A stretch of DNA of 64,000 nt from Tubulanus polymorphus (GCF_964204645.1 NC_134026.1:30228150-30292149); one strand, 5' to 3'. Positions 1 through 64,000 are shown, counted from the first letter of the stretch. Made by a program: numbers and translations. The notes: generated from the letters alone by a model not told the origin.

Positions 1-44
1 TTATTTCCATGTTCGTTGTATTTATTGTACTAATTTTGCTAAAG

Positions 45-100
45 ACAAACTGGGACCAGGTTCATATCATGTAAAAACAAACCATTCTATGATAATCTAG
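45..100 (+). CDS. Possible terminal coding exon of an upstream gene (xKLGPGSYHVKTNHSMII*), resembling a PGPGxY (SHIPPO-type) repeat
   Basis: AG at 43-44 followed by an open frame to TAG 98-100. The LGPGSY motif is suggestive, but the segment is short and the acceptor weak. Confidence 0.2.
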
Positions 101-1887
101 TCGTGCTAGATCTTGCTGTTGATTGTGTGATTGTATTTTTTACATTTTCACAAGTTTATGATAATCTTTATCGGGTAAATAGCGTGTGACTTATCCATGA
201 ATTACATATTTGAATTAACGAAAAATGAAAATGGTCAATTGTTTTAGCAGATGCAGTAGGTTTTATTGCTAAAAGTCTCATGGCAAATCACTATAAAACA
301 ATTGATAATCTTGTGATACATTAGATGATTTACTATGCACAGTATTATGTGAATTGATTAATGAAATGCAAAAGATTGAAATGTAGTCAAACCGGCTTGA
401 TCCTGATCTAATCTGGATATTATTTACAGTCCATCTAAATCTGATGTTTATAATCAGGATTCCTCATAAACTAGAAAAGATGAATTTCCTCAGTTCCAAA
501 TTACGATAAGCAGGTTTGACTGTAGTTATTGCCGATTACCGTAGATAAAACTTGCTCACTATGTCCGGAATATTCCCTTTCAGTAATGTACATATATTTT
601 TGCATTTCTAGTTTCTATGTCAAAATATGAATTACTTATTTCATTAAGGGAATGGCTCATGAAGATCTGGAGAATGGGATACATCAATCCCTGCTTTACC
701 TTATAAAACTGGAATGATTTATCTTTATTTATAGAGAAATTGTAGCCAGTGCGCGTGATTATTCTGATACTTTTGTAAAATATGTGCTGCATTTTAACAT
801 AGTTTGTGTATATTATTGGATATTATTATTGGATTGTATCAAAAATTCATAAAGACTTGTCTATGAATTTTTGATTGTATATATATAAAATGGTGAACTG
901 ATCATTCTTTGTTCTTCAACGATTTCGAGAAAGCTGTAAAATCTTTTGTAGAAGCATCGATCTTATTTTGAAAATAAAAAGAAATCTACCAGACATTGTT
1001 TCCAGTTACATGAATTTTGAATCCAAGTTTTCCGAAGTATTTCATGAGTGATTCTACAATTTTCACAAATAGAATAAATACTAATCATACTACAGGCCAG
1101 TCAACTTCAGTGATGATTGGTGGATACACGTGATTTTCAAGAAAAATTGCTGAAGAAAATCGCCATTGACAAATGTGAAGTGAAGTATGGAATGAATTTC
1201 TCATATATTTTCCGGATTAAAGGAAAATCTTTCTAATTCACAACTATTTCGAAATTGGAAAATATTATTTCAAAATCCTGAAGTCTTTCCTGATTTCTCA
1301 GTGCTGAAGGAACTGGGAAAAACTAGTTTTATTGGATGTGTTTCTGGGGATAGGAGAGACATTGAATCAAAAATCGGACAAGTGAGACGTGCATATGAAC
1401 TACGAATCTACGCCTCAATTATTACATAAAAAAGATTTATTTCTATAAAACTTGAAAATCTGGAACAACAACAATAAAAAAAAGAATTAAACGGTCAACG
1501 TGTCAAGAACTTTGACGCTATTTATAACAAAGGTAATTTTAAACCAGACATCACTCGGTCATTTATAGTTCAATACTAATTTGCTCCTCTGCGGTGCATG
1601 TCATTGTTTGCTCACATTTCTTACAACTGATTTCTGCCTTTCTTATCATCTCTACCGTGTATGGACTGAATTGCGTTAACAATTCCACTTCAAGCATGTG
1701 GCTTCTTACTGAAAATCAAAATATATTTTACATCAAAATCTTCTGGAGGTCACTTTTCGTTTTCCAAATTTCATGTAGGCCCTAGGCCTAACTTCCTCGG
1801 TTTTCCCAAAAACTCCCTCAGTGAATAGATCAGGTGATTGGAGAGATTTGTTGGTTTGAAATATACAATTTATTCATTTTTCATGAA

Positions 1888-2317
1888 TCAGTGGACCCAA
1901 ATTGACCTAGATGAATTCCTTAAACGTTTTCCATGTTTTTGGCAAAATTTGTCAAATTCCCTGAGTTTTCTGTGATTTTTTTCTAGATGTCTCTGATTCC
2001 CTGCGTGGTCCAGGTTAGACTGTGTTCCACGCATGGCTGATAGATTACCGTTAGCTCTTGAAAGCTTTTCGTTCAATTCACTTAATTCTTTAACGGTTTC
2101 TTCTAATTTTTTCAATTCCTCTGAATGGCAGTAGTTCTCCACGCTCAGCCTCAGGGAGTCCGGTTTTCTTGTAATTTCACAACCGTTTCTTAAAAATGAA
2201 ACAAAGATTCAGTCTTCCAAAGTTTGCTGGACAGATCAGAACTATAAGTCTAAAATGATTAATCACTCACTGATCAAAGTTTATTTTATTGCTACTGTTG
2301 CTGTTGTTGGACTGCAT
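1888..2317 (-). CDS. Small orphan coiled-coil protein, about 115 aa (MQSNNSNSSNKINFDQNGCEITRKPDSLRLSVENYCHSEELKKLEETVKELSELNEKL...)
   Basis: Exons 2317-2271 and 2188-1888 join in frame across an 82-nt GTGAGT...TAAG intron. AATAAA lies on the minus strand just past the stop (~1870), and there is a probable upstream non-coding exon near 2400-2440. The central segment is heptad-like. Confidence 0.55.
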
Positions 2318-5300
2318 TCTCGATACTCTACTTTCAATCTAAAATTTAGAACGAATTTAACAAAGAAGGCATCAAAAGAATGTCGCTAACGCTAACCATT
2401 GGCATTGCGCATTCTGCTGGTACAGTCAGGAAACTTGAAATCGAAAAATAAGCTAATTTGATTTGAATCGAAAGATCTGGAAGGGCCGCATCGGGCCGGC
2501 CTCTTTGGGCACTACAACCTTGGACAGGGGATGTAATCCGACACGGTGTAGTGACACAGTCTTTGGAGGAGAGAGGGGCATAGACTAAATCGTTCTGTCA
2601 AATCCACGCGTGTTTATAAATGGCGCGCTGTATGCTCGCTCAGGGCACGCTCCGCTGGCACCCGGCCAACTCAACCGTGACCGTGAGGATCGCGAATATT
2701 CATACCATTTTATCAGACACTAATTCAGAAAAACGTTCTGTTTCTTCTATTGTATTTGAGCCGTTTCTGTATATTTTCACACAGTGGTTAATTATTCCAC
2801 TTTATCAATCATAGTTTGAATCGACATATTTCGCTATTTAGCACGACTGATTGTGATGATAATGGCCGCCGCGATGCAGCTGGGCTGTCATTATTGATGA
2901 TATCAATTTGTTTCTCTGTGGTAAGTAACGAATTGGGGTCAGGGTTTGTTGATGTGATAAAAGCACGGACATGGGTATTTTTGATCTGATGAAACAACAA
3001 AAACTAAGAAGGGTAATGCCCAAAAAGAATTCTTTGTTCATCCGATTCTGACATTTGACAAGTGCCGAAGCGAAGAAGTGGACCGGACCACTCAACAACA
3101 GTCACACTGTCTCTTGACATGCTTGACTGGTTGTTGTAGTGTTTGTCACGGATGGTGCTGTCTTGTGAGTGTGAATGAAAGTGTGGCTTGTGACTGGCTG
3201 AATGACTGACTGTCACCACAATGCCTAGAGACTGACTGATCAGCACTTAACATGCCTGATTGACTTTGGGCCTTCAACTTGCTCTGAATGATTTGTGTGT
3301 GCTGTGTATAATCTGATAGTCTATATACTGTTGACAATTATTGCGATAAAGCGTCATTACCCTATCAGAATTGATCTCATCAATATGATTATGCATTACT
3401 ATTATTTAAATTATATGATTCAACGGAACAAAAAAGCTGGTTCTTTATGATGAATAAAACTGATGGTCCATAGTTAACTTCAATTATAATGTAGTTATCA
3501 TTTGATTGTTACAGATTCGAATCAGCCCGGGTTAAGTGTAATCAGAGAATTTATATTCCTGATCGGTTGTTGCTTCTCTCACTGTGTCCCCTTTGAGATT
3601 GCTATAAAGGGGGTTTGAAAATTAGGAAGTGGTTCCACGGTTCTCAGTCGATATTTGACTGTGAATAGTCAGCCCGCAGGCTCTTATATTATTGTTCCAC
3701 ATGTGAACCATCTTTTGTAACTGACCTGTGATGAGACTCATTAATAGGGTTGATGTGTAGTTTATCTGTCAGAAAGATTGTGAAATAAGGAATGTCTCAC
3801 AGTGACAAGATCGCAGCTTGATAACGGTGATTTTTATGAATTTGGGAACGAATATATCTTACTTAAATGAAGTGAGGGGCCTGGGAACTCGAAGAAATGT
3901 CGAACTGAGACCAGAATAATGTTGTGTACCAATCCTTGAACAACCTCTTCAGGTGTTAATGTTAGATTCTGTTAATTGACTGTATTATGATTAGTATGAA
4001 TTGAGAATTGTTCATCTCGGGCCACGCTGTATTATCACCTATCAATCGGTATTTATTATTATTCAAAACGTTCAGGTGTATAATTCAAGTCAATCGTAAC
4101 CATGGCAGTAAATCAATAAATAATTGGCCGCTGCCAGCCGCGATCTCTTTCTAAAAGCTCTAACTGATTGTATGCAACAATTCTCTCAATCATTCTCTGT
4201 ATAAAATCTATTTCCTCATTTTCCTGCACGATGTTGAACTTTGCCGGTTACAGAAGAGACTTTATCATCCATCATCATCAGGAACATGTCTCTTTCTCTC
4301 TCTCTCTTATGAGGATAAACTGGCTGTAGAGATAATCTCGATGAAACACTCTGTGGTGCTGTCACAATGTACAATAAAATCCCGCTTTATAAACCAAAAC
4401 AATGAAAGGTTCCTTGATCTATGAGCTATATCATATCTTATAATACTTGATTAAGTCTCTAGTCTTTGTTCTGGATTATAATACCAGGTACTTCAAATAA
4501 TTTCGCTGTATTCCTGAAGAAGAATATATTTGTATATTGTTGAAACAAGGAAATAATCTATAGCACAAGGAATTCTACAAACTCGATTACGTCATCAGTG
4601 GATAAGTCATCGCATTCAGGGGTAGATCTAGGGTTTGATTGATGGAGGGGTGCAGCACCAAAATATCATATGATTTAAAGGGTTCTGCGAAAAGTGCTCA
4701 TCGAAAGAAAATAAACTCCTTTTTGGAAATAGGAATACTGCTCTCCAGAGAATCAAAAATGTCATTTGATTTTTAATAAATTAATTTTTTAATCTTATTG
4801 TATATGGTTTAATGTTATCATTTCGATCATCGACATAATAATCGTGCTAACTTTGAGGATTGATGTTTGTCTGTTCACCTCTCACTTTGCGGCATTCATA
4901 TAGGCCTACCTGTCTGCAATCTTCAATTATTGCCTGGTTATTTATATAGTTTTATTTATAAAAATGTCTATTCTGGTTTTATATTTACCGCGTGTTGAAA
5001 TAGCAGCTATGATGTGCTAAGGTTTCTCTCATTTTAGAAAACTGTGATTTCTATTGTTCTCATAATGATATGTATTTACAGCAGTTTGTGCGTCATATTT
5101 AGTATAACAATAGTTGTAGCCGCCGCACATTGTATCAAACGTTAGGTCGAGAATATTCATATTTTCATGAAGAGAAATTCACCAGCAACTGATTTTGTAC
5201 TGGTCAGTTTTGAGAAGTGTGCGAGCCGCAATAACGACGAAAAAGTCAAAAGCGTTTGATCTGCGTTTATAGCTAAATATGAAATACATCGAAACTTAGT

Positions 5301-5720
5301 TAAATCTCGTCGTAGCTAGGATTGACGCTTGAACTGAAAATACATCGGATTAATACAATTCAACTGGATTCAACACAAATTGGAACTCAAGAATATTGAC
5401 GAATTAAGTAATGTTTCAACTGATTTTAACTGTAGCTTTATTCATATGTCGTTCAATGACTTATTTCTGATGTTACAGAATGCAAACGGATTAGAACGTG
5501 AAAGTTTGATAACCGTGCTATTTTCTTTGACGTTCAATGTTTTAGGGAGTAGATTAATTGACACAGAATTCTTTTGTTTATCCCCAGATACTTATGATAT
5601 TTATTTACATCAGTTTTAGGAGACATTTTAGCAAAATTCGATTTTTCTATTTCTTTTCAGTTTGAAGATCTTCGCGGGAATGCATATCGTTGGAAGTAAT
5701 ACAATGTTATTAGTTTGGTG

Positions 5721-8700
5721 ATGCACTTCCATGATGTATGTGGAAGTGCTATTGTTTTATCGTCTAGTCAAACCGTAGCAACGCGCTACAAACATTTCTG
5801 TAATGGGATAACGTTTACGCAGAAACCGCTGCCCGTCGGAGGCAAGTTGAGTTTGGAGTTGACGCAGGTTTGCGAGTTTAGCGGCGCCGTGAGGATCGGG
5901 GTAACTACTCGCGATCCGGCGAGTTACTCGCGTGAGGATTTACCGAGATACGCGTTCCCGGAATTAACGAATAAAGAAGGACATTGGGCACGGGCGCTGA
6001 ATGAATGTTACGCAGATACCGGCAATAGGATTACTATATATTTAACTAACGATGGTCAAATGCAGTATTTCGTTAATAATGAACATAAAGGAGTGTTTCT
6101 ACACGGGTTACCAACGGATCAAAACCTTTGGGTATTATTGGATATATATGGAAACACGAAATCAGTCAAATTAGTTCCAACAGGTAAGTAATGTAGGCCC
6201 ACGTCGAGAGAGGTTAGATTGATGTGAAAAACGTTTTGAAAAACATGTGAAAATTCCAGAATTATTCGTGATGTGAACCCTGACACGGAACTTGATTTCA
6301 CGTGTAACAGGATGCAGTAACATGCAGAAATTCGAGCTTAAAATGGTTCAGTTTGAATTGACCTACTCTTAACTTTTAAATTAACATCGGAATTGGAAAT
6401 TAAACTCAATTTTGCTGTCGATGTTGACAACAAGTTCATGTAACTCCTCCCTGCACCCGGGGACGATGATGAAACTAATGATGATTTTACTGATAGATGA
6501 AGCTCCGGTTGAGATTGTCGCGCGAGGACCCAGCGCAATGCAAGCGTATCATCAAGCCTGTAAATCCGGTACAAAACCTGTATTTAGGACACGTCTTATG
6601 TTAGTTGGTCAAGATGGAGTCGGCAAAACCAGTCTGAAAAAAGCATTAACCGGACAAAGGTAAAATAACTAAATGCTTAACGGCCGGGGAATGCTAAATC
6701 TGGTTCTCCATGCAGGGAAAACTAGGGATTTTGAATTTTGGCGTCTTCTAGTTCTATCTGGTAACGAGTGGCGCGAGGAACCTCTTGCAAAGAAACAGGC
6801 CCAGATTAGATTCAATCAGGGAATTTTCAGACATAGGGCACTCTAGAAAATCAGGGAACTAAGCTGGACCCAGTTCCACAGTTGTGAGTTAGAGTTAACT
6901 CTGAGTTAAAGTTAGTTCGTTTTCGATGAGTTAACTCAGGGTCAAATCTTAACTCAGAACTGTGGAACTGGATCCTGGAATTTTGCATTCCCTGATCTGT
7001 AAGAAGCCTCTGATTATTTGAGATTTGTGAGTTACTTCAATTTCTATGTGATTTTTAACTATTTCTTTCAGTCATGATGTTACCGAAAAAAGTACGGAAG
7101 GAATTGATTTATCGGCGTCTTGTAGTTTTAGTCGTCAGGAAAAACAAAATCTTCAGAAATCGATTCAACAACAAGATACGGCTCTTACACCGGGTAATTT
7201 TACTATCAACTCGATATTCCTAAAAAAAACAATCTCAATTATGCTGAAATCACTTTTTGGAGTTTTGCAGCCCCGAAAACCCAAACCCTCATCAGAAATA
7301 TTTGCATTCAGCTTCAACAATATTAGAGACTATTGAATGAAAGGTAGCACGAAGAATAGTGTATAACTTTAGATACTGATAGTGCGTTGACTGTTGTAGT
7401 GTTGGGTGGAGCTCATATTCATATTATCACATTACCAACCAACAAATTAAACAGATCATCGAATGCGGTATATACGTAATTCTCCGATTGTCTGAACTTC
7501 CCCATCTTCAATTATTACTTGTCAAAATATTTTTATAAACCCTCATCATCATTTATTATTTACTCGACGGGCGTGTGATGATCTGTCGCCATGGTAACAC
7601 GAATCATGTGTTGAAAATATGTTTTTTAAATGTAATTGTATCTGCATGGATTAAAACAGATACATTGACCTGGCCTAGGTTAGTGTAGTCCCCGCTATAG
7701 TATCAGTTATCAGATATCAGTTATCAGATATCCAAGCGGTTGAATACAGAAGTGTTAAAATAAAACACAATTGACAGGTGCATCCGGAGGGGACCCTTCT
7801 TATAACATGTTCTTCGCCAGGTTGCAAGATCGTGACTTAAGTCCAAAAAGTCATTAGAAATAGATTGGTCTTGATTGCTTAAACTTGTGTTAAGTAGTGA
7901 GATCAGTTAGGCTATAGAACCAAAATGATCTCAGACTGGTCTTAAGTTGTTAGTTCGGCTATAGAACCAAAATGAGATTAGACTTGTCTTAAGTTGTTAG
8001 ATTGGTTATAGAACCAAAATGAGTAAATGAGCTAAGCAGTGTGGTCATTATATCCAAACAGCTTACAATTGTTTACAGCAACATTTGACAAGGCAAAAGA
8101 TGATCAAGCAAAAAATTCCAGTTTTTTCATCACGAAGAGTCATTTGATTTAGTGCCTGCTCCTATAGAACGCGCAGTAGTGAAGTGAATGCACTGATTGA
8201 ATGTTGTTTCACTCGGGTGGAGTTGATTAACTATTGATTTAATGTTTCGTGATAATTATCCCGAGAATTCATGACCATTGAATCGATTTCAAATGAAATT
8301 CTAAACCGACTCCGATTAATACGTACGGCGTTGATATTCGATATATTGTTTTGTAGGAGGAACCGATTGGTTGGAAGAAGAATATTACAACGCCCTATCA
8401 GATAACATCGTACAGGAACTCGTTCATCAGAAGAGAAATGATAAACCTTCGGTAGATGTAAAAAATCAACAGCTGCTAAACATGACTGCAGCTACTGCAG
8501 CTGCTGCTGCTGCTGCTAAAATGCCTGATATAGAAACAGTTTCCGATGTGGTAAATAATATATATTCATAGTTCTTTCGACGTGTGGTAAAACTCACTGA
8601 AGTCGTCAAAGTATAGAAAGATGATCATTATGTTGACGACTTATCCAATGATGACTTACACTTGAATCGAAATTACAAAATGAGACTCAAAAATAGAGAA

Positions 8701-11700
8701 ATAGAGATGACTTTCCCAATGTGACTGCTTTACCATTGATGACTATATGCCTCATTAGTCTTTGGATCGACAGTAAAACTTGGGCGTCTTAATCGAACGA
8801 TAACCACACTCAAACGTGGTGAACGGATAATAAGATTTATTTATTAAATCTAAAATATATACACTTGACGATGATCTCTAGGGTGAGATCGAAACGTCGT
8901 GTCTTATATATATTTTAGATTTAATAAATAAATTCTTGTTTTTAAATTCTTTTAATCTGTAGATAGTGGGTTTTTATCTTATTGGTCGTCTTAGTTTGCA
9001 CGATAACTATGTCGATGACTTATTCGCATGACAACTTACACACTTACCAATACTAAATAAATTAGAGATGACACAAATTATGTGATGATCCTTAAGAGGA
9101 CTTAGAGTAAGAAAATTTGATTGGAAATACAAATTAGGACTAAAGAATAGAGATTTATCTGATGATAACTTCAATGAGTTTGACTGAATTATTTGTCCTA
9201 ATAAAATTATTATCCTTTGAGCTTGAAACGATTCTGAGAGTTTGATATTTCTACTGTTTTCATGATAAAGTGATGATATATATTTATTATTTACAGCATC
9301 GTCGTGGATCGATAATATCTCTCAGTCCGTACACCGATTTATTGAATGAAATGCCCGAAAGAGTCGTTCAAATCGTCGAATATAAATTGAAAGAACACAA
9401 ACGAAAACCGTCGAAAGAATCGTTACGTAAAGATCAAGATGATGTATTGTTTAATATCTGGGATTTTGCGGGACAATCGATATATTACACAACCCACCAG
9501 GTAATTCGTTATTGCTTCATTTCTCTGGAGGGGTTACACTAAAGTCCGGACAGCTAGTCCATCTTTCCATCCGTCGGTCCATGGAGTAAATTTAGTGCTG
9601 ATAATACATCCTATGTCTTTGGTTTTATATTTGTGGGGACTTTTCGTCTGACACAGCGGACATCGAAATATATCACAGAGTTGAGAATCGGGGTTAAAGA
9701 AAAAGCTGAAAATGTCTGTAAAATGATAAATCTCAATGATATTTTCACTAGGTTTTTCTATCGCACCGAGCTGTTTACGTTATTGTGTTCAATCTTTGTC
9801 ATGAACTATTTGAACTGGCTAAAGTAAGCAACAAGGTACGTATTTAATGCACTGTATCCAATTTAGTGCACATGAAGACCGGTGACTTCTAGTGCATGGT
9901 TGTGAAACCTTTTATTCATCGAGTGAACCTTCAAATTACTACCAGTCTTTTAATTTTTATTGATTTGATACCAGGTTAACAAGGCTCCTCTACAACTATT
10001 TCGAATTTGTGAACTGTGGAGAGATTTTTTCGAGTAAAACTGATTTTGAGTAATATTCGTAATATTTTAGTCGTCTTATGATGAAAGGGAGTTGACTAAT
10101 CTGGAATATATCAAATTCTGGATGAATTCTATCCACGCTCACGCCGCTAAGAATACCCATGACAGTATAGATAACATATCACTATCGCCACCTATATTCG
10201 TCGTCGGAACTCACAAGAATAGTCTCCCGGGAAATGAGGAAGAAAAACAGAAATTGGTAGGTTTTGAATTAACGCGTGAATGAATGATTGAACTGACATT
10301 AGGTTAAAAACATCGAAAAATTGATTGAAAGTTACGAATATCTGCCTCTTCATGGTAGCCTATATAAATGTGTTTACAGATTGAAGAAAAGTTCCGTGTG
10401 ATTCGTGAAGGAATCGAGAACCAAACTTATACACATCATGTAATACCACAGTTTTATGCCATTGAAAATTGTAGTGAAACTGAAGACAATCAGGTAGTTG
10501 ATTTTCCTACATCTCGATATTCAATTTAATAGGTTTATAATGTAATAATTTCTACAAATATATTCATGGTTTATTTATTTGAAGATCGTTGAACTGAGGA
10601 ATAACATACAGACGGTTGGTAGTAAAGAATCCTATATGGGAGAACAAATTCCTTTAAAATGGCTGCAATTTGAGAAGTCAATTTCGCAGTTAGTCGACAA
10701 CGGGATGTACTTCAGTTCAGTGGACCAGGTACTACTCAACATCCGGGAGTGTTTTCCAACCATAGTACCAACGGAATGGCACTTTTTCGGCAAATAAAGG
10801 CACCAAAAACAATTTTTCCTTTCCTCTAAACTGATACAGGAAAAAATCCAAAAACCTAGAAAAGGAAATTGGATAACGCTATTGACCACATGTTTCATGT
10901 TTCTTTATCTATACATGATTCAATGAAAAATGAATGAATTGTAACATTTCTCTGATTCACTCAGGGAATTCTGTATAACCTATACCTGCACTATGTTCTG
11001 TATCCACCATTGAGTTTCTACTAACCGGTAATTTGTTTGTATTTCTAGCTGAAAGAAGTAGCTCATGAACACGATATATTCAGCGATGAAGAATTCTCGA
11101 CGATGTTAGAATTCTATCATGATTTCGGATTGATTATTCACTATAATTCTGCTGATGAGATTCTGAGTAGAATAGTAATACTGAAACCTCAGTGGTTAAC
11201 TGATCAATTCAGAAAGGTTCTCGCATACGACGCTGATGTGAGTAGAACATCATCAATCATAAACCACGTTCACACCATGTTGTGCTAAATTTAGTCTGTT
11301 CCGTGTCTGGGCCAAATTCATCACACTGAATAGCATAAGTGTGAAAGGCGGTTTATGATAAATGACCACGGATTTATGGCGTCTGTATAATGAATCATAA
11401 CTAGTAGTTATAAATGTTTGGTAATACTAAACATTGTAGGAAAACACAGAGAATGGAGTTCTGAATAATAAAGATATGAATAAAATCTGGGGTGATGTGA
11501 TTGTGGAGAAAGCTGCATTAATCGGTTTAATGGATAAATTTGACCTGCTCTGTTTTAGTCTTCCAAATAACAATGTAAGTAGAATTGATGATGAAAGTTT
11601 CTTTTCAAGGAGGAGTTGACTCTAGAATCTCAAAACTGTGATATTTGTTTATACATGGTAGACTACGCACTTGCCACAGAGCTGAGTGCCTCATATTATC

Positions 11701-14700
11701 ACATGGGGATCATTCATTTATTACGTACGCATGAAATTTGACTTTTTCACCCCAGTACACGAAATCGGCCATTTTTTCATATACATTTAGCATTTTGGTA
11801 TGCAATTGCACTGACCCATCCCCCTGCCCTAATACGTACGTAATAAATGAATGATCCCATGTCCCCTGCCCTTGTTTGCCACGGGCTGATCACTTCAGAT
11901 GATCACGAGCCCCAGTCTCTGGTTGCCTAATTGTCTTGGATTATTGCGTGCCCTAAACAAAATATAAAAGATTTCCTCTATCCCGTGTAATCACGATCAA
12001 TCGTTTCTTCGACTGCTCCAGAATTCATTTTCCTTTGAGTGGATTCTACAGAATTCAACCGTTAAATAATGAATGTAATCTTTTCAGATGACGTTATGTG
12101 AATATCATATACCATCACGAGTTCGCAAAAATCGATCGATTCCTCAACTTCCTCCGTCTGTTCATGATGTCTGTTTCTATATGGATTTCCACGGATTCCT
12201 ACCTGGTTAGTGACACTATATTCATGCAGGGATGTGAACCTGATTGTGTCGTGAGACTCTACCACTGATCCCGTCCTGATAACCCTGTGTACATACATGC
12301 AGCTATATGTGCGCTGGGTATATTCTGTTCCTAATGATAGTGATAATGATTCATCTGTCTAAATATGCTAATTTGGCATTACATGATACAAGGAGAAAGC
12401 AAAAATCCAGTTCGATAAAAAGTCATCTAGTCTCGCAATGTCATCAGGTTTAAATCCCTATTAACAAATAGATGGTTAATTGATGTGTTAATTGATGTGT
12501 TAATTGATGTATTAATTGATGTGTTAATTGTATAGATGGATTATTTCATCGTATTGTGACTCGTGTGATTCGCTGGTCGTTTGAAAACGGGGGACAGTCG
12601 CCGAGATTGTATTACAGACTCGCTTGTTTCATCATCGATAATGAACACGATCTCGTCCTTCAGATGGAGCCACTGAAATACGCTCGTATTAAAGTAAGCA
12701 TCTTTCATTGTTTATTTGAATCTGTATATTGCCTGTATTTGAACCCGTGTATTGCCTGTATTTGAATCCGTATATTGCCTGTATTTGAACCTGTATATTG
12801 CCTGTATTTGAACCCGTCTATTGCCTGTATTTGAACCTGTGTATTGCCTGTATTTGAACCCGTGTATTGCCTGTATTTGAACCCGTGTATTGCCTGTATT
12901 TGAACCTGTGTATTGCCTGTATTTGAACCCGTGTATTGCCTGTATTTGAACCTGTATATTGCCTGTATTTGAACCTGTATATTGCCTGTATTTGTAGGTT
13001 CTGATAAAGAGAGTCGCTGATTTAAGTGATAGTGATGAATCTGCTGATGAATCTAACACCGATAAAGCTCTTCCACCCCCGAATCCTTCTGTTTGTGCTA
13101 AGGTTTGATTTTTGATATAAAAAAAGTAAAAAATCAGCTACGTCGTAGCTGAGACGATCATTACATTGACAAATGATGACCTTGGCTAGGTAAATTGAAT
13201 TGGAAATACAAATGTGCACTAAATTCAGAGATGATTTATTTGATGATGATTTAACTGAGTTTAACTGTCACTCCTATCTCAACAGTTTCACTATTTGTAT
13301 CTGTAACTGGAATTATTGATTATTTCTAGGTTCGACATTTTCTTGAGTCGACTCTGTGTAGTTTACGTGAAATGTGGATTCGTCGTTTATCATACACCGC
13401 TCGCGTCATCTGCTACTGCGGTAAACAATGTCATTACCACGGCAACGCTTACTGTGAATTGTTGGAATGTTTGCATTTTCTGAATCTCGATGAATGTCTC
13501 ACAAATAAGGTTTGTTACTATTCCACTAATCAAGAAAAAATTGAAAGGGATTTTGAATTCCGTGATCTGTTAAAATACTGTCTGATTCAGGGTGGCGCCA
13601 CCTACCTCGAAATCAGGGAAAAGTCAGGGAATATTGTAAAAAATCTAAAAATCATGGAAATTTGTTGAGATTACTAGATTACTAGATTACCTAAAATTAA
13701 ACAGTTTCCGTCTATGTCGTACGTATTTGACTGTGATTGATTAGATTAGCAGATTGAGTCAGGGAACACAACGCACATGTCAGGGAATAGTCAGGGATAA
13801 GCGCGTCAAAAAGTGACGTCACCCTGTGATTCTCTCTCTGATTCCCTCTGAACAACTGTATATTTATTCTGTTTATAGATCGTGTGTTGCGAACACAGAA
13901 GAATAAAAACTGCTAATTATCGTAAATGGTTCCCGTCACATCATCCTGTTGGTGAGTACGCATTCACAGAAACCTCGGTCCCTCCTCCACCCTGAACCTT
14001 TCTGAAATCACAGAAACCTCGGTCCCTCCTCCACCCTGAACCTTTCTGAAATCACAGAAACCTCGGTCCCTCCTCCACCCTGAACCTTTCTGAAATCACA
14101 GAAACCTCGGTCCCTCCTCCACCCTGAACCTTTCTGAAATCACAGAAACCTCGGTCCCTCCTCGACCCTGAACCTTTCTGAAATCACAGAAACCTCGGTC
14201 CCTCCTCCACCCTGAACCTTTCTGAAATCACAGAAACCTCGGTCCCTCCTCCACCCTGAACCTTTCTGAAATCACAGAAACCTCGGTCCCTCCTCCACCC
14301 AGAACCTTTCTGAAATCACAGAAACCTCGGTCCCTCCTCCACCCTGAACCTTTCTGAAATCACAGAAACCTCGGTCCCTCCTCCACCCTAAACCTTTCTG
14401 AAATCTGTAATGAATGTCTTCATTTAGCCCGTCCTGGACCGATTTTACCGGCTGACATTTTACCGTCGAAAGATGAAAACGTCATCACAAACATCGAAGC
14501 GAAGAAAGGAGCCGAACTTCCCGGTTGGGTGAAGAGCGCGGCTAAACTTCTGAATGGTGGATCAGAGGGGCAAGACTGGACTGAATTAGCTAAGAAACTA
14601 GGTACAGTAGAACATGACTGCTTCGAATTATCACGTGCCCCACGAGTTTACAAATTTTCTCCCACTCCAATTCATTATGATAACAACCAATCCCTGCTCC

Positions 14701-17145
14701 AACTTCCCCGGAATTTACGTAGCTCTGAAAAGATGTATTAGTCCTACACGATCTGAAACAAATGGAGTCTATTAGACCAAGTTCTACCGCTCTCGATAAA
14801 GATTTGAGAGTTAACTCATCGAAAATTGGCTGATTTTAACTCTAACTCGCATCTGTAAAACTGGAATCTGCATTTGAATTTAGCAATCTCAGAAATAGTG
14901 AATGATCGCTGAACTCCTGCTCTGGTCAACGATTCATGTTTTGTTTGTTTTTTATTCGAAGGTTATAAGAAGATTCGAATCGATCGTTTTAACGATGATT
15001 TAAATCCGGGTCTCGCTCTGATCGCTGATTGGATTATCAGTAGTGGTAATACAGCTTTATCTATTGATATGATGATTACATATCTAGAACAGATGCATCG
15101 AGATGATATTATAGATATTATACATAAAGGTCGAGGTAAGTTTCACGGAAAATGGATGATATCTTCGTTAAAAGTTTCAGAACCTATTTCATGGCTCGGT
15201 AGACAGGGTTTTTGACTCGGGTCAGTGAGCTGTTCGGTTTGAACCTCAGTAAACCCATACAAGTCAATGATCAATACTTGATGGAGTAAAGTGTTAAGAA
15301 ATGCATAAGAATTATAAACTGCGGGTAGAGATCTATGCCCCTGGACAACAAACAGTCTATAGACCTATTGCAGCCATGTGTTTTTTTTACATGACTGCTG
15401 CCATATTTACAGTCCATACAATAAGAGATTTTAAATAACGGATCCCGAAATTTGTAAATGACTATGTTATCTTGTGTTGTTATGGCAAGTCTCCAACACT
15501 AATAAGCAAACTAAGATACAGATCTACTGCGTAACTTACGGTGTTTATATATGAATTATTTGTAGAATATGAAGTCGATCCTCCACAGATATTTATCAGT
15601 TATCAATGGGATAAACAAGATGAAGTTCGCCAGTTACGGGACTGGTTAGAACGAGCTGGATTCACGTGTTGGATGGATATCGGTCAGATGGGCGGTGGGG
15701 ATCAACTGCACCAAAAAATAGACCTCGGAATACGAAACTGCAAGGTTAAACTAGTTTATAACAAGTGAAGTTCGTAATAAAAAACATGGGCCTCACAAAT
15801 GAGGGAAAACTTGGAAGTTCAAAATTATATTATTATAAAATTCCCGGTTTGGAAATATTTGAGAATTTGATATTCTGCTAATCCAGGAAATATGTAGGAA
15901 ATTCAACTTCCCTGCGCAAAGTTCTGAGATATTTATTGCTTTCTTCCTTTAGCAATTTTTCTTAAAAATCACATTAATCAACCAGTCACCACTAAAGTGT
16001 TGATGTCTCTGTAGTTTGATGATAACTGTTCGATTTCCATTTGGAAAAATTGAAAAATCACGAGTGAAAAGCTTGGTAATTTTGTATTGGTGCTACTGTA
16101 AGATCAACAAGCTCCAGAAACTTGTATTGTATGTACATGTATTTGTATTTCATAATTGTAGGTAGTTTTGGCTTGTTTGTCACCTAAATACATAGTGTCT
16201 CACATCTGTAACCGGGAACTCAGTTTAGCCGATATCTTACGCAAACCAGTTGTACCTATAGTGTATGATAAGGTACCGTGGCCTCCACCGGGGGGCATGG
16301 CACTTATGTTCTCACAACTGATCTATATCGATATGAACGGTAGGTGGCAACTCCATTTTGTTTTTAATTAAGACCCAAGATCTTGAGTTATTACCAAAAC
16401 TTTAGAGCAAATAGATTTAAAAAGATCTTGAACTCGGTGCTACACAGAATAATTCTACTGAAAAATATTCTTGTGGTCTATCGTTTCTTTCCTGTTAGGA
16501 ATTAGTCAAAATTACTACAAGTACCGTAGTTGTTACTTTCAAAATGAATTCTACATTTGATTGCAAATGCATTTTATTATTTCATGGCTTAAATCATTGA
16601 TTTGAGGCTCAGAAACTCTCTTACGGATTTAAGAAAAAGTGTTGACTTTTAACTTAAAAAATTTCTAAAATTTTGCCTCAGTTCGACATCAACAAACTCT
16701 AGAAATTGGAGTGATAGATACTGTGAGTGTTATTGTTATCTGTTTAGGTGTTGGCGGTCACGGAGGTTCCGGTATTCACGCCGATCTAGAAGATAGATAC
16801 AATGAAGTCATCCAACAAATCTCTCATCACACGAGTCCGGAAAATCCACCTCAGATAGACGTGGAAGTTTCACCAGCCGTTGATGAGACCGATGAGAAAG
16901 AGTTAACGCCGCGCTCGGACGCGACCGTGCTCAGTTCTGATGCGATTTCGCAGGATCAGTCTGCTGCGGAGAACGTAATACAACCCGATTATAATATACT
17001 GAATAATACGTCAGTTCTCCCTGAACACTTACACGGTGACCGTGTTACACCTCCCAATTTACAACAACAACCAACTCAACAAACTCTCAATTCAACCGTT
17101 GAGCAAGTTAGCGTTACTAAATGTGCGATTTGTACGATATTGTGA
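5721..17145 (+). CDS. Multi-exon ROCO-family protein: NHR/Neuralized domain - Roc GTPase - COR - Cys/His-rich segment - Death domain - TIR (TIR_2-type) - C-terminal CaaX
   Basis: NHR: MHFHDVCGSAIVLS...FCNGITFTQKPL...GAVRIGVT...LWVLLDIYGNT (5721-6183). G1 RLMLVGQDGVGKTSL (6497-6659), G2 STEGID (~7072-7193), G3 IWDFAGQSIYYTTHQ (9297-9500), G4 IFVVGTHKN (10071-10256). COR: YMGEQIPLKWL, MLEFYHDFGLIIHY, VILKPQWL, FHGFLPDGLFHRIV. Death: DWTELAKKLGY...LALIADW...LEQMHRDDII (14428-15136). TIR: IFISYQWD...CWMDIGQMGGGD...LSPKY...CNRELSLA (15567-16339). Ends KCAICTIL*. Introns examined are canonical GT-AG. Confidence 0.9.
6867..6974. mobile_element. About 108-bp MITE (family A), PIF/Harbinger-like
   Basis: TIRs of about 25 bp (gacccagttccacagttgtgagtta / taactcagaactgtggaactggatc) flanked by CTG on both sides. 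Near-identical inverted copy at 61934-62041; decayed copies near 14775-14870, 19355-19460, 40520-40600, 42060-42160 and 52090-52185. Confidence 0.75.
7585..7598. promoter_or_regulatory. RFX X-box-like motif in a ROCO intron
   Basis: GTCGCCATGGTAAC matches the consensus GTYNCYATRGNAAC. Confidence 0.3.
8861..8902 (+). ncRNA. Minimal type I hammerhead ribozyme (Penelope-like element type), intronic
   Basis: acac-TTGACGA-t-gatctc(tagggt)gagatc-GAAA-cg-TC-gtgt. Stem I acac/gtgt, 6-bp stem II, very short palindromic stem III, C3>U core variant. Flanked by a perfect 26-bp inverted repeat (8835-8860 / 8908-8933). Confidence 0.7.
11706..11858. mobile_element. About 153-bp MITE (family B), PIF/Harbinger-like
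   Basis: Perfect 23-bp TIRs gggatcattcatttattacgtac / gtacgtaataaatgaatgatccc, with ATG on both flanks (possible 3-bp TSD). Related inverted copy at 60928-61089. Confidence 0.8.
12473..12530 (+). repeat. 12-bp tandem repeat (gatgtgttaatt) x ~4-5 abutting a splice acceptor
   Basis: Read directly; the array runs into ...taattgtatag|ATGGA. Confidence 0.85.
12713..12994 (+). repeat. 22-bp minisatellite (tattgcctgtatttgaaccYgtR) x ~13 filling intron 12694-12997
   Basis: Read directly; it accounts for the repetitive spurious minus-strand ORF 12712-13059. Confidence 0.95.
13588..13826. mobile_element. About 240-bp MITE (family C) with internal TCAGGGAA repeats
   Basis: TIRs cagggtggcgccac / gtgacgtcaccctg flanked by TGATT on both sides (5-bp TSD). 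Fragments of the same family near 6710-6860, 60365-60423 and 62615-62650. Confidence 0.75.
13965..14404 (+). repeat. 44-bp minisatellite x 10 (cacagaaacctcggtccctcctccaccctgaacctttctgaaat) in intron 13952-14427
   Basis: Read directly; copies are nearly identical. Confidence 0.95.
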
Positions 17146-18987
17146 TTTCACAATCAGGGGTCTGTCTGTCGCTCAAAAGTTGGTTACAGGAAACTATTTG
17201 GATAGTTGTATAGGAACCAAAAAATCTGTTCATTATAACCGATAGTTCTATATACAGTGTAACTTCGTTTTGGCGTCCCTTGTCTTTAGAAATTATATAT
17301 TGTGGGTTTTAATCCATGGTGTATAGGGGATATAGTGACAATAAAGACTGTATTATTACTATAGTATTTATACAGTGGTTTTTCTTAATCAACTATTGAG
17401 CGGCCACTGACCACAGGCAGTAGTGTAACTGTGAATGATAGTGTGATATATCTATCTAGAATAACCATGGCTTTATATGTTAGACTAAAGTGAGCTTTTA
17501 TTGATGTGAAAAGTATAACGAATCCTGTCTGATGATAATGAAAGATTTGTATATTCAGGCGAGCAATTATAGGGGGAAGGGTCATGTGAACTTTAGTAAA
17601 AAGGGGGTAAATAGTTTATTATGGACTGCGACCGCAGAACTCCATCATGCAGTAGAGAACTCTAGTCTCGCTATTGGATCAGTCCTATAACATCACATTT
17701 CTGTGTAGTATTTAATTGTGGGCATTGATTTCCAGCTGAAATAATTACAGCTGATGGAAGATAGTTGACTTAAGAAGCAGCTTTGATCGTTAAACATTAC
17801 ATTCAGGTTATAAATTAATGAATCTCATTGATGGATCTGAATGTGTCATATTTCATCAATATTTCAACATCTGCAGCCTATTTTACACTTGTGTGATATT
17901 TGACTTTGTGAGTTGAATGATTGAAAATGAATTGGTTTTATGGACTCGATCGTAAGTCCAGTCAGGAATGAAGTTTATTGAAAACCATTCAGATAAAAGA
18001 ACTAACTATTCATCACTATTTCAGTAAATAATGTAAACTAGAATATACAGTGAAACTGTCATCATTCCAGTGGTTTGATAAATGTAGTTATTTGTATATG
18101 TAAAAAACTATACCTTACACTGGAGGCTTCTGAATATTGATTATACGAAATAGACATATTTTACGAACTTGTAATGTTTTTAGTAGTTGTCCATACATAC
18201 ATACATATATAACTTTGTATATTTTGTCTGGTTATTGTTATCCTGTTGAGCGTTGATGAGAATTGTAGTTTTTTTTCTCTACATTCTGAGGAACAGTCAT
18301 CATCAGTCTGTCGTAAATTGTTGATTGTTAACTGCTGAGGGTTGAATTTGTTGTGAAGTACATCCGTCCATTTTGTACATATAATCAACAGACCGTATTT
18401 ATTTATGATTTATTGATTTAATTTATTTAAGATCAGAACTCGATTCAAGAGTCTCGCTCGCGGTTAAGTTTTACTCTAGAATTAAAACTAGTTTATTTCC
18501 TCTGTTTTAAACCCACGAGTAAAATATTAACTGAGAACATTTGAACCAGGTCCTGATTCAATCATATGATTTTAAATTGTGATGCAGTGAAGGTCATGTT
18601 TTGATTCTTACAGTTCTTTAATTATAATATATGAAAAAAAAAACTAAAAAGATTCTATTCTACACCGAGTGAGAAATATTTTTTATTTCAAATTATAGAC
18701 TGAAGATTGTTTTCCGGTTGTTTTATGATTATTTGAATATTGATTTCGATTAAAATCTCAAACATTCCAATCATGTTTTAATAGAAGTTTTACTTCATTG
18801 TTTGAAATATTCCACTATGATAATTTTTGTATTCTTGTCCAGAATGTAAATAAAGGATGTAGTGTTTATACTGAATTATGAAAGTTCATCTTCGAGTTTT
18901 TCTTTCTGATCTTCATGAGGATTTCACCTAGAATAACCATAGAAGCGATAACATTAAAAACCTCATTTTCTAATGAGTAAATACAGT

Positions 18988-19036
18988 TTATTAACACGAA
19001 CGTTTTCGGGATCATATCCCCTCATCAGGTGAAATA
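18988..19036 (-). ncRNA. Mirror copy of the minimal hammerhead ribozyme on the minus strand
   Basis: Exact reverse complement of 19171-19219 within the left arm of the inverted repeat. Confidence 0.75.
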
Positions 19037-19170
19037 CAAGTGAATCAAATGATTAAACTACAGGTTTATATACAACATAAGTTACAAAATTACAAGTGCT
19101 AAATTCTAAGCTAATTACAAACCATCTTATGTTGTATATAAACCTGTAGTTTAATCATTTGATTCACTTG

Positions 19171-19219
19171 TATTTCACCTGATGAGGGGATATGATCCCG
19201 AAAACGTTCGTGTTAATAA
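19171..19219 (+). ncRNA. Minimal type I hammerhead ribozyme
   Basis: tatttcac-CTGATGA-g-gggat(atg)atccc-GAAA-acgt-TC-gtgttaata. Canonical core, 5-bp stem II, palindromic AACGTT stem III; predicted cleavage after C19209. Confidence 0.8.
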
Positions 19220-19936
19220 ACTGTATTTACTCATTAGAAAATGAGGTTTTTAATGTTATCGCTTCTATGGTTATTCGGATATTTGAACTCTCTTCCTAAG
19301 ATCTATTTCACCTAGAATCTGTTTCAACCGGCTCGAGTTACAGGAACACCAGAACCTGGATTCAGCTCCACGGTTGTGAGTGAGGACATGGACTGCATTT
19401 TAACGTCCATGATTAGAGTCATCATTTCTGATGAGTCGAATCTGAACTCAGATTTGTGCTTGAACTAGAACTGCAGCTGTGAGGGAATTCGGAAATCTAT
19501 TTTGCCATATGTTTATGATATCGTTGAGAATATTCATCGTAATAAACTCCTCGAATCATTAAACAGAAGGATATCAGAATTATCTACGAGTCTGAATACA
19601 ATGTTACGGAGGATGTCTACTTATAGAGACATTAGACATATCATTTACCAATGTTTGAAACGACGAACATATACATTCTGTCTGATATTTGACTTTTAAC
19701 ATATAGGCTGACATTTCCATTCGCGTGAGTTTTAATAATACCAGAGAATAATGGTGTATATAAGCGCTGCAAACGGCAGATGTTCAGTTCCCTGGATGAT
19801 TTCATATATTAGGTATATACGACCAGAGATTCGGGATCATAATATTTTTGCAGTTAGTTCACTGTGTCTTTTACATCAACTGGACTCTGATCGGTTCTCC
19901 TGAAACATCATCCGGCCGATTCGATCCCTGGATGCA

Positions 19937-19950
19937 GTTACCATAGAAAC
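19937..19950. promoter_or_regulatory. RFX X-box upstream of a probable non-coding first exon (donor 20225|GTAAGT) of the profilin locus
   Basis: GTTACCATAGAAAC matches GTYNCYATRGNAAC. A strong donor follows about 275 nt downstream, and there is a strong acceptor at 23163. Confidence 0.45.
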
Positions 19951-22267
19951 AGTACTACTTAAATCAATATTTCGCTATTCCAGATTGTGACATGACTCCT
20001 CAGCAGGGGAGTGAATCGTATGAGTGATTGTTTTTGTTTTCCAAACCTATCAAACGCGCGTTCAACATTTCGAAGCATTTTGGTTCGAGTCGCAGATGGA
20101 CAGATGATTATAACGGATATCAGAACTGCTGTAAAATAACGCGTGTCGTGATCGAGTTCAATTCATTCAGTCGCACATTAAATCAACGATTAGCCGTACA
20201 TCTGTAAACTCTCTTTCATTCAACGGTAAGTGGTTTTTTATTTGGGAAGGTTTTATAAACCGAGTATTTGACAAATTTGACAAATACCGAGTAATATCTT
20301 TACACTTCGTCGACTCACAAGGGCCTGTGCAAATCTCATTTGACCCCAGTATCTTAGGAACCGTATAAAAAACTTTTTCATATGATACCTAGGATACTGG
20401 GTCAAAAATTTGTTCAGGCCAGTGTTGGCCCTTTCCACTAGAAATTTATTGTATGTTATTCACAAATACGGAAATAGGAATTTATGAAATGCGATATTGT
20501 ATTAAAATGTCTGATAGCTCAATAATTATTATTTCATTATTCATCGAGTGACATGTGCGATTTGTTTTAATGCAAAATGCAATCCAGGGAAATACGATGT
20601 AAAGCCATATAACATGGGCTTTTACTTCCCAGTCACGTCAAAATTAGTAAAAAAAACAAATATATTTGTGAAATAAATATTGTGAAGGCATCTTAAACAG
20701 AACATTTGGCAATTCAAACGACTTAATTATACGTATCTATAATAGGCGAAATCGATGGAGCCCGATGCACTTGAAACTGGGAATTTTTTAAACAGAAATC
20801 GTGCTCTGAATAGATATATAATGATTAGTTTTTTTTCTCTTGAGTTTAGTTAATTATTCATGTGTAGAAATACGCATTTCAATATTCTGTATTCATACAT
20901 GGATTATATATGATAACTCGAACCTATTAAAATGTATAAGTATTGAATACGTTACCTATATGAAATATATATAAAATTGTATTGTATAAGAGATAAGACG
21001 ACCAGATGTGACCGCGCTCTGTCTCATACTATGCTTTGTATTGGATTTTGTCAACATGTTGACTCAATTAAGATGATTTATACGATGTTTATTCGGCTAT
21101 TAGTTCAGTTATTCATAACCATGTTAACTTTTCCAAGGCGTCTCGTGTAAAAATTGAGGAAGTCGGCCGATCGATCTTCAACAACATTTTCCAGCCGTGC
21201 AAAGAAATGATAAGAAATTATCACGCGCTCAAGTCACCAGTCGATGAAAGATGCAATAGGAAAAAAATTTTATATGAAAATGTATTAGAGGAACAATCAC
21301 TTTTCTAAACTAAAAAGGTATCTTCCAGGTGGCAGCGTGTAAAAATATTCAAATTCACAAACGGTCATTGAGTTTCCACTCAAAAAGTGGCTAACCTAAA
21401 AAAAACCACAGCGCTTACACCCAAGGACTTCAATTTGCACTTTCGATGATTCCAAAGTGTGCTAACCACTACAGTTATAGGGATTAGGATTCTCACAGGG
21501 CGGAAGTAATATTTGAAGAGCTATTTTCATCCCTTCGTTTATTGATTTAAACATTTATGAACAAAAACCAGCAGCGCTATTAAATAATCCTGTCTGCCTG
21601 TTTGCAAGATTGATCTGAATAATAAACGATAGTTCCCTTTGTGTGTTAATATTTTTTATTTCTGACTAATAGGCCTGCTGCTGCATAAAACTCGATATCA
21701 AACTCGATTCGTAAAAGTTAATTGATCGTATAACAACGCGTAGTTTATAAGGTAATGATATCTCTGTCCTGTCCGATGTTGGTCAGAAAAAGATACGTCG
21801 GGATCTTTTTCAATTCTATATTTTCGAAAGATACTGCTGTTAATCTAATCAGATAAACTCTTCTGTTATTGAATTTAGATTTTTATAGGGTATCATATTA
21901 TCATCTAAACCCAGGTTTTAAAAATGTACGAACCCTCGAAAACCAGTTGTCCCAACAAATATACACTCATATTTCTACGCTCAGCTCGAATGAATAGAAC
22001 AGATGCATTTCATTACAAAATTGATTAACGAATCCAATCTATATTAACCTGTCAAATACTGGTTGCTGAATTTATTACGCATTATATTGTAAACTAGTTG
22101 CTTCGGCAAAATTATTGATAACGGATTACATTTTCCAGTGTGGATCAGTTTTAATTTATATTCCGAGTCAGGAAGCTTATGTTATTAATTTGGTAAGTCA
22201 TGTATATTTACATCGGGGCTGTGTTCTCGCTTCTCGGGGTAAAATAGAAAAAATACGGATGGAAATT

Positions 22268-22345
22268 TGGAGGTCTCTTGGAGGTTCGAACCCGTGTCTC
22301 TCATCACGCTGAAGACAAGCGTACCAACCATTAGTCTATATGGAA
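22268..22345 (-). mobile_element. Degenerate tRNA-derived (SINE-like) relic
   Basis: The minus strand shows an A-box-like TAGACTAATGGTT, a B-box GGTTCGAACC and a terminal CCA, but the acceptor and T stems do not pair. Confidence 0.35.
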
Positions 22346-23185
22346 GTTAGTCCACTTATAGACAGTGGTTGTGCGGCTTAACATATTTACATAACACGTA
22401 TTAACAACATGCAACTTGATAATGAGATCATTATTATTAACTATAGAAACATTTTCAGGGTTGAGATTTTTTCTTTATTTTGTGCTCAGTTATATGAGAA
22501 TACAATAGAAATATCCGTATGGGTTTTTAAACGATCGTTCAGACTATGCATACATAGACAAGTGGTAAAACAGCTCCAGACTAACAGCAATTAAATTGAA
22601 GGACAATTTGTTAGATTCGTGACCGCGAATAGACCTCACTAATTAACAATGATCTGGAGCTGTTGACACGCATGTCTCTAGTTATGCAAATTTTACCATT
22701 GAATTATGATAATATATTCATTTCTTTGAAGTATATATTAGAATATTATTTGTCTAGTGGAAACCCTGATTAACCGTCTAAAAATCAAATCTCTCATCAG
22801 TTCATGATCCTCGCAGTGCGTGTATTGGTAACCGTTTTTCGTATTTCGATATTACTTCAGATAAGCTGTTATTTTTAACAATTGATGAAACATTCCTGGT
22901 CAAATAAAGTTCAAAGGAGCATATATCTACTGAAATTATGATATTTTGTTTGATTTAAAACCATTGTCATGGTCGTATTTACAAACAATAAGCGGTTTGA
23001 ACAGGTTTCAGCACAAACACAAACAGAATTTTCTATTCGCCCTGAAATCAACGCGAACAGTGTAACTAATGCTGGCTGTTATCTCGTGGCATATTCTTTT
23101 TTTTTACTTCCCTGATTGTGACAGTATTACACCTATCACAATACTTTTATTTTTTTTCTGCAGATAAGAATTTCTGAAATAGAAA

Positions 23186-23344
23186 ATGTCGACTGAGGCC
23201 GCAAATACGTGTGGAAAAGCGCAGACGACAGTTGTACCGCCGAGACGACCCCAGACATCAGAAGAGACGTCACGACCTCGCCTGAGTTCGCAGGGCAGTT
23301 TTCATGAATGTACCCAACACGACACAGCCTGCGGGGCTGCCGTG
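23186..23344 (+). CDS. Profilin alternative N-terminal exon A (53 codons, MSTEAANTCGK...CGAAV)
   Basis: Acceptor tttttttctgcag at 23163, AAAATG start, phase-0 donor GTG|GTAAGT matching the phase-0 acceptor at 30168. Confidence 0.6.
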
Positions 23345-23727
23345 GTAAGTATTCAAGAAAATATGTCGATACATATTTTCAGAATTGCACATCTTTGATA
23401 TTTTTTGTTCGTATAATTCAAACTGTCGTGTTTAGGCAGGATGCAGTACGTGACCTGTACCAAATCAACACACACAATGATATTCAAACAATTTCCTGTT
23501 TCTTTTAGTTTTTTCTTTTTTACCATTTGTAGCATATTGTATATCTGGTATTACTGGTATTAAGCCCTGGCCTATTTTACCGCTCCTGATTTTCTTAGTT
23601 TAACCTATAAAACTTTTTTCCCCGAACTTTTTCTCACTTTCACTCGCTAAATTTTTCGTTTCGAATCCCCAAGTTTGTCCAAATATTTTAAGTCGGTGTG
23701 ATTTCCTATAATAGACTTCGTCGTTTG

Positions 23728-23861
<134 letters not shown>

Positions 23862-24857
23862 AATTATTTTTCGGGTCATTCATAAACCAGTATTTATATC
23901 TAGTAATTATGCTATGAATAGATGAAGTAACGCATAGCTGCCTGCTCAACAGTACATAATATATATATGCAGACCAGGGTTTTTTGTGTTGAACTGAAGG
24001 ACTGTTTTTAGTACGAAGGAATTGAACATTTAGCTGCACGTACTTTTAAATCTTTGTGGTTTGCTGTAATAGATTACATCATACACATTTATTCACGTGA
24101 TGTTGAACCGTTCGGAGAATTTATTCGGTAATACGTGTGTAACACTTATTCTTGAAAAGTCGAAAAGTTTACTTTTGAAACGTGCAAATACGATTTAGAG
24201 AACAAAACAAACCAAATGTTGGCGATAAAATCTAATCATTACTGTTACGATTTATGACGAGAATTTACACTACTGCTGATATTACGGATTTACAAGTACA
24301 ACCAGCTAGCTATATATAGTAGACTAGAGGAAGCGTATTACAGCACTTCAAATTCAGCTTTTCACCTACAATTTCGGAGACTCAACTACTCGTGGATCGA
24401 GTATATTTACAACTATCGAGACAATAAGTTAGTAATAATTCGCATTTGCTGTGATCAATAAGTGAAAATAGTGTGGCAGCTGGAGAATTGTGAAGAAAAC
24501 CTGTTCGCAGAGAGACAGAGAGAAAGAGAGAGAGGGGTCCACTAGAATATACAGAGTGTTGCAGCTTCATCCAGTACATATGCTAGCGTACTGTGTACTT
24601 GTGTGTGTATTTTTGATTGTTCCAAGTTTTATGTCACGCAGCTGAGAGGCATAGAAAATAATATCGGTCCTCTGTCGCCATCTGGTAGAAATACAAAAAG
24701 CAGGAATCGACTGATTTTGTTACGGACAACACAAAAGCACGTTTGACTCGAACGTACGAGTCTAGACTAATTACTATCAAACATACATTGACTCGAACTC
24801 GTAGAAAAAAGCTCAGCTTGTGAGACGTTTTACTGCGAAAGTTGAAAGATCGAAAAG

Positions 24858-25223
24858 ATGTCGGCCACGGATGTTGCAGTCGCCGAAGATAATCACCAAC
24901 ACGCTGAGCCAAAGAAATCATCCGGATTGTTTTCTTGTTGTCCGTGCGTTTCCGGCGGCAAGAAAAAGAAATCGGCGGCGAAAAAGTCGAAAACAACCGA
25001 AGAACAAAACGATGCAAATATCGTTGTAGAAGATCAGATAACAGTGGAAAGAGTTGATGCAGTGGATGCGGCCATTAAAAGCCCAGACGGACGGGTTCTA
25101 GTTGTACTTCCCGACGAACCCGATGAAAATAAAGATAAAAAGAAGAAGAAGAAGAAGGATAAGAAAAAAGATGACGAGGTAACGGGTGCAGACGATGTTG
25201 ATGTTGAGGTGGAGGATGATGAG
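24858..25223 (+). CDS. Profilin alternative N-terminal exon B (122 codons; Cys cluster, polybasic and acidic segments)
   Basis: In-frame TGA just upstream of the ATG. Encodes GLFSCCPCVSGGKKKKSAAKK...KKKKKKK...DDE. Phase-0 donor GAG|GTAGGT. Confidence 0.7.
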
Positions 25224-26419
25224 GTAGGTGCTTGCTATGCTTTTTTGGACTAGTTCCGGGTACATCTCCCGGGAACTAGTCCAATGGCTGTTACTATCGC
25301 GGCTATTACCGGTCTGAGTTGTTTTTTGATTAGTCCATTGTCTTACGATTTTTGTGAAGGCATTTCATTGGCTTCTTGGATAAACACTTCTTTTATTGGT
25401 TGAATCTTTCTATCGTCACTTGTGATTGGCTACAGTTTTATTCATCAGTGTTTGTCTCATTATTTTATCATTATTTCGCTGCAGTTCTACCGCTCTATAT
25501 TTGAGGGTTTCACTCTCCATTAACATATTGACTTTTACCATATATACCATATATGTTGAATATGTTAAATTGCTCGATATTTTTGTTGTAATTCAGGTAC
25601 CTGGAAATATACGTATTATGTTACGATCGATTCAAAGCGAATCAATATGTCGCCCATTATGTTTTATGACCACATTTCGAAATGTACTTTCGCTACATAG
25701 CATAGCAATGAAATTAAGTACTTCTCTTCTGCCAAAGTACGGTAATGAAATATTTATGGATCTGTCTAATCCAAAAGGACAAATATAAATGTTCCTACCA
25801 TGAAGTAATCACTAGAAACGTTTTTGAGTAATACTTCAACCTCACAATATTCCAACACCTTATTTAGAACCAAGCCAGAAACTATTGGAAATAAGCTATA
25901 AAACATCATCAATAATCGGAAGGCTTTTGTTATAAGCATAAGAGAAATTTTATTGGTAGAACTTCCCAGAACATCTGTTGCTTCTATTGATTAAAGCCCG
26001 GCCTTATATGTTGATCATACGCGTCATAATTAAGCTTGAGGATTTACGAGTTTCCTGGTGATTTAGTTCAGAGACAAAACTAAAGCTCACGACTCGTCGC
26101 TGAAAAAAATCGCATAGTTATTTGATGACAATCTATATAGAACCCTGGTGGTGCCACGGGCGAAGGTTCTATTAGAAGCAGGTCTAGTCTGCTGGTGGAT
26201 ACAGTATTCTCCAGATGTGCACACTCCCTAGCGACGAGGTTATTATTCACGTTGATATACTAGCCTCACTACAGCGGGACACATTTTGCAATTACGTTTT
26301 ATACGTATTGCAGTAAAGGTATAATCAATTTAGTAGTCGCGTTTGTCGATGAATGGTCGAAACAAGTGGAATCTGGTGATCTGAACAATACAGATAGATA
26401 CAAGTGAGAATTTACGAAA

Positions 26420-26684
26420 ATGGGAGATAACTACGCAGAAGAAAAAGATATTACAGCAGATGAAAATCCGTTGGTAAATAAAGAAAAGAGAAAGAGTGTA
26501 AGCGCACCAGTTCGGACACCAGACGGTAGGATTCACTCAGTAGTTGAAGTTGACGTTGACGACCCATCACAGGTCGGTGAAAGAATGAACGAGGTCCTTA
26601 ATCTAGAGGACGATAAAGAGGAAGATGTCTTTGATGATGAGAGAAAAGGTGATGCTACGAAGGATGATGATAAGGATGCTGAGA

Positions 26685-26746
<62 letters not shown>

Positions 26747-26794
26747 TGTCAGGCTGGATCTGCAACTTTAACGAAACAAGAATCCCTTAGTTCG
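26420..26794 (+). CDS. Profilin alternative N-terminal exon C (125 codons; highly acidic, (GAT)n poly-Asp)
   Basis: In-frame TGA at 26405, AAAATGG start, phase-0 donor TCG|GTGAGT. Confidence 0.7.
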
Positions 26795-29574
26795 GTGAGT
26801 TATTGAAGCATGCGTGCTTTAGGTTTAATGTCTAGTTGTTGACTACGTTATACCTGTCTTACTCTGCCTCCATATGACGACATTCATTTCCCCTTTGTTA
26901 ATTCAGTACTCTGTTTTTTTTGTATGTATAATTTGACTTCTAAAATAAAGAGGTTGTGTATATAGATATAGTAGCAGTTAACACAAGGTTCCATTTGTTC
27001 AGCTGATATGAAGTGTATCGCACACGGCTGTGACGTTATAGATGTATTGGTTATTAATGAATTGATCAATTCTGCTGCGTTAAAAACGAGAAATTAATAT
27101 CTAGAGAACGACGACGTACTGCGTATATTGAAATCCTACTGGATTAATGTATATATGATTTATTGTCCATTTCATTCCCCGATGATAGACGCCATTTTGT
27201 GCAAATGTGCCAAGTTTTATGTCAAACTACATCGCTGCCAGTTTAGCAGAGCAGCTTTAGCGAAGGGGCTCGCTCATTGAGTTAACCCCCCTGGTTAAAT
27301 TAACGTAATACCACCCTTTAAAACTGACCCTAGATTTTTAAAACGATGCAGACTTGAGAATCAAGGGTTCCTGGTGATTTTGAATTAATAAACCGATGTT
27401 GTACGGGGAATACGTAAGGACATCGACTCATGGTGTCACAAGTGTTGTTTGTATATACGTAGATTAGACTGTGTGGACACGAGCTGCTGCTGTTGTATGT
27501 CGCGTTACGTCTCGACTGAGATATGAATAATGAGATACAACATATTTAGAAGACGCCTTATAACAGCTGTCATATTACTTCCACTGTAATAATTTAACAA
27601 TCTATCAATATCGGACATTCAATAACTTAAACAAATTCAATTCATATTCAATAATCATGATCATCCTCTTTATATACCCCACATAGAAACCGCCCCAGAG
27701 AGATAGTCTTTGGGATATTCGTTTGAGTAATTCTAAACCTCCTTTTTTAAAAATTAAGTTGAATGCAGCCTAATTTAGAACGTACGTAAAACTTGGTACA
27801 TTTGTATTTGCACAAAATGGCGTCCACTTCAACTGGACACAATGCTTTTTTCTTTATTGAATATCTAATTCTACCTGCTGTATTTCCAATGCCATGGTAT
27901 TCTAGTCTATCACATATTGATATAAGCCTGATAATCATCGCGATCCTCTGTAAGTTGAGTTAGTATTTTCACAGTATATGCCCTCAAAATGACGCATGTC
28001 ACGTGGTACTATTGGATTTGCATCTTGACATCCACATGAGTCACGTGTGTTGAATTTTGCTTTGTTTTTGTTTTTATAGCTTACTGAATATTTCAAAAGC
28101 ATCTTTTAGTCTATTAGCTCATCTGTTAGAACCGAATCGATTAAGAGATGATGATATAAGATATAATGATGTATGTACGTGAAGATGTGATATCGATGTA
28201 TTTGTAACAGCTGGTTCTCAGAGACATCAATACTATGTTTCTTCTACTTCGGTGAATAATTTAATATTTTCTTGATGTAACATCTGATGTAGCTTTTGTC
28301 GCGTTTGTATTTTATTAAATTCACGGAGTCATTTACGAACCCATTCAAAAAAAGGAAAACTAAAGAACGTTTCATTTTGCCTGATCGCACTGTCCATCAG
28401 TCTCGACATTACAGCATCACATTCCTACATGGGATGCTGTATTTATACTCGTCAATATGGGAATGAGTACTTGATAAATGGGCGCGAGAATATACCACCA
28501 TCATATTCATTCAGGATCGCGTTAAAATTGCATGTCATAAAACTCACTAGCTGGATGACGAGCTTAATGAGTTCAAGTAAAATGTACAATCACACGTCCC
28601 CAGCTGACTGTGACTAGCGAGGCTATTGAGGCAACTGTCGATGTAGGCTACACGATGCATGATGTTGTTTTTATCCGGAGGACGAGAGTTTAGTTGAATT
28701 CATCTGCCCCGTTAAGGGTTAATTTATCAATATTTCTCTGTTAGTATCGGAAAAAGTAGAATAGTATGAAATAGATCTTACGCTGCAAGGGAAATACGAT
28801 TTTTCCAGCCAGCTGACAATTGACAGTATATTAAAACCAGTCTTGCATATTTTAGTACAATATTCAGCTGCGAACAGACTCTTGCACTGCTAGAAGCTGT
28901 ATGTTGTTACTGGCAAAATTGTTTCCATTTGATTGGATCCCGGAAACGATAGATGAGCTGGCATATGACGTAACTGTTCTATTTGACTAGATTCATATAA
29001 TATATGCATTCGTGCAGTTAATGTTTAATTCTCTAAACAATATTTAATGCGATAAACTTAATGTATGCGTATGCGGAAAATCAGGCAATTTCGTAAATTG
29101 CAAAAAATCATCAGGAAAAACAATGCTCTCTTGAGGATGCTGGCGTACGAATCATGAATAGCTTATGAAAGTAGCGCGGTTGTATTTAGTGTTTGGAGAC
29201 GGATTTCGAATAGATGCGTTGTTTTTATTACTGCGATACTAATTAGCGAATGGCGATAAAGGCGAACAACATCATCGTTTGTTACTGAACCCCAGACAGG
29301 GGCTTATGTAAATTGGAAATTCAGACAAGCTGACGGGAATCATATAACACACCACAGTATACACCACATCAGTGAGGTGGGGCTGGTATTGGAAAGTCAC
29401 CTGAGATCGGTCTCCGAAATCTGAGATCTCAGTGAATTATCTGTCTGTGCCTGCTGTTTATTAGTGAAAATCGAAAACCATGTTCGCGCTATATTAGGAG
29501 CTACTAGAATGGTTCTGTATGATTTAACGTGTTTTTAACGAGGGATTTGTAAAATAGGAGTTAAAAATCGAGAT

Positions 29575-29748
29575 ATGACTTGTTTGCCGTGTTGTCGATT
29601 TTTGTTCGGAATGACTCGGAGATCATCGGCAGCCGATCAGACTAAAGAAGACGAATTGGGTTTAAATTCGTCACCTGCTAATGGAGAATATCGCACATTT
29701 AAATCGGCTGACGGGAATAAAGAGAATACTGATGACGATATATCATCG
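29575..29748 (+). CDS. Profilin alternative N-terminal exon D (58 codons, MTCLPCCRFLFG...)
   Basis: In-frame TAA at 29536, phase-0 donor TCG|GTACGT. Confidence 0.7.
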
Positions 29749-30167
29749 GTACGTTTCATTTAGTTTTGATTCAGGAAATCCGGGATTTATTTTTAGATAT
29801 GTTTTCTATATACATGTATGTACATGTATTCATGCTTGAAATATTTGAGTTTGTAAATCGATGTTATATGATTATACGCTAGACTTATTAACAGTATCTA
29901 TCTGTCTGCACCTCTCGCGTCTTCTTTTGTACTCTGAAAATATCCGGATCCAACGACTATTTCATCATCAAAGACGTTTATCCAGTTTTACGTCATTACC
30001 TTTTTATATCCAAACAAAGTTATTTTTCATAATAAACTTATGTTGAAAAAATGCTTTGATATCGCGTTATTTCGACTCGTCTTTATCATGTATCAATCGC
30101 GACGACTTTTTACTTTGCGATTTATTTTTATTTATACCTAACGATTTTCGATGTTGCTTATTTTCAG

Positions 30168-30578
30168 GTTGAAAAGACGAAGATATCGTCAATGTTTGAG
30201 AATATCGTTAATCACAGCATGGTCGGAGGTGGTACACTGAGTAAAGCCGCAATCACTACACAAGAAGGAAACATCTACGCCAACTGCCCGGCGGATTTCC
30301 TGCCCACCGTCGATCAAATACAGCTTCTAGTCAACGCCGTACAGGATCCGAATCTTATACAGGCTGATAAAGGTATTTGCCTGGGAGATATGAGTTTCAT
30401 GTATAAAGAAGGGAAGGATGCTGAGAGTATATATGGTATAACGGCGGATGGAGACGGCGGTTGTATCATCATTAAAACAAAACGATGTATGATGATAGGT
30501 ATTTATGATAAGAAGGCTGACGACGCGCGCACCCTCGTCGAAGATTTAGCTGATTATTTGTGCGGTAGAAATCTGTGA
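30168..30578 (+). CDS. Shared terminal exon encoding a divergent profilin domain
   Basis: Acceptor ttattttcag|GTT (phase 0). VEKTKISSMFENIVNHSMVGGGTLSKAAI...GICLGDMSFMY...GGCIIIKTKRCMMIGIY...VEDLADYL matches the profilin pattern (KAAI, G-x-x-L-G, KT...IGxY, VExLADYL). Confidence 0.88.
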   Translation, partial: VEKTKISSMFENIVNHSMVGGGTLSKAAITTQEGNIYANCPADFLPTVDQIQLLVNAVQDPNLIQADKGICLGDMSFMYKEGKDAESIYGITADGDGGCIIIKTKRCMMIGIYDKKADDARTLVEDLADYLCGRNL

Positions 30579-32110
30579 GCGAGTCAGTGAACCCTTTCGG
30601 TTCTATCAAAACCAACCAAGTGCAGATAATACAAAATTGTATAGAAAGCGATAAAACCAAAATATAAAACATCCCACATTGACGTTTTATGAATATACCT
30701 AATTTCAGACGAATAGACCCAAACATCCACGGGTAATAATGATACGAATTTCCCATTTAACTCAATTTATTTTACTGTAATTTGAAAGCAGAATGAATAC
30801 ATTTTTTCTGTGGTATGTTGTCTATGGTTTGTGGGAATAGTTGGATGGCGACCTCTAGATCAGTTCCGTTGTGTGAAAATTACATGTGTTTGATTTTGTT
30901 TAACCCGAAATTATCTATTTATGTATATCGCCATTATCCTAACTACCAGTACATAGTACGTCATTTCAATTTGCTTATTAATCTCACAGAGAATCCATTA
31001 CAGTTGAGTCGATGTTTGTTTTTTCAATTTGCATTTTCATGAACTCAAAGTATTACATACATACAATGAATGAATGTTCAATAAAGGATTTTAGTAGAGC
31101 TCGTGTAAGCGCGAACTTTGTGATAACTATAGATTAGTTAGGCCACTAAAATTCTCGATTGAACGTATCATTTCTTTTTCAATATATAATATTATTTTGT
31201 TTGATGCGATGTTTGAAAAGGTTGATGGTGTAAATATCTATAAACAACTATACATTCAATCTTATGAATCTATTTTAGATAAATATCGGTGTCGGATTCA
31301 AATACACATTTATATAAGATACTATATTTGAAAGTGATTCATTAATTTTATACTTGTTCGTATAGATGTATTACAAATATAAATGTAAAATGCATCGTTT
31401 TATCTCAACTCTGCTTATATTAATACAGTTAAGATCTTATATTCGTTCTATATTGGGGCTTAAACTTGATGGGGTTTAAACATGTTTTATTCACTTTCCA
31501 TAACAAGTGAAACCTCATTCCAGACTGAAGTAAGAACCAGCTCGAACCAGCTGAGTCGAGCTTTCTTATTGGTCGGTTATAGTAGAAACAGCTCGTATTT
31601 TCGACCAATCATAGCTTGTTTCGCATTAAGAACACTAGTCGGTTACCGCTATTTGAAATAACTTTTTAAGCCATTTGTGATTTTAATCTTCTATGTGCCT
31701 TTTATCTGCTGAATTTAAATAAACCGTCTTCCCTTTACATAACTGGATATCTTGAAGTTTAATCCATCCCGTCAATACCTTTAAACTCATATTCCCATGT
31801 TAGTTATTGGTATCATGTATTTTTAAACGGGAATATGGTATTTAATCTTTAATCTTTAATGTTTGCTTGTCTAATAATTATATATTTCAACCATTAAAGT
31901 TTATAATAAACTCGAGATATTATATCTTTTGTAAAAATGCCGTTAACTTGTTAATCCCTGTATGGTGGAACTGTGGTGGACATTGTGCGATACAATTTAT
32001 CAGGAATTTACACCGAAAAATACAGACAAAACAGAATGATTCATGATCAAAACTTTGAGTGATAGATTTAGAGAATAATAGTCAGCTATATCTGCAGTAG
32101 GTATTGTATT

Positions 32111-32193
32111 CCGGGGGTCGTTTCACAGGACGATTTCGGTAATGTCTCGTCAGTATCACGACTATAGAGTTATTCCTTGAAACGGTCCCCCGG
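32111..32193. mobile_element. Short TIR element (MITE-like)
   Basis: Imperfect terminal inverted repeats ccgggggtcgtttca ... tgaaacggtcccccgg. Confidence 0.4.
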
Positions 32194-32749
32194 TACTCGG
32201 GGATATTTTTTGTTAATTGGAACATGTATATATGTTCAGGATTCAGCTATTGAATACGTGTTTTATATCAAAAGTGTGAATCGGACAGATCTTCAATAAC
32301 ATCACACATATTAGCATGATACTTTAAACTTCATGTACAGCGGTAGTACTCGTCTATTCTTGATCGAGGGCTCTCAAACCGTCCCGATATTGCTATCGCT
32401 ATTTTACTGCGCACAATAATTCTTAGTATATTTTGCGGGTCAAACCCGTTCTAAAATCTCTCTAGGAAGTTCCCACCACTACTCGCATTCAACGAACCCT
32501 TCTCAAATGTGCTAATAACTAAATGTACCGAAAGTGTCTTTAAAAGAAAGCTCTTAGTCGATGGGATTGTACCGAACTCCAGTTTGCCGGGAACAGCATT
32601 GTCAATCTAACCACGGATTATTTTATCTCAGTTCCGTAGTTGAGAGGGATTGGTACAGTTTCCAGTTTATCAAAGCGTTACTTATGAAAATTTAATTAGT
32701 GCGACGTTTTTAAAGGAATGTCCTAAGTCGCAGGATCGTCATTCGTAAA

Positions 32750-33739
32750 ATGAATCCGACGGCTTCAACTGTTCTCTACTTTATCATTGTCGTTTTATTA
32801 CTGTTGAATCTAAGTCGCGATTACGAAAAACAACGAATTCATCATCGGAATTTCAGAGTTATCGAATTCCGATATTCGACCGAACCTCCGAAATGGAATC
32901 CAGACACGTTTCTCGAGGACGGTTTTCGAGGAAAACTTCCGACTTGCCGAATCGTTACAACGTTAGTAGCCGTGATCACATCAGCTCCGGAAAACTACGA
33001 CAAAAGAGCCGCAATTCGTGAATCGTGGGGTGGATTCGGAGACGATTCGATAAATCACGAATCTTGGAGGTATATATTCTTAATCGGACAATCACGGGAT
33101 CGAACGACTAACATTCGCGTCATCGAAGAGAGTAGGATTTATAAAGATATATTAATAGGATCGTACGTGGATACTTATCGTAATCTAACTCAGAAAGTGA
33201 TACACGGTTTGAGGTGGGTAGAGAAATATTGTCGACCTGAATTTCTACTCAAAACAGACGATGATTGTTACATTAATCGGCCATTACTGGTCGAGTATCT
33301 ACAATATTACAACAGTATTACTGAAAATCTGTATGTGGGACGAATATTCCTTGAGAAACGTGACGTAATCAGAGCTAGTTCCAGTAAATGGGCAGTTTCT
33401 GTACTGGATTATAAAAGATCACGGTATCCTCGATATGCCAGCGGTATCGGATACATCATATCCGTAGATGTTTTACAAAAAGTGATCAAAGAAATGAAAT
33501 ATGTTCGACCGTTCCCGAATGAAGATGCTTATATCGGAGTGATCATAAATCGATTAGGAATCGAACCTGTAATGAGTTATCGGTTTACTATGTATTACTT
33601 CACCTGGTCCGACTGCAATCATAGATATATGTTCTGTCTGCACAATGTTAACACTACAGAACAAAAAATGCTCTACCGAAAATCCCTAAATGCTCACAAA
33701 TACTGTCCGGGGGTAGAACCGATCAAAACATGGGATTGA
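32750..33739 (+). CDS. Beta-1,3-galactosyltransferase-like glycosyltransferase (GT31 / Galactosyl_T), single coding exon, type II membrane protein
   Basis: N-terminal TM anchor; motifs ITSAPENYDKRAAIRESWG, DTYRNLTQK, LLKTDDDCYIN (DxD), YPRYASGIGYI, EDAYIG. Confidence 0.93.
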   Translation: MNPTASTVLYFIIVVLLLLNLSRDYEKQRIHHRNFRVIEFRYSTEPPKWNPDTFLEDGFRGKLPTCRIVTTLVAVITSAPENYDKRAAIRESWGGFGDDSINHESWRYIFLIGQSRDRTTNIRVIEESRIYKDILIGSYVDTYRNLTQKVIHGLRWVEKYCRPEFLLKTDDDCYINRPLLVEYLQYYNSITENLYVGRIFLEKRDVIRASSSKWAVSVLDYKRSRYPRYASGIGYIISVDVLQKVIKEMKYVRPFPNEDAYIGVIINRLGIEPVMSYRFTMYYFTWSDCNHRYMFCLHNVNTTEQKMLYRKSLNAHKYCPGVEPIKTWD

Positions 33740-34313
33740 AAGCGATAGAAAACATTGCATTTATTGCTGATATTTAACAAAACTTATCAAAAATCAGTGA
33801 ATCAAAAGCATTTATGTGTATTCAATAGATTATTGTCTGTAATAAACACGATCCTGCAGAGGTTAGTGATGCATATATATTTAATCGTTTTCGTCAGATT
33901 TGCTTCATACACACAGAGCTGATATACGAAAACTATAAAAACGAAATTCCACAATTAAAACGTTAAATTCAAAGGAGAATAGTTTACTGGAGCCACGGTG
34001 GCCGTACTCGTGACGTCTGTTTGTCAACCAGTGCTGGTCGAGAACCTTGCTGCAGCAAAAAAACATACGATGATATGGTTGGGACTTGTCACGTAATTGG
34101 CTTATTGTGGTTTACCGTCAATATGATGTAAATAGTCACATGGAAAAAGCACGTTCCCTGTTGAAGCGCCAGTGGTGTAAATAAACTTCGTAATTTTTGA
34201 AATTTCACTTTAATTGTATTTTAGATATGTTCCAATGACTCGTAACTTACAAGGAACCATTTGTGTAGGTGTGAGTTGAGATTTGGAGTTGATGCAACCT
34301 GTGGAGACGATAT

Positions 34314-37300
34314 TTAAAACCGTCCCACTCGATCTGTTATCCATGAATATAGTTTATGAACACTGGTATAGAATCCATATTTACCACCTTTAGAGCAGCC
34401 CTCTCCCCAGCTGACCAGTCCTACCAGATACGACCGGCTGTTGTTTGATTTGACAGTGAGCGGTCCTCCGCTATCACCGTGACACGCATCACTAGCACCT
34501 TTTATACCGTAACCTGCGCAGAACATGTTTACAGTAACTATTTCACTAGTCGACAATCTGCAAATATTCTCATCAACTATCGGTATAGTTATAGACATCA
34601 ATCTCTCCGGTCTCTGAGGCGAGTTCTCTGTTAATCTACCCCAGCCTGTTACCGTACCTATCCGACCAACTTTCATCAACGACCGCCGGAAACCAATCTC
34701 TGAACCCAAACAGACGGGTCTGATGTAATCGGTGAACGTGACGCGACGCGTCAGCTTTATCAACGCTATATCGTTATCGTAATAGATATCGTTAAACGCC
34801 CCGTGGAGGTAGATTTGACGCGCTTTATAACTTACTTCTTGTAAGTCTGATTTTGCTCGCGAATATTTGCCTAGTTTAACGATTATGTACGGCGGACGCG
34901 CGGCTAAACCGTGAATTCGTCTTAACATGTGGAAGCAGTGGGCAGCAGTAACAACCCATCGGTCGGATATCAGAGCCCCGCTACAGAAATCTGTTTGTAA
35001 ACGACTATCAACCAGCATAGCTTGCCAGGGAGCTGAACCCATCGGGGCTTCCAGACCACCAACTACAAAACCACGTCGAACACTTGACTTCACAACCGGA
35101 AAACCACAAACTACAAAAATATGAATATTGATATAGAATGTATGGTGGCTGATTCGAGCCATATGAAAAATATCACACACGTAGCAATTATTTTTTACAA
35201 ACGTCTGAAAGTCTTTGTATCGCGCATTACCACAAAAAAACAACGAAAAATTGTCGGAATAAAACGAGTTTTTCTTGTTTTTTTTAACGATAATTATCGT
35301 TTTATCGCGCTATTTTCCGTTCTAATCTATCGCGCAATAAACCGAAAAACAAAAAAAAATGGTTTTGCCGTAAGTTCCGTTTTAGCGCGCAATAAAAGCG
35401 ACTTTAAGCCGTTTGTAATAGAAGTTGCCACGTGTGTGATTTTTTTCACATGGCCCGAATCAGCCACCATAGTAATGCAGTGACGTCACGCGTATTGTTC
35501 ACACGTCATAGTGGACGTCAACTGACAATGAACGGCGGCTTTTTACTTTAGTTTGCCGTCCAATGACGCGATGTGCGTGACGTCAGACGCATTGAGCTTT
35601 CACGCGTATCAACAATAAATTCACCGCGAGTCTCGTGTTGCGGATCCATTTTGAATAAATTAACTCTTACTTTCTGAAATGTCGGAATAGACGGTGATGG
35701 TAGCAGCGGCTTCGGCTTGACACGAGTACTGTTCACTGTTCACCACACATCTATAGATACCAGCGTCAGCTCGAGTCAGTCGACTCACTAGTAAATAATT
35801 GTTGATCAAAACTTTCTTTCTGTCGTTTTGTATTATTTGTGTATTATTATGATACCACGTGACGGTACTGGACGTTTTCTCAACCACGGAGCAACGTAAC
35901 ACGATCGACGACCTGGAACGCACTGCTGTATTGCGTGGAACCTCCTTGAAATCTAGTGGAAAATTTTTGAAATATATTTCGAAGATTTGTGAATTTAGGG
36001 ATGGTAATCGGAAAAAAAGTATAAAACCAGCAAATCGAAACATTTTATGAGCAGTTTATTCGTAACGAATACTTACGAATAGCACAGGATTTGGCAGTAT
36101 CAGACGTTAACCAGGCCTCAGTTGAATTACTGTAACCGTTTCTATTCGTCGCTACACACGCGTAAACTCCGTAATGTTCGGTCTCAATTCCACTTATATA
36201 TAATATACTTCGATCATAAATTTGAACTCCTGGAAGTTTTATTTCATCGCCGAGCTTTAATCCGAGAAAATACCTGAAAATAATCACAAATCACAAATAA
36301 GATTCTGTTACAGTGGTTTTTGAACAGGTGAAAATGACAACGAGTTCCAAGACAAATCTCTTTTCAGTATATCTTATGTTATAGCTTACCAGTTGATATC
36401 CACATCACCTTCGGCGTAACACTGGAAAACTATGTCACCTCCCAATTCACCAGTTTGATTCACAGGAAATACTTTAAACTCGATATTTTCACTAATATTA
36501 GTAGGTATATCACCGTAAGGGGGCGTTGTTTGCGTTATCGATGGTGTAGTGTCATGCGAAGCGTACTCTAAAAATAACAAGACCTAATTGAGGAAATAAT
36601 ACCTAAAACTAAACAAAAACTTACTGGGAACTGGATAGTTTACCTGTGTGACAATAGGTGGCAGTCGGATCGTGTTGAAGCATATCATCCGGACAGAGAT
36701 CTTTTGAGAAAGTGTAGCACATTCCGGTTTGGTATCCGATAGCAACGCATGGTGGATAACTTCTGCAATGTTCTATACACGATTTCATCGAAGAACCGCC
36801 GCCCAAATAAAGCTGTAATATTCCTAAATCGTTCTGAATGACACATCGTGTGTTTTGGAGACATCGTAACTGACCTGACCAATTTAAAGAGGGCCACCGT
36901 TTCATGTTTTGTTATGTTAGTGTGAATTGTTTGTGAGTTTTATAAATGTACATGTATAATATAATTACCGCTACAAGAGAAACCCGTAGAACATGGTCGA
37001 AATCGAATGTTGTACATTTGATCGACCGGGTTACAATTCACTGATGCGTCACATATCTTCACTTGACTCTGATAACCTTTATCACAGGTTTGAGAACACG
37101 CGGACCATTCACTCCATAAATCAGCATCAGAATCTAATAAAAACATTTTAGAAAATGATTTCACCTTGTAAGTAATCCATTAGTCTTGAAATCAGCTTTA
37201 ATCTATCTAAATAATCAAGGATTACAGTCAATATGCTTTGTAATGCTTAATGGTATCATCGTGCACAGCCAAACCATTAATATTTCTATTCTGGTAATGT

Positions 37301-37918
37301 ACGTATTGAAGGTGCCCTACCATCAGTTTTACAGGGTTGCTGAGAGCACCAGTCTTGATCTACATCCTCTCGGCATCTGACGTGATCGGTGACAACATCA
37401 ATAGAACAGATTGTTCGCACTCGGGTACGCTGTCCGTTTCCGCAGCTAACTGAACATTGAGACCACGGTGACCAGTGTGCCTCTTATATAAACACAGAAA
37501 CCATGACAGTTTTTCTCTGACGAATTTCATGAAGTTAAATTTCATTCTTTAGTTATGATCAATAGACATTTAAACCTTATCACATTTTATCTAGCTCAGA
37601 CCAGGATCCGGTTCTAATTCTCAGCATATAAGAATACAGATGAATAGTGAAATACCTGAAGTCTCAATTCGTCTGATTTCGTGGTCATTTATTTCATTGA
37701 TTTCCCTTGATTCACTAGAGCGATAAGCATTTTGATATTAGCATATTTGAGATTGAAGACAGTATGAATGGAAATCTTTAGGATGATGTCTTGATATCAA
37801 AGTGAAGAATATTTTTGACTTACTCTGTTAACAGATCATCGCTAAGATTCGTTTTCGCGTCATTAATCGAGAAAATACTCGACAAACATAAAGTAATCCA
37901 GAAATATTTCACATTCAT
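34314..37918 (-). CDS. Secreted modular trypsin-family serine protease: signal peptide - TSP1 - TSP1 - PAN/Apple-like - Ig - Ig - S1 protease
   Basis: Exon 37918-37824 MNVKYFWITLCLSSIFSINDA (signal peptide), then 37714-37656. Exon 37482-37321 WSPWSQCSVSCGNGQRTRVR; WSEWSACSQTCDKG (~36970-37134); SCIEHCRSYPPCVAIGY (~36645-36875); Ig motifs YGVYACVATN and DAGIYRCVV. Protease exon 35110-34314 has TAAHC, DNDIAL, DACHGDSGGP (intact triad, S1 Asp). Confidence 0.9.
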
Positions 37919-38703
37919 CGCCACAAACTGCACATTATCCTGATGAGTTAAACTAATGACACAAACAGATATAAAAGAAGTTTCTATTCGCGCTTTATAT
38001 CCGTGCTGTTAATGTAGGCTACGTGGGTTAAAGATCAGTTTTCAAGTTGCGGATCTTTGAGACAGAAATCAGATCAAGTTTAAACATAAAACACACCGAT
38101 AACACATTAAAAGGTTATTTACCATTTCTTTGTTTCATTTTTATAGAGATATGTGGCCAAATTTGATAAATCCACGACAATAGATTTCAGCGACCACAGT
38201 TGTTGGAATATTCAATGAGTTATTTGGATTGGAAAACTTTTAAAGCAAAAGAATTGTCATCATAGATGTGTCATTAAACATTCCACAGTTTGACTCTCAA
38301 ATAAATTGCTTTCATTTCAAATGTTTACCTACATAATCCAAGAAATATAATATATCATAATTGATTATGTATTCTATGAACTAATGAGCAAGGTTTGAGC
38401 TGTTTGGGGCTAATAACAACTGGAATCAATCGACCATTAACTACTAGTACTGTACTGGTGCCTGTCGTGTCAATGTTGTCATATCTACGTCACAAATGGG
38501 TCAATGCATGTCATTGTGTAAATTTACTTGAATTATTTATCGCCAATGGCCGCCAACTATAGACTGTTATAGACAATCTACGACTTGGAAACAACAGTAC
38601 GTACACTAAACACTATACATCTAATCAACATGGAATCTCAAGAAAATGTGAAATCTCTGTTTTAAATCAACTGGATATTTGAAAGGACATTAAAAACCTC
38701 GGA

Positions 38704-39723
38704 ATGTTACGTACAAGATATCTATTCCTGGTCATTGTTTGCTGTATGGCTGTGATAAGTAAGGCTGTTAATAATGGCCTTGGAATAGCCAGTATTACTA
38801 AACTACCAAAAGGTAAGTTATTCAAAAGGTGAATAGTTTTTGGAATCTAATATCGCCACTCGGAGTTGAATTGGTTGAAAGTTGGATTTGAAAGCTATTG
38901 GTTGATATTTGAGATGTTTATATAAACAGGGACAGGCTGTACAGATGGAAGCGGGACGTCTTACACACATCAGGAAACCTGGTCGACCAGTCCCGGAAGT
39001 TGTGATCGTAACGATTGCTATCACGATATTCTGAACATTGATAAATACATCGTAAAATATAGGTATAGACCAACGAACCTAAAGAATATTCCCGGAATGA
39101 ATGAAATATAATCAGAAATCTGTCAATGATGTTTTCAAATATATTTCTAGATGCCGTGCACTGGATGTATTAGAGAATCCAGATCCGGTGAATTGTCGAA
39201 TGACCGCAGCGACTGATAGTACAGTTCATGTATTCCCGACTTGTTGTCCAGTTCTCGTCTGTGATTCTCGTCCCGTTGAACCAACCGTTACTTTACCTGG
39301 TAGGTTTTCTTATGCATAAACGTTTCGTTTTGTTCTAAATGAGTGAAGGAAATTGTAGGCATTTGGTGTTTATCTAAGAAACGCTAAGAAGTGGTTTTTA
39401 CAGAGTTTTTCAAATACGGTTTATTGTTTGGGGCAGATTGGAAGGGTTTGGAGCCTTATGAATAGATTATGAGTTGTACATGTGTATCATCAATTGTTAT
39501 TGTTTGCAGCTTGTCGCGATTCAGGAGTGACATCAGCGTGTGTCATATGGAAACAACTAGGAGGCTGTGTAGCTACTCACCATCTTCATCAGTATACATC
39601 TCAATACTGTAATAAGACATGCGGGTACGTGTAAATAAACTCACACGTTCATTATTAGAGTATGAAATAGTTCTTCATTTAACCGAAATATTGTGATGTT
39701 CATCTTTCAGGTTTTGTACATAA
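38704..39723 (+). CDS. Secreted cysteine-rich protein, about 172 aa: signal peptide + single VWC (SVWC/La1-like) domain + ShKT domain
   Basis: Exons 38704-38812, 38930-39062, 39151-39299, 39510-39624 and 39711-39723 all join in frame with GT-AG. Eight-Cys pattern C..W....C-x4-C...C...C...FPTCCP..C, then CRD...CVIWKQLGGC...YCNKTCGFCT*. Confidence 0.85.
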
Positions 39724-41087
39724 ATGGAAGCAATATGAAGCATATGAATTGAGACGAAGGAACAAACAAACCCAAATCCACCCGAGAAAATTCAGACAAT
39801 GCGTTCATACAGTGATTTCTACGCGTGTATTTGATAAATGAATAACAAAACAGAAACCTTTGTAGAATAGTTTTAAGTGTTTAGATGAATATAATAAAAT
39901 GTATATAATGTACATATTTGATGATTAACTTCATAAGTATACATGAATAATTGCCTTTAGTAGGCTGGTCCTACATTTTGAGTTTAAAGGCTAGATTTCT
40001 GGAAATAAAATTCTTATCAAGTTAACTTTGTTTGAATTCTAAATTGATTTAAGTGAAAACGAGGAGTTAAACAACCGAGCTACGAACTAAACAAATACTG
40101 GACTCCGCGTCGCAGGAAGTGATGCCGGCGTCACATGTACATGTTTAGATCAATAATCGGCAAATAATAAACCATGGAAACGACCATTCGAGGAGATTCA
40201 ACCACATTGAAATAAATGCTGTACTTATGACTTTTCTTCATCGATCTCAACTTGTTTAATAGTAAGTATGATAGATGAATGAAGCTTTCATTCGACAACA
40301 TTAATTGGATTAAAAATGAATAGTGATGATCAGTGAAGCGGAACTTCTGTGTATCGCATTACGACATCATTCAATCCTAAATACTCGACGATCAGTCACG
40401 ATTTTCTCAATCAATCGAATAAAGGCGATATTTTTCATCCAATTTTTGTAATAATTTAAAAGATTACCATGGTGGATCGAGCGACACTTGAGAACAGATA
40501 ATATTGACCCCTTTTTATATCCTGGATTCAGTTCCACGCTTATGAGTTATAGTGTAAAATTCCGAAATAAAATCAGTTCCTTTTCAATGTTTTAATTTAA
40601 GACTTAGTTTATGAACTTAGTTAATGTACTTAGAGCAGATTCAGAACTATCACCAACATTTTCCATAGTGTCATTACGTACTAATTAATTACCTTCACCT
40701 CAAAATGACCTTATTCGTTTTAACTCATGACAATAGAACAATTACTAAAATGTTCAATTTAAACTATCAAGAGAATTCAAGTAATTAACAAATCTATCAA
40801 TCAACAACTTATCTCTCAGGATACGGTCACCCCGAGTGCGTAAATGGCAACATGGTCACGTGACAGCGCTTTTAATGAGCAAACTAGGAGAATACGGCGG
40901 GTCACGTGATGCAGCGTATCAGTGACGCGCGACTGTTCTGTGTAACTGCGTTAGAACTGAAGAAGTGAGATCGGCACTTGATAGGTCTTAGAAAAGTTGG
41001 AGAAGACACTTGAAAATATAAAAGATGATCTCAACACGTAACAGTTTCATCGGATGAAGATAGCGGAACTTGCGAAACCTCGAGACA

Positions 41088-43500
41088 ATGATAACAACAA
41101 CTACATCATCTCCAGTTCCCGAGGAACCGATTGGTGACTCCCCCTGGGTGACATTCGGAAAAGCAATATTTCTGATACCGCTTAACATACTAATCATCTG
41201 CGGGAATATATTGGTTATTGTGGCCATATTAAAATTCAAGCGTTTACGGCAACGAATATCGAATTATTTCATCTTATCCCTCGGTGTAGCGGACCTGCTA
41301 GTCGGAATAATCGTCGTACCATTTGCGGCCACATATTCTCTGTTAGGATACTGGCCTTTCGGTTCAATTTTCTGTAATATCCACGCTTCATTTGACGTTA
41401 GTTTATGTACGAGTAGTATATTGAATTTATGCGCGATTTCTCTCGACAGATATCTAGCGATTCGGTCACCGTTATTGTATCATTCTCGGATGACGGGATG
41501 TCGGGCGATCGCGATGATCGCTGTAACTTGGAGCGCCGGATTCATGTTCTTCATCCCTATAAACATCGGTGCCTACAAAGCGCAAGGTTTCGAATGGCTT
41601 TACGAAGAACCGACGATTTGTCAGTTGGTAATGAACACTACGTTCGCCCTGGTCGCCGTCACATTGTCGTTTTATATACCGTTATTAGTGATCATTTTTA
41701 CGTACAGTTACATTTTCAAAATCGCCCATTCGCAGGCCGTAAAAATAGCGGATATGGAACAGACTGGCGCCAATCTGAATCTGGAGGATTCTCAGTCTAC
41801 AAGAGGAGGAATTACGAAACAAAAGAGACGCTTAAAATCCGAACGTAAAGCTATTAAAGCCGTCGGTCTTGTTGTGGGAATATTTCTGTTATGTTGGTTA
41901 CCTTTCTTCATCGTCTATCCAACTGATGCTCTGTGTAGATGTGTCGTAGAGATGGTTTATAATGTAGTCATGTGGATCGCTTTGATGAACTCGGCTATAA
42001 ATCCATTCATTTACGCGTTCAACGATGACTTCAGGTGAGTTTGAAAAGTTGAAATTTAGTCAGGAACCGGTTCCACAGTTCTGAGTTGGTTTTTACTTTC
42101 GAAAGTCGAAAATAAACTTATCTAAATCTAGAGTTAAATTCAACTAAGAAATTTGGAACTAACCGAAGTAAGATACAGTTTTCATATACAATATGATATA
42201 AATACAAAAAAAGCTTGAAACCGACAGCCGAATAACTGTGGAGCTTGCACCAGGAGCCAGTTGCGGTTTATTCTTTAACTGATGAAGATTTCTCCTAATG
42301 AAAATCCATCGTAACAACTGATTGAATATTCTTGGCTTATCACTGAATAACAGTCTTACCCTCAGCATATCATCGGCTAATTGATAAATCATAGGTAATC
42401 CCCTTTGTCGCGTGATCGAGTTTTACCCGACGTTAATTCGGATTTGGAAATTGCCTTTTTGCAATCGAAAGAAATTGAGTGACGATATTCGATGACATAT
42501 AATGAGTTCAACTTTGAAGAGAAAGTAAGTAGAGATTGCTCGTTTTTCCGACGACTTTTCGATGGATTTTAAAATTTCGATTTTGAATCGTTTACAGAAG
42601 AAAAAGATTCGTGACTTTGTAAAGAGACAGTCACACCGTATTTCACTGTTTAGCGTGGTAAAAAAAGAAAGCAAAAAGCAATAGATTTATAACGATTTTA
42701 ACATTGGATTTACTTCGAATCCTCTGCTTCGTCTATTCGGCCGTGAACCTGGTTCACTTTGTCATTCACTTTTACTTCAAATAATCGAAACGAGTTTTTA
42801 TCATAGTTAAGTTTTGTCGCTCGTTAAAGGATCTCAGATGATGTTTCAAACTGCTCATTAGTGACTAATTAACGCGTGCATCAATATACCGTACAAAAAC
42901 ACTGTATAATCAACTCTTTAATGAAACTAATATATTCTTACATCGGTTATTTATCACCAGCATCGAGAAACAGGAGAATAAAAAGCCGCCAGCTCAAATG
43001 TATTCCTTTTTTTTCTGACATCTCCTAGAATTAAGACATGGTCTCTGAAACCCGTTTTGGAGAGCTCGATTGTAGAACTACGTGCTGACCCGCACATTCA
43101 CCCCTTCACCGGACGTCGTAACTGAGCTGTTTGAATACCAACTAGATCACAGTTTATATCCCCCATTATCCGCCAGAATACGGATAAAGGATGATCACAA
43201 TGATTGCTAACTTCTTCCTGTTAAGATCCTGTGAACTTATCAACTCATAATGAGAAGAAACCCATTTTTTGAAATACGATTATTGTATAAATTGAAACCA
43301 TTTTCATCTGAAGCTACAACCCATAAAGCGATCGACTTTTTTAAATATTTTTCAGGTATGCTTTCCTCACGTTGTTATGCTGTAATAAAAAACGCTGGTT
43401 GACAGGAAGTTCAGATGCGCCACCGAGTCAGATTCCTTCTGGACCATCTACGATTAATGATAAACCAATATTTACAGTTTCACACGGAAATAATCGGTGA
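41088..43500 (+). CDS. Class A aminergic GPCR (D1-dopamine / beta-octopamine / beta-adrenergic-like)
   Basis: Exons 41088-42034 and 43356-43500. GNILV, SLGVADLLVG, TM3 FDVSLCTSSILNLCAISLDRY, FYIP, CWLPFF, NSAINPFIY, helix 8 FRYAF..LLCC; short third intracellular loop. Confidence 0.92.
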
Positions 43501-44177
43501 AGACCATCCTCCGGGTTTATCTTTTATTTGATGTCTTGTCGCACGTGAATTAAGTCACGTTAAATACCATATATGATAAAAGACTATGTAACATATTTGA
43601 TGTTGATTGAATGGTGTTTTGTATTTCGATAGTCTACCGAATAGACAAATACTGAAAACAATAATAACGACTGTAAGATTGTTTCTGTTTTTCATTGAAT
43701 TTTATTCTAGATTTTAAGTAATATTTACTGTACATATATTTAATTATTTACAAAATCATTAAATAAAAGCTGTTCTCGTGTATATATTACTGAATAATCG
43801 ACGATATTGTATCTATTTTTCAGATTAATCTGTGTTTAAAATGTATATGATTTGTATATTGCTTCCGACATTAGAGACATATTTGCACACGATGCGATCA
43901 ATTGACCTAAAACTGAGGTAGATCAGGGTCTCCTCCCTCTCCTCGTATATATCGCAAAAATCTTAAAAAGCAGAAAGTATGATGAACCTCTGTCAAATGT
44001 GAAATGAAAATTACTTCATACGTTTACTAAAAATTTCGGTCCGAACAAAAACCGAGGCTTTAGTTCGCGTTATTGTTTTGTTCGAAGACGCAGAAATGCG
44101 TCTGGACATGACCTATTGACCTATTAACGTGTCACCTATTAAGTTTGAAAAAGAAGAAACCATAGTTCAATTTCTGT

Positions 44178-47100
44178 TCAACTCATAGAGTACGGTTGAT
44201 AGAAGTTATGCGGTGTTGGTTGTGGTATATAAGTCGGTTTCGGTTGAGTTTGTAGAATGCGCAGTATATTACAAGCGGCCATGCTTTCGGCGTTCTGTTT
44301 TCGAGATTCCGCTTCCCGAAACTTGTCACGTTTATATTTCGTGCGTCGATTTTGAAACCAAACTTTAACCTGGAATTAAACACGAAGAGAAAAAGATGAA
44401 GAATTAATGAAACGATCAGCGTTCTCGTGGATGATTAAGTAAAGATAGTAACATATTCCCGAATCAGCCACCATAACTATGGCATTGATTACCACTTGAA
44501 TTCTTAAGTAGACACTTTTTAATTACGGAAAACTTGTTTCTCCGCGGATCAAACTGATTCTAATAATAGATAGAAATCATTACGACATCAAAATATTTCT
44601 ATATCCACATTAACCACGAATGGTGATTGTATTTGTATTCTCTCTATCAATGCAATCAATTGTTCTGAAGTAAAACGCGTCGCAGGGATTTACTGCGTGT
44701 TACGCGTGAACGGTTTTCATGTACCAGTTAGATGGAAGTAAATTGCGCCCCCTGGTGGGAATTGGACATGATCTAAAACGGTGAGCAATAATAAACTCAC
44801 ACCTTGAATCGTGGAAAGAATTCTAGTCGATGCGACGGACTGTGGTTTGATAACCCAACTGTGTTGATTGGCAGTCCCTCTTTAAACAGACAATACGGGT
44901 TTAATCGTCAATAGCGCATCGTGTACCTCCTGGTTATAACTTTTTAATTTCCCTTTTTGTGCGATTTAAGGACTAGATAACACAACGAACGGGTTCAACC
45001 GGTGCAGATTTTCGGGTACACAATCAGATCAGCTTAGTTCGGGTATTCAGTACAAATTACTGTCAATAAAGGATATTGAATACTGTACATGTTCAATAGT
45101 CCATAAAATGTACATCTTAAGAGCACTTGATTATAGATATATACGATGATTATATAAAACACGTGATGAGTAGAATAAAAATGAATATCAATGAAGTTCA
45201 ACTAGAAACACGTGCTGTTTATTTTCTCTTTTCTATCGTGAAATAATAGAAAACAAAACCGTTTTTATTTTGTCACTTTGGAAAAAATGTCATGCAACCA
45301 AATTCTGAGAAAGTCAACCATTCTAAATCCGTGACGTGTTGTAACGGTAATATAAGATCCCACACGTATATAGGAAGAAAAAGAAGTCTGAATATGTTTC
45401 CTTGAGCAGTAGTTCATTCAACGTTCCGACGTTCTTCAGGAATACTAATGACAAAATTCAGAGATATATGAATATATCTGTCTGCATCGATATTCCTGAA
45501 GATGACTAATATGATATTAGTCGAAATGTTGTACAAAAATTCATTCACTGAAGGCGGAAACCTTTTCGCATTCATTTTTTCATGAATGTGGGATTTCATA
45601 TTTTCTGAGTCAGTTTTCTTCAGCCGGCGTGCAGAGTTTGTCGTCGGGCCACGCTATTCGACTCTCACCTGTGTTTCTGATAAAGCCAGTCTCTGAGCTA
45701 AATCAGTTCGCTCCCGTCCGACCAGATATTGGTTACGTTGAAATTCGTGTTCTAAGTAGTAAAGTTGTTCGGCAGAGAAAGTGGTTCGAGCCCGTTTAGG
45801 TCTGTCTAAATCTAACGCTTTCGGGAATACTAGTTCTTTCACGGTTCCATTCGCATCTGCAATTACAAATAATCGTAGGATCATTGAATAAAACTAACGA
45901 GAAGTACATTTTCCCACTACGAAAATTCAAACAACGTTTTATTCAAGGACACAATTAAACCACTGAAATAGATTCATCATAAAGTGATGTAACAGAAATT
46001 ACGAGTTAAAACTGTTTTGTTAAATCATGGACTCTAAAAACGAGGAGTTCAGTTTGACAAGGATTTAACGCGGGTTGAACTTTGTGTGTGTCCAACACGA
46101 AGTACAATAAATAGTTTTATTGTAATTACACAATTTTAAGATGAAACCCTCATTCGCGGTGGTCATTATAAGTAGCACTTTGGAGCCTAATTGCGCGTGA
46201 AGATGAGAAACCCATAGCCTCCAAACCCTCAGATAGTGACACGTATCTATATATACCCCGTTTAGCGGTCATCTTTTAGTGTCATTTGTCTACAATAAAT
46301 TTTATGTGGTTTAAATCTAAGGCATCTTAACTCCGATAGTTTCCATTCCAAATATGACCATTTGAAATTGCTAACTTCATTGTTTTACTGTTAATTCGTA
46401 AAATAATCATTTTCTATATTCGATATTTCTGAATAAATATCTATGTGGTTGGTTTCGGGTTATTCATTCCAAAATGAACATATGGCAAGATTTGAAAAGG
46501 TAAAATTGTTGAATACAGTAACGCAAAAAATCGTTCATTGAAATGCCCTTCGGCTTCAGCCGTGGGCATCACTTTAGGCTAAACTTCACCAGGAATTGTC
46601 AAACAACATAACATTTTTTTTCTATCAAGTTTTTAAGTCACGAAGTTTCGACTGCTTTCAAAAGGAAAATATTTGTTTTCTGGCCATCTTGCTCGTAACT
46701 GTCAAGATAAATATTTCAAACTCGAATTTCACCATCACAAGCAAGTTAGTTTCTTTTCACAGAAAATTCTCCGCGTTAAAAATATTTCATGAAAATATAA
46801 GAACAGATGCCGCGATTAATAGAAATATTAACCGCATTAAGAAAAATTGTCATCTTGACGCCCGGGACAATGACGAAAATTAATCCAAGTGACAAAATAT
46901 CACTTTTTGGGATCAGATATCAAATAATTTTTGGCGACATATGTTTTATTTCACACTTGATTTTACGCTTCAAAAAGGCGGTTTCTCTCTGAAAGCATTT
47001 GATTTATCGCGTTTAGTATCGCGGTAAAAGCCGTATCAGATTTCATAATTATATTATGTCAAAATTCAATATTCCCTCCGCCACTGATCTGACAAAAAAC

Positions 47101-49400
47101 ATGCGACAGGCAACGTGTAACTTGAAAGGTTCATAGAGCAATTAAACTGCAGTAGATTGAGCAGCATCTCTTCACTTGATGCAGCTTATCTGAGATGGTA
47201 TGTTATAGAATGATATCAACTGCATGTATACATGAATTTAGGAGATCGAAAAAGAAAACGTCATCAAAAGCGTTTTCGGACTCTCTCTAAGACCATCGTG
47301 ATCAAATGTTATGAATAATTTTTAATCTTTTTAATTTGTATGTTATCTTTTATGTTTAATTCTAGTATCGATTCTCCACGATTGTGTGTACGGGTAATTA
47401 TACTATATCGTGATATGTTGACGGTATTTCGTAAATAACGTAACATTCAGGATACAACGCGTGTATGGTCAACTGAATGTATGGTTTGAACAATGATCTG
47501 CGTCAAAGTTCACTGATTATTTAGAATAAACTACTAAATGAATTAACTCACGCTTCAACGTGAATCCAATAAACTTTATGATTTTTGATTAATTCCACTC
47601 GCTCTGATTGGCAGCTGCTCGAATGAATATATCAATTCCCAAATTGAAGGTATCGACGACTGATTAATCATAGATTCAAATCGTTTAGGTTTTTAGTTTA
47701 AAGTCGTTTCTGCAAATGGCAGAATTTCATTGTAAAAAAAATGATCGTTCACAAAAACTGTTCGGACAAAGAATTTGTTTCGAGTGGCAATTACTATTCG
47801 CGGGTGCTATTTTATTTACCTCGGCGATGCTATGTTCGAAAATAACGAGCCACGACTTAATAGCAGCTCAGTAAATTGCTCCAAACTTTGCGTCTATTCT
47901 TCCTTCATATTTAATAACTTGAGTCGATGCAGTTTTGGATGTGGAGAGAAAAGGCCCACGGCAGACACCTTGGGGAATAAAGTGATAGCCCGAGGCGGAC
48001 GCTTCGAGGAATCAAACCAATGATAAATCTAGTTAAATAGCCGCAGGCTACGCGCAGATTGCTGGGAGCGAAGTCCTCCACGATGGAAGCAAAGCCTATA
48101 GTTTTGTCACCTGGAGCGATTTTCACAACTCTAGCCTCAGAAAATCGTATTGTTAGTGAATATCATAACAGATTTAACACTTTGTTACATCGGTTGTTTG
48201 TTAATTAGAAACTCATCTTCACGCGGCTAATGGCCGATCATTAAATTATTGATGCGGGTCTTTAATAATCGAATATCTGATAATAGAAATATATCGCGCT
48301 GATATATCACACAGTGACCTGATTATATCCGAGAATCTCAAATTGTAATTCGAATGGTAATGGATATTTTCAAGAAACTAATTACAAAAAAATGGAAATT
48401 CAATAAAATTTCCGCCGCGTAAAAATCATCCTCGTAATTAAATCATATTACAAATGTGTCCGTTATGACAAATGTTGGTGAAAACTAGATCGATATTTGA
48501 AAAAAAAATGTTCCCCGTAAAGACATATATTTGGATGAAATATTTTTGATGGCTGTAAGATATCATCTATATTGGAGGAGGAAAATAATTTTTTCAAAGA
48601 GGAATTAATCAAGAGTAGTAAATTTTACATCTTATCGCTCGGAAAAAAATCCATAAAAGATTTTTTAATCTTTTTTTAGAACAAAAACAAAAGAAAATAC
48701 AAAATACGAAAAAAGCGAGTCCGAAATGTTTCCTTGAGCTAATATTTTAAACGACGTCTCAATTCAATTGTCATCTTCAGGAAACTTTTGTCTTTAGTAT
48801 TGTGATATTCAATGTGATATCGTAGCAACACGGACACGATGCTTCGTCAAGGTAAATTTATTGTGATTCTTTTTTCTAACGTATCTAAGCACCTTTCTTC
48901 GTGCGTTGTCTCACTTAATTTTTGTAAGTTTTATTTTTTGAGTTTTTTTTATTAATACACTTTCTTAAATAAATTATCAGATATTGTAATTATTTTTCGG
49001 TTATAATCTCAGTTTGTTCGGTTTTATCGCGAGCTTTACTTTATTCATGTTCGTCAAACAAAGTTTAAAATTTAAAAGATCATTTTAGATATAACTTTCA
49101 AAACTGTTTGCCTTACAAGATTTTACTTTGTCCAGTGAATATCTAAATCTTACCTTTAACAGTAATAGTTTTACAATATTCGGGATATTTGTCGGTGTTA
49201 TCGTCGCATATATCTGCTGATTTTTTACTGTGATGATCTCTCGATCTTTCTTCTGTTTCTAGAAGCCGAGAATTCGAACTATTGCCGTAAAATCTATTTG
49301 CGTTATACATATGTTCAGTAGGGGTTCTTTGAGGTCCGATATTATCAACAGCGAAGTCCGAATGACTGTTAAATCTGTAATCTCCAACAACGTTCTCCAT
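44178..49400 (-). CDS. Vax: Ventral anterior homeobox (Vax) transcription factor, about 208 aa
   Basis: Exons 49400-49154, 45856-45669 and 44369-44178 join in frame. Vax-specific [35 protein letters not shown], homeodomain ...LSETQ|[11 protein letters not shown], and the C-terminal [13 protein letters not shown] motif. Confidence 0.95.
44745..44758 (-). promoter_or_regulatory. CTCF-like consensus site in Vax intron 2
   Basis: The minus strand reads CCACCAGGGGGCGC, the canonical CTCF core. Confidence 0.5.
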
Positions 49401-52400
49401 TTCGAAAGTTTTTTTCTATAATTCTCCGTTCAGCTGCCGAAGTTCTTCCCGGAATGAATTTCTTCTTACTTTTACTGAAACATCGCGCGTTTGTTGCGTT
49501 CTATACAGAAACCTCCGACACGGATTGTGGCGACAGAATGCGACGTGAATCCGATGTATTTTGAGTTTAGATCTTTTATCAAGAATTACCACAAGTGAGT
49601 TATAACACCTCTTCACGGGACTATACACAGCCAAACGGAGCCACTCTATTATGATAGTTTGTTTACAGAGATACTTCTTTTTATGAAAACACGCCGTAAA
49701 CCCGACAATAATTCGCGTCTCCTGTCTTCGCGTGACGACAGCCGGACTCGCCGCCGTTTTAAAAACTCTCGAGTAGAGAATATTTGCAGAAAAGTGGGCG
49801 GTATTCAGCGTTAATCGTGCTTTAAACTCATCAATTAACTGACAAAGAATGACACAAGGAAGACTTCCAAGTGTCCCCGAGTCTTAAAGAAATATTACCA
49901 GTTTTGGACGTGTTCTGATTGGTCGGAGGCTTATTCATTTAGAGTTAGATTTTCTCGTCTGCTGATATCACGTGATGCGTCTGTGGACCCGGTATTGGTT
50001 ATGGAGATCTGTCTCCTGCTGAGCCGACTTGTCTTTGGATTGTATTTCACTTAAATCTAGTAATAGCGTGTATCCTATATAGTCAAGTTCAAATAGGTGA
50101 AAACGACGGAGAGAAGCAAAATATTTCCAGATCTTTATATGATCTCACAGTCGCTGGTTCCGGGAACCACTGTATTTTGTCACTTTACATCTTTCGTTCG
50201 TTCGTTCGTTCTTGGAAATTGGTTTGCCACCAACGCCGGTGTACAAAATTTGAAATGATGTCAATGGTTTTTGGAAAGAATAAATCTTGCAAAACTAAGA
50301 TTCAAAATGAGAGCAGAAATAAGATTCGTCTGGAAATGATTTCACTGAATGTTCGCTTTCACCGCTACATTTTCTAGAGAAAAAATATCGCCTTATAAAA
50401 ACACACACAAATTCAAAATGTGAGCAGATCATCTATATATGAGAAAAAATTCCTCTGGAGAAATATTTCATTGACATTTTTCTGCGTCGCGTGAAGAATT
50501 AGAAGAACTTAGAAAATGTCGATGAAAACAATGAAAACGTATCGTTTGTTTTTGTGAGAAAATGAACGTTCGTGTTTTCACATTTATTCAATCAAGAATC
50601 GTTATAAGATTTGATCGGCGACGAATTGCGACGGTTTGACTCGACGGAGTTATATCGCGGGTGGGCAACTTAGGAAGCGTTTGAACGTCGGGTGTCCATG
50701 TATAAGAAAATGCGTTTATTAAAGAACAATGAAAAATACCATAAACAAAACAGCAGGTGATAACACTATGATCTCCGCACTGCAAGACGATTTCACATTA
50801 TTCAATGATCGTCAATGGGGCGAAAACGTGTGAATTTCGTTAGAAATCAGAAGTCAAGTCAAAACAGGTGGAAGTGTCAACCACTTGAAATAGAACGTGT
50901 TAAAACCCTCCTACGGTGCGGTGACCAGTCATGTCGACACATCACTCTCTCAAGTGTGGTCACATATTTTTCTAACCTCAGACTCCAGGTTTCTATGAAT
51001 TCCCGTCTAACGCCATAATTCGTTATGCAATTTTAAACGTGATTTTCAATTCCAGCTGTTGTTAGTGGATAACGTCTCTATCCCTGATAGAATGAATGAT
51101 TTCTATTTTTCAATTCAAGCATTTCACGATATGAAAATATGTTTGATGTATCAAATCTACACGTGAAGAAACACATTCCCAATTCAAAAGACTGAAACCA
51201 AAAAAGGGGATACACTAATAAGTAAACCAAACAGAATATCCATTTATTCAGGATCACGGTCTGATTGTAAAGATGGTTTTTATTTCGCTTGGTCACTATT
51301 ACTCTCGAGGCAGTGAACGGAGCGGGTGGAACTGAGTGATAATAAACCAGCGCTCATTTCAAATCTTCACTTTTCCGGGTGATTAACAATTCACTGATGA
51401 TCGTCAGTCCGTGAGCCGTTTAAACGCCTGTCAATAACAAAAAGATTGCCCACCCCTCACCACCCCGCGCCCGCGGCCCTTCCGTACGTGTGAACTCGCA
51501 TAATAAACGATTAAAACCGATGCAACTGATAGCCCGTGTTTCATGCGTCAGTTCCCGGCACAAACAACATCAAACTTGTTTCAATTTTAATATCATAATG
51601 CAAATATTTCATTGAATCGTATCCATTGCTTTAAATGGTGCAAACTATAAAGGTATCCATCAGATCAGATTATAACACAAATTCTACATTGAAGTAATTG
51701 TAATTTCGTTGAATGCGATGCAAACTTCGCAGATGTCCCTTTTACAGCGAATTCATTTACTCGAATGGACCAGAGCTTTGTGGACATCGTGAAAGAGTCT
51801 ATGTGAAGAGTGTTTTCAAACCTGTTCTAATGAAGCGAATAAGAATCCGTCTCCTTTCAGACGAGTTTTCTTCATTAGAAGTTAACATCGAAACTTCCAT
51901 TGTTCGTTTGAAAAACGGACGAAAAAAAGTCTCTCGGCAATAGAAAACTAAGGATTTCACCAGAAATTCCTTAAAAATTGTGAGGTTGTTCAAAATATAC
52001 GGGTAAAAATAGATTCATGCTGAAAATAGCAATTCTCCTTGGTCAGCGTCAACGCTATGCGAGTATCTTAATAAAATTGCAAATAAGTACGGCCGTGTTT
52101 CACAGTTGAAAGTTGAACTTTGACTCGTACAAAAATCACTGAGAATGAACTAATTTTAACTCACAACTGTCGAACTGTATCCTGAGGAGAAGGAACGCGC
52201 CTGGTTAGTTTATTTCTCTTTGAGAATCTTACGAACAATTTGCGGTTCAGATCTCGTCATTCGGTGGTGAGATATTGTTTGTTAAACTTAACCGTTTGAG
52301 AATTTAATGAAGCAAAAAACGTTATTCTATTTCCTAAAGCGCTTACAATTGGTTGACAAGGCTTTTGATTAAAGTTTTCATGTAAAACTGATTGACCGGA

Positions 52401-55400
52401 ATAAAATCGCTGGCGGGGATGTTTTAAGTAATTGTGATCCGGGGCAGATGTCTCCTCAAGGGACGGACATTTTTGAGCACCCCAATTTCTGAACCGTAAG
52501 ACACTTATTCGCTGAATAAGGAAAATATTTGAAAATACGCGATGAACAAGAATGGCGGCCATCCAGCAGATGTCTTCTGGCCATTTCTCAAATGCAATTA
52601 CACCCGAATAAAACGGGGAGGGCTCTTGGTTTAGACCGGGGGCAACCTAGTGACACTGCCTAGAGCAGGCTCTCTGAATAAAGGCGGCCAGCAGAGTAAC
52701 GAACGTTAAACAATCTAACGTTTTGTTAAACTATTTTAAGACACACACGTCATTCACAGAACGAACACCAAACATCTCCAATTAAAACCACGTGATTCGC
52801 CGTGTCCCGTCCGGAACGCCGTTTATTTTTGGATCGAAGCGAATTTGACTTCAATTTAAGGCGAAAACTTTATTGGATTTAACTGAGATAATTACGATGA
52901 TTATTCATTAGATGTGATAACATACTCTACATGATTTATACCAAATCGTTACGCGAAGAAAATGCGCCTATAGTTTTGTATTGTTGCCATGAGACATGAA
53001 GCTATTCAGACATTATTTACAATGTTTAAAGTTTGAGAGAATTGTGTAACATTTCGTTTCAAGAGTTCTAACCGTATGCGTTCACGATTCGGGCCGCTCA
53101 GTATACTATGAACCTCCCCGCTCTGTTGGATTATTATATCGTTTGATTTAAGCTCAATTTGGAAATGAAATAAATCTAACACAGTAATTAATATACCCGA
53201 GTCTATAAAACGAATCCAAACAGTGAAAAAATGTTAAATCATTGTAGACGTTATGGAAACCCATCAATAAAGACTGAAAGACGATAATCATAAGAAATTA
53301 AGAAATTACAAATTTAAGGTGGCCGTGCATGGTTGGTCCCAGTGGACGTGGAGTAGACATTCAATTCAATTATTCAATTATATTGTATTACTGTATAATT
53401 TGTATAATTTGTTATAACTTCTTTGTGAATAAAGATCTGATATATGATTATCATTAATTACTGATTGATCATTGTAGACATCATCACAACATCAGATTTA
53501 CAAAATTGATAGAATTGATAAATCACAAAATAACAGGTAAAACAGACAAGAAACAAAAGTTGGATAAAGTTTAAACATACAAGCAAAAATTCATTGTGAA
53601 TTTTTGATACAAATCATCAAACATTATTAGATTAACAGTAGCATTACACTATAATTGCATTCACTAGTTCATACGTCCGTGGTGCTCTCCACGTTTCATA
53701 TCTCTCTTGTTGGCATTGCGCAACGAAGCATCATGTTAGAAGCCGTCTGGTCCCGTCGGGAGATAAGATTCATGGGGGTTATATTCACCTCAGCGGTATC
53801 AATGAGAATGAAAGTGTCTGCATTATTTGAGCTGTTATTCCGGTATAATACTCCTCCTATTGTACCGGCAAAACGACAATAGAATAGAATCACATTGTAT
53901 GGACGGAAAAAATCATTTCCTGAGCTTTTCTTAAAGAGCAGGCGACATCGCCAAATTCCGGTGACATTTGTCTAGTGCGTGTAATTAATGATCGTGGCTT
54001 CAATCCACCGCAGGAGTTCTATTCAAAACTAACGTCTCATTCTTTCGGTAATGCGTCAATAGTTTAGTTATTGTTATGACAATACGTGGCATCATTATCA
54101 CAACTCGCTACAGACGAGTGCTTTACGAGACGAGAGAGGATCTTCTTCTATCAATTAACCGTGAAACTACCGTTTAATGAGACGAAGAATCCGTCGCGAA
54201 ATAATCGCACGAAGCCACTAAACTGGCTTTCAATCAGTAAGTCATGCGACATATGGCTATGCGAAAACATTTCTGACGTTTAAAATTGATCTTGAAAGTC
54301 TAACCAATTAATGACGAGGTCCTCAAGTGTTCAAGGCAATCACTTGATTTCAATATTTGATAGCGCGTCCATTTAGCTGCAGAGATAGGTTTCATGTCGG
54401 GATGTTAGTAAGGACAGCTGTCAGAACTGAAGTCTGCCCCACCACTTCAAACTAGACTCTCGACAACACCTTTCGGCTAGATATATTTTGATGTTTATGG
54501 GGATAGCAGCGACCTTTCCTATAATACAGAGAGAGTTCTTTAGCTAATTATTTTGAGCTACCAGGTGCGTGAGATCTGTTAGAATAGTATATTTCTGATA
54601 ATTGATTTGGTGGGGAAAAAACTGCAGTTTGCCTGCGAATTAGCGCTGATGAATAAACGTAATTCGTCGTTTAATTGATTATAAATTGGATTACCGACGT
54701 ATCCTGGTTCCGACGACGTTTACAACACGCAAAAAAGATGCGAGATGCAGAGCTGCAGCCGATAGCTTCTGCTGCCCCTCCTCGATTCTCTTATTCAAAA
54801 CTGTTAATGTTATTTCGACGATGAATCACTTATTTTGTACCTGCAAACAATTAGTTCTGAATCCCCATTTTGTCGGCTGAAATTTCTACTGTCAAGGGAC
54901 GCGACGAAAACTTTGCACGTAATTATCGACTGAAAGAAGGTCAACTTTGCCACTTTCGACAGGATCCTTCGTTAATTGTGTTATCGCTGGGCGTTTAACA
55001 AACCAATTACGAAAAGAAACATATTGCCCGCTAGGAAAATCAAAACTTGACAATTTATGTTGCAAACAGATCTTTTAGCAGTTTTGATTGAAAAGATAAA
55101 TGTCCCGCGTGTCATCGGTGGTTAAACGTGTTAGTTGGGTTTATTCTAGTCGGCCATCTGTACACAGTTGTTCGGTACTCAGAGTGTGTAATTGAATTAA
55201 TGAAGAAAAATCTGCGTTAAGTAAAATGATTGACAGCAACGATAAAAGTTGCCATTGTGCTCGGCACGCTACAGCTCCTTGTCGTCTAGAAATATGGCCA
55301 TTATTTTTTTTTATCATCCACTGCTTTACCACGACCTTATACAGAATCACCGGAACGATTGCTCTGCGACCGCCCGCCAGCCATATCTCGCCGGTAACGA

Positions 55401-55730
55401 CTGGCAGGCCATCGACGCCGGCAACGACGTATCACTTTCTGCGATGCGACACAATCGTCTCTCACAGTCTCTACAATTCTACCACTTTATTCCGACTCGT
55501 ATCGCAATCGACTGCGTGAAGCCCAACGCACACGACGCAGGGAAACGCGGCCCAGACGAAACATATTTCCGAGCGTTTCCCTGCGTCCTGTGCTTAACAT
55601 CGTTTTTCCGCATCGTGGGTAGGCCTACGTGCATTCCGTTAAGCTCAAGGTTTTTTTAAGACACGAATAATGAACGCTATATTACTCCACTGGCAATCAA
55701 CTGCTGCCTTTCTAACTAGTACACCGTACG

Positions 55731-55871
55731 GTGCTGCCTCTATACTCATCGTTAGCGGACTTTTTATACACTAACATGAACTGACTCTGGCAACCTACAT
55801 AACCTCGACTCCCAGAGTAAATTCTTGTTAGTGTATGAAAATTCCGCTAATGATGAGCATAGCGGCAGCAC
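55731..55871. repeat. Imperfect hairpin with 60-bp arms and a 21-nt loop
   Basis: 55731-55790 vs 55812-55871: ungapped, 52/60 Watson-Crick by manual alignment. Confidence 0.9.
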
Positions 55872-56564
55872 TTACTGGGGCAATGTTTGGCTCACCCTAA
55901 CAAGTGTATGAACTATGAAACCTTTTGGGATAATGTTTGTAGATCCTGTGTGTGATATTTAAAATGTTGCTTTGTAAATAATTGCAATTTTGTAGCTATA
56001 TTTATTGTTAGGATGAATAAACGTAAAATCTATTCTAATCTAGTCGACATGCGGCACCGACTACGGGTAATAAATAATTCCTATTACACATGTAGCTGTA
56101 TTGCGTTGGTCCAATATGAATTCAGTCTCCTCGATTTAAAAAAAATAAAAGGCATATGATAATTATAATTAAAAAACAATTATTTTATTCACTTACAAAA
56201 TTATTTTATGGTCGACATATTAAACAAGGTTTCAATAATGAAGTGACAATTGAATTTTACAGACATTAATGATTTCATCGAATGAGAACAACTGAAAATC
56301 TTTTAAAATTACAAAAATTGTTATACCTGCAATTGAAAAAACTTTCACAGAAAAACGACTAGAATAAAATAGTAGTACAGAGTAATTGCAGATACTTTAT
56401 ATAAAAAACCTTTTTCTATTCTGAATTATTACATACAAAAAGTCAAAAAGAATGTTACAATCATCCATCAAAAAGACACGATAAAATCTTACTCGAGAAA
56501 ATTCTTGATTGCTTAATGAATTTTTTTAAGAAATATAAAATCCAGCTAGAACAATGAGCGTGTC

Positions 56565-57962
<1,398 letters not shown>

Positions 57963-58416
57963 CTAATGAAAACTAAAAAAAAAATTCAATTCAACTCACG
58001 TCTATTCTAGGGCACCTGGGACGGGTTCATATTTGATTGACCGTGGTTCAGGATCTCAAGCTTTATGCGACGAGCTCCTGACAGATGATAGTTACAGCAG
58101 AGAGATTGGTAAAGCGAGAGAGAGAGAGCATTTTTTGCCGGTTCTAAGTCATTTAATTTGTCTAGGAAAAGCATCATTACAAAAACTTGTCACTTACTGA
58201 CAGGAGAAACTTTTCTAAATCATTATATAAAAAATCGGTGTCAAATACTGATCATTAAAACAGAAATTTGGCAAACTTTTCGCTTTTTTGTTTCCAACAA
58301 CCACGAAAAATAGTAGAAAGCGCCGTCTATCAATTATAGTAGTCTATAAAACACGGATCTGGACTTTAGTCCCTCAGAAAATCGAATCCGTGTTTTATAC
58401 ACACTCGTAAACAAAG

Positions 58417-61400
58417 ATGGCGGTTAATGAAGCTAGAACCGGCGCTGATAAAATGATGTTCGATCCGATTAAATCCATACAGGATGAAGCTCATGTCAAA
58501 AGTATGGATGAGTACAGAGCGATGTATGAGGAATCTATTGAGAATCCGGAGAGATTCTGGGGTGAAATAGCTAAACAATTCTACTGGAAATCACCACCTC
58601 AACCCGGTCAATTCCTGCAATACAATATCGACGTTCGAAAAGGCCCAGTCAGCATCAAATGGATGGATGGCGCTATAACTAATATCTGTTACAACGTATT
58701 GGATCGTAATATTGAAAAAGGGCTTGGTGAAAATGTGGCTTTTTACTGGTAAGTAATGATGAAACAATATACACACGGACTTTATTGACCTTCCGGTGAC
58801 CCCCTATTGACCTTTTTTTTGCAAAAACCTGTCCCAGGCTAATCAATACGTTTTTAATTTATTTGACATTTTAGGGAAGGAAATGAACCCGGAGATGAAG
58901 CAAAGATTACGTATAACGATGTTTTACGTGAAACCTGTAAAATTGCTAATGTCTTAAAAGCAAAAGGTAATAATCAATAATATTGATTATTATTTTGTAA
59001 ATTTGTTTTTTTGAGTTTTTAGCAGAGTGATAGGCCTATCAACCGCAAGCATTGCTCCAGACCTGCTGCTGTTCGATTATAGAAATATTCAAATGTAATT
59101 AATTATTCAACTGGACTTTTTTTTAATCTTCATCAATTCATTTGTTTTGATTTATTCAGGAATTAAAGTAAATAAACAAAAATGAATGATAAATCTGAAT
59201 TCTGTTAATTATACTCTTAATTTATTTTTTTTTGGCAGGAGTACAGAAGGGTGATAGAGTATGTATATATTTGCCGATGGTTCCATATTTAGTCTATGCA
59301 ATGCTCGCTTGTGCCCGGATAGGAGTTATACATTCCATTGTGGTAAGAATGAAACAAGTTTTGGGCACTTCTTCATACGTGTTATATTTGATTTAAAAAT
59401 GCATGCATGACGCGGGTCAAAAATCAACTACAATTTGAGTATGTTCTATAATGGACTATTATTCATACAGATTAGATAAGCTTATTCACTGACGACCACC
59501 ACAGTCCCGTCTGCTGACCTCATCAGACCAATGTCTACTGATTAATCTAAAAGTGACCTCTTGATATTCATCAATTGATATATTTTCATAAATGATATAT
59601 TTATAGTTTGGAGGATACTCATCAGCAGCGCTAGGTGAAAGAATTCTCGATGCTAAAGCTAAAGTTTTGATAACTGCAGGTACGCTGTGTTTGTAGAAAT
59701 TATTTTTTCAACAAGTGTTTAGTGTCAGAACAAACGTTGAATACAATACAATAATTATGCTCAGATTCTGGATTGGTCAAGTTTAGTGTGAACCCTAGTC
59801 AAACAAAGTCAATGATGACCAACCTTACTCATGTGAGAGTTGAACTCCATTATTTTTTGTCGAGTTCCTTAATGAACTGTAAATTATAGTTTTCAATCTG
59901 AGACTTTGAACGTTGATCTAAATTTCAACCTGACCACTGGTCCCGATTAATTTGATTTGACTGCCAGGAGTCTACTCTATTTATTTCATGTTGGTAATAT
60001 TTGAATTTGATTTGTTTATTTAGATGGTGTTTTTAGAGCAACGAAATTAATCAACTTGAAAGAAATAGCGGACGGTGCTTTAAAGATCTGTGAATCTAAG
60101 TATGTTTGATTTGAACGATCGTGTTTTTGAATCATCCATTTCTTTAACTAATCGAATGATGTTGTTCATACAGAAATCATGAAGTTGATCACTGCATCGT
60201 ATTACAACATCTGACAGGACCTGAAAACGGACCAAACGATAATGATCCGCCGGCTAAGAGGCCGTGTCATAAATTACAGGTAAAAATAAGCACCAATTCG
60301 CCATCTATTAGATGAAAATCGCATTAACACAAAAGAAAAAAAACAGAAATAAATTATACTGAAAACTCAGGGAAACAGAAATAAATCAGGGGATTTATAA
60401 ATGGGTGGAAAGTGGCCACCCTGAAAAAACTGCCGAATCTTGTGTTCATCCTAAATGCAACTGATATGATTTGCATCGAGACTTTCATTCACAGTTAAGT
60501 CTTCTATAATTGAAGGTTGTTTGGAATGATAAAAGAGATGTGTGGTGGCACAATGTCGTAAAGAATGTATCGGAATCATGTGACGTCGAATGGATGAACG
60601 CTGAAGATCCTCTATTCATGTTATACACGAGGTATTCAACTTTACGTATGTTTTAAAGACGTATAACGACGATTGAAATGATTTTTGATTGTGTTTGTGA
60701 TGTGTTATTTTGTAGTGGTTCGACCGGGAAACCGAAGGGTGTTTTACACACAGTCGCTGGTTATATGTTATACACGGCTACTACATTTAAATACACATTT
60801 GATTATAAACCGGGAGATGTTTATTTCTGTACAGCTGATATAGGATGGATCACTGGACATAGTTACGTTGTATACGGACCAATGGCTAACGGAGCTACCA
60901 GTGTTTTGGTAAGAGTTTAAGCCACTAGGGATCATTCATTTATTACGTACACATTAAGGGGGAGGGGGAGGGGTTAGTGCAATTGCGTACTGTAATGCTT
61001 AATGTATATGAAAAAATGGCTGATTTTGTGTACGGGAAAGGGTGTAGAAAAAGTCAAATTTCATGTGTATGTAATAAATGAATGATCCCTTTGCTCTCGG
61101 GAATTTCACTATGTTTATTACTACTCAGAAAATTCAAGGGATAATCCGAGTTCATCATGATACCAAATAGCTCATTTGCTGTTTATGTTCATGTATTACA
61201 ATGTTTTGGTTACAGTTTAAATCATACTTAATATTTAATTTTGGTTCATTTTCAGTTCGAAGGAGTTCCTACGTATCCAGATCCCAGTCGATTCTGGACG
61301 ATAGTTGATAAATATCGGGTGAATTCGTTCTACACAGCTCCTACTGCTATCAGAGCTCTCATGAAAGCTGGTGACGATATCGTCAAAAAGTAAGAGTTTC

Positions 61401-63054
61401 AACATCCGTTTTGTGTCTTAATTGTTCTTCTTTCCGCTAAACGTTCAGCTGTTGATTTCAATTAATTGTAGATCGAGTCGAAACTCTCTGAGAATTCTAG
61501 GCACAGTCGGAGAACCGATAAATCCAGAAGCGTGGTTATGGTATCATAAAGTAGTTGGTGAAAACAAGTGTGCAATTGTAGACACTTTCTGGCAAACAGA
61601 AACTGTAAGTATACTGATTAATGTTAATGGTTTATTATGGTTGATATTTGGTCATAACTCTAATATTGAATTATAATTTACAGGGTGGTCATGTGCTAAC
61701 ACCTCTACCTGGCTGTACCCCGACTAAACCTGGATCGGCAGTACGTAAAATCATCGAGCAATTTTACCTAAAACCGTTCGCTGAACTCGATAGAAATCGA
61801 GAAATGTAGATTTCGATTGATTTTCTGTTTGTAGACATTTCCATTCTTCGGTATCATTCCGAAGATATTAGACGACAATGGTAAAGAGATAGAAGGAGCT
61901 GGTGAAGGTTATTTAGTAAGTAGTAAATTACTGGGTCCAGTTACACAGTTCTGAGTTAAGATTTGACCCTGGGTTAAAACATTGAAAATGAACTAAATTT
62001 AACTCAGAGTTAACTCTAACTCACAACTGTGGAACTGTGTCCTGAATATTAATTCACTCTATTATAGATTTTCCTACAAAAACTGTGTCCAATCTGATAT
62101 TTATAGGTGTTTACCAAACCATGGCCGGGAATAATGAGAACCGTTTATGGAAACCACGAAAGATATGAAACTACATACTTCAAAAAGTTTGAAGGCTATT
62201 ACTGCACCGGAGATGGTGGGTTTAATAAGTTCGATGACTAAAAAGAAAAAGTTCACAGATATTTGAAATTTGATTAATTTCACGCAGTGTTTCATTGACT
62301 CGTTGCAAATTGAATGAGTGATTAGATTACAGTTGAGTTGTTTGTTGTCTGTAGGAGCCAGGCGAGATGAAGACGGTTATTTATGGGTAACCGGTAGAAT
62401 TGATGATATGTTAAATGTATCCGGTCATCTGTTGAGTACGGCAGAAATAGAGTCAGCGTTGATTGAACATCCAGCAGTAGTCGAAGCTGCCGTCGTATCT
62501 CGACCTCATGATGTTAAAGGAGAAGCTACCTACTGTTTCGTCACACTAGCTGATGTAAGATTCATTTTTCTCACTGATTTGTTCAAACTCTTGTTAAGTC
62601 ATCAAAGCTGAGACAGGGTGATCACTAACCTGGAAATCAGGGAAAAGTTGAATTAAGTGTTGTGGAGTTTACTTATCCGCATACAAATACAAATTGTACT
62701 AAAAAATATATTTATTTCCAGGGTCACACTTTTGATGAAAATCTAGTGAAAGAGCTTAAAATTAAAGGTAAAAATGATTTGGTCGATTTTATCCTCGTAA
62801 GGTATTCATTATTCATTGCGGTATATTTATAATTGTTTGATGGTATTGTAGTGAGATCTAAAATTGGACCGTTCGCGAGCCCTGAGAATATACAAGAAGC
62901 GCCCGGTTTACCGAAAACTCGTTCAGGAAAAATCATGCGTAGAATATTGCGTAAGATCGCGCGTGGTGTAAACGAGGATCTCGGTGATATTTCAACGCTA
63001 GCCGATCCTGCGGTCATCGACGTTCTGTTCAACAAGAGAAAATCTGCCTTGTAA
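58417..63054 (+). CDS. ACSS2: Acetyl-CoA synthetase, cytoplasmic type (multi-exon)
   Basis: [100 protein letters not shown]. No mitochondrial presequence; PPAKRPC insert resembles ACSS2. Confidence 0.95.
60928..61089. mobile_element. MITE family B copy in an ACSS2 intron (opposite orientation to 11706-11858)
   Basis: Same TIRs (gggatcattcatttattac / gtaataaatgaatgatccc) and a homologous interior. Confidence 0.8.
61934..62041. mobile_element. MITE family A copy in an ACSS2 intron
   Basis: Reverse-complement homolog of 6867-6974, again flanked by CTG on both sides. Confidence 0.75.
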
Positions 63055-63467
63055 AAATAATCTCAACATCAACGAAAAGAGAATCATCGACCCGGTTCTA
63101 GGACAGTCGTCAGCGAGTTCACATTTGATTCTATGCAGTTTAACTAAGTTAAATCTGAAGTCAATATTAAGTACCTTGGAACCGGTTCATGATTTCAGAA
63201 CCTGTTCCCACATATCATCCATCATCTCGATATCGAAGAACTCCTTTTAAAATTTGTTAAATGATTATTTTAATGAATTGCGGTTCGCTAAAGGAATTTG
63301 ATTCTGCCTTTTTGTGTTATCTACCTCTGGATACGGTGAACTGATTAGCAATGGAAGTATTTTTGTAGAAATTTGATGAAGATTGTAACGTATCAGCAGC
63401 AGAATGAATTATTGTTCTGTATTTTGTAAGATACTGGGAATAAGGAAGTTTGAATTTAAAACACTGG

Positions 63468-63504
63468 CAGCAGCAGCAGCAGCATCAGCAGCAGCAGCAG
63501 CAGC
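63468..63504. repeat. (CAG)n microsatellite downstream of the ACSS2 stop
   Basis: Read directly; one CAT interruption. Confidence 0.9.
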
Positions 63505-63598
63505 TCTATAGATAGATATATAAACTCGAATCCACTCATCACAGTTTTATGAATTCTCAGTGTTGTGATGTTTGTAACAACTTTCTATAGTATGTTAG

Positions 63599-63827
63599 CA
63601 GTCGCGGATCTAGGGGGTCTAATGGGCCTTGTACAACAGCCCTCATATATTTAGAGTTGCCCTTTTTCTGAATGAATCTTACTACTTGGGAATAATACAA
63701 AAATACTAGGCCATCCACAAATGTTCAAAAGTGAAGCCTTGATAATAGTACACATCCAAATATTTCTCTTCAATGATCAAAAATGTGACGCAAGGCCTTC
63801 AAAGTAGTCCCTTTAGATCCGCCCCTG
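63599..63827. mobile_element. About 230-bp MITE-like element
   Basis: TIRs cagtcgcggatcta / tagatccgcccctg (12/14); a related terminus caggggtagatcta occurs near 4617. Confidence 0.55.
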
Positions 63828-64000
63828 ATTAGATACTTGGTTTCACTTAAACAACCAACTGTTAAAGATTTCTCTGTCAATTCTTCTATTGTTGATGATT
63901 TGTTCACTTTTTTGCGATCGATAATTTGAAAATGAAAGATGTTTTTGATGATTGAAACCAAGGGTTGGGTAGATTAGATAATTAGTATAGCACATTCCAG

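What the first reader, a model, noticed from the sequence alone, without database searches (positions are those of the whole stretch)
5721..17145. NHR-Roc-COR-Death-TIR protein: candidate GTPase-gated immune or cell-death signalling module
Seen: one gene combines a Neuralized-homology (peptide-binding) domain, a Roc-COR module, a Death domain and a TIR domain, with no LRR or kinase. Established: characterised ROCO proteins (LRRK1/2, DAPK1, MFHAS1, Dictyostelium Rocos) have different architectures; SARM1-type, plant and bacterial TIRs hydrolyse NAD+ using a Glu in helix C. The equivalent Glu is present here (SHICNRELSLA). Inference: a sensor-switch-effector design analogous to TIR-NLRs, with Roc-COR in place of the STAND ATPase. 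I know of no functional description of this architecture, although uncharacterised homologues may exist in other invertebrates.
Basis: partly seen in the sequence, partly recalled or inferred. Interest (0 to 1): 0.8.

Follow-up and report, generated by a model that had tools for sequence, protein, structure and literature searches.

The report
Lipid-anchored GTPase-TIR protein of invertebrates

Summary
Observation confirmed. 5721-17145 (+) is a 21-exon GT-AG gene for a 1244-aa NHR-Roc-COR-Death-TIR protein, identical to a database protein named from Tubulanus polymorphus. Spliced contigs join COR, Death and TIR exons. The architecture is not new: 50 of 90 hits carry all five domains, from molluscs to amphioxus and ticks. 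Its centipede and oyster orthologues are tabulated in PMC5094078, and PMC9334734 already suggests GTPase-linked TIR signalling. This scan met the family in another genome (e1-7318350). Added here: a C-terminal CaaX plus a second cysteine in 47 of 47 orthologues (0 of 105 controls), predicting lipid anchoring; TIR Glu1072 in 47 of 47, but the helix-C Trp tied to ADPR cyclisation in 0 of 47; a TIR sister to ARM-Death-TIR-TIR proteins, which mostly also end in CaaX. The Glu alone is weak evidence (over 70% of all TIRs have it). Mostly single-copy, slow evolution fits a core signalling part better than an NLR-like sensor. Best reading: a membrane-anchored, Roc-gated TIR making linear ADPR (0.4); scaffold-only adaptor 0.3. 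No activity was tested.

The parts
5661..5720 (+). 5' untranslated part of coding exon 1 (AG acceptor before 5661); a further 55-nt upstream piece was not placed
   Evidence: X2 contig lies on 5660-6181 and has 55 more letters beyond; in-frame stop at 5697-5699
5721..17145 (+). Gene for the 1244-aa NHR-Roc-COR-Death-TIR-CaaX protein. Coding exons: 5721-6183, 6497-6659, 7072-7193, 8357-8550, 9297-9500, 9752-9835, 10071-10256, 10380-10493, 10585-10728, 11049-11237, 11440-11574, 12088-12205, 12536-12693, 12998-13102, 13330-13509, 13879-13951, 14428-14601, 14962-15135, 15566-15744, 16162-16339, 16748-17145
   Evidence: identical to P0001; joints
5721..6176 (+). Neuralized homology repeat (NHR), residues 1-152, all in exon 1
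   Evidence: Pfam PF07177; model matches Drosophila Neuralized NHR1 4kg0, Z 28.3, rmsd 0.9, 153 aligned
6583..10614 (+). Roc GTPase domain, residues 184-520, with a variable, partly helical insert at about 231-355; G1 GQDGVGKT, G2 Thr217, G3 DFAG, G4-like GTHKN
   Evidence: model matches LRRK2/LRRK1/CtRoco Roc-COR, best Z 29.3, rmsd 3.9, 472 aligned
10615..13944 (+). COR domain (COR-A and COR-B), residues 521-875
   Evidence: Pfam COR-A; Foldseek and VIA matches
13411..13890 (+). Cys/His cluster at the end of COR-B (C821, C823, H842, C849, C857 in 47/47; C827, H830, C835, C840 in 42/47); zinc binding inferred
14520..15134 (+). Death domain, residues 909-993
   Evidence: Pfam PF00531 E 1.3e-7; PDB sequence hits p75NTR/NRADD death domains
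15589..16830 (+). TIR_2-type TIR domain, residues 1002-1140, tied with the Roc P-loop half as the most conserved part (0.66 mean identity; 31 invariant positions)
   Evidence: orthologue TIR model pLDDT 88, TIR fold
16204..16218 (+). Helix C motif I1068-C-N-R-E1072: Glu 47/47, Cys 47/47, Trp at the -4 position 0/47
17122..17145 (+). C-terminal CxxC-aaL (CAICTIL*): CaaX motif with X = Leu and an upstream Cys, after a poorly conserved tail
   Evidence: 47/47 orthologues; 0/105 Roc-COR relatives without this TIR

Best explanation
A mostly single-copy ROCO protein of bilaterian invertebrates with an invariant CaaX tail, likely geranylgeranylated and membrane-bound, whose Roc-COR core likely gates assembly of its TIR domain into a predicted NAD+ hydrolase making linear ADPR rather than cyclic messengers. 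Shown: the gene, the five domains, the conserved motifs, the distribution and the TIR's kinship with ARM-Death-TIR-TIR proteins. Inferred, in order: (1) CaaX with X = Leu plus a nearby Cys gives a geranylgeranyl and probably a palmitoyl anchor (established CaaX rules, recalled); (2) the NHR binds a short motif in a membrane protein's cytoplasmic tail, as Neuralized binds Delta (recalled; ligand unknown); (3) nucleotide cycling of Roc-COR changes its oligomeric state; (4) Death-domain contacts and membrane crowding bring TIRs together to form the two-subunit active site; (5) Glu1072 cleaves NAD+ to nicotinamide and ADPR, giving local NAD+ loss, signalling or cell death. The trigger is more likely a conserved host state than a variable pathogen ligand.
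For: One chain in 50 of 90 hits; spliced contigs. CaaX and upstream Cys in 47/47 against a 12%-conserved tail, tail Cys frequency 0.4%, 0/105 in controls. P-loop Lys 47/47, G2 Thr 41/47, G3 Asp and Gly 47/47. The TIR has 31 invariant positions including F1003, Y1006, G1038, L1041 and E1072. By sequence this protein's nearest solved TIRs are AbTir, BtTir and PdTIR (E 3e-7 to 1e-4). Foldseek on an orthologue TIR model ranks SARM1, SPARTA and AbTir first. An aromatic residue at the AbTir W204 position marks cyclases and is weaker among ADPR-only or inactive TIRs (bioRxiv 10.1101/2022.05.07.491051, passages); the family has W in 0 and Y in 2 of 47. Close Roc-COR relatives are fused to caspase, Bcl-2, DED, CARD, HEPN, GT4 and Macro domains.
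Against: No activity, lipid or localisation was measured. The Glu is in more than 70% of TIRs and does not track activity. Loss of the Trp abolishes activity in plant L6 and ROQ1 and lowers it in SARM1 and AbTir; AbTir R178 and Y207, needed for activity, are not kept at the aligned positions. The wide structural search ties Hydra TRR-2 (Z 17.0, rmsd 2.6, 126 aligned), SARM1 (16.1, 2.5, 127) and MyD88 (15.8, 2.6, 129) closely, and for orthologue fragment P0273 TRR-2, which lacks the Glu in that alignment, is the best sequence hit. The G4 Asp is Asn here and Asp in only 9 of 47, so guanine specificity is not assured. Annotated oyster isoforms lack the NHR.
Confidence: 0.4

Rival explanations
1. 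A non-enzymatic, membrane-anchored adaptor. Death and TIR nucleate a myddosome-like scaffold with other Death-TIR proteins (for example the ARM-Death-TIR-TIR sister family) and kinases; the Glu is structural.
For: The Death-TIR order is that of MyD88. The Aplysia survey files a ROCO-bearing gene under MyD88-like. The Glu is kept in TLR1/2/6/10 with no reported NADase. The Trp is absent. MyD88 and TRR-2 tie with SARM1 in structure.
Against: MyD88 Box 2 (RDxxPG) and Box 3 (FW) are not in this TIR. MyD88 and TIRAP rarely keep the Glu, whereas it is 47/47 here and present in nearly all TIRs of the sister family.
Confidence: 0.3
2. Same biochemistry, but a non-immune job: a developmental or neuronal membrane-trafficking or degeneration switch (Notch-ligand-type tails read by the NHR, Roc acting like LRRK2 at membranes).
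For: Mostly single-copy, with subgroups that follow phyla. The NHR is 36-37% identical to Neuralized NHR1, rmsd 0.9. SARM1, the animal TIR NADase named in PMC7075850, acts in axons.
Against: No RING, so no Neuralized-type ligase. The nearest Roc-COR relatives carry apoptotic and conflict domains. A clam transcript labelled 'neuralized pats1' fell about 759-fold at infection foci (PMC4769524, one table row; orthology unchecked).
Confidence: 0.2
3. An NLR-like pathogen sensor: the NHR binds a pathogen ligand directly and Roc-COR replaces the STAND ATPase.
For: Sensor-switch-effector order. Bacterial LRR-Roc-COR proteins carry TIR and other effectors in predicted counter-invader systems (PMC8195603 section 15). 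SPRY-like folds, NHR among them, recur in immunity.
Against: No expansion: one locus per named species apart from a close pair in Bulinus, while the sister family has several paralogues per genome. The NHR keeps the Neuralized consensus instead of diversifying. All 9 listed exonic variants are synonymous.
Confidence: 0.1

Closest known systems
[quoted passage not shown]
   Same: Same five domains in the same order. T1IR33 is P0039 (43% identity, full coverage), NP_001161599 is P0017 (48%), K1QWV6 shares a 90% cluster with P0016 (48%). Same CaaX tail.
   Different: Nothing of kind: this is the nemertean orthologue. No function was found for any of them in the papers read.
ARM-Death-TIR-TIR proteins (ecTIR-DC family 6 per PMC6836662; sea-urchin 'MyD88-like protein L1')
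   Same: Closest TIRs outside the family (about 42-57% identity); same SxxCxxE motif without Trp; CaaX in 65 of 74; Death before TIR.
   Different: ARM-like region in place of NHR-Roc-COR, two TIRs, several paralogues per genome, and a polybasic stretch in place of the second Cys (6 of 65 have one). Separate side of a 99% branch in the TIR tree.
Sea-anemone NG3 (kinase-SH3-Roc-COR-Death-TIR_2; A7RN39), PMC5094078
   Same: Roc-COR-Death-TIR core order.
   Different: Kinase and SH3 in place of NHR. No cnidarian protein of this build was among my named hits, so orthology was not tested.
LRRK1/LRRK2, DAPK1 and prokaryotic Roco proteins
   Same: Roc-COR fold (Z up to 29.3), G1-G3 motifs. DAPK1 also has a Death domain after COR (recalled).
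   Different: No kinase, LRR, ankyrin or WD40; a 125-residue Roc insert; G4 Asp mostly replaced by Asn; a TIR and a CaaX tail.
SARM1 / TIR-1 and bacterial TIR NADases (AbTir, BtTir)
   Same: TIR fold, FISY strand, helix-C Glu; GDxL BB-loop end shared with AbTir.
   Different: No ARM or SAM; no WxxxE Trp; BB and EE loops differ from the SARM1 motifs; activity untested.

Membership tests
[quoted passage not shown] | All five domains in this order in one chain | tested here: met
[quoted passage not shown] | Full-length homology and common descent | tested here: met
   43% over 100% to T1IR33; one side of a 99% branch in the TIR tree. On Roc-COR alone FastTree gives one clade, IQ-TREE leaves it open and the AU test does not reject it (p 0.57)
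ROCO proteins | Roc directly followed by COR | tested here: met
   Pfam; fold matches to LRRK1/2 and CtRoco
ROCO proteins | G1, G2, G3 nucleotide motifs | tested here: met
   K198 47/47, T217 41/47, D370 and G373 47/47
ROCO proteins | G4 guanine-reading Asp (GTHxD, recalled consensus) | tested here: not met
   N460 here; Asp in 9 of 47; Asp in 19 of 44 other Roc-COR proteins by pattern, so it varies in this clade and does not bar membership
ROCO proteins | GTP binding, hydrolysis and nucleotide-dependent oligomer change | not testable with these tools
   needs biochemistry
TIR NAD+ hydrolases | Helix-C catalytic Glu | tested here: met
   E1072 47/47; aligns with AbTir Glu in an orthologue
TIR ADPR cyclases (AbTir, plant TNL, SARM1 type) | Aromatic residue four before the Glu (WxxxE) | tested here: not met
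   Ile here; W 0, Y 2 of 47; rule
TIR NAD+ hydrolases | Fold closer to enzymatic than to scaffold TIRs | tested here: inconclusive
   TRR-2 Z 17.0, SARM1 16.1, MyD88 15.8; Foldseek ranks SARM1 first
TIR NAD+ hydrolases | Measured NAD+ cleavage on self-association | not testable with these tools
   needs assay
SARM1 orthologues | ARM/SAM domains; E(R/K)LEAG BB loop; H(D/E)YQ EE loop | tested here: not met
MyD88 orthologues | Box 2 RDxxPG, Box 3 FW, Glu usually absent | tested here: not met
NLR / STAND receptors | NACHT or NB-ARC ATPase with repeat sensor | tested here: not met
   no such Pfam family at E<=0.01
LRRK / DAPK1 kinases | Protein kinase domain | tested here: not met
   the UniRef label 'non-specific serine/threonine protein kinase' on some orthologues has no kinase domain behind it
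Neuralized E3 ligases | RING domain | tested here: not met
CaaX-prenylated proteins | Cys fourth from the end, aliphatic a2, X = Leu/Ile (recalled rule) | tested here: met
   47/47, X = L 45 and I 2; 0/105 controls
CaaX-prenylated proteins | Actual prenylation and membrane localisation | not testable with these tools
   needs cells or mass spectrometry

The most novel reading that the evidence does not exclude
This family and its ARM-Death-TIR-TIR sister form a second animal lineage of enzymatic TIRs beside SARM1: prenylated, membrane-tethered NAD+ hydrolases present in the protostome-deuterostome ancestor and not found here in vertebrates or insects, with this member the first TIR enzyme switched by an LRRK2-type Roc-COR GTPase.
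Probability: 0.3. Interest if true: 0.8.

Novelty: new member of a known kind. Interest (0 to 1): 0.45.

Why it matters
PMC7075850 (2020) states that among animal TIRs only SARM1 has known NADase activity. A conserved, mostly single-copy gene with an invariant Glu, found in oysters, sea urchins, amphioxus, flatworms and ticks, is a direct test of whether animals kept a second TIR enzyme. The invariant CaaX tail gives a location (membranes) and a clean mutant. The missing Trp predicts the product. A kinase-free ROCO with a measurable output would also be a simple readout of Roc-COR switching, still an open matter for LRRK2 (recalled). The gene itself is an ordinary orthologue of a catalogued architecture.

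Tried and rejected
Separate genes: rejected (one open frame; a contig joining COR, Death and TIR exons; 49 other one-chain proteins). Pseudogene or chance frame: rejected. No RNA holder is on record; X2 is called RNA only from its splicing; X3 and X4 showed no GT-AG joint among the listed rows, which says nothing on expression. Predicted complex of Roc-COR (155-880) with Death-TIR (905-1142): no verdict, score 0.00, alignment not used. Prokaryotic relatives: a two-pattern scan of genome contigs matched 12 stretches and confirmed none; a narrow test. PADLOC (best E 5e-12) and ESM Atlas (TIR_2 clusters of rotifers, haptophytes and bacteria at 0.92-0.94) show only a generic TIR_2, no donor. The Atlas search of the Cys/His region gave leads under 0.9 only. 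Trees: the first Roc-COR run did not finish; FastTree (69 rows; P0246 left out for an over-long span) gave one clade; IQ-TREE on 40 rows did not (20% of bootstrap trees); the AU test did not reject it. The origin of the Roc-COR and the order of fusions are unresolved. No vertebrate, tunicate, insect, nematode or cnidarian member among the named rows; these lists are word-limited and cut to the best hits and many rows are unnamed, so absence is not shown. No whole genome is held, so copy number in this animal was not checked. Literature: 10 searches found no functional study and no mention of the CaaX. Gerdol et al. 2017 (Dev Comp Immunol 70:145), which defines the ecTIR-DC families, is not held and may already name this family and its tail. 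The NHR binding residues could not be taken from a paper, so the ligand surface was not tested.

Full report
1. The gene is real. Reading 4500-18500 and testing splice sites gave 21 GT-AG coding exons from 5721 to 17145 with one open frame of 1244 aa. It is identical to P0001, which the search tool names LOC141900379 of Tubulanus polymorphus. Pfam finds Neuralized, Roc, COR-A, Death and TIR_2 above their cut-offs and no LRR, kinase, RING or NACHT. An AlphaFold2 model of residues 1-1145 (67 sequences; mean pLDDT 80.5, pTM 0.72) matches Drosophila Neuralized NHR1 (Z 28.3, rmsd 0.9, 153 aligned) and LRRK2 Roc-COR (Z 29.3, rmsd 3.9, 472 aligned).

2. It is one transcript unit. Four runs of one study hold the DNA, none on record as RNA. 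X2's contigs are spliced: joints are listed at introns 5-20 (16 of 20; intron 14 with only 22 letters on its short side), and introns 1-4 follow from a 1510-nt contig on exons 1, 5 and 7. One 995-nt contig carries the last COR exons with the Death and TIR exons. The contigs overlap but are not one molecule. All 9 listed exonic single-base variants are synonymous (about 6e-5 by chance; one search hid 57 rows).

3. It is an old, catalogued family. Of 90 hits to residues 1-1140, 50 (this protein included) carry all five Pfam domains, counted by hand; most are 42-55% identical, the most distant 31-37%. Named members come from nemerteans, annelids, molluscs, a flatworm, rotifers, a centipede, chelicerates, echinoderms, hemichordates and amphioxus. 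Nearly all named species give one locus; Bulinus has a close pair. PMC5094078 (section 11 and a supplement row read) lists this architecture for T1IR33 and K1QWV6, both orthologues here. PMC9334734 (passages, half the discussion, one supplement row) notes Aplysia ROCO-TIR genes and suggests a GTPase TLR cascade; its figure with the NHR could not be seen.

4. What the alignment of 47 full-length orthologues adds (chosen by me as complete, partial models left out). (a) All 47 end in CaaX, X = Leu in 45 and Ile in 2, all with a second Cys just upstream, behind a tail of 12% identity. None of 105 Roc-COR relatives without this TIR has Cys fourth from the end. By the usual CaaX rules (recalled) this predicts geranylgeranylation, probably with palmitoylation. 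One targeted search found nothing on it. (b) The Roc keeps G1-G3 (K198 47/47, T217 41/47, D370 and G373 47/47), but the G4 Asp is Asn here and Asp in only 9. (c) COR-B ends in five invariant Cys/His and a second set of four present in 42, missing as a block in the hemichordate and amphioxus rows shown; zinc binding is inferred. (d) The TIR has 31 invariant positions, among them E1072.

5. How far the Glu goes. In an orthologue's TIR the Glu aligns with AbTir's catalytic Glu and position 1068 with its Trp. That position is never Trp and is Tyr in 2 of 47. The preprint 10.1101/2022.05.07.491051 (passages) finds an aromatic residue there in all cyclase TIRs and weaker conservation among ADPR-only or inactive ones; it also reports loss of activity in two plant Trp mutants and in AbTir R178A and Y207A, positions not kept here. 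PMC7075850 (sections 10 and 35, passages) puts the Glu in more than 70% of all TIRs, TLR1/2/6/10 included, but in under 10% of MyD88 and TIRAP. By sequence P0001's nearest solved TIRs are AbTir, BtTir and PdTIR. A model of the Lineus TIR (pLDDT 88) ranks SARM1 first by Foldseek, while the wide search puts Hydra TRR-2, SARM1 and MyD88 within 1.2 Z. Enzyme activity is about an even bet; a cyclase is unlikely.

6. Kin. The TIR's closest outside relatives are ARM-Death-TIR-TIR proteins (ecTIR-DC 6 according to a passage of PMC6836662). They share SxxCxxE, and 65 of 74 end in CaaX, mostly with a basic stretch and no second Cys. The TIR tree separates the two families at 99%, which suggests an ancestral Death-TIR-CaaX cassette (inference; no reliable root). 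The Roc-COR's relatives (29 proteins scanned) are shuffled invertebrate proteins fused to DED, CARD, caspase, Bcl-2, HEPN, GT4, Macro, ankyrin or kinase domains, like the bacterial systems in PMC8195603 (section 15). On Roc-COR the family is one clade by FastTree, open by IQ-TREE and not rejected by the AU test; its subgroups follow phyla.

7. Mechanism. Most likely (0.4): a lipid-anchored ROCO whose NHR reads a conserved membrane-protein tail, whose Roc-COR cycle and Death contacts cluster the TIRs, and whose TIR then splits NAD+ to linear ADPR. Every step after the sequence features is inferred. Rivals: scaffold-only adaptor (0.3), non-immune developmental or neuronal role (0.2), NLR-like pathogen sensor (0.1). 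The only immune hint seen is one table row in PMC4769524, of unchecked orthology.

8. Verdict. Observation confirmed; interpretation partly supported; a new member of a known, untested kind. Interest 0.45, because the invariant CaaX, Glu and missing Trp make a second animal TIR enzyme directly testable. Gerdol et al. 2017 and the preprint's supplements could not be seen and may bear on novelty and on the Trp rule.

Noticed in passing
window 5680-5721 (+): A 13-codon upstream frame in exon 1 whose TGA overlaps the main ATG by one base (TGATG); may tune translation or be chance.
   Followed up: partly
window 6385-6496 (+): The 3' end of intron 1 is open in frame with exon 2 and holds Met codons; annotated oyster isoforms start just before exon 2 and lack the NHR. 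No spliced evidence for such an isoform here.
   Followed up: partly
window 8490-8520 (+): Poly-Ala stretch in the Roc insert with an in-frame 6-base deletion allele in run X1.
   Followed up: no
window 7883-8023, 12467-12530, 12713-12994, 13964-14405: Intronic tandem arrays of period 47, 12, 23 and 44 (the last 10 copies at 98%); high-depth dispersed repeats near 6864-6977, 8600-8900 and 11700-11900.
   Followed up: partly
window 30060-58752: Neighbours look unrelated: profilin (30060 +), galactosyltransferase (32714 +), trypsin-like protease with an Ig exon upstream on the same strand (34314 and 35660 -), rhodopsin-family GPCR (41064 +), acetyl-CoA synthetase (58411 +).
   Followed up: partly
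window 24846-25253 and 26408-26806 (+): Two acidic, lysine-rich frames with no Pfam match; both contain a similar (S/V)PDGR motif and the first has a CCxC patch followed by a basic run.
   Followed up: no
P0215, P0168, P0185, P0194: Unusual invertebrate ROCO fusions: Bcl-2-Roc-COR-caspase (Owenia), DED-Macro-Roc-COR-Death (crinoid), CARD-FN3-Roc-COR-TIR (brittle star), NACHT-Roc (coral) (names).
   Followed up: partly
P0079, P0091-P0164: The ARM-Death-TIR-TIR family also ends in CaaX (65 of 74), usually after a basic stretch, and keeps the Glu in both TIRs.
   Followed up: partly
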